Source: Octopus vulgaris
Lineage: Eukaryota
DNA: 64,000 nt
Reading direction: 5' to 3'
Assembly (NCBI GenBank): GCA_951406725.2
Contig: OX597814.1
Coordinates: 14,074,001 to 14,138,000 of the forward strand
A model generated the notes under the pieces. The model was not told the origin of the DNA, did not search any database, and worked only from the letters and a program-made list of their open reading frames with translations. Positions 1-64,000 of the stretch are shown here, one piece after another. Both the position numbers and the translations under genes were made by a program. Position 1 is the stretch's first letter; the number at the start of each line of letters is the position of its first letter.

Positions 1-678
1 GTGCGAGAATTTACGGTGTCAGATTAAACCATTTTTTGTATATATCCGCCTTGTTATTGTTTTGGATCATCTTCCAAAAGGTGCACTTTCCTACCTCTGA
101 GTGATTCGTTCCAGTGTGGTACTATGTGGTGTTTCTTTTGCTATGTTGTTAGTGTATTGATCCCATATGCTGCCTCGTTCGGAGGTCTTTGGTTAGCGTT
201 CTTTGAGAAAATATTCTAACTGTTTCGCATAAGTTTCCAAGGTTTTCGACGATTTCGGAGGTTATATTTTTCCTATCGATTGGGTTCATGTGTCGAGTCA
301 AGTTTGTTAAAGTAACGTTAACAGATTTGTGTTGATTGTCTTGAGTTCTTCCATATTTCTTCATTTATAGTAGTGATTGTGTTTGTTTTTATCGGCATTT
401 TCTGTATCTCGAGTGGGGATTACTCTGTCTCTCTCTCTCAACAGAAAATAAAGGAAAATGTCCATTGCATTTAAAAAATTGGGAAATATTTTTTTAAATC
501 ATTTCATTTAATTTTTCCACAATTTAATTGCTTTTGATGTTTACTCTAAGTTGAGAATGTTGCACAGACTGAAACCTGTACTAAAGTGTTCTTCATGATA
601 ACACTATTTGAGCATTTTCTACCTTGTCATATTTTCCTTATACATATCAACTTGTGTGTTCCTTTTTAACCTTCTACG

Positions 679-681
<3 letters not shown>

Positions 682-772
<91 letters not shown>

Positions 773-773
773 T
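682..773. repeat. (CA)n/(TA)n compound microsatellite
   Basis: Direct reading of the sequence. Confidence 0.95.
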
Positions 774-828
774 GTTTGAAAAAATCGGAGTTAACAAGAC
801 GGGATACGGATCGACATGTATTTGTTAA

Positions 829-867
829 TCCTTACAATTGTTTCTACGCTAAGTAGTTCTCCGGGAG
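829..867 (-). ncRNA. Degenerate hammerhead-ribozyme-like motif
   Basis: Minus strand reads tcc-CCGGAGA-actacttagcgta-GAA-ACAATTGT-A-agga. Helix III is palindromic and followed by a GUA site, but the CUGANGA core is mutated. Confidence 0.35.
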
Positions 868-1029
868 TGCAGGTACCTGATTATGCAACTATTTCCCTGT
901 ATTATGAGGTCTAGTTGTGTTTTCTCATGCGATATGTAAATATTGTGTCCGTCAGTCTGAAATCCTCCACTTCAAGAATATCCCTTCTGTCTAGCGTGAC
1001 CTGAATTTAGTAGTAGTCACTACTAAATA

Positions 1030-1857
1030 TACACGGTGGGCGAAAAGTATATAGGCATTACAAATTCGTAATAAAATTCATATTCTTTTTACTAATTTAT
1101 TGTAAGAAATGAGGCATGTTTTTTATTACACGGGAAGATGAAAGTAAATCGTCATATTTCAGCGTAAGAACCGGCCAGGGTGGAATGAACAACGTTCTGA
1201 AGAACGTCGTTTGGGATAACATTTAGAACCTCATGAATGCGTGTCTCCAAGTCCTCCAGTGTGCGAGATGTTGCCTTCTACTCCATTTCTGGGTAACCGC
1301 ACAGGTAATCATTACGTGGAGTGAGAACTTGACTTCTGGACTTCTGCGGTCACAGTTTTTAAGTTTTAGATCCTGCATGTAATGGGGTTTTCACGGATGA
1401 AAATTCAATTCTTAAGGCAACAACGTACGTATTGGATCTCTTGTTAGTCCACTTTCGCGACCTGCTTCACGCTTTGATTTTCACAGGCTGTGATTAAATA
1501 TTTTCTGCACTGTTGCCAAGTTCTCCGCTGATCGAGATGTGGTTCGACGGCCACTACTTCTTCCATCGTTCACTCCCGACGTAGTGTTGCATGATTACCT
1601 TTCCATGTACACCACCCTACCACCCTCTCTAAACCCCAAAAATGGATTTCCACACTTCATAGCGCAATGCTATCTTAACTTGCTGGTTAACAGTCAAGTG
1701 TCCGGAAATCTGGAAAATAAGAAGTAAGAAATAACACTATAAGAAAATATAAAATCCCCATTAGTGATGTCTGTAAAATGATTTTGTTTTGACTTCAGTG
1801 ATACTAAAAATTCTATAAGCAATTTCTAATGCCTAGTTAATTTCCACTCACTCTGTA
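1030..1857 (-). mobile_element. Decayed Tc1/mariner-superfamily DNA transposon, internally deleted
   Basis: Imperfect TIRs: TA-cacggtgggcgaaaagtatataggcattacaaatt and, reverse-complemented, TA-cagagtgagtggaaattaactaggcattagaaatt. The minus-strand remnant RSQVLTPRNDYLCGY near 1295-1340 resembles the RSPDLTPxDFFLWGY motif. Confidence 0.7.
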
Positions 1858-2139
1858 TATATATATAAATATTTAAAAGACGTTTTGCGTAATAAGATAA
1901 AAAAAACTAAGGCTGTGCAGATATTAGATATTCTTATATACACACACTGATATAGAACCAACGTTGAACCCCTTTATTCGCAAAATTACCGAATCTGGAA
2001 CTTAACTATGTTCTGTCTATAGTACTTATTCAGCATTACCTGACACCTTTGGATAATAAATAAATAAATAATTTTTTTTTTTAATTTAAAAATAAATAAA
2101 TTAATTAATTAATAAACAAAATAATATATAAATATAAAA

Positions 2140-2180
<41 letters not shown>

Positions 2181-2313
2181 CATATTTAAAATTTATAAGT
2201 TCAAATTATTTTAATAATTTTTTAATTTTTAACTTTTATACTTTTAAATTAATTTTATGTATTGGCTTATGTTTTTCACTGTTTGATTTGCCTAATAGTG
2301 GTTTTATCTCTAA

Positions 2314-2357
<44 letters not shown>

Positions 2358-2579
2358 CTTATATGTATATATATATCAATGTGATTTCATATTGATGAGG
2401 TATTATGCACTTACATATTTTTAGGTTTGTGGCATATTATTTATGTTTTACCGATATTTTAATAAGGTGTACCTGAATTCAAACTATGTATTTCGTCTGA
2501 GTTGTGTATGCATGATTTGTATGTTTTTACTTCCTGAAGTGATAACAAGCAAAAACAGACTGTATGCATGAACGTAGCA

Positions 2580-2784
2580 TACGCAGAAGTGCTGAAAATT
2601 TCCTGGTTTTAAGTGTGCCGGAAAAGGCATTGTTGGAGGCCCAAATATCGATTTCTTTTACAGAAGGACAACTGCAATAAGGGTATGAATCTTAAAGGGG
2701 ACTATGTTGAATAAAACTATAATTAACTGAATCACTTGTAATTTCTTTTAACCAAATTCATGAATTTTTCAGCATCTTTTGCAT
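2580..2784 (+). mobile_element. Mariner-derived MITE-like deletion derivative
   Basis: Imperfect TIRs (gtgctgaaaatttcctgg / tcatgaatttttcagcat). It retains a mariner-type C-terminus NLKGDYVE* (aatcttaaaggggactatgttgaataa). Confidence 0.55.
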
Positions 2785-3636
2785 GCTTGTTATATATGCT
2801 TCTCTGTAAAAATACACGTGAATAAAGTAGTCCTTAATATTTGTGAAACTTTCCTGCAGGCGTTTAATTGCATAACTATTACCAATGCATAATTTTCTAT
2901 GACCAACAAAAAGTTTCGAAGATATTCCTTCTGAGTTACGGGCATGAAGTGATAACACCATGTGACCAGTTGTATTGCGCGAGATCGCATGCTGATCAGA
3001 GTAAACATTTTGTCTTTAGAATGACGAAATGCAGAACATGAAATTTTCTTCATCACAGGTATCATGCTCAATAGAACATATTTCTCTTAAATAGCTTTTG
3101 TGGGCTGCAGAGTAATTTAAAAGCACAAAGCTTTATAGAAAATAAAACATGCAAATAATTAACCAAATGTAAATAACCTATTAAGAAATCCCATAGAAAT
3201 CAAGAAATATTTAAATTCGAATGTGTACACTATAAAATGTATACAAATATAATTATATACTGCAGATACTATAACTTCCCATACATTAAATCTTTTAAGT
3301 CTATTGTGTAAACGTAAATCACTTCTTGTGTATATATAGAGAAGTAAGCAAATTGTATACAAACAATTATTCCATGGAAATGTAGATTCAAACTCTTTCC
3401 TTTTGTTTCAATGCTAATAAAAAGTTCGAGGTCTCACTGCTGAATTTGAAAAATAATTTAAGCAGAGAACAGAGTTATGTATATGCTTGCTGATTTAAGT
3501 ACGTTATGGTTTTGTATGCATAATAAAAAGTGATAAAATAAATATATATAAACACAAATCAAGGCATACACACATATATACTCGTGCATGTGTGCATACA
3601 TATATGTATATATATGTGTGTGTGTGTTGTGTGTGA

Positions 3637-4125
3637 GTACTCCACTTAAAGCAATATTTATTTAAACGATTGACTGAAAAATGATGAGCTAACGCAAGCA
3701 AGAATCGAACCCACTAATCAACGCTTATATGGCTCCTAGTACATCAGATTGGGCCAACAGGTTCCTCCATCAAATTCAGAGAAATTAAAGAAAAATATGC
3801 ATAACTCTCTAATACTACATATAACAGTGTAAAGAAACCCAGAGGCTTTGTAACTTATGGAGAAAGAGCAACTATGAATGTATTTTATACAATAATAACT
3901 ATATAATAATATACTATGATAATAATGATATATATATACTTCGATCTAAAGCAAGACTTATCTCAACTATTGACTGAAAATTGAAAAATGGTGAGCTAAC
4001 ACAAGCCGGATCTAACCCACATATCAACGCTTACACGACCCCTTGCGCATCTGATTGGGCCAACAGGCTCACGCATAAACTTTAGTCAAGTTATATGTAT
4101 AGATACATAATTGTCTAATAATATA
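3637..4125 (-). repeat. Diverged ~300-bp tandem duplication containing a tRNA-like (Pol III A/B box) segment
   Basis: 3637-3820 aligns to 3937-4125 (ttgactgaaaa...gagctaac.caagc...atcaacgctta...gattgggccaacagg). The minus strand has tggcccaatc (A-box-like) and gggttcgattc (B-box-like). Confidence 0.65.
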
Positions 4126-4160
4126 TATGCTATTTGTAAAAGCCTATTCCAATTAATATA

Positions 4161-4707
<547 letters not shown>

Positions 4708-4935
4708 TTTACATTCAAAAGCAAATCATAACTTCTTATGTTCACACATACAAATTCACTCCTTATCCGAAACCTCTTGTTAGTCTAGTGGAATATTTAT
4801 CACCCTCTTCCTTCACCCTGATTAAAATTATCCACACTGAATTTTTAATCTTGGATCCCCAACACACACCGCCGCCACAGCACAGTTCCAAACTCAAGTA
4901 ATACATGATTAACACCTTTCTTTCTAATTCCGTTA

Positions 4936-4984
<49 letters not shown>

Positions 4985-5031
4985 ACGTATGTGTGTTTGT
5001 GTATGTATGAATATATATATATATATTTATA

Positions 5032-6135
5032 TACAGTGTACCCCCGCTTACTCGCAGTTCCGCATTCGCGGTCCTGGTTATACACAGAAACCACCGCATT
5101 TTCACGGAATCGTAAATATCGTCCGGAATTTTATATGACTTCTTTCATGGCAATCTCTCTCTCTTTCCCTCTCTCTCTCTCTTTGCCTCCTTTCTCTCTT
5201 TCTCTCTCTTTTTATTGTCATTATTATAGCATAGATTACTGATCTAGTGGTACTACAAACTAAATTTTTCAAAACCATTATTGTTTTTAATCTCTGCTCA
5301 ATCTCCCAGTGGTGGTATGCATATATTAGAACATATCTTGAGTGTTTTATTGAGTGTTGTGATTTTCGCAGCATGTTATTAAAGCCTTAAGATGGCACCC
5401 AAACGCCCTACACATTCTAAAGCTTCTAGCACTGAAGCTAAGCTCCAGAAAATAGGTTATGATGTTCCATGAGAAAGTATAACTGATAGATATGCTCCAA
5501 GAAAGTAAACGCTATGCTGCAGTAGGTCATTGTTATGGCTGTCAATGAAATCATTATACGTTACTTAAAGTAGAAAGAGGTATCTATCAGGTCTACCGTA
5601 GTAGTAAGTTTCTGTGAGAGTGCCAAAACAACAATGTGAAATAAGCACTTGGTCAGGATAGAATCTACCTTGACACTGTGGATCACTAACTGCAAGAAGA
5701 AAAACATTTCCTTGAGGGGTAAAATCATTCGCGAGAAAGCGCGGAAATTATACCAGCATTTCTACAGAGGAGACGAAGCAGAGAGCTGAAGGCATCGACG
5801 AACCGCAACCAAGACCATTGACAGCACCGAAGTCCAAAGATTTTCAAGCCAGCAAGGAATAGTTTGAACATTTCCAGAAACGTTTGAAAATATAGTGCCT
5901 TCCTGCATGGAGACAACATCAGCCGACAGAAAAGTCGCTGAGAAGTACCTTGAGACCTTCAGGCAGATCATCAAGGACATGGGATACAAGCCGGAACAGT
6001 TTTCCAATATGGACGAGACTAACTTCTGGAAGGAGATGCCTTCCAGAACGTACTTCAAGAAGGACAAAGACAGAGCTCCACGATTTTAGGCACACAAGGA
6101 CAGAGTGACTCTAATTATGTGTGGCAATGCTGCTG
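5032..6135 (+). mobile_element. Tigger/pogo-like DNA transposon, 5' half, pseudogenised TIGD1-like transposase
   Basis: TA-CAGTGTACCCCCGCTTACTCGC left TIR. Broken ORF from 5392: MAPKRPT..., FQASKE.FEHFQKR (CENP-B-type HTH), GYKPEQFSNMDETNFWKEMPSRTY...AHKDRVTLIMCGNAA (first D of the catalytic domain). Confidence 0.85.
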
Positions 6136-7253
6136 AGATCAAGTTAGAGTAAACCTCTGAAACCTTAGGAGCTGATCCTTAAGGAAGTCTGATTTCATAT
6201 TTTACTTTTGTCTCCTATATTCAGACATATGTAGATATATGATGAATGAAAACAAACTAGTTAAATTCGACTTTCGTCTCCTATATTAAGAAACAAGTAG
6301 TGATATGAAACGAATATGAGCTGGTTATATATGATCGATACATAAACTATTGCTAGTTATCCCTAAAGTCTAACATTCTTGTTATATTTCGTAGCCACTC
6401 AAAAGTGAAATGGTCAGAATGTTTAGAAAGCTCATCAGAAGCAGTTTATTGATACTGTCTATTCTTCTATGTTGTTGTTCGAAATAAACTGACGAACCAA
6501 ATACGTCCGACCACATGGTTAAAGCATTAACATCCTTTTTTCAACAGAAAACTAGAATATCTTTGGGTCACATTGCGCAGATAGAGTTTAACTGTTGATG
6601 TAAAAAAAAAACGCACTATCCATTGTCCTTTTACGTTTTGGTATTTTGCAATGAACCCATAGTTTTCAAAGAACCCGGAAACATTCTAATTTCAAAATTG
6701 TGTTGAACAATTCGAGATGTAAAACAAAATATTTTGCGTACATGGTTATCAGAAAGAACATTAATGTAATATATGTTTTTCTATTAAAATTTTGATATGT
6801 AATAGATACTGAAGCGGTAGATTTGCAGACCTCACTACATTCTTAATATAAATTTCATTATGATGAGCTTTGTGTTTCATCTGCATGGAGTCCATAAATA
6901 AATTATTCCCCAATGTCTGAAGTAAGACAACTTTTAGATCATTGGACAGAAATACTTGAGATATCACGTGTGGCTCTTTCTACTAACAATGAAATGACAC
7001 TGAGACCAATCTCTATTGTCCATTCATATTCCTTGGTATAATTTTCGGTAGCGTACTAATGGGCGACAATCTGTCATAAGAAAAAGACCTAAGCTGATAT
7101 CATCTTGAGCAAGAATTTTCAAGAAAAGATCATATTCTTACTAGAAATAAAAATGTATAATTTTAGATTCGAAAGTAGTTCTGTTTGTAAAAGTATATAG
7201 ACCTTAGAATTTCGTAGTATTTAACGTTCAGAAAAAAATTGAATTTCTTTTTA

Positions 7254-7298
<45 letters not shown>

Positions 7299-7300
<2 letters not shown>

Positions 7301-7631
7301 GTAAAGACCCCCTTCGGTCATGAATGACCATGGGATTGCACCTAGAAAGTTACCCTCCTAGACACAAGTCCGGGCAAGGTTGTTTATGGAAGACCAGCAG
7401 TCGCCCATGCATACCAGCCTCCCTCTCCACGCCACCAGTGTTATCCAAGGGAAAGACAAAGGTCGATACAGCTTGGCACCAGTGACGTCGCAACTCATTT
7501 CTACAGCTGAGTGAACTGGAGCAACGTGAAATAAAGTGCCTTGCTCAAGAACACAACACGCAGCCCGGTCCGGGATTCGAGTTCACAACATCACGATCGT
7601 AAGCTCGACGTTCTAACCACTGAGCCATGCG
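7299..7631 (-). mobile_element. tRNA-derived SINE (head C + tail 3)
   Basis: Minus strand cgcatggctcagtggttagaacg...gttgtgaactcgaatccc (A and B boxes). The central cttgagcaaggcactttatttcacgttgctccag is shared with 27159-27475. It sits between (TA)n tracts. Confidence 0.85.
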
Positions 7632-7690
<59 letters not shown>

Positions 7691-7711
7691 TGTGTGCGTG
7701 TGTGTGTGTGT

Positions 7712-8025
7712 TCTTTTAGTTGTATCAGTCATTTGACTGTGGCCATGCTGGAGTACTACCTTTAGTCGAACAAGTAGACCTCAGGACTTATTCTTTGTAA
7801 GCCTAGTACTTATTCTATCGGTATCTTTTCCCAAACCGCTAAGTTGCGAGGACGTAAAGAAACCAGCATCGGTTGTCAAATGATGATGAGGGGGACAAAC
7901 ACACACACACGTATATGACGGTCTTCTTTCATGTTGCGTCTACCAAATCCGCTCACAAGGCTTTAGTCACTTGCCCAAGATGACACGCTGTAGGACTGAG
8001 CCCGGAACGATTTGGTTTGTAAGTA
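7712..8025 (-). mobile_element. tRNA-derived SINE family A, partial
   Basis: Homologous to 19402, 29211, 35719 and 50061 (cagtcatttgactg.ggccatgctggag; acttattctatcggt; acttgcccaag). Confidence 0.85.
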
Positions 8026-8032
8026 TATATAC

Positions 8033-8084
<52 letters not shown>

Positions 8085-8095
8085 GTGTGTGTATG

Positions 8096-8142
<47 letters not shown>

Positions 8143-9847
8143 TTTATAGAGACAAATACATACAATGTGATGTTTGTAATGAGTTTGCTTTCCCACCATC
8201 GAATGATTTTTACGATGCTGCGGGGTAACTATTTCCAAGACATTAGCTACCTTGAACCAACTGGTCTTGTGGGTAAACATTTTATGATCAAATATTTACT
8301 ATGTGCCTTACAGTTGCAAATGGTTAATAGTTTTATTCTTTGTAAAAGTCAATATTTCTATATCACTTGTACGTAGTTATATGCAATTAGGTTTCAGCTA
8401 TTCGGAAACGAAATTTCGCAATGTATGTGTATAGATAGTATAAGTATATATTTTTTTCTGTCTATGAACCTTCGTTTATGTTTTGGGGTTTTCGCATTCG
8501 TACCTAAATTAAGAATTTATGTACGCTTTGATATGATTTATATCCCTAGGCCAATATTTGGTGATTTTATGCGTAAAATCTATTAAATCTGGTAACCAGT
8601 TCTCGTCCAGGACTAGAATACGTAATGAGGTGTTCATTGCCAGGTAATTTGATTGATTTAACAGTAAATATCTTTTACATTGCATGTAGTTTCCAGTGAT
8701 CGGCAGTGGTGCAAAATATACTTCGCCAATACTCTTTGAATGAAAACAAAATCAATTCTATATGCTCCATATACACAATTCAGTTTTATAATGAACCAAT
8801 GATTTCTTCTTACTGTGAGTTTTTTTGTGCATTTATAGGAAATTAAATGTTTTCATTTCCTTATTTTTATTAACATAGAGTTTCACATCCTCGCTTCCTT
8901 TACTCCAGTCACTAATATTTGTTCATTTGCAAATAATTGATATATTTTTAATTATATTTAATTTCATTATATTTGAGTATTATTCGTATTTCATAATTAG
9001 CATGCACATTGTATATACCGTATTTCCATATTAGCTCAGGGACACAACGTTAGTTGTTGCTTCTTTTACAAGCTATCTGTTCACAATTATCAAATACATG
9101 TTTCACAATATCCTACTAGGAATTTCAGTTTTGTTTCTTGTCACACTCACGCGCACATACACGCGCATACACACGCACACACACGCGCGCGTACACACAC
9201 ACACACACATATATATATATGTATATATACCCGCGAGCATGTACACATGCTACACACGATATAAAAGTAAATTAACATGCGCAATACATTATTTAAGACT
9301 TGAATATACTTAACTTCGAAATGGCATGTTACTTTTCTGTAGGAGTCTCTCTTGACTATGAACGTATAACATAGAACAAATGTTATGACCTGTTACGTTT
9401 AAATGTACCACGTAGCCTCATGCTATTTGGTCGGCATGACCTGTAACTGAGAAGTTTAGTGCATTAAAACGCTCCAGGAGCAAATGATTGAATGAGGAGG
9501 AGAATTATATGAATAATGCCACCGAAAAAAGTAATTCTTTTCTAAAATAGTAATAAATTAACTTTATTAATTTCCATTATTTCTCCTTGAAGTAAATTAT
9601 ATGAATAAAATTAAACATATAGAATCAAATTAACTAAATGTTATATTTTGTACCGAAAAGCACGGTGAAGAAAGCATACCAATTACGCGTACACACATGG
9701 AATATATAAACACATACATACACACACACACGCATGTATGAAAACACATACACATACGCACACGCACAAACACATACACACTCAAACACACACACACAAA
9801 CACACACATACACACACACATATATATACACCTATAGCTAGCTAGCT

Positions 9848-10265
<418 letters not shown>

Positions 10266-11144
10266 AGACACACGCACGCATTCATATATATTTATATATG
10301 GGTGCGCTTATATCTATAGCTTTGTGCACATGTAAATATTTATTCAAATGTAAGTTATTTATAAACTCGGATGTTCGTGTGCGCTTGTGCGTGTAAGCCT
10401 ATGTGTATCCTTACTATATTTAGATATGTCAGTATTTGAATCTAGTATGAATGGAAGCGTGTTAATAATAAATGAATTAACAACACATTAAATAGTAGAT
10501 TCGTTCAGACTAAAGGATGCAGTGTTAAATACTGAACAAGAGGAAACTGTAGTTGATAAACTGTGTAATGAAGAAAAAGGTCAAAAGAAAAAAAATGGCG
10601 ACAGGAAGTTATCCGACTTTTATAAAGAACCAATACATAGATTTAAACGAAGAGAAGGAGATTTTGAAATTTAATGTGTTTATCTGGATGGGAGGAATCA
10701 GGACTAAATCAACTTATTAATGATGAATGAAGACAATGAAGAGTCTATGGTTGTCAAAGTCTTTCGACGCCAATGTTGGGTTCAGATGTTGATCAGATAA
10801 ACAGGTTGAGATGAAAGTCAAGTATTAATATACATTCGAAATTCTGTGTACATTGCTTCTGGGCTTTGGTGTCCGTCAGCTTAATGACTAACTTCAACTT
10901 TGTCTTTACGTTTAGCATAAAGGTCCCAATTCAAGTAAAGTTTGACTAACACATAATATTTGTCACTGAAGACTTCTAAATATAAACGTATTTGCTGTAT
11001 ATGTTTATGTAATTTCTTTCCATCTCAATATCTAATTTTCTTCCTTTTTTACTCACCTAACATATGCATACGTGTAAATGTGTTTGTGCTTGTGTTTGTC
11101 TTTGTATATATGTATGCATGTGTGCATGTATGTAAATATGTATT

Positions 11145-11232
11145 ATGTATGTATGTATGTATGTATGTATGTATGTATGTATGTATGTATGTATGTATGT
11201 ATGTATGTATGTATGTATGTGTGTATGTATGT
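11145..11232. repeat. (TATG)n microsatellite
   Basis: Direct reading. Confidence 0.95.
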
Positions 11233-11418
11233 ATTGTATTGTATTCTATTCTATTCTATATAAGAATGTGAGTTAGCAAAGCATGTTAGAGAAGATGTAT
11301 TGTATGAGAAAATATTATGAATATCAAAAGTAATTTGATGTTTTACGTTGTAATATACACGTACACACGTGTATATATGTTTATATGTGTATTCATATTT
11401 AAATATATATGTATATAC

Positions 11419-11450
<32 letters not shown>

Positions 11451-11480
11451 CAGAGTGAGAGAGCGAGACAAAGGTATAGG

Positions 11481-11514
<34 letters not shown>

Positions 11515-11564
11515 CATGCATGCATGCATTCTCACGTACATACATACATACATACATACATACA

Positions 11565-11598
<34 letters not shown>

Positions 11599-11600
11599 CA

Positions 11601-11885
11601 ATTCATATTCATAACAAAAATAATTGGAACACTAGGTTGTGTTAGTAAATGCTTAAAGGGGAATCTGGAGAAACTGGGATTTTCACAAAGAGAAATCGAC
11701 TGGCTTATTCGTACGTTACAAGGGCAATCTGTCAGAGGAACAGTAAAAATATGCAAGACGCTTCTCAATTTCCAAATGTGAATGTATCTGTGTTAACTAC
11801 ATCCCAGAGATGGACCCTTGTATCATTGTTGGAAACTGGCTTCCTCCTCAGTGGATGATTTATAATAATTAAAAAGTAGAAGAAC
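11601..11885 (+). mobile_element. 5'-truncated non-LTR retrotransposon 3' end, restriction-like endonuclease clade (R4/Dong/NeSL-like)
   Basis: Translation IIGTLGCVSKCLKGNLEKLGFSQREIDWLIRTLQGQSVRGTVKICKTLLNFQM* fits the C-terminal IxxGxLG...LxxL...LQ...GT pattern of REL-type LINEs. It is flanked by acatacatatataca at 11586-11600 and 11886-11900, next to a (CATA)n tract. Confidence 0.65.
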
Positions 11886-12381
11886 ACATACATATATACA
11901 TACACATATGTGTTTGCATGGAGGCAGATGATCACAATTAAATTTTAGCGATAAATATTCAGATTTTAGTCCTCTTAGTATGCCTGTGAATGTTAAATTT
12001 AGAGTAAAATTCTGACATAGTTATGGGTATCACGAGTATCTCAGTGAACAAACACTGTTTTTTTTTTAATTAATCAACTTCCACAATTGCTAGCTAGAGT
12101 ATAAGAAATTAATGTTTGCATGCTTACATGTAAACTAAAAAAAATGAAAATGAGTCATACGTTTCAAATGTTTACAAGTTATTTAAATTTTTCCCTAAAG
12201 AACAGAATATCTTGGTTGATTCACCCGCTGCACGTCGGTTATATTGGAGCACTGAATTCTACGCTTCAGGTCAATACGAACCCAGGTACATGCCCAAATT
12301 TAAACTCAGATCTGGAAACACACGCATACATACAGCCTCATACATATACATACACACACATACACACACACAAACACTCAT

Positions 12382-12763
12382 GGAAGCACTCCGTCGGTTA
12401 CGACGACGAGGGTTCCGGTTGATCCGAATCAACGAAACAGCCTGCTCGTGAAGTTAACGTGTAAGTGGCTGAGCACTCCACAGACACGTGTACCCTTAAC
12501 GTAGTTCTCGGGGATATTCAGCGTGACACAGAGAGTGACAAGACCGGCCCTTTGAAATACAGGTACAACAGAAACAGGAAGTAAGAGTGAGAGAAAGCTG
12601 TGGTGAAAAAGTACAGCAGGGATCACCACCATCCCCTGCCGGAGCCTCGTGGAGCTTTAGGTGTTTTCGCTCAATAAACACTCACAACGCCCGGTCTGGG
12701 AATCGAAACCGCGATCCTATGACCGCGAGTCCGCTGCCCTAACCACTGGGCCATTGCGCCTCC
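12382..12763 (-). mobile_element. tRNA-derived SINE (head B + tail 1), full length with TSD
   Basis: Minus strand ggaggcgcaatggcccagtggttagg...ggtttcgattccc. A 12-bp direct repeat ACAAACACTCAT lies at 12370-12381 and 12764-12775. Confidence 0.92.
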
Positions 12764-13328
12764 ACAAACACTCATACACATACACACACACAAATATGTA
12801 CACCCATACTCAACACACACATATTCAAATATCGGAATAGGACTATAATACAAGATTTAAAATTTTACCTGGCGTAACACTAATTATAGAACATTGGTAT
12901 AATGGTACTTGATAATTGTTATTATATATTAAGGAACACAATTTTATCATAACTTCCCCGTCTCATTTCCTTTAACAGTGTCATCATCAACTGATTTATT
13001 TTGATAGATGTTCTTTGGAATCTATTTTATCTCATACGATATTTATGTAGTACAATATTCTGTGTAATTTCATATGCGTGGAGTTTCGAAAATGCTTACG
13101 TTTTCTTTACTATGTCTAATACAACACCTGATCTGTCTTTTCATCAAGAAATTTACAAATGACCAAAATACAAACATGTTACGGTGAGAGTGTTGTTTCA
13201 CGCGATGATTTACAAAAGAAAAATGCATTTGGAGTCCCAAATTATTGGTACCATAAGTATTTGGAATATTTATTTCATATCTTCACAAATATTGTATTCT
13301 GTCCATGGATCTTATAACGTACTCGTTT

Positions 13329-13462
13329 ACTCCGCCGAGGTCGACTTTGCCTTTCATACATTCGGGGTCGATACATTAAGTACCAGTTGCGTACTGGGGT
13401 CGATTTAATCGATTGGCCTCCTCCCCCAAAATTTCGGGCCTTGTGCCTAGAGTAGAAAAGAA
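13329..13462 (+). mobile_element. SINE family D fragment (Meta/MESC-like central domain)
   Basis: ccgccgaggtcgactttgcctttcatacattcggggtcgatacattaagtaccag matches 41945-42005, with a different 3' tail. Confidence 0.8.
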
Positions 13463-14179
13463 TGTATTCCTTTACTGGGTTGGATACATCTCATTTGCAG
13501 AGAGCGCAACTTGCATGCTTTTAACTGCTTATTTTTATACAATTTTTCAGTAATCGTCTATTAAAATTAAGTTAAAAATTTGACGTTACATTCCATAGCT
13601 TTCCCATAATGTCGTAACCAGCACAATTATTCACAACCACTCCTAGTTTATTATTCTGTGATACATGTATATTTATGGACAGTCGTCGTTTAAATCTGAA
13701 GCATTTATTTATATAATATGGCACTATCTCTCCGGTCGGATTAATTGTCCGGACTAATCAATTCTTCCGCGCCATAAATCCCCATCTTCCATCCCAGTTT
13801 TCATATCCGTGATCTGATACACAGTGCATTCTATAAATTGATCAATATATGCTTTTCTTATGCTGATGATATACACACACCCATGGGTCGTTGGATATTT
13901 CATCTTTTTCTCTCTAATAGAGTCCTGCATGGCGTGTTCTTTCTCCAGTTACCAATGTGATCGTAGTAAGACTGCCATACAGTCACTGATTTGCAGAGTT
14001 TTGCAAAGAGAACTGCCAGAGGCATTCTCAAATTAAATGTAATATTCGGCATTCTGTACACATCCAGGAATAAAATCGTTATGACAATTGAATATGAAAC
14101 CGACCTACATTTACTGTAGTTCTAAATATCATGTATCCACCCGTCTTCTCTGGGCACTATTCGTAGGAGTGTCGTGATG

Positions 14180-14760
14180 GTAGATACCTCACTAACCTCC
14201 TTCATAAGACCTTATTAGAAGCAACGTCATTAGACTTTGTTACTGATTTCCTAAGCATAATCAACTGAGACTCTGAATGATATCCAAATACCTCGTTCTT
14301 GGTCTACTCCTGGGTCCCCTACTATTTGACTCGACTCGAAGAATCCACCTTATCACTCTTTCTGCGACATTGTAATCGCATGGCCATAAGACAAGAGTTG
14401 TGATTATTGAATGCAGTAAAGTAGCGGCTCAACACCAAAAGACTCGCGGACCACTGATCTAAGCACTCTGTTGAGTAACGATATTCCAGAGTTCCTTCAA
14501 AGGATTCTTTTCGCGGCCTTTTGTATAAGCGATCCTACTGGTTGGGTAATTTCACAATAATTATGACCATTAGTGAAAATAAATACAAAAAATATATTGA
14601 GGACAACGACCTCGACTCTTTTGCCAACCTTTCCTCTTCTGAAGATCGAGAACTCTAACATCACCTGCAATTGTAGAATCCAATGCGTTTCCCTGCCTTA
14701 AATCACTTGTGAATACAGCCTCAAGATGCTTAAAAACTCTCAACTCGTTTTGGCATAAGA
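14180..14760 (-). mobile_element. Decayed RTE-clade LINE 3' end
   Basis: Minus-strand remnants RVLRSVVRESFGVEPLLYCIQ*SQLLSYGH and GRPRTRYLDII resemble RTE C-terminal motifs (EPLL...QLRWFGH...GRPRxRWLD). Confidence 0.65.
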
Positions 14761-17548
14761 ATAAAAGTGTTTAATATCTAAATATTACTCGTCAGAAACA
14801 TCATAATTTTATTAACAATAATTCTTATCAGACATTCAGATATTTACATCCAATCTGCTCTTTTCAATATTATAACAGCTGTCTCCTTTCCCGCTGCTTA
14901 AACATAAAATTCATTGTCAGCCTAGAGATAAGTACTATTTCTGTTGAAATAGTATCAACTACATAATTTCAGCAACATAGTCTAATAAATGGTTTTGAAA
15001 ATACATAGTCTCTACTTCATTATGCATTAAATAGTTATCAGTTATTGCTTTAAAGTTGCTTTTACATTAGTGCCACGAAGCTTTCACAATGGAAGAACAT
15101 GATTTACTTAAAATTAATTTGATATTTCAATATGTTTTTACATCTTATTTGTAAACATTTCACTAGGATTTAAAAGCTATGTCAGCCATACTTTATTTTA
15201 ATGGGTATGTTTTTGTGCATTATGAATATTTATGGATAGGTACACGCACAAATACACATACATATACACACAAACACGTAGTCGAACGCAATTATAAACT
15301 TGTGTATCATGTTTGCTGCAGTTTGTTTTCAAATATATACACAGCACAAATAGAACAACGGCATGCAGTGTGAAGAGTATACTTCAGTATCATAAAAAAA
15401 TATACTGCATGATTTGTAGTGTAAAATGAATGAGCATGTTTTGCAATGCCTTGAAGTTGTTATGTCTGGTACTACATAACGGAAACTAGGGTCGATATTG
15501 TGATTCATCGCAAATCGAGAAATTGAAAAAAAATCCATGTAAAACTAAAATAATATTATCTCTGCCATCTTACGTAATATCCCTAAGCTACGTCATTCTT
15601 TTCATTGATTTTTCTTATTACCATTATTCGTTTATGCATTATTATATTAAATGTACTTTGTCCAATTCATTTATATATCTAACCGCTAGAAGTGATATTG
15701 GTTTTTATTTGGCATTTATGTTAGAATGTGAAACTTTCTATCTATTAGGTAGGGAGAATTTTAAAGTTAGTTAATCAAAATTGCTTAGCTAATGTCTCCC
15801 CGGTTATGTATATTTAGTAGAGAAAGAGTGGAAAAATTTTAAATTATCTATTATCAATATATAATACATTGATTGTTTTGATGCTATTGAGTGAGATTGT
15901 TTTGCTAACAAGTTAAAAGTATTTATTCATATCAATTAACATGAAGGAAATGTCTTATGCACTTGGATTAGACGCCTCTAGCCTTTCAATTAGAGAATGG
16001 ACCGGGCGAGTGTAAGCAGACGTATATTAAATCAGACCATAATAAAATATCAGAAGTGAAGATAATTCGATACATGTTTTTTATTTGGGAGGAAAATTTT
16101 TTTTTAAAGTATTATTTCGGTAATATTTGTTTATATATATTTGGCCTGACATGAAGTAAAGATTTTAGTAAAGCGAAATAAGGCCAAAAATCTTTGAGGG
16201 TGCCACATCTAGAGTAGAATATATATACAGTGTGGATATGGGCTAAGAAGTATACCATTAACCGTCAATGAGTACGCCTATCGATAAGTACATTGCGGTC
16301 GTGATATTTCTCTATTTTCCCGAAGCCTATTTCAACTAAAGCAACAATATGAAGTAGGATCTCTGTTTGCTAAATAAAATTGTATAGGGCCACTTCATAA
16401 AAGCTCGTTGCGTGTAGATTGCTGAAGTATGGTACGGTGGGCTATTTGATGAGGAATGGCTAACCAAGTACCTAGTAATTATCAGTTGAAATATATCAAT
16501 CAATATATAAATTGATTGCTTAAATATCCTAATTAGAATTTTCTTTATTTGTGGTGTAAAGAATTTTAGTTGTAATTATTCATTTGATTTCTCTTGTTTA
16601 TATCGTAACTGCAAAGACTGACGAAGAATCTATTCAAAAATAATAATATGAATGTTACTGTGCTTAATGTCTTTTGCAAAAGAGAAAACACAGGTCAATT
16701 TGATTCGAAGATATAACAATTGTTTTGCTACTGATAAATGATAAGTTTAAAATTAGGCAAGAAAGGCAGGAAAGTGTGCCTAGAGTATACCTGTTAGTGT
16801 GTACTTCTAATTCATACAAAGTAACTAAAATAGTTATATACCTACAGATGTCTCTTTCGTGTATGTTCGTGCGTTACCTTTAGAAATGCAGAAAAAATAT
16901 ATGTAACATCAGCATTCACTTTTGTCGCCCTGACAAACACGTGTGAACGTGTGCGTGTGGCTAAGATTTTGAATCTATATTTTATATTTCTGACTGATGA
17001 GATTGTAGCTAAATATTCGATACTGAATTTTGTTAAGGGAATCATCATACACAGGAAGTGGATAAAATACTTCTGCTCGTCTTTACAACACATAAATGGT
17101 ACAGAGTGAATAATGCACAAAATCACACACACACACACACAAATACACACACACACATGCACGCACGCACACAAATACACCACACACACACATGTATGTA
17201 TGCAATTATGTGCGTTGACTGCAGCATCAGAGCGCTTTAGCTCTTATTTCTATCTATATGTGTGTGTGTGCGATTTTGATAATGACAGAAACTCTCGTAT
17301 GGTTTTGCGGTGCAAATATAAGAACTTCTTGATACATCGGTAGCGGGAGACAATCACTGCAGCTTGGGCTGCTAGGACTACTAGGTCACATGATTTCGGC
17401 TTCTTTGGCCTTGTCAATTATTGGTATCTGACTGCTGGAAATAACAGTATTCTCACGTTAAAATTGGCAGTATTTTGTGTCCCGACACAACGTCCAATTT
17501 AAGTGATGATACATTTTTACCTGATATATATATATATATATATACATA

Positions 17549-18114
17549 TATGGGAAAGTTTCAGAAGTATGGAGCTTGGGTTCCGCATGCTTTAAGTGAC
17601 AACAAGGGCGCGTGAAATAAGATCTTCATCCGTGTAAAACGATGTTGAGCGTATGGTGGGACTGGGAAGGGATTATCTAGCGAAACTCTATGTTCTAGAC
17701 TCAACACGTCTATTCAAGAGAAAAGACCCAATCGCCAGCATGGAGTTCTGCTGCACGACAACGCCCGCCCTCATATCGCTAATATGACCAAGGAAGCCAT
17801 TCAAACGCATGGCTGGGAAGTGCTGCCATATCCGCTGTACTCTCCTGATTTGGCTCCAACAGATTTCCACCTCTTCCGATTTCTTTGAAATGCTATGCGC
17901 AGAGTTTCGTTCAATATTGATGCAGAAATGAGAGCTTCGTTGGATCAATTTTTCGAGTCGAAATCGGGTGATTTCTACCAACGAGGTATTGAACGTTGAA
18001 CGTTGAACGTTGGGAAGTTGTACATTATTGATCAATTAGTTGTTATTTTCTATTTATCCTTTAAAAATTCTTAAATGAAAACAAAAACGGCGGGAACTTA
18101 GTTACAAACTTAAT
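17549..18114 (+). mobile_element. Mariner transposon 3' fragment with right TIR
   Basis: WVPHALS, LHDNARPH, HPLYSPDLAPTDFHLF. The TIR aaacggcgggaacttagttacaaacttaaTA places it in the same family as 22624-23859. Confidence 0.9.
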
Positions 18115-18599
18115 ATATATATATGTCTGTGTATCACTATCTATGTGTGTGTATATGTAAGTATGTATATATATATGTATGTGTGCGTGTGTGTGTCTGT
18201 GGGGGGGTGCGCGCCTATAGACAACTGGTTATATTTAGGCGTGATACATTTACGTACACATTTGCAAATACAAAGAAATTTGAAAAGCATGTAATTAGAC
18301 TTCTCACACATGCTTTTGTTTCTCTGCTTATTGAAATTCCATAGATACTCGAAAGAGTTCAATGTTGCTGCAGTCTTCGTGGACCCTCGCAGTTGGTAAC
18401 TATCCATATCACGCTTTCTTTGGCATTCTCCAAAAGTTTCAGCATGTAGTATGCAATGTATCGCATCGTTTTCTAACTTGAATTGCAAAAACAGTGGCGC
18501 TATGATTCTCTGATCATTACATAACAGAATATTCTTTTATTAAACATTTATTGTATTTATTAACAGCTCTTATGTCCCTCACGATAATATATACAAAAG

Positions 18600-19326
18600 T
18601 GACATTTACGTTATATATTGCGAATGGTCTTGTTAAGCAGTGCTAGTGTTAACACTTCTGTAAATAATGACATTTTATCAGTTCAAAGCTTATATCGATC
18701 ACCAAGCAATGACTTAGGAAATGGTCTAATAATGCGGTATATAAGCCCCACGACAGAAAAAAAGGTTTTCCCGTACGCGTGGTACTGCAACCCACACCTC
18801 TCTGTTTACGCGATCAGGTGTGCTACCGATTACACTAGCTAACCTTCTTGTTTTTTCTGTCAGATTTAAGAACTATGATTATTTCGTAGTTATTTTTGTA
18901 AACAAAATATCATGTGCTTTTACTGCGAATGGTTTTGTTAAGCAGTACTAATTTTTACAATTCTGTAAAATTAAACCCCTAAAGGAGGGGTAAAACCTAC
19001 TTTTTTCTGTTGAGAGCTTATATGCCCTATTATTAGAATATTTTCCTTAGTCATTGCACGGTAAACACTATAAGCTTTAAGCTTATAAAATACTATTCAT
19101 TATCATTATTTTTTACAGAATTGTAAGAATCGGCACTGCTTAATAAAGTCATTCGCAGTAAAAACACATGATATTTTGTTTATCGAAACTACTACGAACT
19201 ACTTATTGTTCTGAAATCTGAGAGAAAAAAGCAGGTAGATTCGCTACTGCAATCGCTATGACACTCGGTTGCGTAAACAAAGAGGTGTGGATTCGAGTCC
19301 CATGCGTACCGGAAAACTTATTTTTC
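18600..19326. repeat. Inverted pair of ~300-330-bp circularly permuted units carrying a tRNA-like segment
   Basis: 18757-18970 is the reverse complement of 19110-19326, and 18615-18770 matches the reverse complement of 18995-19160. The tRNA-like segment at 19233-19312 has a B box, ggattcgagtccc. Confidence 0.75.
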
Positions 19327-19346
19327 CTAGCCATTGCGCGTTGATC

Positions 19347-19401
<55 letters not shown>

Positions 19402-19403
<2 letters not shown>

Positions 19404-19623
19404 TCTTTAGTCTTTACTTGTTTCAGTCATTTGACTGCGGCCATGCTGAAGCACCGCCTTTAGTCGAGCAAATCGACCCCGGGACTTATTCTTTGTAAGC
19501 CCACTACTTATTCTATCGGTCTCTTTTGCCGAACCGCTAAGTGACGGGGACGTAAACACACCAGCATCGGTTGTCAAGCAATGCTAGGGGGACAAACACA
19601 AACACATAAATACACACACACAT

Positions 19624-19666
<43 letters not shown>

Positions 19667-19855
19667 CGACATATATATATATATATATATACGACAGGCT
19701 TCTTTCAGTTTCCGTCTACCAAATCCACTCACAAGGCATTGGTCGGCCCGGGGCTATAGTAGAAGACACTTGCCCAAGATGCCACTTAGTGGAACTGAAC
19801 CCAGAACCATGTGGTTCGTAAGCAAGCTACTTACCAAACAGACACTCCTGCGCCT
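19402..19855 (-). mobile_element. tRNA-derived SINE family A with internal CA/TA microsatellite, full length
   Basis: Minus-strand head aggcgcaggagtg..tggtaagtagcttgc...gggttcagttcc; CORE-like cttgggcaagtg; tail tgactgaaacaagtaaag. Confidence 0.92.
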
Positions 19856-21787
19856 ATATATATATATTTGTAAATATGCTTGTGTGTATAAATATCTGTG
19901 TCAAGGGATGTGAGCATGCATTTATTTACACGAGCTTCAAGTGAGCATGTATTGAAAGATAATTATTGTTGTTCAATGTATCCAGCAGAATTACTATATG
20001 TTTTTGGACAGTTAGAATATGTTGGCGTGCAAATCGAATGTGTATTTAGCTCTATAGCTACACGCTGTTCTTTTTCTTTTATAAACATTTTCAAATCGCA
20101 ACAAACCCACGACGTAGAAATGCAAGGTAATTTATTTTTGTGTATAATTATTTCTGTCATTTGGAAAGTGTTTATTTCATATGCTGCTAATTCTGAATAA
20201 CTTTATTGACAAATTTTAGCAAGTTATTTCAATATGAAAAGGAAATTATCAAGAGTTTCATTAAGTTTTGCTGCATGATGTACGAGAATTAACACTTCAC
20301 ACTTAGGTAAAATAAAATACACATTATTTTTTTAAATTTCTCTCATAACATTTTTGAACAGCTGAATAGAAATATTTTTGATAAATAATTAATATATTTA
20401 AATGGTATTTTTTTTTAATATGCATGTCCATTTGGTTGTTTTTCTTTCCTTTTAATTGGTAATTTTCTCCTATCTCAAATTTTCTTTTACGTCATTAAGG
20501 TTTCTTCCTTTTTGCTGGCTTTTCTTTGATATAATTATCTTCAGAAATAACAGTATATAGTTATACAATATTCATCAAAAAGAAAGAAATAATTTTCACC
20601 TCTTAATGGATGAAATATTTTCTCGTGATATAGTGCCAGCCTTATAAACCTGACAACAGCAAGCGGAAATAAGGGATTTTTCTTTACCATTTACTCTAAA
20701 TAGTATCATTTATGGAAATCAATAAGATCGTTAGTGAGAAGAAACGAATATACCTAGAATGAGATTTATATTCAACGGATATCTGAAGGGATAAACGACA
20801 AAATTTTATACCTAGATAAAATGTTTTGAAGTTACCGCAACGAAAGAATTGTTATTTATAGTTTTTCTTTTTAGATTTGTCGACCAAAATTCTAGCTGTC
20901 GAAATATAACGTTCATAATAGAAAATGATGTTTGAACCTGTACGATGTTTATAATCTGGTTCATTTAATCCTTAGTTAATCCAAGATTTTATAAGCCGTC
21001 TTTCAGTCATATTATAGAAACATTGCAGTATAACATTAAGGGAACAATTGTAGTTTATTTTGAAAATGTTAGCATGGTGATTAGAAACTCATTTGGAATA
21101 TGAAGAGACATTTTTGTAAAGGTTCTCAATGCTCTCATAAAGTCAATTTACTCAATTCCTATTTCAAATGTGACAAATCTTTAAAACTCATAATTATTCT
21201 GCCAAAATAAGCACGACTTTTACACGTAGTTATATTATTGATATTTTTCTATCTTGAGGCAATTAATATTTGTATCTTAATGAAAATGCATGATACATTA
21301 ATTAAATTCAAAGTGAATATCAAAATTGTACACAAATATTCTATTTGCATCTGACGGGTTGAATTACAGACATTACTGACGTCATTTTCGCAAAGTTTTG
21401 CTAACACTGTTTTTAACATGCTTAACACAACAATTTAGACGGTGATACTGTAGAATTCTCTACTATTCATTGTATTGAGTAAAAGCTGTGAACTTGGATG
21501 AAAAAAACGTTAAAAGTGGTTCCTCAATTTCTTTCTACAGCCCAGCTCAGGGTCTTGCAACAAAAGCAGAAAGGGGTTGCGTACAGTATACGTAGCTGAT
21601 GTTTTATTTAACCGACCGGAAAAAGTCAAAACTAATATCTTTCGAAATAACACTTGATAGAAAAAGAGCAAACAGAAATATAGCAAACTATTTTCTCTAC
21701 CAATTTAATGTTACTATAGTGAATTTGCTCGGAACTTCAAATATTATAGATCAAATGAATGAAACGTACGATCCGGCAGTACATAAT

Positions 21788-21980
21788 GGTTTCAAATTTT
21801 GACGCAAGGACAGCAAGAGAGTCAATCGATTACATCGACCCCAGTACTAAACTAGCACTTGTTTTATCGTCTCCGAAATGCAAAGCTGACCTCAGCAGCA
21901 TTTGAACTTAGAACGTAATGGTGAATCAAATCCCGCTAAGTATTTTGTCTGCCTCGTACAGATACTGACAGGTCGCACCC
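21788..21980 (-). mobile_element. Diverged SINE family D copy
   Basis: tcgattacatcgaccccagtac...gacctc.gc.g.atttgaactta.aacgta is homologous to the reverse complement of 41700-41850. Confidence 0.7.
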
Positions 21981-22623
21981 TGTTAACTGTAAATAATCGT
22001 TTAAATTTTGGCACAAGGCCACCTATATTAACGTGTATATTAACGGTCAACAAATCTGTACGATTTCGTCGATGAGGACACCAGTTGTTCAAATCAAGGA
22101 ACTGCTTTCTCGTTAACGTATGATCTATATAGATGGTTATTCCAAACACTGTAATAACCTAAAACTTATCATGCCTCGGAATCAGCGTGATATACACTGT
22201 GATAAGTCTAGATATCTATATCAATGACAGAGATTATGAGACGGATGTCATGATTTTCTTTCTTTACATTTTCCTTCACAAGCTTGTTTCGCAGTTAGTG
22301 TTTGGTATCAATACACCATGCAACGAAATTAAACACTGTAACGTGCTGACGTGATGCAACATTCTAATCGAGATTCGGCCAGTGTAGTAGCAACGATTAA
22401 GAATAAATTCTGCGTAATCAATAGAGTATTACTAGCGGATATTTTTAAGATTAAGTTATAGCCTTAAAATTAATAATTTAGTGTTTGTAACAAAATTTTC
22501 CTAGGGCAAAAAAGAACAACCATAATATGAAATCTGAAATTGATTATCAGAAACGCTTGAAGACTGCTTGCGTTACGAAGGATACTTATTAATGAAGTCT
22601 AATAGAACATTGTTGCCTAGATA

Positions 22624-23859
22624 CATTTGCTTGGAAACTAAGTTCCCACCGTTTTTTAAATTTAAACTTTTTAAAAGGTTTCATAAAAAGCCCCAGCAAA
22701 TTAATCAATAATGTATTCACCCTTGTTGTTTACAACTTCTTTCCAACGTTCAACAATATTTTCAATACCTCGTTGGTAGAAATCACACGATGTCGACTCG
22801 AAACATTGATCCAACCAAGTTCTCAATTATGTATCATTATTGTACGAAACTCCGCGCATTGAATTTGAGAGAGATTCGAAAGAGGTGGGAATCCGTAGGT
22901 GCCAAATCAGGTAAGTACGGCGGGTGTGGCAGCACTTCCCACCCATGCGCTTGAATGGCTTCCTTGGTCATGCGTTGTCGTGCAGCAGAAGAACTCCATG
23001 CTGACGATTAGGTATTTTCTCTTGAATAGCCATGTTGAGTCGTTCCATCTGTTGAACGTAGAGTTCCGCGTTGACTGTTTGGTTCCGTTCAAGCAATTTC
23101 TAATGGATAATCCCTTCCCAGTTCTACCATAGGCACAACATCGTTTTCCGCGGATGTAGATATTGTTTCACGCGTGGTGTCGCTTGTTTACCGGGGCTAA
23201 GCCATTCCTTACGCTGCTTCATATTGATGAACAGGCACAAATTTTTTGTCGCCAGTAACCATTCGGTAAAGAAATCGTTGCTTGTGTCCATGAGTTGAGC
23301 AGTGACCAGCAAGCACAGCAGCGGAGATCGTGGCTCGTTGATTTTTGTTGTTGTCACTTAAAGAATGCGGAACCCAAGCTCCATATTTCTGAATATTTCC
23401 CATCAAATGAAGATGCTTCTCTATAGCAGTGTGGGAGCATTCCATTTTCTCTGCCAGTTCTCTTGTCGTTTGACGAGAGTCTTTGTGCAAAAGTCGAACT
23501 CAACTGGACGGCCAGAACGAGGTGCATTTTTGAGGTCAAAATTTTCATTTTTGAACTTGGCATACCAATCACGCACCCTATCCATACACATCACAAACGT
23601 CGCGAGCGGCTTTTGCGGCTTTAGAACCTTGATTAAAAGCAAAAAGAAAGAGTGTCGAAAATGCTCGTTTTTCTTAACTTGATATTGTATTTTAATAATA
23701 TGAAAATATGCAAAAATTAAATAAAATTAGCTAGAAAAAAAAAAGATTCCAAAATGATTCTAAAATAGAATTGTCGAAAAACATAGATTCCAAAATTTAA
23801 AAACGTAATAAATTCAAACATTTTTTTTAAATGGCGGGAATTTAGTTGCCAACCCAATA
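22624..23859 (-). mobile_element. Near full-length mariner transposon (~1.24 kb), frameshifted
   Basis: TIRs catttgcttggaaactaagttcccaccgttt and aaatggcgggaatttagttgccaacccaaTA. Fragments VRDWYAKFKNENFDLKNAPRSGRP, TTRELAEKMECSHTAIEKHLHLMG..KYGAWVPHSL, RMVTGDKK, LHDNA, YLPDLAPTD. Confidence 0.92.
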
Positions 23860-24399
23860 GTTTTGTGCAGACATATTCACATTAATGTTTGTTCAAATAT
23901 ATGCAATAAAAGTAGACATTTTACGAAAATATCAATTTATGATGGAATTATGGACATGAAAACACAGAAATGAAACAATGAAAATCACATTCACAGACAT
24001 AGGAAAAGACGAAAATATATTCCTAGTAAGAATGGCAGACGTAACATGTTAAATTTTAATCAAAACATAACAGAAACCTGAATATCAAAATATGAAATGT
24101 ACAACATGAATATTTCAAATACAGTCATTCTAAAGAGAATCAGAATAAAATCATAGAAGAATGGTAAGCGAGCTTGGAATGACTTTGAGAAAGTCAGAAA
24201 CACTAAACTATATATTTTCATGTGCAGAAACATAGCGTAACACTGATAAGTACAGAAGGGTGTAATGTTGAGAACATAGAGCAATTTGAAATAGTTAACG
24301 GGACCGACTAACCAGTTGGCATGTAGAAAGTATTAAGTATTTTGCTCAAAACTTACTAATGCATTGAAAATTATCTGCTCAATGATAGATACATATTTT

Positions 24400-24854
24400 G
24401 CGGCTATGTAGTAAGAAGCTTACGTTCCAAATACATGGTTCAGCGATCAATTTCACTGCGTGGCACCATGGTCTAGCGTTTTCTATTATAGAATCGGACT
24501 GATCAAAGCCTTGTGAGTGAATTCGTTAGACGGAAACTGAAAGAAGCTCGTCGCATATTCATGTGTGTGTATGTGTGCATGTGTGTGTATGTGTGCATGT
24601 GTGTGTATGTGTGCATGTGTGCTTATGAGTGCATGCGTGTGTCTTTTTGCCTGTGTTTGTCCATTACCACCGTTTGATCACCAGTGCTGGTGTGTTTACG
24701 TCTCTGTAATTTAGCGGTTCGGCAAAAGACGCCGATAGAATAAGTACTAGGCTTAAAAGATAAATCCTGGGGTCAATTCCTTCGACTAAAATATTCCCCA
24801 AGACGATGCCCCAACATCTAATGTCTGAAACAAGTAAAAAGTAAACGATAAAAG
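24400..24854 (+). mobile_element. Diverged SINE family A copy
   Basis: gccttgtgagtg..gacggaaactgaaagaagc; tagcggttcggcaaaaga..ccgatagaataagtactaggctt; tctgaaacaagtaaaaag. Confidence 0.85.
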
Positions 24855-25507
24855 ATGCACATTTTTACATGTGCCTTGATGTGAAAAGAAAACAAATTAA
24901 AATCCTAGAGCACAAACCAATCGGTGCTAATGTTCCGAAGTCATATCATAATATGTGATAAGGATTATGCATAACTGGGTTTGCTAAGAAACGTATGCCG
25001 CTATCAGAAAATATAATTTTGTGGAATTTGACTATTTTGTTCTTTCGCTTCATTTGTAAGTGTGAAAAAAGTAAAAAGTAAACGATAAAAGTAAACGTGG
25101 GCTAAACACGCAAGACGTTTCATAAAATTTGTAGACGTGTAATGACGTTTAATGACGTTTAATGACTGTCAGAAGATAGTTTGGTTAAGCTCTCCCCATG
25201 AACTGCCTTTCACACTCCCGTGTGTACAAGTTGGAAGAACATGGAATATAAGGGACAGTGAAAATAAGAATATAAAATGAAAAATAAAAATAAAGAACCC
25301 GCTCATAATTGTAAATTAGGTCAGCCGTCATAACACAGAACTATCAGAAAATGCATTCAAATCGTGAGCTGCTCATGTACAAAGAATCTAGGATTACGTT
25401 ACCCAATGTCTTATTTTTATTTATGATGCCCGAAAATTTAAAATAAGTGGCAATTCGTTTTTTCCTGCATGGAAACGCTGTAAATTATGGGGATATTTCT
25501 GCTATTT

Positions 25508-25719
25508 TATATTTCTTTACTGCCCACAAGGGGCTACACACAGAGGGGACAAACAAGGACAGACAAGCGGATTGAGTCGATTTTATCGACTCCAGTGCAT
25601 ATCTGGTACTTATTTAATCGACCCTGAAAGGATGAAAGGCAAAGTCGACCTCAGCTGGTCGAAATACTGCTAAGTGTTTCGACCAGCATGCTAACGTTTC
25701 TGCCAGCTCGCCGCCTTAA
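25508..25719 (-). mobile_element. SINE family D (Meta/MESC-like), internally deleted, with 15-bp TSD
   Basis: Minus-strand head aaggcggcgagctggcagaaacgttagc. ATATTTCTGCTATTT occurs at 25493-25507 and 25720-25734. Confidence 0.9.
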
Positions 25720-26067
25720 ATATTTCTGCTATTTCTAACAGGTTCAGTTGCCACAAAGGTGCACCGTCATTTGATCAACTACACAAAAGTTTAGGCACGC
25801 ATTAGAGCAATAGTTTATCTTGCTTGCAGATGATTTACAAAATGCTCAAATATGTATACCAATTAGATACTCAGTCCAAATACAGAAGTTCAAACAAATC
25901 AATACTTAACTCACCATACAAATTTGTTCATGGTCTTATCCACATTCTTAGTCGATGGATAGCCGTATACCCAGGTGTGAAGTCACGTGTGATGCACTAA
26001 TAATCTGTCATTGATTTAATACCTAACCATTATTATTATTATTTGTAGCATGATTATAGGATCCCAT

Positions 26068-26260
26068 GCTGGCAGAATCGCTAGCACGCCGAATTAAAAA
26101 TTTGGTGACCTTTCGTCCGTTTTACGTTCTATGTTAAAATTCCGCTGAGGACAATTATCTCTTTATCGCTAAGGAGTCGATAAAATCAAAGCCAGTTCAA
26201 GTTTAGGGTCGATGTAATCGACTGATACAAACCTCTAAAATTTATAGTTAGTGCACAATA
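26068..26260 (+). mobile_element. Diverged SINE family D copy
   Basis: gctggcagaatcgctagcacgccg...tacgttct.tgtt.aaattccgc.gagg...gtcgatgtaatcgact. Confidence 0.7.
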
Positions 26261-26800
26261 TTGGTTATCATCTTTCTTTCCTTTTGTAGCATAGTTTAAC
26301 TACAGATGCAAGAAAGAATAGGAAACATCTGCCAATGTAACGGATATCAGTAAGGAAATATTCCTCACTCACTCCCTAAATATGTGTGTGAGTGTGTATG
26401 TATGTGTGTGTGCAAGTGTGTGTGTTTGCAAGTGTGTGTTTGTGCATGTGCACATATGTGTGTATGTTTCAGTCCGTGTGTCTGAGCGTGTGAATAATTT
26501 ATATATACACACACACACACACATACTCACAGATAGATAGATAGAGAGATAGACAGAGATGTTTATACGTATTATATGGTACTTATAAAACATTAGTGCA
26601 GCATATAACATACATTGTAATAAAGTACGTAGTTCTACATTGATGTAATTGCAGAATCAAATCGTACGCAAAAAACAATTGGCTTTTGTCTGCATAGGAA
26701 TTTTCTTTTCCCAAGACAACAACCAAAATCAACTCTTTTGATATCTAATGGAATTTTTTTTTAAATGAAACCCCATTTTCACTACTTAATTCCATTAAAG

Positions 26801-26876
<76 letters not shown>

Positions 26877-26976
26877 TGAACACAAGAATATGAAACAAAG
26901 TGAAAAAACTAGTGTTCGAATACCGGAGGTAGAGTAATATATGCTTTATTAATAAAACTGTAAAGTCATAACTAAA

Positions 26977-27011
26977 GCTGTTACTCAGAGTTTCACGTTT
27001 CCGTTCGTCTG
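26977..27011 (-). ncRNA. Degenerate minimal hammerhead-like motif
   Basis: Minus strand CAGACGA-acg[gaaa]cgt-GAA-ACTCtGAGT-A-acagc. There is one core substitution (U4A), and the 5' strand of helix I is lost. Confidence 0.5.
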
Positions 27012-27158
27012 ATTCTTTTGGTTGAAAATGGAACAAAATATGGTTATATGTATGAATATACGATTTCGTTAATAGATACACTTTTGAAAATGGTTTAGTC
27101 TCGTTGGTCCCGTGAATTAACGGTCATTTCAATAACCGGTTATCTGAAATTACAGCGA

Positions 27159-27475
27159 AGGCGCGTGGTCTAATGATTAGGTCATTCGGTTCACGATCAT
27201 AAGGTTGTAAGTTTAGTTCCCAGCAATGCGTTTTGTCCTTGATCAAGACACTTTATTTTACGTTGCTCCAGTTCACACAGCTGCCAAAAATGAGTAGTAC
27301 CTGTATTTCAAAGAGCCGGCATTGTCACATTCTGTGTCCCGCTGTATCTCCCTGAGAACTACGTTAAGGGTACACGTGTCTGTGGAGTGCTTAGTCACTT
27401 GCACGTTAACTTCACGAACAGGTTGTTCCGTTGATCGGATCAAATGAAACCCGCATCGTCGTAACCGACGGAGTG
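27159..27475 (+). mobile_element. tRNA-derived SINE (head C + tail 1)
   Basis: The head and centre match 7299-7631; the tail gtacctgtatttcaaag...gtaaccgacggagtg matches 12382-12565. Confidence 0.85.
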
Positions 27476-27854
27476 ACAGTAATACAAAATTACAATTACG
27501 ATTTAAAGTCATATTATAAAATCGAAGAAATCCTTAAATTAGGAATTAGTTTTATTTGAAGGAAAAAAAACCTCTATAGGCAAGGATAAATTAATTCATG
27601 GTAAGAAAAATAGATTAGAAAGAAATGTCTGTTTAAAATACAAACATTTACAAAGAACTAATATCATAAAAATATAAATTTAGTAATAGATATACAAACC
27701 CAAAAAACCTACATGAACACTAATCATAGAAACGTTGGTACATGGCTACATACAAACAAATACAAGCAAAATATAAATATATACGAATGTATATATAGGT
27801 ATCCACGTACGTAAATATACATATATGAACAGAATACTTCTCAGTGTGTATTTC

Positions 27855-28883
<1,029 letters not shown>

Positions 28884-29210
28884 ATATACATAAACATATA
28901 TTCACATCAAGGTACGTATCTACATGAAACGTATATACGCATACAAATATATTTTTAAATGACTAGAATATAAAATATGAAAATTCTACAATAAATTAAT
29001 ATGATTAAATGTAATATAATTATATACATTTTTAAGGAGTGTATAAATTTGAAATAACTGAAAATTTTAGTAAAATTGAGTAAAGACGAGTAAAAATTTA
29101 ACCTCCGTAAAATTTTTATTTATATCTGGATAACAGTCGAAGGATTTCTTAAAAGTTGAATGCAAAATAAGAAGGCCAAATATGTAGCAGCACTCTAATA
29201 CTTAAAGATG

Positions 29211-29614
29211 TACTCTTTTACTCTATTACTATTTTACTTGTTTCAGTCATTTGACTGCAGCCATGCTGGAGCACCGCCTTTAGTCGAGCAAATCGACCCC
29301 AGTACGTATTCTTTGTAAGCCTAGTACTTATTCTATCGGTCTCTTTTGCCGAACCGCTAAGTTACGGAAACGTAAACTCACCAGTATCAGTTGTCAAGCG
29401 ATGTTGGTGTGTGCGGGGGACAAACACAGACACAGAAACACACACACACGCGACGGGCTTCTTTCAATTTCCGTCTACCAAATCCACTCACAAGGCTTTG
29501 GTCGGCCCGAGGCTACAGTAGAAGACACTTGCCCAAAGTACCGCGCAATGGAAATGAACCCGGAATCAAGTGGTTCGTAAGCAAGTTACTTACCACACAG
29601 CCACTCCTGCGCCT
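29211..29614 (-). mobile_element. tRNA-derived SINE family A, full length
   Basis: High similarity to 19402-19855 and 35719-36134. Confidence 0.92.
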
Positions 29615-30188
29615 ATATTTTAGGTGTAAAAAACCAAATTCAAATGCGAAAGTCAAATATTTTTTTCGAAAGTCAAACATTTTCACCCATACGGTATTCT
29701 TTTAGTTTGTATTTTAAATCGCGTAGCGTGCCTGTAGGAAGCTCTTGTCTTTGATTCATGTTTATCCTGGAACATGCTGAAAAGTACTTTTCTGAGAGGC
29801 AAAGATTGCATTTCATTGGTGTTCTATATGCTCCAATTTTTTTTTTTTTTTTTGATACTGCTTTTCTAAAATTGTCCCGCTGATATAGAAAGGACGGCTG
29901 TTATTTTCGTTCAATTGCGAGACATGTTTTACAAGACTTGCTGTGCTATTCTCGGAAAGAATATCGGTGGAAATAAAACGTAGTCTTGAATGAATTTTTC
30001 GTAGCCCTTGTGTATGTTTTATGTTCTTGTGAGCCATCTCTTTTACGTGAGATCGATAAGTTCGCAGGGATCGCAACCGGTAAAAAGAATTTCACCTAAT
30101 TAAATACCCTCTCCTTTACTTAAATCATTTTGTCAGCATTTTCTTCATTTCCTTTTTTGTATATCACAACTCGTGTTCCACATCTCCT

Positions 30189-30245
<57 letters not shown>

Positions 30246-31552
30246 TATATATATATATATACGTATGCATATATATATTATCGTGTGCGTGTTAAGTATA
30301 CGTGTATTTTTGCTTATATTAAATTCTATATCGTGTAAAATAATGATAGTTCTCGGGGTAAGTTTGAATTTTTCACATCCATATACAAAACACAATAGTT
30401 ATAGAGATTATTTTACCCACGTTAATATAAAATTCGTCCTTATTGATGATGGCATGATACTGTCGCAAGACAGCCGAGATGTTTTTCTTAGTCCGCGCCG
30501 TTGAATCTAGACTGTGATAAAACTGCAGTGTCAACGTTATACAATCATAGTAAATCACACAGATTGCAGAAAATTCAACCGAGTTAATGACTCGCATAAA
30601 TAAACAGTACAATGAACAATGTGTTGTTATTATTCCTGTTTGCATCCGGTATTTCGTTCAGAATGAGTATATCTAATTTTACATTACGTGATGTCGCTTT
30701 TTCACGTAATATGAATATAATTTAGGAGAAATATGACCCCTATTTGTAACTGGGATGAAGACCACATAGCAGATACTTTGGGGGAGCTACTCAACATCTT
30801 GATAACGCTGATAATTAGATCAATGTATTATTGTTTTCTTACGAAAAGCAAAACGAAAGCAACTGTTAGAGAGAAAATTATTAATAGTTCAAATCATTTT
30901 ATTCTTCTATAATTTTCAGAATCATTTGATAACTAAAAGCCTCTTGAAATATGAATTTTAAATTTGACAACTCCTATAATTGAAATTGTAAGCAACGTTA
31001 ATGAATAAAGCTGAAGTTAGATAATGTTATACATGTTTGTACACACAGACACACACATATATAAAGGTCCCTGTGTGTTGTGTGTGTGCATATGTGAGTA
31101 AATCCTTGAAAACTCCATTGTCGAAATGTCACACCTTAATAAACACGCCTAATTACAAAGAATTAAACACTGGACTGCAATCTGAGCTTCCATTCCCGTT
31201 CTCAAAACAAAAGATTAAATATTCCATTAGTATCTAAATGAAACTAAAAACGGTTAAAACTAGTGACGCATCAGCTGAACAATATAGACCTTCCACATAA
31301 TTGCATTGCCTTTGAAACCCGATGACCTGAAGAAGACACACCAAAATAGACACATCTGATTACAGAGATCTACATGCATGAATAAATTCTGAACAATAAT
31401 AAGAAAATATCAAATTTAATCAATGAAACTTCACAAAGCCTCTTCAATACAACCTATTACACAACCTAATTATCATTCAAAAGAGCTCAGCTGAATATAG
31501 AGAATTATGATTTAAGAGAGACTATATAAAGCCAAGATGAATTCAAATATAT

Positions 31553-31595
31553 CTGTCTGATGATGGCTTCACTGGCCGGAATTTTGTAGTCAATG
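31553..31595 (+). ncRNA. Degenerate hammerhead-like motif at the end of a probable Penelope-like remnant (~31130-31620)
   Basis: CTGATGA-tggc[ttcactg]gccg-GAA-ttttgta-GTC. The core and helix II are intact; helices III and I are decayed. Confidence 0.4.
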
Positions 31596-31656
31596 TCAAA
31601 ACATTTATTGTAAGACATTATATATATTGTTGTATCTTTAAAGAGTGATTACGCTA

Positions 31657-32248
31657 TCTTCATATATAAAAGTGAAGTTGTGTGTCTGTCTCCTACGATT
31701 TAGATTCCTAACTACTCCCACATTTTGCCGTGCAGTTTAACCAAAAGCGGGTATCTTATAGTCGTGATTCATATCGAGCCCTTCTGGGTATTAGCGCGCG
31801 TCTACGATGAGTCTACGATTTTAAAATAATTTACCATCATTTTTTCCATTTTAATGCATTTTTTCGCTATTATATAAGAGAAGTAACTCTCTAAAATGTC
31901 TACGATGACTCAACGATTTAAAAAAAAATTTACCATCATTTCTTTTCCCATTTTTTTGCTATTTTTTTGCTATAACTCTCTAAAAATGCTTATATAGTTA
32001 TTTCCCTTACAAAACCGAGCAACGCCGGATGATACTGCAGTTTAATCAAAAGCGGGTATCTTATAGACGTAATTCATATCGAGCCCTTCTGGATATTAGC
32101 GCGCCTCTACAATTTAAAAAAAAAAATTACCATCATCTTTCCCATTTTTAATGCATTTTTTGCTATTATATAAGGGAAGTAACTCTCTAAAAACGCTTAT
32201 ATAGTTATTTCCCTTACAAACCCGAGCAACGCCGGGCGATACTGCTAG
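31657..32248 (+). mobile_element. Non-autonomous Helitron with internal tandem duplication
   Basis: A|TC 5' start; 3' GC-rich hairpin cccgagcaacgccggg followed by CTAG|T; no TSD. The 3' ~130 bp is shared with 52650-53024. Confidence 0.8.
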
Positions 32249-32431
32249 TTAAATATAAACACACGAACTTGGTCGATTTCGTTCATTTACAATTTGTCAA
32301 CTGGTTAGTTAACTAAGCGGGTAACTAATCGATAGTTTAATCTGTTTGTTAAATGATCAATCAGTTGTTCGTCAAAACCCTTTCTTTGTCATTTGCGGCC
32401 ATTTCAATGAACTGCTCTCTCTAGCTCTTTC

Positions 32432-32604
<173 letters not shown>

Positions 32605-33413
32605 CCACCTCTCTCTCTCCCCATTACCGGTATGTTTCGAATCCGGCTGAAAACTAGTGATATGTGTATATTCATGTAGGGATGTACAGGTAAGGAGTTG
32701 TAGAGTTATATACGGGAGACGTGAAGCGAGAGGGTAAAGGAAGAGTATGTGAGGGCATCTTTGTGTGCTAATACATGTGTGTGATTAAGTGTATGCATGT
32801 ATGCTCATGTACCTGCATACATGTATATGCATGAATGTGAGAGCGGGGTCTTCAGGGACTACTTTCGTGACCTGGTTTCACTATTCTATTTTAGTCTTAC
32901 CTTAAATCTTCCTGTTTGTCATCTCGTAAGGATTACATCGTGTTCTCTATGTAAGAAGTTGTGGAAAGGCAGGAGCTGGTTGTGCATATGTCAGTGTGTA
33001 CATGTGCACTATAGTATGTGTGTGTGTGTTTGTCCGTGTCTGTGTGAATGTATTCACATGTGTGTGTGTGGTTAAATACGTTCTGTGTGTGAGAATATTT
33101 ATCTATGTGTGTTTTCCAACGTCTGTACGTTCTGGTGAGTGTATGGGAATTATTAGGAGTGAGTGTTCGTGTGTATGTCTGCATGTGTGCATTCTTTTAT
33201 GTATGGGTATGTTTCTATGTGTATGGGTATGCGTGTGTTCAAGCATGACTTGTTTGTGTGTGCGTGTGTGGATAATTTGATATTGTTCGTAATTATTTGT
33301 TTCAATTTCCATGTTAGCCTCTTTTCGGATTTGCGCGTGTGGATGTGCACTCTGTTGAGTGTGTGATTGCATATATGTGTTTGTGTGATTGAATTGGTTC
33401 TGAGGGTGTATGC

Positions 33414-33448
<35 letters not shown>

Positions 33449-34079
33449 TCACTTTTGTCTGTGCGTTTGTGCGTGTCGTGTTCTAGTTTTTGCGAATACG
33501 TGTTCATGTGTATACTTGCATGTGCACGTTTTTGTGTTTGAACGTATTCTTGTGTTTGAACGTATTCTGGTTTACTGTAGGACGAAAATCACTACCCGTA
33601 ATCTCTCATCCTGACATATTCTCCTTCATGACCTAATTCTGTTAGTGTGTATAGTGGTAGCTTCAGTTAATGTAGACAGCACTGCGAATTTCATTGTTGT
33701 GGGCCATTTTTTTATAGTGCTTCTATTATCCAAGTGTCAAATGCTTGGGATAGCCTATCCATACAGCCTAAAGGTTTCAGCAGTGATGTTTTACTTACTT
33801 AAGAGCAGCTTAGTTGAGGAAGAGTTGTTCAGATCAGCACTAGGCTCATTTATTTACTCTTGCCTACTCTTCGGTTTATAGTGTTTTTCACTGTAATCAC
33901 TGAGAAATGCATCCGAGCAAACTTTGTGTATTACATCCATAGCATTCTGACACCCAGTGAAGACTTTGATCTCATGCATCACCTGGATTTTTGTTGCTAG
34001 TTTTTCATATGCGACTACTGATACACCTGACATATTGATGTCAACATTGTAAGACTTAACTACGTTCAACACGTAATCG

Positions 34080-34710
34080 ATATCTTAACGAAGGCTGATC
34101 TGTAGACTCGGCCAACTGCGTCCCACACATAATAGTCAAGGGGATTGCAGTCTGGGGAACTAGGGGGCCAGATGTTGGGGTGGTGTGGTCGCAGAAACTG
34201 TCTCACAACCATGTTTGGTTCCTCCTGCTTGTGTGATATGGTGCAATGTCTTGTTGCCAGACATAGGGTCTTTCAGCACCCACCCTCCTGATCCAGGGCA
34301 GCACTACCTCCTTCAGAAACTTGATGTAGGCCTCCGTACTGTGTCTGAAGCCGTGTGGGAAGATGAATGGAGGCATAACTTCGTCATCACTAGTGATAAC
34401 TCCAAACAACATGATGCGAAACTGGATGTTTCATTTTTATCACTTTCGCTATATGTCCTCAGATAGCATTGTCCTCAGATTGACACCAAAATACTTTCAA
34501 ACGTTCGTACTAGAGCTTCCGGACCCAATGCTAAGCAAGTAGTACAGCATTTTGTTTCCAACTATCTAGCACAGGGAATTGCGTCATGCTGCTGTATTTC
34601 TTACAGACGGTGCTCAACTGATCCTACTATACTGTGTAGTCGGCAAAATAAAATAAAAAATACGCATGCGCGAAATTAAAAATATAGTAATTTACCCATC
34701 GCACTATATA
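34080..34710 (-). mobile_element. maT/DD37D-like Tc1/mariner remnant
   Basis: MLFGVITSDDEVMPPFIFPHG..YIKFLKEVVLPWIRRVGAERPYVWQQDIAPYHTS, followed by IWPPSSPDCNPLDYYVW. Confidence 0.85.
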
Positions 34711-34779
34711 TGTAGATTTTAATTTAAAGGTGAGAAATTTATTAATTAAAAAAAAAAACATATTTTCATAAATTTTGTA

Positions 34780-35640
34780 CATGTATCCCTATATATACAT
34801 AACGGCTTCCAAAGCGGCTAAATTTTCATCAGGTCATACTTATATTATGCTGGCCTATCTCGTCCCTAATATCAAAGATCAACGACTCCTTCCTCTTGTA
34901 GATATGAATTTTAGTTTTTTTTTCCAATGATCCTCCATACGGAGTAGTGTGGAGGATCTTAACTAGCAGACCTAGGAATCCGAATGTTAAGAGTAACATG
35001 ATCATAAATATGTTCAACCATCCTATCCTCTGCTTTGCGTACTGTGTGAGAGGGGACAGAGGCTTGGTGAACAATATAGGGCTTCCTCCATGAAATCGTT
35101 TTGATCAAGGGTTTGATAACCGTCTCTGATGTCTTGATATTAGCTCCAGCATTGACCCTTGTGGGAGAAAGTGAGGGAGTATCACATGACCCTCGTTGCT
35201 TACAATACCCCAAGAGCTTCGTAGACGGTGTGAACTTGGTGAGTATAACAGTGGGAACTTCAGTAGTGCCGGTTCATATCCCTGTCTCATTCCTCCTGTT
35301 CACGTTTTGATCTTGAACAAATTTCTTTTTTCCACTTATTAGATTGAGAGCATGTCGAGTTTATCAGGTTGCTTTAGTTTTTCCAGCAATCGTTTCGACT
35401 GGCTTATGCAGTTCTCTCAAAACTATGAACTGCTCGTAACAGAATATATCCGTACCTGACCTCTTTGTGCATCACATACCTAATCTTTGACCTTACATTT
35501 CTGACAAAATCGCGAATGCATTTCATCTTTCTGCATGTGATACAACCAACCCTTGCTGAAGACGCTTAACTACCCGGTGGAATTTCAATAATTTTAACAT
35601 TAGTTGTCCACACGAAATTATTCTTCGAGATGTTCATTGC
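34780..35640 (-). mobile_element. Second, more decayed maT/DD37D-like remnant
   Basis: ETVIKPLIKTISWRKPYIVHQASVPSHT...DHVTLNIRIPRSAS*DPPHYSVW parallels the motif order of the neighbouring element. Confidence 0.65.
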
Positions 35641-35718
35641 AGTCTACAGCATTAGAAACAACACATCAAATTCGGTCGGATGTGCTACATGATTATACAT
35701 GCCTCCCTGAAGATGCAT

Positions 35719-36134
35719 CTCTTTACTCTTTTACTCTTTTACTTGTTTCAGTCATTTGACTGCGGCCATGCTGGAGCACCGCCTTTAATCGAGCAACTCG
35801 ACACCGGGACTTATTCTTTTGTAAGCCCTGTACTTATTCTATCGGTCTCTTTTGCCGAACCGCTAAGTAACGGAGACGTAAACACACCAGCATCGGTTGT
35901 CAAGCAATGCTAGGGGGACAAACACAGACACACAAACACACACATATATATATATATATACATATATACGACGGGCTTCTTTTCAGTTTCCGTCTACCAA
36001 ATCCACTCACAAGGCTTTGGTCGGCCCGAGGCTATAGTAGAAGACACTTGCCCAAGGTGCTACGCAGTGGGACTGAACCCTTGAACCATGTGGTTGGTAA
36101 ACAAGCTACTTACCACACAGCCACTCCTGCACCT
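35719..36134 (-). mobile_element. tRNA-derived SINE family A, full length
   Basis: Same family as 29211. ATGCAT flanks both sides (35713-35718 and 36135-36140) and may be a TSD. Confidence 0.92.
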
Positions 36135-37540
36135 ATGCATATTGACAAATTTCAAGAAAATATATTCCTTTTATTGATAAATACGGTAGAGATTCTTCAT
36201 TTGAAATTTTCCAGTAAGTATCACAGCTTTAAATCCTAATAGGAAATAAATAACCATAGTTTAATAACTTGCACAGCTTTCAAGTATATAATACAAAGAT
36301 TAAGCCTGTAGCAAAGATTTACGTAAAGCGAATATTTCGTCATTTACACAAAGGTCATTTTATAGTAACAATTTTCGATACAGATTCACTGTTATGGTTT
36401 TCTACATTAAGGTCTGGCAGTAAGATTAATTTTCCCTTGGTGAAACGATAATAACAATTCTCCTATCGACATAAATCAAATTTATTCGACGTGCTAATTG
36501 TAAGGTACACTCAGAATGTTTACTCTACCTTTCTAATTTCCTAACTTAATCTAACCTGTGAAACTATTCAAGAAACACACATGTACACACATATTTCAGC
36601 TTACCTGTAATCTTTGCTATATGAAATGACATATCGAAGATTTGTTGACTTCCCTCCTCAGGAAGCAGAATACTGGGAAATTTCCATAATTTATTTAATA
36701 TAAGTACTGTTGAAGCATCTTTGAAAAGTAATTCGATACAACGAAGAAATAAAGATGAAATAATGACATGGATTTTAAGAACGGTAAATCGTAAATGAAA
36801 ATTCGATGAGTTCTGAAGAGGTAACTATAAATTCTATAAATTGCAACATCACGTTTTGATCTCTTACGTAAACTCTTCTATCAATATTAATATACATCTT
36901 CGTGAATATACTTCTTTAACTTGTGTAACATTTGTATTTATAACTAATTTTCCATAAACTCTAATTTTCCCACTTATCTCGCTAATACATGCAAGTATGA
37001 ATGTGTGCATGTGGTTATGTGTGTGTGCATATATTTTGCGCGTGTCTTCGTGTGCGTGTATGTTCACAGTGTTATTATCAAGTTTCTAAAACACATGTGT
37101 TGAAACACTTGAAATTATAGCGCCTCTATTTGTCTTGTTATTTTTTTACAATATTTCTTTCCTTTTCAATATTATGGTGAACTACTGCGTGACTGTACGA
37201 TGTTTATAAAAGTAGAAACACATATATAAAACAGAAAAAATTAAACTGGATACATTAAATATAAAGAAATTCTGTGTATTTGTGTTTAGGGAGCATTTTT
37301 TTCTGAATATTCTCAGAGATAAATGCTATAACACAGGTGTTCGCAAAATCCTTTGAGCCATCACAATCATTGTTTTGCATATTTTATCCGAAGGGACCAA
37401 TCATATTGAGAACTCTTTTAAGCATGTGATTTTTATGGAGTGATTTTTAAGGAGGTGCTATTGTTTCATGCATAATTCTCTCTTTTCGTAAACTAGTGCG
37501 AAAAATCTGTATTCGTTCAATGTTGCCAGCTATTAGGAAT

Positions 37541-37583
37541 CCCAGACGTCGATGTTTCAAATTTATTGACAATTATCAGTGAT
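37541..37583 (-). ncRNA. Decayed paralog of the 4315-4362 hammerhead-like motif
   Basis: Minus strand tca-CTGATAA-ttgtcaataaattt-GAA-ACATCGACGT-C-tggga, then tggcaacattgaacga as in 4373-4388. Confidence 0.55.
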
Positions 37584-37599
37584 GTGTACCTTACAGATG

Positions 37600-40500
37600 A
37601 TTCTTTATTAAGAATATTAAATTCGAGATACAGATAGGACAATAAAGAACATTACAAAACAATTAATGGTGCTATGGAGTCATGCCAACTTGCTTAGCCA
37701 AGAAGCGGGAGAAGGGACAACGGTCAAACGGTAGATGAAGATAGATACAATAAAGTCATGTGCCACTTCCGCTCTTCAATTCTGTGACAGCGCCATTCCA
37801 GACCAAGTCCGGACTGGGACCTCCACCATGTTTGCCTCGCTGCATTTCTTCTCCGTCTGAGAGTCCGGTCCAAACCAAACGCCAAGCAACTTAACAGGAC
37901 TATCCGTCCAGTGTCCCACGACACTGGACTTTATCGACTTGCCGCTCTAAGTGCCGAGCCGCAAGCCAATGGACTTGCCCCTGTTAACATTTGCCCCTGT
38001 CACCGCACCGATCTCAAACGGAACAGGTAACCATTTACCTTGACTGTCGATCTGATGCCGTTATAAATGGCAGTGACCCAGATTCGGAGGCCCGGGCTTA
38101 GCCCAGCCGCCTCAAGGACCGACTCTAGATACTGGTGGTCTACCCTATCAAAAGCTTTACTTTGGTCTAAATGGATCAATGCCCTGTCTTTGCCGGGTAA
38201 TTTACCCACCCTCTCTAAAGTGTAGCGTAATAGATTAAGATTGACCTACCTGGGATTGTGCATGTCTGCGCTTTCCCCACAAGTTTCTCCGCGACAAGCG
38301 TCAACCTTTTAGTTAGCACTTCATCCAAAATTTTTAACTCTACGGTAAGTAGAGTTATGGGCCTGAAATTACTAATATGATCCCCCTTTTCGGGTCTTTT
38401 CTGATCAACGTCACCACTCACAGACTAACAGAGCTAGGAGTCCTTCCATTCTGCTGCCAGTTCGTGTAGAGCCAGGCCAGAAGGTGTCCGAATAAGTCCG
38501 GCGTAATTCGATAAAATTCATAGAACAGACTAACCAGCCCCGACGATTTGTCCCCGGCGCATTCAGCCAGCACCTCCTTGACGTCTGCAGCTGTAATCGG
38601 CCCTTCACAGCATTTCGCCTCCCGTGCCGAGAGTCGCAGCCCACCGGCGAGGAAGTCCCTTAGGGGCTCCCCACGATCAGTTTCATCGCTCTCCCCGAAC
38701 AAACAGGCGAAATGCTGGTGAAAACCCATTCGCATCTCCTGTTCTTCGATTGTACGAACCTGCTCATCAATTAAAGACTTTATTGAGGCTTCTTTGCCTC
38801 TGCGGCTCACCACACGACGAGCCCAACCGGCAACGTTAATACCCTCTCTCGCCACTGCACGTAACTTAGCCCTGACTCTACACCCAGAGGTTTGGCTTTG
38901 AGGCGGCAGAACAAGACCGCCCCCGCTGCCTTCATTCTAGGTGCAGAGCCAGATTCCATAGCCTCGTCTAATTCCTTAACTAATTGCTCTTCTATTCTAG
39001 TCTTTTGCAAACATAGCTCTTTACTAAAGCTAACAGACTCTAAACGAATGTTTCGTTTGAGGCTGCACCACCATCTATTATTGATGATGGCGTCACATAA
39101 TACCCTCTGAACTAGCCCGGGTACGGAATGCTTTACAAGTCAAAATAGACTTGTTCAGCTTCCAGTACCCTGGTCCCTGTCTATGACACTTAACTAAGTA
39201 CACCTTACACGCCACAAATTTGTGATCCGTGTAAGGGACGCAATAGAAACGTGTACAACTAAATGTATCATTATATCTATCTCTCTAATGAATATTCTAT
39301 CTAGATAATATCTCTGTGAACCGTCGTTATTAGATAACGTCCACTGTGGAACGAGCTGTTCATCTAGTAAGCTATAGCTTGTTAGTAGCCTTTTGAGGCC
39401 AGGATTTCCCCTTGCATTATCCGAGCCAACACTATCCTCTCGTGCATCCAGAATAGTGTTAACGCCTCCAATCAAACCTAGTGTCTTTGACTTCATCAAG
39501 AAATTCTCCAAGTCTCGAAAATAACCAGCTTGCCTACAATCCTTAGTAGCGTTGACAACCTACCAACCTGAAGGACTACTTACTTACATGTGTCACATCT
39601 AGGACGATCAGCCTACCTTCTGGGTCCAGAAAGACTGTACTTACCTCAACGTCTAAGCTTTTTTTAAAAATAAAACCACTGCCGCCGCGCCTCCCTGACG
39701 ACTAGGATGAATTATTTTCTCATAGCCACTTAGAAGAGGCGTCAACGTATGTGGCTCGTTTAACTTTGACTCAGTCACGTGGCATATATGCAAATCTAGT
39801 GACCTAAGGTCGTTCAGGAGACATGTTTGTTTCCATCTAGACCGCCAAGGCACGTACATTTATACACCCTACTTTAATATCTATGAAAGAATTAAAAAGG
39901 AGAAAGAAACTTACCTTTTACGTCTGGGGACGGGCTGCACTAATTCGGCAGTTTCTCCCTCCTTTTCTCTCTGAGGTGTAACCTCTAGTATTTTCCGGAT
40001 CACTCCATTTGTTACGTCCAAAATGTTGTTCGGGTATCTCTTTTTAACTGACTCATACAGTTCTTCGTCAGTTAATTTTGCCAACCAAATATGGCATGTC
40101 CTGCACTCGCTGATATATGAACACTTTCGGGTGTCCACCAAAATTCTAGTCATTACCTGTTTCTTTCTTTTTTTTTTCGTTATACTTGACGTATTCTTGC
40201 TTTTGTTGGGGTAGGAATGTTTGGTCGACAGTTTCAATTTGGGAGTGGGCTGGGAAATTTCTTTCTCGTGTGCCTGTGTGTGTGGTTATTGCTTTCTTTG
40301 TTAGAAGAGGTGAACCAGGGCCTGTGGCTTTTTTCTATTTTTTTTTCTACCGTATAGTCCATTTCTTCTGGTTGGATTTCATGAGCGTTATCCTGTATTT
40401 TATTTTCTTCTTTGCTTTTTCTACTTTTTCCACCTCTTCTTTGTTGTTATCGTTCCTCTTTTCTTTTTGTGAGGGACAATTTTCTTTTTCTCGGCTTTTT

Positions 40501-41554
40501 TCACATTTTTCCCCTCCTCGTTGCTAGTTTCACTACTTTTTCCTTATTGAGGAGGGACGTCAACCTCTTTTGTTTTTTGGGATTTTTTAAAACATTTTTC
40601 TCGGCATTCTTCCCTCCACTCTGGCACTTAGTCCCCCCCCTATGAAAATTCCGCCTGGCCTCGATTCTAATATTTCGTTTGGGGCTTTACCAAAATCTCC
40701 AACGTTTGATCTTTCCATTTTATGGCCTCTGTCCTTCTCATCTGTAATATTGTAATCTCATCCTCTGCGTCATAATAACCGCCGCAGCCATCCATGACGC
40801 CTCCTACTCAGCTGGTATCTCTTCAATTGTGATTTTCGCCGTCCTCCACCCTAGGTATATTGGAAGGAGGATTATTTCCTCGTTCTTCAGGGTCTATGTT
40901 AAAACTTGTTTCGCCGTTTCGGCATCTTTAAAGTGCGCCTCTATAGTAGCGATTCGTATTCCTCTTCCCATATATAGTATTTTATCCCACATGGGCCCCA
41001 AGCATTTCTCAACAGTTTCGTTTTTGGTGGGCGTGATTTTTTCCATTTGTCCTTTAGATTTGAAAGACTACCATTTGTGCTGACAAGTTCTGCTCCATCT
41101 CCTGCGGTGGTACTAACTTAATATCATTTCCGTTTTCTCTTTTATTAGGTTTCTGAACCTGAACAATTGTTCTATCGAAAAATTCCTTTGCGTGAAGTTG
41201 CCTCCGAAGGCTGCTGAGAAACTTGGTTTTCCAATAACATTTTGTTTTCAAGTATCTTCTTTCATGGCAGGGAAGTCTTCTTTTGACTTTAAGTCAAACT
41301 CCATATTTTTTCAAACAGGTTTATTGTCTTACAGTCATACACGTAGAAAATAATAAATTTTTTGACTCAAATGACAAAAATGAAAAAAGAGAAGTTCACG
41401 AAAAACAACAATTTTTCACCCTGTAGAGGGAAACGACGATAAAAGTTCAAACGACGATAAAAGTTCAATCCAAACAGGGATCCAAAAGGCAAAATCAGTA
41501 ACAAAAAATTCACCAACAAAAAAGCAAGTCTCACAATAGCAAAGATTTTAGCAG
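37600..41554 (-). mobile_element. Tx1/L1-clade LINE, decayed (5'UTR, ORF1, APE endonuclease, partial RT; internally deleted)
   Basis: APE remnants LLNDLRSLDLHICHVTESKL, LIGGVNTILD, WTLSN..YYLDRIF. RT remnants PITAADVKEVL, KSSG, NFRPITLLTVELKIL, ALIHLDQSKAFDRVDHQYL, VKVNG. Lys-rich ORF1 region at ~39900-41310; aataaa at the 3' end; candidate TSD CAGATG at 37594-37599 and 41555-41560. Confidence 0.88.
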
Positions 41555-41682
41555 CAGATGCCGTAGCTTTATATATAATTCAGTCAACACGTTGACTGAT
41601 TTGTGCTAGCAGATCACCCGACCGAGGTAAATAACGAAGTGTCAGCGCTAAGCAGTGTGTAAGTATGAGCAGAATTACGTAA

Positions 41683-42096
41683 GATGCGAGCTGCAGAAAC
41701 GTTACCACGCCGGGCGAAATGGTTAGCGGTATTTCGTCTGCCGCTACGTTCTGAGTTCAAATTCCGCCGACGTCGACTTTGCCTTCCATCCTTTCAGGGT
41801 CGATTAAATAAGTACCAATTACGCACTGGGATCGATATAATCGACTTAATCCGTTTGTCTATCATTGTTTGTCCCCCTCTGTGTTTAGCCCTTCGTGTGT
41901 AGTAAAAAAATAGGTATTTCGTCTGCCGTTACGTTCTGAGTTCAAATTCCGCCGAGGTCAACTTCGCCTTTCATCCTTTCGGCATCGATTAAATAATTAC
42001 CAGTTTCGCACTCGGGTCGATATAATCGACTTAATCCTTGTGTCTGTCCTTGTTTGTCCCCTCTGTGTGTAGCCCCTTGTGGGCAGTAAAGAAATA
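41683..42096 (+). mobile_element. SINE family D (Meta/MESC-like) with tandemly duplicated body and 12-bp TSD
   Basis: 41728-41912 is repeated at 41914-42096. Central domain gcctttcatcctttcgg..tcgattaaataa. TSD AGAATTAC/GGTAA at 41671-41682 and 42097-42108. Confidence 0.92.
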
Positions 42097-42097
42097 A

Positions 42098-42368
42098 GAA
42101 TTAGGTAAACTGAAATTTATTTGCCACATGTTTGAACTGCTAAAAAGCAAATGCACTGCAGCTATTGTGGAGAATAAATCTTATGGTAAAACTGTTCAGT
42201 GTCCCCATCTTTTGGGGAGTTCCTAATAGATAGCGACATTGAACGAACAGGGTGTTTTCACGCCTTTTTACCACAAGAGATATTTATTATCCACAGTAAC
42301 TGCAGTGTATTTGCCTTTTAGCAGTTCAAATATTTGACAAACATACTTCAACTTACCTATTTCTGCAT
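42098..42368. repeat. Inverted pair of 3' ends of the 4161-4506 repeat family
   Basis: 42098-42192 is the reverse complement of ~42265-42365; both match 4405-4506 (ctgcagtgtatttg..tttagcag....aaatat.tgacaaa). Confidence 0.8.
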
Positions 42369-43302
42369 TTATGTATATGGCTGTGAGTATGTGTTTTTTT
42401 GTGGTATCATGCGTATGTCTGTGTGCCTGTGTATTTGTATGTACGAGTGTTTAAGTCAATAGCATTCAGTTACCTTCAGGTTTGATTAAAACTTCCAAAG
42501 GCTAAAATAAACTAGTGAACTACTAACTTGTAGATTATAACAAAACATTCAAAATCCACATATATTATTATAGAGGTAAAGAAAGTTAATTCATCAAGAC
42601 TTGGCACTTAATATCCGCAAGCTCCGAGCAAATTTCTTACGTATTTTTCTTAATTTTATATACAGATTTTCTTCTACGTATATAAAACATATCCAACAGG
42701 CTGCTGTTTTCTTTCAAATAATATTTACGTTTCTATGTGTTGTTATGTATTTCCCCTTACGTATTTATTTACAGATATGTCTACGACAGAATATCAAAGT
42801 AATGATTCAACCTAACGTCATTGGTTCTTATATATTTTGATATTCTCCTAATTTCGCACTTTTAAGTTTTCATTAATTAGAATCTTGTGCCGTATATTGT
42901 TTCTGGAGGAGAGGTTTTAATGAAAATTTCCAGTATACTTTTGACACTATACTTGAAACAATGAAAATGTCTTATTTATTTGAAAAACCATTTGGATTTC
43001 ACTTAATGGAATTCATTATTCTATAGCATATATAAACCTATACTTTAATACAATTTCTTTTAAATGACAGTTCAGGGGTTGATTATCTTCATATAGTTAT
43101 GTATGTATTTATGCATGTTTGTATGAATGTACATATTATATATGTAACATATATATGTATGTTTGTATCTATTTTTTCTATCTATTTATCTATCTGTCTA
43201 TGAAGTAAATATGTACGTATCAACGTATGTATACAAAGACAAACAAAGAAACAAAGCTAATTACACATTTACATGCATACGTAAATGTATACATACTTAG
43301 AT

Positions 43303-45740
43303 ACATGATGGCCGTCCACTCCTGAGCGAGGAGGACCATTATTGACATTTAGGAACATTGTGCGCCCTAGGACTAAACTATATTTTGCATTTGCGACTCC
43401 GTTGGTGGCTAATGAGCCCTGCTCTTCACAAACATACACGACTACAGATATTGCAAACCAACGTTTCCCCATTCACAATGCTAGCAGCGCCCTCTCGAAC
43501 AGCACGCTTAACTTCTTCATGCAGAATACATACTCTTTCAAAGCTGCTTCCTTCACTCTATCTGTGGCGATGACAGGCATTGCTCTCCCAGTCGGTTTCC
43601 TGCATATCATAGGCCTTTAATGAGGATTGGACACAGTCCTTAAATCGTAGCCTTGGTTTCTGCCAACGAGTTCACCATATAGCATCTGTTTAGGGGTCCT
43701 GCTATCCTTCATTCTAATAAGCCGTCCAGTCCAACGTATTCGGTGCTTGTGCACCATCACCTGAATACCCAAAATATCAGCGTTCCTAAAGACCTGTGTG
43801 TTTGGAGTTTTTATTGTTCAGCCAAAATTCAAAATCTGTCTCAGACATCTCTGATGAAAGCTGTCAGAGACCTTTACATGTCATTTGTAAAGGGTCCATG
43901 CCTCACATAAGTAGAGGAGTGATGTCACTACACAGCAATTTTTGTTTGTCTTGTGACCACACACGAGATTCAAGAGACCGGAACGAATCAATTACTCTCC
44001 GAAGCCTGAAATATATTTCATCCTCCAGGGAGCAAGCATGGCCGAGTGTGCTGCCCAAGTAGACAAACTTGTCTACAACTTTCAGTATTGTTCCTTCAAC
44101 CAAGATTTATTGTTCCACATATGGACTTCCTGGTGCAAGCTAAGACATTACAACTATCTTGTCCAGGCTAATGCTGAGTCCAAAAGCATTGCAAGAAGCA
44201 AAAATACGATTCATAAGTATTTGCATGTCATCCATTGTATGAGTGGCTAAGTCACAGTCATCTGCATAAAGGAGGTCACGAATAAGAAACTGGAAAACTT
44301 TTGAAATTGGCAACAAATTGGTGTAGATTAAAGAGACGGTCAGAAGATCGATACCTGACATATATTCCCAGAGAGCTAATCTTTTCAAAAGCATGAATAA
44401 AAGCAGCAGCAATGTACAAAGAAAGAAAGTTGGAGTAAGGATTTCCACCTGCTTGACACCATTCTTTACAGGAACGGGTCTCGCCATGCCACCACCAACA
44501 TTTACCCAAGCCTCCATCCCATCTTGAAATGATTCAATTATAGATACGAAGTGATCCAGACATCCAGATTGGCCGAGTATTTTCCGTAGCAATGCCCCAT
44601 TCACAGTATCAAAGGTCTAGGTTAAATCAATGAATACCTGGACAAGATCCATATCCTACTCATAGCACCTCTCCTGCATCTGTCTTATTGTGAAAATCGC
44701 TTCACAGCTAACAGTCCTCTGTGCATTAATACATTGTGGGCATGCCGCTTTACAGCCACTAGTCGCTGAACCTCAGCATCATATTCATCAAACCAGTATC
44801 TGTGTCTGACAGTAGCATATCCCAGTGTTTCACCAGCACATTGAAGAACGAACCTGGTCTCGAATTCTTCCCATATTGTAGTATTTTCAATGCTGGACAA
44901 GCAAATCTGAAGTTCTTTCCTCAAACACATCATCATATATCTTGTGGACATTCAGACGCCAAGGAATGCCAATTGGTCCTCTTCTCTCTTTCACTCTAAT
45001 CATCATCCGCAAACCTTCTCGCACCAGGCTGTGTTCTGTCTAGCTTTCCGATCCATGAAAGAACTTGCTGATAATGACATAATCCAGCAAGTGCCAAACC
45101 TTAGACTTGGATGCATCCACGATGTTGTGTGATCACTTTTGTGCAGAAAATGAGTGCTTGCGATGTAAAGTCCATGTTCATCGCAAAGCGCCAGCAGCAT
45201 GAGGCCATTGCTATTCATTTTCCCTGTACCAAAACGTCCTAGAGGGTTCCGTGCTTGCCAGTCCGTTCCAACACTGGCATTGAAATTCCTCAGCAGAATT
45301 TCCTAAGTATGGCTCTCATCTTGGTATAAAAAAAGTTTTATCTTCATCACAACTAGTCAAAGCAGATGCATAGGCACTTATTCGAGTGGCAAACCCACAC
45401 CTTTCAGGTGAAATCGTAGTGTCATTAGATGTTCATTTATAGAAACAAAAAGCTCCTCCAACTTCTTAAGGATATCTAGATCGAACTGAAAAGCCAACAC
45501 CAGCCCCTCTGCGCTCCTCCTCCAGCCTCCCCTTCCAAAAGAAAGGTTGTATCCACCTCCTACTTCCTCAAGCTGGCCATCACCTTCTATGCGAGTCCCT
45601 GAAAGTGCAGCCGTATCACTATCTAGCGGTTCAGCTCGCGGGCAACAAGTACAGTGCGTCTTTGGGGCCTACAATCGCTTTCGTTATCCAACAATATTAC
45701 CAAAACTATCTAATATCCACCAGATAATACTCAAAATGGG
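43303..45740 (-). mobile_element. RTE/BovB-like LINE, decayed (APE + RT)
   Basis: RPQRRTVLVARELNR..DTAALSGTRIEGDGQLEEVGGGY; MNSNGLMLLALCDEHGL..TSWMHP; VKNGVKQ; IRDLLYADDCDL; AFGLSISLDK; LKVVDKFVYLGSTL. Many stops and frameshifts plus an internal deletion. Confidence 0.92.
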
Positions 45741-46926
45741 AATGAAATGCCAAATATTATTTAAAATACATTATGCGCAGAAAGAGTTGTTTTCGTCACG
45801 AGTAGAGAAATTTTGATTATTAAGTTCATTATTGAGAATAATCTTTTTAGGTGCATCTGCATCTCCACGCTTCAATTTTAGTCAACTATTTAACACATTT
45901 CAATGTCTGAAAAATACTTTTCTGATTGTAAATTATATCTAAGCTCTACACTCGGTTTCAAATTTTGCAATAAGGTAGACTCCGTTAAAAACTATTGCTT
46001 CAACTTTGTACGTACGTATAATCACTCCACAATTATAAAACTAAAATTGAATTAGGTACCTTTTTTGTGTAGAACAGACAACGACGATAATAAGTAGGAC
46101 GAGGTATTTTGTTCCGGCGATCAACCATTTCTGCCACAGAAATATCCCCTAATACTACTGTTGAAATCAAAAACCAAAAAATTAATTTTTACTGAATTGC
46201 CAAACGACGTGATTCAGTTTTAAAACGCCTTGTAACATTTACAGGATATTTAAACCTATTGAATATTTAAAAGCAATATTTAAATTTTAAGATACGTTTT
46301 ACAGTTGTTAAATTACAAACCCTAAACACAGATAATAATTCGAAATTAATGAGCTGATATACTTCTTGAGATGATATAAATTTATTCAACATAAATTGCA
46401 AGATTGATGTTTTAGCCAGACGCTCTAAAGCAGATTTTATACCTAAATCGAAATGCCAGAGAAAAGAAAAAATATCTGCGTTGTAAGAATTACAAACATA
46501 AAAAGATATGAAATTATTGACCCTCTTACTGAAAGCCATTCATTTAAACATTAAATATAATAACCTTACCTGAAATTCTACGTTCTGGTTAACAAAATCG
46601 ATAGATTTCTGCAATAATGCCTTCCATGTTATATGGCACAATGTATATAACACAATGCTCTCCACCCCGCCTTCCCTCTCTTTCTCTCTCTCCCTCCCTC
46701 ACTCACTCACTGACTCACTAACTCTCTGTCTCTGCCTCTCTCTCTCTCTCTCTTTCTCTGTCTCTCTCTCTCTCTCTTGTTATTTAGCATTTGGAGAAAT
46801 AATGCCATATTATTAGACAGCTACAAAGACTCCTAAAACTTACAAACATACGTTCGCAAATGCTTATATATATTAATCTGTAACGATCGGTTTATTTCAG
46901 GTGGACCTTATATATATAGTCAATAT

Positions 46927-47334
<408 letters not shown>

Positions 47335-47713
47335 CGTACAGAGTATTTGAGTCGTTTGTAGAGGGAATCAACTCCATTGACATTAAAACACGCAAGATAC
47401 TGACATCACCAGGAGACGTTTCCGTGGGAACAAATTAAATCTTTTTTCTGGAGTAACAGGTCACTTTTCTAGCGCAACATTCATTAATTTCGAAGATGTG
47501 CAAAATTTGAATCTCCTTCAATGCATTTGTGATGGCCCTATGGAACGTCCAGGACCCTTGTGACAACTTCATTCATCTTAAAATCGAATGTCCCTGCAAT
47601 CTGTCTTCAGCTTGTTGAACAAACAAATGTTGAGGACTGTTTGAATTATAGGGATAGTGGGTGACAGTTTAGGTACCCATCTCTGGTTACCAGGATGGTC
47701 GTCACCAAGTTCT

Positions 47714-48031
47714 AGGCGTGGTTGTGTGGTAAGAAGCTTGCTTCTAAACCACATGGTACAGGATTCAGCTCCAGTAAGTGATAACCTGCTCAACTGTTTT
47801 CTATTATAATCTCAAACCGACTAAAGCCTGGTTAATGGATTAAGCCTGTCATATATATACGGTATTGGTGGGTATATGTCCCCGTAACATAGCAGTTCGG
47901 CAAACCAATCCTAGAGAATACGTACTAAGCTTACAAAGAATAACTCCTGGGGTGAATTTCGTCGACTAAAAAACATTTTTATAGCGGTGTTCCAATATGA
48001 CTACTGTCAAATGACTGCAACAAATAGAAGA
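47714..48031 (+). mobile_element. Diverged SINE family A copy
   Basis: ggttgtgtggtaagaagcttgc..aaccacatgg; gtccccgtaac.tagc.gttcggcaaa; gcttacaaagaataa.tcc.gggg; gtcaaatgactg. Confidence 0.8.
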
Positions 48032-48199
48032 ATGCTAAACTCTTTTCGCTATTGATCACCACAAATTCATTTTTACTGAATTGCCAAACGACGTGATTCT
48101 TAATCACTCAACGCTTTTCACATTGCTTTCTTACATTTGTAAATTCAAAAACGCCTTGTAACATTTACAGGATATTTAAACCTATTTTATTCTCCTAGA

Positions 48200-49300
48200 A
48201 TATGCTTATTCAATAGTACATTCCACCTATCCTCTTCCTTGATTCATACAATTTCATTTTTTTTTCACTGTTATCGCTATAAATTTTCCTTTATAAATTT
48301 TCATATCTAATCATATTTTCATTCCATTTTAGAATCTTGCGCTTTTCAAGAAAATACCTATTATTCGCATTGTCCAAATCTACCAATTATTTTCCATAGA
48401 TCCATGTTTCTCATCTACTTACTTTCTCATGCATTTTTCTCATAACTTTGACATTCTTTTTAAGCAAACTTTAGCATCATATTAACTCAAACTCTAGATT
48501 ATAGGCCTTTTCAATATGTCACATAAAGCCATTATCGACATATGCATTTATTGTGCGTTTTATTGCAAACTATCACTATAATCTCAATACGATCGGAAAC
48601 TTTCTTGTTTATTCCTAAGCAATATTTATATTAATCAAGTTGATAAAACTGAATACTCCTCCACCTATGTTGTTAAAGCTTATACCTTCTTAAAGCTTAT
48701 ACCTTCTTAAATACTAGTTTTGGTATGCAAGGATTTACCAATATTGAGGAAATTATTCAATAGTTCATATAACCAAATAGCTTTAATGCGACTATTTCAT
48801 TTGCAAGTTTATCTGATTGTGGCATTTCTCCTGAAATTCCACCTATTCCATGACTTTCTATTTATTAGCTCAATGGCTCTCACTATTTCTTCCACGGATA
48901 TTTCATGTGCAACCACGTTCACCTACTCTTGTGGTTTGAGAATTTACTAAGCATTTCTCCCATCAAAAGCCTTGTTCATGTCTGCATTAATAAATTATTT
49001 CTTGAATGTTTATATCAGATGGTATTTGTTCTGCATCAATTCTACGCGGAGCTAGTCTTTTTGTTCCATTTCCTCTTTCTGCTATCTCGTTCATAATTTC
49101 ATAAATGCTTCCGGTACCTCTATTTTCCGGCATTGAGAATTTTATCTGCTCCATCAGATTTCTCATCTAAGAAGGTTCTTTTATCTTTTCTTGATCAATT
49201 TTAACCTCCCTACAGAGACTGCAACATTTAACTAATTCTAATTTAACGTTCAACATTCAGCAAACGTATTCCTCTCATTTAATGCCTCTGCAGATTTCTA
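48200..49300 (-). mobile_element. Highly decayed LINE RT remnant, clade uncertain
   Basis: Minus strand EISVEEIVRAIELINRKS..IGGISGEM near 48830-48910 resembles the ITxEEVxxAI..KAxGxDG RT N-terminal motif. Confidence 0.4.
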
Positions 49301-49590
49301 TGATATGTATGTGTGGTTCCATGTCTCAATGCGTATTTCTGTATGCATTTATAAATGGTGTAAACGATGCACCAATTTCAGTACGACTATATGAAATCGT
49401 AACCTGCCTTTCGATAGTGAATGTTGAAATAATTACAAGTCAGAATTAGTAATAATGCTGAGATGACAGAGTATAAAAATTTGAACAAATTTGAGATAGC
49501 AGTCTGTCCTAAACCCGGTAAAAATACCAAATACCACACATAATGTACACACATAAACCGAAATAAACTCAAAGATATCTACACACATAA

Positions 49591-49622
<32 letters not shown>

Positions 49623-50060
49623 TATAATTTATATATATATATGTGTGTGTGTGTGTGTTTGTGTGTGTAATTGTTAAAGAGGACGACAAACGCTAAGTTA
49701 TGACAACCGTCTGAAGTCATATACGTTATTATTACTGAAAATTTTTTAATCCTTACAGCTGTTTCTGTGATAGCCCAAAGTATGGAATATTCTGTGATCG
49801 GCGACAAATATGGACAATGCGAAAGGTATTGATTAATGAAACGATGACGCAGAGGGCAAGAGAAAAGGAATAAAGAAAGCATAAAGGTTCACAGTCCAAC
49901 TTTCCGATAGTGTAGATGTTAGTACATAAGTCCTTAGGTGCAATCCCGATTAAATTCATTTATGGCTATAGACTTGACAGTGTAAATACTCAGAGATAAA
50001 CGCGAACGCATCGGAGTTTGCTATTAAGGGATAAAAAGAAAGAAAAATAAATAGAAAGTT

Positions 50061-50480
50061 AGGCGCAGGAGTGGCTGTGTGGTAAGTAGCTTGCTAACCA
50101 ACCACATGGTTCCGGGTTCAGTCCCAATGCGTGGCATCTTGGGCAAGAGTCTTCTGCTATAGTCCCGGGCCGACCAATGCCTTGTGAGTGGACTTGGTAG
50201 ACGGAAACTGAAAGAAGCCTGTCGTATATATGTATATATATATATATGTGTGTGTGTGTGTTTGTATGTCTGTGTTTGTCCCCCTAGCATCGCTTGACAA
50301 CCGATGCCGGTGTATTTATGTCCCCGTCACTTAGCGGTTCGGCAAAAGAGACCGATAGAATAAGTACTGGGCTTGCAAAAGAATAAATCCCGGGGTCGCG
50401 GTCAAATAAGTCCCGGGGTCGCGGGGCTCCAGCATGGCCGCAGTCAAATGACTGAAACAAGTACAAGAGAAAAGAGAGTA
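50061..50480 (+). mobile_element. tRNA-derived SINE family A, full length, with a local rearrangement in the tail
   Basis: aggcgcaggagtggctgtgtggtaagtagcttgc...tgactgaaacaagta; tcccggggtcgcgg is duplicated at ~50388-50425. Confidence 0.92.
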
Positions 50481-51115
50481 AGGTAATAGTGGGGCAGCAG
50501 GAGGTACAGAAAATGGTGGAGGAAAGCAAGGATTGTTACGAAGGATAAAATAAGGTATATAAAAGTATAATCTACAAAAATAGAGAAGATAAATAAATAG
50601 ATATATAAGGATAAATAAGGAGAAGTGGAAGTAAAGGAAAATAACGTAAAAACACAAATAAATATATAAATCAGGGTAAATAAGGGGAAAGAATGAGGTA
50701 AAGGAAGATAACGAAAACAATACAAATAAATAAATCAGGGTAAATAAGGAGAGGGGTGTAAAGGAGGATAACGTAAAAATGTAAAATGAAGTAAAATGAA
50801 AGGGATTCAAAGAGAATGGTAGGTGCCAGAGCTATTATTCTAGTTCGTAGGGGTTGGGGAGGAAATCTAGTAGTAAGTGTTTGTGTCCATTTTATGGCTA
50901 AGGTCAGTGGATGTAGAAATATTTTTAGCTATGTGGGTATGAGTGTGTAGGTAGTCGTGAATGGAGAAATCAGTTGAATGTTAATTTATTTAGGAATAAG
51001 AGTTTCAACTAAATAGTAGGGGATTTAATAGGTTAAGGTTTAAAAATAAATTACAGAATTAACAGTTATCTTCTAAGGTACTAAGGTTGATAGAAGAGAT
51101 AAACGAGGGTATGTA
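50481..51115 (-). mobile_element. Possible L1/Tx1-type 3' end remnant
   Basis: Minus strand FLHSRLPTHSY...HKHLLLD resembles the C-terminal RLPT...HLLxxC region; a pyrimidine-rich 3'UTR-like tract follows. Confidence 0.35.
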
Positions 51116-52438
51116 TTATCGATTAGGTATGTTCCATGGGAATATAGTCCTATTTTTATGTGTGGAAATCTGAATACATAATTTTATATTTGTGCGCGTG
51201 TATTGTAGTTCTAGTCGGTGATTGTGTGCTAGGTATTGTGCATTGCGTGTACGTTTGGAATAATGATGTGTAAGCGTATTCGTATGTAACATCACTAGGT
51301 TTGTTGATACGAGATTTAAACATAAAAGTGTCATTTTCATAGAACTTTTCAGAAAGAATGAAAGATGACAGTTGAATATTGTCGCACACATGTGACCAGT
51401 TCAGGGGCTATTGTGTCTGTGACACGAAGAAGAATTCACCACAAAATACCTGAATCTGACATTGATTTAATGAAGTGGATATAAGGTGAAACGTTTTACT
51501 TTTTATAGAAATTGATGTCGCTGAATCACCTGTAATATATGTGGAGTAGTGTAAACGATATGATCAACCTAATGATTATGGGAAGGAAGTGCTGTATTCT
51601 ACTTTTGGTGATGTGATGAAATGTTCTAGCAGATGATCTTTTGCTGTTCATACCCAGGTTTGGTGGGTCTGACTAAAAAATGCCTGTTCAACACTGACCC
51701 CTCTAGTTTCTTTTTTTTTTTTGTTTTTGTAAACGTAGTGCAACTAGGATTTCACTCAAAACATCTGTTTCCTATTTGAGACAGTGAAGTGTAATTTGAA
51801 ATATATTTCATTCTTATAAAATCATGCAGACCACGAAATGCATAAGGGGTTCTTTCTTTAACTCAACGCAAAATCCTTTAATCAATTCCTAGTTGAAGCA
51901 ATCTAATGTTCGGCTGTTCGTGACATTTATCTGTTCCTTATGTTAGCGTTGGGTAAATATATCAAGTATACACAAAGCATTTTCATTGGTAACTATAGAA
52001 CTAAATCTAAACAATTAATTGCACGTCCGGTTACACTTCTAGTGATTTCAGAAACGCATCTAGAGGAAGCACATTATTGAGCTGGTGTGGAATCACCTAT
52101 GTACACTGCTATTTGGCTAGTATCGTAAAATAATTTAATGCATTTCACTGTGGCTACGTGAGTCAATTTAATTGTAATTGGCTGACATTTTGAAAGAGTT
52201 ATTGTATCTTTGCATGAAGCGCTTAGTTATAATTGATAGGTTGTTATGCTGAGAGGATTGAAAGATGCAGATGTATTTCTGATGAAGAACTACTTTATTA
52301 TTTACACTGATCTTAAAATTACACATGTACACTATAAATAAATATATATATATATTAGTCTTGTTGGGTTCCTCTCTAGCAGTATATTGGATATATGTTA
52401 TCCCATGGTGGGTTGAATTTTCAACCCCTATCTCATTT

Positions 52439-52529
<91 letters not shown>

Positions 52530-52649
52530 TTCAGTGTATCCTACTAGGTGAGGAATATACGGATGTTAGAATTTGTTTGTATCTTTGCATGTGTAAAGAT
52601 AATTTGATAAAATTAGTAAACTTTCATATCTCCTTCATTCAAGGACTAA

Positions 52650-53024
52650 TCTCTCTCTATATAAACGGCAGTTTGTCTGTGCGTGTTTCTGTGTGTCTGT
52701 TTGCTTGTACCCTCACCCTGACCACGGCTTTCAACCGATTCTGATGAAACTTGACACACACATAGCCCAATGTCATAATTCAAAACTAACGCAGCGAAAA
52801 TTTTGAAAAGTTCCCCCAGTTCTGAAAAAAATCGATAAATTCGACATGGGGTCCAGAATCAGAAACACAAACTGTCTAGGGGACGCAACTCCACCTTTTT
52901 TAACTAAAAAAAAATTTACCATCATTTTTTTCCATTTTTTTGCTATTTTTTGGCTATAACTCTCTAAAAATGCTTTATAGTTATTTCCCTTACAAATCTG
53001 AGCAACGCCGGGCGATACTGCTAG
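52650..53024 (+). mobile_element. Non-autonomous Helitron
   Basis: A|TC start with tctctatataaa; 3' end gagcaacgccgggcgatactgCTAG|T is shared with 31657-32248. Confidence 0.8.
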
Positions 53025-54269
53025 TCGATAAATAAAATCATGAGGTTTTTAAAGATGAGAGAAATTGTAAACGTGATCAAAATGTAAAATGACAAAGAGT
53101 GTTAGATTGCCTTAAAAGAAGGAAAATAGTTGCATACACGTCACACAAATTTGGGCAGAAAAGGATACATTTGATTTAACCTTCGATATTTAATGTTTGG
53201 TGCTAAACTAATGGAATTCGATTCAACTCAAAATAACTGTTAGTCAATATGGTTCGAATGGGTGTAATATAACCAAATAGACACTTCAATGAATATCATC
53301 CTCAGACATTATATAATGTAAATTAATAAAAAGATATACAAATCACATTGGGTTAATACATACGCACTTACATGGAAATACATATACTCACAATCTATCT
53401 TAAATTGTTTCAAATCTTGTGCGTGTAGGTGCCTTGTTTCCTTGCCGAAGGCACTTAATTTCCTGCTGTCCCATTTTACTCTTTAAAAGATATGTTGCAG
53501 CATAGTGAAGGTACCGCGTAATTCCCCTCCTATTCCGACTTCCTGCATGATCCGCCGGCTCAACATATGGACGGCTGCAAGGCTGTCTGTGTCCTCTTGT
53601 AACTACTAATGCTTCCACATTTTCGGAAAACATTGTAAGTTCAGTTATGTTATATTCTTTCTCAGCCACTCGTGATGGTTTATACACTAGTGCACGCCCG
53701 CATACAAACATATTCATGTGTGTATGTCGGCATGTAATCTGATACTTAACTTATATATTCAAACGTTTTTCTTGGTAAGAAATACTTCGATATGTAACGT
53801 GATGAATCTATGAAAAGTTATATTATCACTCATTTCTGAGTGCACTGCTTCTTACATCCGAAGCAAATGTAAGCAGTTGTTTTGCCATTTATTTGATAAT
53901 ATTCTGCGCTATCCTTATGCTGTCGATCGTATAAACACCCAGAGGAGGAGCTGCATGAATCCACACTACTTCAAAGTCGAAACATGAATACTTTGCATTA
54001 TGAGTTTATTGAAAACGAAAATTTGCGTATTAGTGCTGTTATGGATAAGTAGAATTATAATTGGAATGTATGTATATGAATTACATTTGCATTTTCTCTG
54101 TAGAAGTAACCAATATCCATACATGAACGTGTAAGATGAAACGAAAGCCTTTGCTCAAATGAGTTTTATAGCGGTTCTCTTAGAATCACTGTAAAATTTT
54201 ATCAAAACTGTTGTTGATCCTCTTCCATAACGTTTTTGCATGTGATAATGCAAAAAGGTTAAAAAATAT

Positions 54270-54900
54270 ATATAATGTGTCCCAAAAAGAAAGCAGAAGA
54301 GGTACGAAAAATTATAGGTCTCAACAGCATCATGGAACGGATTGCCAAAAAGAAACTGAATATATTCTTAGAAGAATATAGCTTCTTCGCTGAAATGCAG
54401 CATGATTTACGCTAACAAAAGACCTGAAAACATTGCGCCTACGTCATTGGTGTTCTGTTTGGCGAGTTTTCAATCAGCAGTTCCATCATTGAAAGGTGGG
54501 TGTGATATATTTTAACATAGCAAAATCCTTCGATAACGCTGGGAGCATGATTTTCTAAAAGGCAGACTACTGTAGCATTAATTACTTTCAAAATATTTAT
54601 TAGTTGTAAATGATGTCCTTCAAGGGACTGTTATGAGTCTGTTGATTTTATGGTTCCATTCTTTGATATCTTCTCAGTCTCACGCCGCTACTATCTCTCG
54701 TCACGCAAATAATTACAAAAGAGATACAGGAAATCAAACGGAGAATGCGTAACAAAATTACGGCAAAGACTAATTATAATATCCAAATAGTCTGAAGAGA
54801 AAAGAATGCTGTTCAATTCTTGGAATATTTTAACTATTCCACTACCAATACATAGACATCACAATCAGAGTACAAAGGGTGAAGAACGTATAAGAGGCCA
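54270..54900 (+). mobile_element. Decayed CR1/L2-like LINE RT remnant
   Basis: ENYR..MERIAKKKLNIFLEEYSFFAEMQHDLR, IAKSFD, DVLQGTVMSLL (GVPQGTVLGPLL-like) and MLFN occur in the expected order. Confidence 0.6.
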
Positions 54901-54999
54901 GAATCACAATCTGGGAAACGATATGGGTAATGACACATCGTTTTCAGTACATAAAATGTGACTGGTTATCAGAATGAAAACAATGATTTGAAAATAAAT

Positions 55000-55110
55000 G
55001 TATGGTTGCGTCGTAAGCAATCTACTTCTCAATAACACGGCTCCCGATTCAGTCACACTGTGGGGGCACCTTGGGTGGGTGTCTTTTACTATTGCCATAT
55101 GCCGACTAGA
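55000..55110 (+). mobile_element. SINE family A 5' fragment, diverged
   Basis: ttcagtcacactg.g.ggcaccttggg...gtgtctt.tactat is homologous to 50115-50162. Confidence 0.65.
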
Positions 55111-55161
55111 TTCGGCAACAGATATCACCAGAATAACTACAAGTTTCGAATTCCCCAAGCT

Positions 55162-55180
55162 TCTCCTCTTCTTCTTCTTC

Positions 55181-55212
<32 letters not shown>

Positions 55213-55319
55213 CTTCTTCTTCTTCTTCTTCTTTTTCTTCTTCTTCTTCATCTTCTTTTTCTCCTTCATCTTCTTTTTCTTCTTCTTCTTCTTCTTCTTC
55301 TTTTTCTTCTTCTTCTTCC
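55162..55319. repeat. (TTC)n microsatellite
   Basis: Direct reading. Confidence 0.95.
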
Positions 55320-55794
55320 TCTATATCTCCCTCTCTATGTTAATTACTCATCCCCTAATCGCATTTTCATTTACCTTTTGTTTCCTTTCAATATAAGACA
55401 AAAATTAATGTCAGTAAGACGCACAATACGACAGCGTACTTTTTGATGCAAGTCTAATCAAGTCCCACACTAGTGCCTAAAACCACAATCATTAGGTACA
55501 TTTTCGTTAAATCATGTCACAGAGAGAGTTGGTACAGAAAAAACTGTAGCGAATCATCAAAGGTGTGTTCAAGAATTTCTTTGTCTTATTACTTGGATTA
55601 TAACTTATTCATCACCCAACCCACAGAACGGTATTATCGTCGTGAAAGCAAGATTTTGTACACCTGAAGAATTTCGACATTTTTTAGCTCTATACTGAGT
55701 ATGTATGTGTGAGTGTGTATGTTTTATATATAGAGAGAGAATATTAATATTTGTAAGTCTCTCTAAAGGAGACTACGACAGCGGTACTGGATAA

Positions 55795-56050
55795 TAATAA
55801 TTATCGCCAAGCTAATATGGCAGTCCAGAAATATAGAACGAATGCTGCCGTTGAATAGCTCCAAAAAGCCATCGCCTCTAGCTAGCTACGTGAGACACGA
55901 ATCTGTGTCCATTATTACCATCGAAGGTAATAATGGGAATAGGTTCGTGTCTCACATAGCTAGCTAGAGGCGATGGCCTCTTGGAGCTAATGAACGGCAG
56001 CATTTGTCCTATATTTCTGGACTGCCATATTAGCTTGGCGATAACTATTA
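55795..56050. repeat. Long fold-back palindrome (~125-bp arms, 6-nt loop)
   Basis: 55795-55919 pairs with 55926-56050; about 11-12 mismatches by manual comparison. Confidence 0.92.
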
Positions 56051-56098
56051 ATATGTATACGTATATATATATATATATATATATATTGGGTATGTAGA

Positions 56099-56165
<67 letters not shown>

Positions 56166-56384
56166 AGGGATTGCTCCAAAACGAATACGAGTTCGCTCTC
56201 AGTTAATTATTCAAAATAGGTTATTCAACAGATAATATATACATATAATACTGGATATATATGTGTGTGTGCGCGCGCGCGTATAATTAACAATGTAAGG
56301 AAATGTAGAGTGAAGTATGTATAGTTCATTTAACTGCATTATAATTTGCTTTTAAGACATAATTACAAACACATTTTTAAAAAA

Positions 56385-56870
56385 AACACAATAGAAGGCG
56401 CAAAAACCTGCACATGTTTCGATTCTGACGCCTTGGTAATGCATTATTTAAAGCATTTAGGTTAAATCTAATCTTAAGAATGTAAGCTGAAAGAGGTAGA
56501 ATTTGGGTTAAAAACCAATGCTAGGAATGGTACATTGTAAGGTGTAGAATGTGGGTTCAATGCAATGTTAAGAATATAAGCTGTAAGCGGTAAAATCTTG
56601 TCAGGGACTTTGTTTGCAGCAGAAGCAAAAATTACTACTATATTGGCTCGACGTAATGTTTTGGGAAAACCAGAATTTCGAACTATAAGTATTCTTTTAG
56701 AAATAGAATTAAACGGAATAATACGGGGCTTAGCAAAGTGATTTGGAAATTAAAGGCTAGCAATATCAGCTTCAAAATTAGGTGGAAAATATTAACCTTT
56801 TCAAAATAAACCCCCAGACAGAATTTATTTTTTTTATGAAGAGCAGAAGCCTATAATATTCTATTCTATA
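56385..56870 (+). mobile_element. Penelope-like element fragment (GIY-YIG endonuclease remnant)
   Basis: YYYIGST (tactactatattggctcgacg) and NNTGLSKVIWKLKASNISFKIRWKIL. An inverted paralog lies at 60370-60775. Confidence 0.75.
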
Positions 56871-57588
56871 ATGTCCGTTTTAATACATTAATAATAATGA
56901 AAGTTACATCTTTTTTGAAGGAAATCAAATCCACAACTTAAGAAGTTAAACATATTTTTTCATATATATTGTATTTATGTTTTTGGTAAGGTAAAAAAAA
57001 ACAAGTATGTAATAACAGATATAAAATAAAATACAACAAACTTACTTACAAATATAAGAATAATATGAATAATTAAAATATTGTTATAGATTTATGGGAA
57101 AATAATTATGTAACAAAATATGAAAATGAAATATAGTAAATAAAATAAAATAAATAAATAATTTAGGAAAATACACGATAAATAATAAATAAACCGTTAT
57201 AACTGTATAATTTCCATTGGCCTGCTAGTGGATACTAGTAAATATTTAAATGTAATCGATTACATATGTGTTACTATCTACTCCTATCTGAATATTCTAT
57301 CCATTAATAGATGTATTATTCATGTTTATACACACATATACCTATATACAAATGTATACAGTAAGCGTATACATTTTCCAATATATATATTTATGTCCAA
57401 TCATTGGTTATATATCCTAAGTATATATACATTTGTATATAATTCAATATTTATTCTAAAAGCGGATATAAACGAAAATAAAACAAAATAAACTAAAATG
57501 GGATAAATAGAATAAATTAAAATTAAGATGAGATACTAATCTGTATTTTATATTATAATAGAATACATAGAAATCTTAGAATACATAT

Positions 57589-58615
57589 TGTTACGAAACT
57601 GCCGTTGCTCAAACTCGAACCCGGGACCCTATTAAGTCGAGCGACGACGATGGACCAGGCTCAGTGGAACGGGAATCCGCCACAGAGAGAAAAACGGTGG
57701 TGGGGGATGGCAGCGAACTCGAACCGGTGACCGGAGATAACAACAAGAACAACAGGAGGAAGAGAGACACGGCGGAAGGAAATTGGTTACATCTAAGAAC
57801 AGTTTATGCGACTATTACGACATAAAATAAAATGCGATACCTAGCAGATACATTAAAGAAAATAACATGCAACAGAATTAAAAAGAAAAACAACAAAGGC
57901 ATGCACGATACAGAAAGTCCGAAACAATCAAAACAAACGTTCAGCGCAATACAGTTCGAAACAGTTCAACATTAAAGTCTTTCTCTTTCTTTCTTTTACT
58001 CTTCAACACAATTCACAATGTTCCTATTTTTTGACACAATTCTTTTTTAGTTCAACAATTCTTTTTTTAAGTTCTTTACAACATAATCCAATTTACGTAA
58101 CAATCTCGTTTCTTTTACATTTCACATCAAAACTAACAAAACATACCGTTACAAGCTCCTACTACAATAGCCGTGCCTTTTCGCCGTAATCCATCTCTTT
58201 CACTCTACATGTCCCCAATGCTATCTGCCTGTCTTTCTCGCCACGCTTGTCATCCTCTTCTCTACCTCTTGCTTGTCATCTCTCACATTCACTGTCTGTC
58301 TTTCTCAACGTTGTCGTTGCCTCTCACCATCGCAACCTTCTTGGCTGACCGTCCGTATCACTGCTGTCTTTTGCCAACCGACTCTTTTCCGGCCCTTTTG
58401 CTGTCTCAGGCAGAACTGACCATTCCCGGCCAACTCTCTCTCTCGCCAACTGATCAACAAACCCAACTCGTCGCATTTTAAAGGGTGGTTTCTTAAACTT
58501 TCCCTGACCGGAAAAGGGTCAGATCTCTCTTCCAAACCCATTAATCTCTCCAGAAACCGACAGGACAAAGGCTTTAACCCGTCTGCCTGGCGCCAAACCA
58601 CAAAACCAGTCCACA
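57589..58615 (-). mobile_element. Possible solo LTR
   Basis: A ~1.03-kb, sharply bounded, CpG-richer island. The minus strand starts TGTGG and ends GTAACA. I found no convincing TSD and no coding remnant. Confidence 0.4.
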
Positions 58616-59274
58616 AGCACTCTGTTTCTCAACTGACCTCCATATCAATATCAATCAGTTGAATTATTTATATACCTAGAAAATGAGTATTACGTTTTTC
58701 TCAGCTAAGAGCGGTGTATTACGTCATTGATTCATGTTTAGCTAAAGAAAAAGTGAACAGAATATTCTACAGACCTATTAGTTCATCTAACAACTTATTG
58801 GGAGTTAATGTAAAATGTATTTATATAATTGTTAAAACTTATACTATGTACTTATCATATTTATTTATAAGTAATTTATCTCATTTATAATACAACTGGA
58901 TAAAAATTAAGTAAAATAAAATAAATTAATCATATATGCATTAAATATATATAGATATTTAAAAAGGGTAAGATGGTTAAGTTATAATATATGTATATAA
59001 GGTTAAAAAATCGTATAAATTGAAATAGATGAATGATTATTTATGCTAATGTGTATACACACACACGCATACACGCACAGCCACACGCATACGCATATAT
59101 ATAGATAAATATATATGTGCATGCATATAAATATGTATTATTTTTAAGTAATAGTTTTGTATATTAAGGTAAAATATATAATACTTTATTAAAAGAAATA
59201 TAAATATATGATTATCAATGTATATATATAGAAAAAAAAGTGAAAGGGATACAGTGAACTTGCCTTGAGGAGTA

Positions 59275-59680
59275 GAATATCAAACGTTTCGGATTTATTC
59301 GTACGTCAGGGGGTACAGAAAAAGAAAAGTTGAAGACAGAGTTTAGACCCTCTCAGCTTGAAAAACTGCCTGTAACTGATAATGGACGCAGAATAACACG
59401 GACTGTTAACGTGAAACAGAAGTTATAGGAGAGTGGGTGCAGAAAGAAGGAGGAAAGGAATGAAGGAGAGAGTAGAGGTAAGTAAATACAGGAATGTTGC
59501 AGAGTAAGTGTGGAAGGGTTATTAAAAAGGGTAAAAAAGAATTAAGAGGAAGAGAAAGGATGGAAGAAAAAACGCTCATTCATACATGTCGGGTATATGA
59601 GACGCTGTTCCTTTCGTTTCCTAGAGAAGCGGGCTCCATATTGCAAGGCCATGCCACACACTGGTAAACCTGCAAGATAT
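59275..59680 (-). mobile_element. Penelope-like element 3' end with decayed hammerhead in the 3' UTR
   Basis: Minus strand LPVCGMALQYGARFSRKRKEQRLIYP.CMNERFF resembles the PLE C-terminal RKxxEQxLI...NERF pattern. ccCTGACGTacgaataaatccGAAACGTT follows at 59282-59312. Confidence 0.65.
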
Positions 59681-60054
59681 ATATGTGCGTGTGTGTGTCT
59701 AGAAAGAAAATATTTCATATATTAAGGTATCAATATGCAAATGTCTCTAATAATTAAATATATTACGTCGTAATATCCATAATATAGCAATGTATTAACC
59801 TAATCAGATATATATCAATACATCTTTTATTTTTCATAATAATTTTAAGGGAAAATTTAATAATTCTTAAAGAATATATGTAATTCAGGTATTTATCAAC
59901 AAATTTAGTCTATAATCGAACAATAATATAAATAAAAGTAAATATTATCTTTGTGGTTAATATAGAAACTATCCAATCAACTATTTAATGATATTACGGA
60001 GATGTACTTGCATAGCGAGTGACTTGATCTGAGATCGTGTGCTGGAACGAAAAC

Positions 60055-60263
60055 AATTGCAGCGTTGAAGGTGTTTACAAGCCATTTAAGAAACACACAA
60101 AACCGTTAGATTCACTTCAACATTTAAATTTAATTTGTCAGTGAACAGGTCGCGGTCTCAAAGCGACGAAAATATTTTGACAAATTAAATTTAAATGTTG
60201 AAGTGAATCTAACAGTTTTGTGTGTTTCTTAAATGGCTTATAAACACCTTCCACGCTGCAATT
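60055..60263. repeat. 86-bp-arm hairpin (3 mismatches) whose loop is a hammerhead-like core
   Basis: 60055-60140 pairs with 60178-60263. Confidence 0.93.
60132..60186 (+). ncRNA. Minimal type-I hammerhead-ribozyme-like motif, G3:C8 variant
   Basis: aatttgtca (helix I) - GTGAACA core - extra G - gtcgc[ggtctcaaa]gcgac helix II - GAA - AATATT palindromic helix III - U17 (60177) - tgacaaatt (helix I). Confidence 0.65.
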
Positions 60264-60369
60264 ATTTAATGATAATAATTTAGGAATCGATTATTGATAT
60301 TTGGCAAATCGATATTTAGGCGCATGAAGGCAGGCCGAAATATTCTCAGTCCTCTCATTCAATAATAGT

Positions 60370-60775
60370 TTTCTTAGAGAATAGAATATTCTAGCTTTCT
60401 GTTGTACATAAGGAACAAATTCTGTCTGGAGGACGGGTTATATACTTTGGCGTAGGTTAATATTTTCCACTTAATTTTGAAACTAATATTGGTATCTTTT
60501 AATATACAAATGAATTTGCTAAGCCTTATATTATTCAGTTTAATTATATTTCTAAAACAATTGTCATTGTTCGAAATTTTGGTTTTTACAAAACATTATG
60601 TCGAACCAATATACGTTGAAGGGATTCTACAGTTTATATTCTTACCATTGGTTTTAACCCAAATTCTAACCCTTACAGCTTCAATTCTCACAGTGGATTT
60701 CACCCAAATACTTTGAGTTATGCATTATGAAGGGACCTGAATCGAAACATATGCAGATTTTTAAGTATTGTATTA
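60370..60775 (-). mobile_element. Penelope-like element fragment (GIY-YIG remnant), paralog of 56385-56870
   Basis: Minus strand YIGST*, RLSKFICILKDTNISFKIKWKILTYAKVYNPSSRQ..CSLCTTES.NILFSK. Confidence 0.75.
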
Positions 60776-61026
60776 TATTGTTTTTTGTATTTATTTGTAT
60801 CTATATCTTCAAAACAAACTATGAGGCAAATAAATTAGGTATATATATCCTCAAGTCTCCATTTTTGTACACTATATATTTAAGCTATCATAATAATCCA
60901 TAATGCATCGTGTAATGTTTCGTCTAATCTGATGGAGATTAAACCAGTGAAATTTTGGATTTATTTATCCTTAATGAAGATAACTGATTATTAACTTACT
61001 ATATATATATTTCTTTGAATTAGCTG

Positions 61027-61072
<46 letters not shown>

Positions 61073-61717
61073 TATATACATACATATATATATACATACC
61101 TACATATATATGTATATGTACATGCATATATGGGTACAGGATATCAAAATACGTTAAACACAAGGAGGAGTATTAGTGTGTGTGAGTGTATGTGTGTGTT
61201 TGTGTGTGTGTGTGCGCACGTGCCTGTGTGTACATACATGGAACAACTTGCATTATGTAGGTCTACAATTTTTCACGTTGAGAGGAACACCAATCATCTA
61301 ACTGGAAGCCGAATATAGAGTACCAAAAGTTGCCCCCGTCCCACAGATTTAAAGGGTTCAAAGATAGAACATTTCTCAAAGCCTTTCTTAAAGACGGAAG
61401 ATATATGTGCGTGTGTGTGTGTATGTGTGTGTGCATGTGTGTGTGCGTGTGTGTGTGTATGTGTTTGTGCGTGTGTAAAGTGAACATGACTGAACAGAAT
61501 GCGTTTCAATTTCGATAGAAGTAGTCACGATGCGACAAGAACACGAGTCAGAGCAACGATACGCAACATCCAAAAGTTTTACGGTGAGAGAAACGCCAAA
61601 AAGGTAAGAGGGAGAGAAAGAAAGAGTGGGCTATAGAAATAAATAAAATATATGAGCATTCTTTAATGTAGGAGCCTCAGCTTCGTCACATCCTAGAGGG
61701 TGCTGAAAGTTGTCAAA

Positions 61718-61753
<36 letters not shown>

Positions 61754-61766
<13 letters not shown>

Positions 61767-61944
61767 TTCGAGACAAAACCACTATTTTGCAAAACAAACA
61801 AGGAAAGACTTAATCAATATATAAAAATTTTTAATATAATATTTATTTCTTTATTTCTTTATATTAAACATTTTTATGTATTGATTAAGTCTTTCCTTGT
61901 TTGTTTTGCAAAATAGTGGTTTTGTCTCGAATTAATATTATATA
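61754..61944. repeat. Near-perfect fold-back palindrome (~85-bp arms) between (TA)n tracts
   Basis: tattaattcgagacaaaaccactattttgcaaaacaaacaaggaaagacttaatcaata and its exact reverse complement at ~61879-61937. Confidence 0.93.
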
Positions 61945-62019
61945 ATATTTTACTATAAAATTGGATTTAATCCTAAATCTGATTTTTTCCCTGTAAATTT
62001 GGATTTATTCCCTAATATT

Positions 62020-62086
<67 letters not shown>

Positions 62087-62123
62087 CCAAGATTTTTTAT
62101 GTGAAGTCGTGTGTTGAAACAGA

Positions 62124-62622
62124 TATTGTTACATTTCGGAATAGTCATTTTGCCAGTTTAGCCAATAAAAAACACATGCACTATATATTTGATGTTATTT
62201 TGCTTCAGTGTTATTTATTTTTTACGTTAATCTTAATCATATTTCGGCCAGAGTTCTTTCGTCTCACTCCTGTGAACGCATCAGTGGTCCTTTGTTTTAT
62301 TCTTTCTTATTTCCGTCTCTCCTTACTAACCGTCAGTCACACACACACACACGCTAAATAAACATAGACGCACATAGAGATATAAGCGTGCGCAAATGAA
62401 GACATACAATAGAAATACAAAATGGCTGACAGTTAGTAAGGAGAGACAGCAATAAGAAAGAAGAAAACAAAGGACCACTGATGTGGTCACAGGAGTGCGA
62501 CGAAAGAACTCTGGCCGAAATAAGAATAAGATTAATGTAAAAAATAAATAACACCAAATGTATAGTGCGTGTGTTTTTATTGGCTAAACTAGCAAAATGA
62601 CCATTCCGAAATATAACAATAT
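62124..62622. repeat. ~200-bp-arm inverted repeat with a partial hammerhead-like core in each arm
   Basis: 62124-62338 pairs with 62422-62622. The right arm has CTGATGT-ggtca...tggcc-GAAAT at 62477-62521. Confidence 0.88.
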
Positions 62623-62773
62623 ATATATATATATATAAGATTAATCTGCCGAAATTGCGAAGATGATCCGGTTCTTGACTGAAGATTGAAGGCTTCGAAT
62701 GTCCCGTCCGTGTTTTTTGTGTCGTCTTCTAAATGTTTCACATTCTTGTCCCAGTTTGTATTTTTTTACTTTA

Positions 62774-62810
<37 letters not shown>

Positions 62811-62898
62811 ACGTTCTTTCTATAAAACAATAGTCATCTGCTATGCTCCGTACACTTAACACATAAATATAATATAATGGTATATCTTTTTTCAACGT

Positions 62899-62975
62899 CC
62901 GACGAGATTCAACCTTGTAATAATTTGATTATTTTAATTAATTTCAAAAGTTTGAATCGAAACAGCTGTCAGAGA
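62899..62975 (+). ncRNA. Degenerate hammerhead-like motif with extended helix II
   Basis: CCGACGA-gattcaa[~39 nt]ttgaatc-GAA-ACAGCTGT-C-agaga. U4C substitution; the 5' strand of helix I is decayed. Confidence 0.55.
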
Positions 62976-64000
62976 TTATTTCTAATTTTGTAATTAATAA
63001 ATAATTATTAATTTATTTTCTATGTTTTCTTTTTTTTTATATGTATATATATCGTCAGTAGTTCATTTATGCACAAAAGAAGCACGCTAAAATATTAGAG
63101 CAGTAATATTTTTCTAGGAAGTTAGTTGTTATGGCCGGTTAAAAATTGACCGCTGGTGGTTTCGTATCTATAAAGCACTGAACCGTATAAGCAACTGCTC
63201 AGACTCAAATGACCGAAGGTAAATCACGTCTCTAAAACTCGAGGGAGAAAAACGTCACGAACAGTTAGTTTTATAACAGAAAATATATATCCGGAATAGC
63301 CGTGTAAATAGTTCCAGATGGGACGGAATCACCTCCCTTACATCGGTGCCAAACGTATCTCGAATGTTTATATAGGGAAGCTCATGATTCTTTAATAATT
63401 TAATATCTCATACACATCGCCTTGGAAAAATCTTTCAATAGCTAAACTATTCGAACACAATAATAAAACGTGACCTATGTAAAAGTTTCCAATGAAAATT
63501 TATACTCTGCACTATAACTATTAAATAAACATTCCAAACAAATATCTTCGTATGAACTGTTTGCTTAGAAGTCTCTGAAGTATTTTAAATCTTTAAGTTT
63601 CACAGAAGGACACACCTCCCTTACACTCGAAATTTTCTCACGACTGGACATATTCATGTATCATTTTACGGACATATACAGAGGCACGCACACGCAAAGA
63701 CAAACTCCACACACACACGCAAATGCACGCAAACACACACACACGAACACACGCGAACGCATGCTCACACACACATATGCGTGCAAATATATATGCGTGT
63801 ATTTATTTGAATATGCATATATACTTGGCTTTCCAATCGGACATTGATAAATTTATTTTTTATTCCTGTAAAAAAAATCATTAATAACTGTAAAAGCATT
63901 TGATATCAAATCTTTTCTAATTCCCTTAAATTTATTTTTATAATCTTTTGCTTTCTAAAATGAATCCACTATTTCATATTGATTATCTTTTTCTATTTTC

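What the first reader, a model, noticed from the sequence alone, without database searches (positions are those of the whole stretch)
60055..60263. Core-swapped (G3:C8) hammerhead-like ribozyme at the tip of an 86-bp near-perfect hairpin
Seen: every nucleotide of the 37-nt loop fits a type-I hammerhead: GUGAACA core, one extra G, 5-bp helix II (gtcgc/gcgac), GAA, palindromic helix III AAUAUU and U17. The two 86-bp arms form a very long helix I. Established: C3 and G8 form a Watson-Crick pair in the active hammerhead, and compensatory swaps restore activity in engineered ribozymes. Natural motifs are overwhelmingly C3:G8, so CUGANGA searches miss this form. Inference: a natural covariant ribozyme family; the long arms suggest fold-back self-priming at helix I during reverse transcription. 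Caveat: a UUU triplet is usually a poor cleavage site, and the short helix III probably needs a dimer.
Basis: partly seen in the sequence, partly recalled or inferred. Interest (0 to 1): 0.8.

Follow-up and report, generated by a model that had tools for sequence, protein, structure and literature searches.

The report
Reversed-core hammerhead in Penelope retrotransposon end
The hairpin is the end of a Penelope-type retrotransposon inserted back-to-back with its own inverted copy, and it carries a predicted self-cleaving hammerhead RNA whose core base pair is reversed (G-C instead of C-G) in thousands of copies, a natural form not found in the papers searched.

Summary
The motif is real: 86-bp arms (83 of 86 paired) and a loop that fits a minimal type-I hammerhead with G3:C8. 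The swap is family-wide (6,616 exact cores; 75 of 91 arms not selected on the core) and old (G3 in 31 and C8 in 34 of 40 copies of an older subfamily). The long helix is not part of the ribozyme. The 281-bp insert is a 5'-truncated inverted + direct copy of the pseudo-LTR of an autonomous Penelope-like element (RT + GIY-YIG; full-length tandem copy L295), with a 57-nt tail and a 12-bp target duplication. Native helix I is 7 bp. A sister element (54% protein identity) has C3:G8 at the same place, with compensatory helix changes, so the swap is natural covariation. Cleavage is not shown: copies do not begin at the cut site (0 of 186), and relatives carry broken cores (C9, U3·G8, C3·A8, G3·G8). 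PLE hammerheads, the extra nucleotide, U17 and U3:A8 are known. I found no natural G3:C8 in the papers searched, but Lünse 2017 could not be read. Verdict: new variant of a known kind.

The parts
59982..59993 (.). Left copy of the 12-bp target-site duplication (TATTTAATGATA)
59994..60140 (-). Inverted, 5'-truncated copy of the PLE pseudo-LTR and ORF start (unit positions 62-208); forms the left hairpin arm plus the tail
   Evidence: blast to natural copy L042; alignment
59994..60050 (-). 57-nt tail (unit 152-208), present at one end only; lies inside the 5' end of the ORF
   Evidence: 3' ends cluster at 145-154 (85 arms) and 200-208 (123 arms) of 233 arms; L295 continues into the ORF
59996..60085 (-). 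First 30 codons of the PLE ORF (ATG at 60085-60083)
60134..60263 (+). Direct, 5'-truncated, tail-less copy of the pseudo-LTR (unit 18 to about 147); holds the hammerhead and the right arm
60134..60140 (+). Helix I 5' strand (TTTGTCA); also the 7-nt microhomology at which the two copies are joined
60141..60148 (+). Core G3 U4 G5 A6 A7 C8 A9 plus one extra G before 10.1
   Evidence: family state
60149..60167 (+). Helix II (5 bp) with a 9-nt loop; the loop varies among subfamilies
60168..60176 (+). G12 A13 A14 and palindromic helix III (AATATT), predicted to pair only in a dimer
60177..60178 (+). U17 and the predicted cleavage site (between 60177 and 60178); not shown to be cut
   Evidence: hammerhead numbering
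60178..60184 (+). Native helix I 3' strand (TGACAAA)
60233..60263 (+). ORF start (ATG 60233-60235), cut off at the tail-less end
   Evidence: sequence
60263..60274 (.). Right copy of the 12-bp target-site duplication

Best explanation
The hairpin is a 281-bp insertion made of an inverted and a direct 5'-truncated copy of the end (pseudo-LTR) of a Penelope-like retrotransposon, and its loop is that element's minimal hammerhead motif with a family-wide G3:C8 core that likely cleaves only weakly, as a dimer or with protein help. Shown: the autonomous partner (RT + GIY-YIG ORF, pseudo-LTRs in tandem), the tail, the 12-bp duplication, the 7-bp native helix I, and the G3:C8 versus C3:G8 difference between sister lineages. 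Inferred mechanism: the element's endonuclease nicks both target strands about 12 nt apart. Each 3'-OH primes reverse transcription at one of two internal RNA start sites (unit ~150 and ~208). The two cDNAs run toward the RNA 5' end and are joined head to head by microhomology, here the 7-nt helix I. The templates are mostly uncleaved RNAs, many of them likely capped transcripts that start 23 nt upstream of G3. In tandem elements two hammerheads would pair through helix III and cut after U17.
For: Full-length tandem copy L295: pseudo-LTR 720-925 runs into the ORF, and a second pseudo-LTR lies at 4981-5182; both have intact G3:C8 motifs. L274 has the window's architecture at 4.4 kb. 64 of 67 inverted pairs have one tailed and one tail-less end; 28 of 45 non-microsatellite pairs have a 10-15-nt duplication. 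These traits are described for PLEs in PMC8557442 and PMC11167929. G3:C8 in 75 of 91 arms not picked on the core, 11 of 12 motifs found in ORF-bearing loci, and G3 31 / C8 34 of 40 old-subfamily copies, where N7 changes to C (29 of 40). Common variants (12% or more): core 0 of 12 columns, helices 3 of 30, loop II 6 of 9; Fisher p=0.0003 for core+helices vs loop. Compensatory changes between lineages: helix I bp 6 U-A vs G-C (old group A), helix I bp 3 U-A vs C-G and helix II bp 4 G-C vs A-U (sister), and helix III keeps its self-complementarity (AAUU vs AAUAUU). The native unit folds helices I and II without the long arm. The engineered C3G/G8C double mutant partly rescues a PLE hammerhead (PMC11167929). 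A non-templated G precedes 21 of 30 short copies.
Against: No cleavage data. 0 of 186 arms outside the window-like set start at unit 61-63, and all 10 junctions at 62 fall in the helix-I microhomology. Core+helices are not less variable than the non-ribozyme part of the unit (3 of 42 vs 14 of 149, p=0.77). Relatives carry cores expected to be poor: C9 in 96 of 100 listed sister copies, U3·G8 and C3·A8 in group B, and G3·G8 in 8 of 91 arms (38 of 74 non-C8 matches). The AAUAUU duplex is predicted at only -0.2 kcal/mol. Groups A and B were found with a pattern that fixes helix II, UGA, A9 and GAAA, so conservation at those positions is circular. Pfam gives no hit for this family's own ORF.
Confidence: 0.75

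Rival explanations
1. The motif is a hammerhead by descent but no longer cuts. It is kept for another role (protein binding, folding of the RNA near the reverse-transcription start sites, or a downstream promoter element), and G3:C8 is a fixed historical state.
For: Sister family has C9; group B has U3·G8 and C3·A8; G3·G8 copies exist; no pile-up of copy ends at the cut site; hammerhead mutants do not affect insertion in vitro (PMC11167929). The motif lies about 24-60 nt downstream of the inferred start site, where downstream promoter elements sit (recalled, not tested).
Against: The 3:8 pair is Watson-Crick in both the old and the young G3 lineage while N7 changes. Helices covary, the helix III palindrome and U17 persist, and loop II varies freely.
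Confidence: 0.25
2. One reading: the ribozyme is the long hairpin. A cleaved RNA or its cDNA folds back at helix I and self-primes, which produces the 86-bp arms.
For: In the window and in 9 other arms picked for likeness to it, the inverted arm ends exactly at unit 62, the first base after the predicted cut.
Against: That junction is also the 7-nt helix-I microhomology, and none of those 10 arms is joined elsewhere. It is 1 of 100 arms listed and 0 of 186 other arms. Inverted pairs form with junctions anywhere, up to kilobases long. The two arms end at different fixed 3' sites, one 57 nt beyond the other, which fits two separately primed cDNAs better than one fold-back.
Confidence: 0.05
3. 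A stand-alone non-autonomous retrozyme or MITE-like family with its own circular or hairpin RNA.
For: Thousands of 150-208-nt copies, most without an ORF.
Against: The same sequence is the terminus of ORF-bearing elements and runs into the ORF. 644 copies keep the upstream 3'-UTR end. No head-to-tail arrays of the short unit turned up in the fetched loci apart from one two-copy case (L061).
Confidence: 0.05

Closest known systems
Minimal type-I hammerheads of metazoan Penelope-like elements (Cervera & de la Peña 2014, PMC4209133)
   Same: Location in the pseudo-LTR; one extra nucleotide between 9 and 10.1; G10.1-C11.1; palindromic helix III; predicted dimer; U17 common (24 of 56 in Fig. S3).
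   Different: G3:C8 core. None of the 56 listed motifs starts with G3 (53 CUGA, 3 UUGA); the reported covariant is U3:A8.
PAc (Poseidon from Anolis) hammerhead and insertion mechanism (Frangieh et al. 2024, PMC11167929)
   Same: Two internal start sites inside the ORF's 5' end give a tail; both strands are nicked; uncut RNA is the template; engineered C3G/G8C partly restores cleavage.
   Different: G3:C8 is the natural state here; tail 57 nt vs 30-40; the ORF starts about 56 nt after the cut site; the protein has a CX3CxxC linker.
Neptune/Nematis-type EN+ PLEs (Craig et al. 2021, PMC8557442)
   Same: RT then CX2-5CxxC linker then GIY-YIG; inverted 5'-truncated copies; tail; (TA)n targets.
   Different: Exact clade not tested; the protein is only 20% identical to a second PLE family in this genome.
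Natural U3:A8 hammerheads (Perreault et al. 2011, PMC3088659)
   Same: Natural covariation of the 3:8 core pair.
   Different: Purine and pyrimidine are swapped (a double transversion from C3:G8).

Membership tests
Penelope-like element (EN+) | ORF with RT and C-terminal GIY-YIG endonuclease | tested here: met
   YVDD and VY..C...YIGET motifs in L274/L291. BLASTP E 1e-11, 20% over 793 aa to L101, which hits Pfam RVT_1 and GIY-YIG. 2 of the 120 listed homologues carry PF01541. The family's own ORF has no Pfam hit.
Penelope-like element (EN+) | Pseudo-LTRs from tandem arrangement | tested here: met
   L295: 720-925 and 4981-5182 flank the ORF.
Penelope-like element (EN+) | Inverted 5'-truncated copies and a tail at one end | tested here: met
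   64 of 67 inverted pairs have one tailed end; L274.
Penelope-like element (EN+) | AT-rich/(TA)n targets with variable target duplication | tested here: met
   12 bp in the window; 28 of 45 non-microsatellite pairs have 10-15 nt, 11 have none found; 22 of 67 pairs lie in (TA)n.
Penelope-like element (EN+) | Intron in the pseudo-LTR (some PLEs) | tested here: inconclusive
   An acceptor-like CTAAC..TTTCTCAG lies at the unit's 5' end, but short copies share only one upstream G (21 of 30) and no longer exon.
Neptune/Nematis clades | CX2-5CxxC linker and RT phylogeny | tested here: inconclusive
   Linker present; no reference set was on hand for a tree.
Hammerhead ribozyme, minimal type I | Core U4 G5 A6, A9, G12 A13 A14, A15.1-U16.1, H17 | tested here: met
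Hammerhead ribozyme, minimal type I | Watson-Crick 3:8 pair | tested here: met
   G3:C8 in 75 of 91 arms; the sister has C3:G8. The literal C3/G8 identity of the usual descriptor is not met.
Hammerhead ribozyme, minimal type I | Helices I, II and III around the core, with covariation | tested here: met
   Folding; compensatory changes across lineages. Helix III forms only intermolecularly.
Hammerhead ribozyme, minimal type I | Site-specific self-cleavage to 2',3'-cyclic phosphate and 5'-OH | not testable with these tools
   No raw RNA reads available; copy ends show no pile-up at the site.
Rfam hammerhead families | Covariance-model match | tested here: not met
   No hammerhead family at E<=10 in 55000-64000. 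The two C3:G8 sister motifs in the same stretch were missed too, so the blank says little.
Non-LTR retrozyme | Non-coding tandem monomers, each with a hammerhead, and no linked ORF | tested here: not met
   Linked ORF; copies are solo or inverted pairs.

The most novel reading that the evidence does not exclude
An active natural G3:C8 hammerhead, maintained for a long time in a retrotransposon lineage and not yet reported. It is one of a natural series of core variants in sister Penelope lineages (G3:C8, C3:G8 with C9, U3·G8, C3·A8, U3:A8). This would mean that CUGANGA-based searches miss whole PLE ribozyme families, possibly including some called ribozyme-free.
Probability: 0.35. Interest if true: 0.62.

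Novelty: new variant of a known kind. Interest (0 to 1): 0.45.

Why it matters
The 3:8 pair swap is known from engineered ribozymes, and U3:A8 from nature. A thousands-strong G3:C8 family next to a homologous C3:G8 sister supplies the natural covariation. It shows a blind spot of CUGANGA descriptors, which were also used to call some PLE clades hammerhead-free (PMC8557442). Closely related elements with intact, swapped and broken cores make a ready panel for the open question of whether PLE hammerheads need to cut at all. The long hairpin itself is ordinary for PLE insertions.

Tried and rejected
Rfam scan: no hammerhead hit, only miRNA-type hairpin matches below their gathering scores. The first PLE family found through Pfam GIY-YIG (781-aa ORF) is not the partner; its motif is U3:A8. 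PF26215 is not in the library. Cleavage footprint in copy ends: none. Splice-junction reading of the 5' end: not favoured because the letter before the G is mixed (C12, T9, A8, G1 of 30). Expression: no RNA holder listed; contigs only, which cannot show ends or strand. The nested dimer fold gave no useful double-hammerhead energy. One search's last letter (B) left out most 9-nt-loop copies, so its 74 matches mostly describe the 8-nt-loop subfamily and have no exact denominator. Earlier scan notes: nothing. Papers not held: Lünse 2017, Przybilski & Hammann 2007 (56), Nelson & Uhlenbeck 2008 (61), Hammann 2012 (63). No tree of PLE clades was built.

Full report
Observation. The hairpin is as described: arms 60055-60140 and 60178-60263 pair at 83 of 86 positions around a 37-nt loop; MFE -132.5 kcal/mol, z -22.9. 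The loop reads G3 U4 G5 A6 A7 C8 A9, an extra G, a 5-bp helix II, GAA, palindromic AAUAUU and U17. A descriptor allowing any Watson-Crick 3:8 pair hit only this site in the window and nothing in 60 shuffles (written after seeing the motif). Rfam gave no hammerhead hit, and also none for two C3:G8 sister motifs 2 kb away.

It is a repeat. G000 (2.8 Gb, 227 contigs; a 56%-identical protein hit carries the label Octopus vulgaris) gave 4,045 first-look candidates, 40 scored. An 18-mer spanning the G3:C8 core occurs 6,616 times, the reversed control 0 times. In 31 aligned copies both arms are family sequence and the point where the inverted arm turns into the direct arm varies. Copies with other junctions show the native 5' side. 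The basic unit is 208 nt (natural copy L042), and native helix I is 7 bp. The native unit folds helix II (P>=0.98) and helix I (P 0.70-1.0 for L295, 0.41-0.67 for L042) without any long arm.

It is the end of an autonomous Penelope-like element. Loose ends in contigs of four runs pointed to an upstream extension, and 644 copies carry it. It leads through about 1 kb of microsatellite-rich 3' UTR into an ORF with YVDD, a CX3CxxC linker and a GIY-YIG-type domain. L274 has the window's architecture (inverted tail-less copy, direct tailed copy) at 4.4 kb. L295 is a tandem: pseudo-LTR 720-925 runs straight into the ORF, and a second pseudo-LTR follows at 4981-5182. Pfam did not recognise this ORF or the sister's. 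BLASTP links it over 793 aa (20%, E 1e-11) to another family in the genome that hits RVT_1 and GIY-YIG. Of 233 distinct arms, 85 end at unit 145-154 and 123 at 200-208. In 64 of 67 inverted pairs one arm is of each kind. Of 45 pairs outside (TA)n, 28 show a 10-15-nt duplication, 6 show 6-9 nt and 11 none. The window's is 12 bp. Tandem and inverted copies, the tail and the (TA)n bias are the PLE traits in PMC8557442 (passages). PMC11167929 (parts 1-2 of 4) shows that the tail lies between two internal reverse-transcription start sites, that both strands are nicked, and that uncut RNA is the main template.

G3:C8 is family-wide, old and covariant. In 124 loci not picked by a pattern inside the ribozyme, 75 of 91 arms have G3:C8, 8 G·G, 4 G·A and 4 other. 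11 of 12 motifs found in ORF-bearing loci are G3:C8. Contigs of four runs labelled with four organisms list no variant at 3 or 8 above 5%. A pattern fixing UGA, A9, helix II and GAAA but not 3, 7 or 8 gave 104 matches, 100 listed. I fetched most of those that were not young-family copies; 78 motifs were scored, of which 6 young copies and 7 further rows (4 young-type, 3 unassigned) were set aside, leaving 40 in group A and 25 in group B. Group A, whose 3' part resembles the young family (median score 47.5 vs 26.5 shuffled), has G3 in 31 and C8 in 34 of 40, N7 changed to C (29), helix III AAUU, U17 (31) and a G-C pair for U-A at helix I bp 6. A younger sister family with intact 1312-aa ORFs (54% identity over 815 aa) has, at the same place before its ORF, C3 (98 of 100 listed), G8 (100 of 100) and compensatory pairs in helices I and II (3,144 matches). 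Within the young family, common variants fall in loop II (6 of 9 columns), not in the core (0 of 12) or helices (3 of 30; one is a U-A to U·G change); p=0.0003.

Against strong catalysis. Core and helices are not less variable than the rest of the unit (p=0.77). The sister has C9 in 96 of 100 listed copies. Group B is mixed (position 3: T15, C7, A2, G1; position 8: G16, A8, T1). G3·G8 copies exist (38 of 74 non-C8 matches, a search that by my slip covered mostly the 8-nt-loop subfamily). Copies do not start at the cut: 1 of 100 arms listed (the window's own, by eye), 0 of 36 unbiased arms, 0 of 186 arms outside the window-like set. All 10 arms that start at unit 62 sit in the helix-I microhomology. 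The AAUAUU duplex is predicted at -0.2 kcal/mol. No RNA data could test cleavage.

5' end. Of 30 short copies starting at the unit's first bases, 21 have a G where the element has C (binomial p 3e-7), and the next letter is mixed. I read this as a transcription start with a cap-derived G (inference; the cap-G signature is recalled). An acceptor-like sequence at the same place leaves a splice reading open.

Mechanism. Shown: structure, partner, ends, duplication, covariation. Inferred: two nicks about 12 nt apart, two cDNAs primed at the two internal sites, joined head to head at a microhomology, which in this copy is helix I; hence a hammerhead at the tip of a long hairpin. In tandem elements two motifs could pair through helix III and cut after U17, probably slowly or with protein help, as reported for other PLE motifs (PMC4209133, parts 1-2 of 4; PMC11167929).

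What is known. PMC4209133 describes the extra nucleotide, the palindromic helix III and U3:A8. In its Fig. S3 (supplement parts 1-2 of 3) 24 of 56 motifs have U17 and none has G3 (my count). PMC3088659 (section 8 and passages) reports natural U3:A8. G3:C8 appears as an engineered variant in PMC3884650 (passages) and PMC11167929. Searches for a natural case: 'G3-C8' 1 paper, engineered; 'G3C8' 0; 'G3 C8' 0; C3G+G8C 1, engineered; hammerhead+octopus+Penelope 1 work; further listings. Other papers seen: 10.64898/2026.07.22.740005 part 1 of 5; passages of PMC6765202, PMC10085705 and PMC6155905. Lünse 2017, a large survey of PLE hammerhead variants, and Hammann 2012 were not held; either, or their supplements, may already list G3:C8.

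Verdict. A real, well-supported new variant of the PLE minimal hammerhead; the long hairpin is an ordinary insertion by-product; activity is open. Interest 0.45.

Noticed in passing
window 62063-62622 (cores at 62478-62484 + and near 62284 -): Inverted + direct insertion of the sister PLE (1312-aa family) 2 kb from the finding; its hammerhead-like motif has C3:G8 but C or T at position 9. C9 is the family state in 96 of 100 listed copies.
   Followed up: partly
L296-L302 (e.g. G000:C17:6329500-6339400): Very young PLE family with many intact 1310-1312-aa ORFs and near-identical pseudo-LTRs; no Pfam hit.
   Followed up: partly
L097, L101 (G000:C16:20835000-20841000; C6:133343500-133349500): Two-ORF PLE family (781-aa RT-GIY frame overlapping an upstream ORF) with a U3:A8 hammerhead-like motif before ORF1; related copies have U3:A8 with A17 or C17.
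   Followed up: partly
group B loci, e.g. L198, L211, L232, L221, L226: Old pseudo-LTR family closer to the sister, with U3·G8, C3·A8 and C3:G8 cores side by side, i.e. single-step neighbours of the canonical pair. No linked ORF found.
   Followed up: partly
window 61754-61944: Second 86-bp near-perfect hairpin (98%) in (TA)n; a repeat also seen in L135/L136; no hammerhead hit; possibly another PLE end.
   Followed up: no
window 55791-56054, 42097-42364, 18756-19326: Further long inverted repeats; the first matches inverted repeats in L085/L104/L301.
   Followed up: no
L241-L270, around 1490-1511: The inferred transcription start coincides with a branch-point/pyrimidine/AG acceptor-like sequence.
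   Followed up: partly
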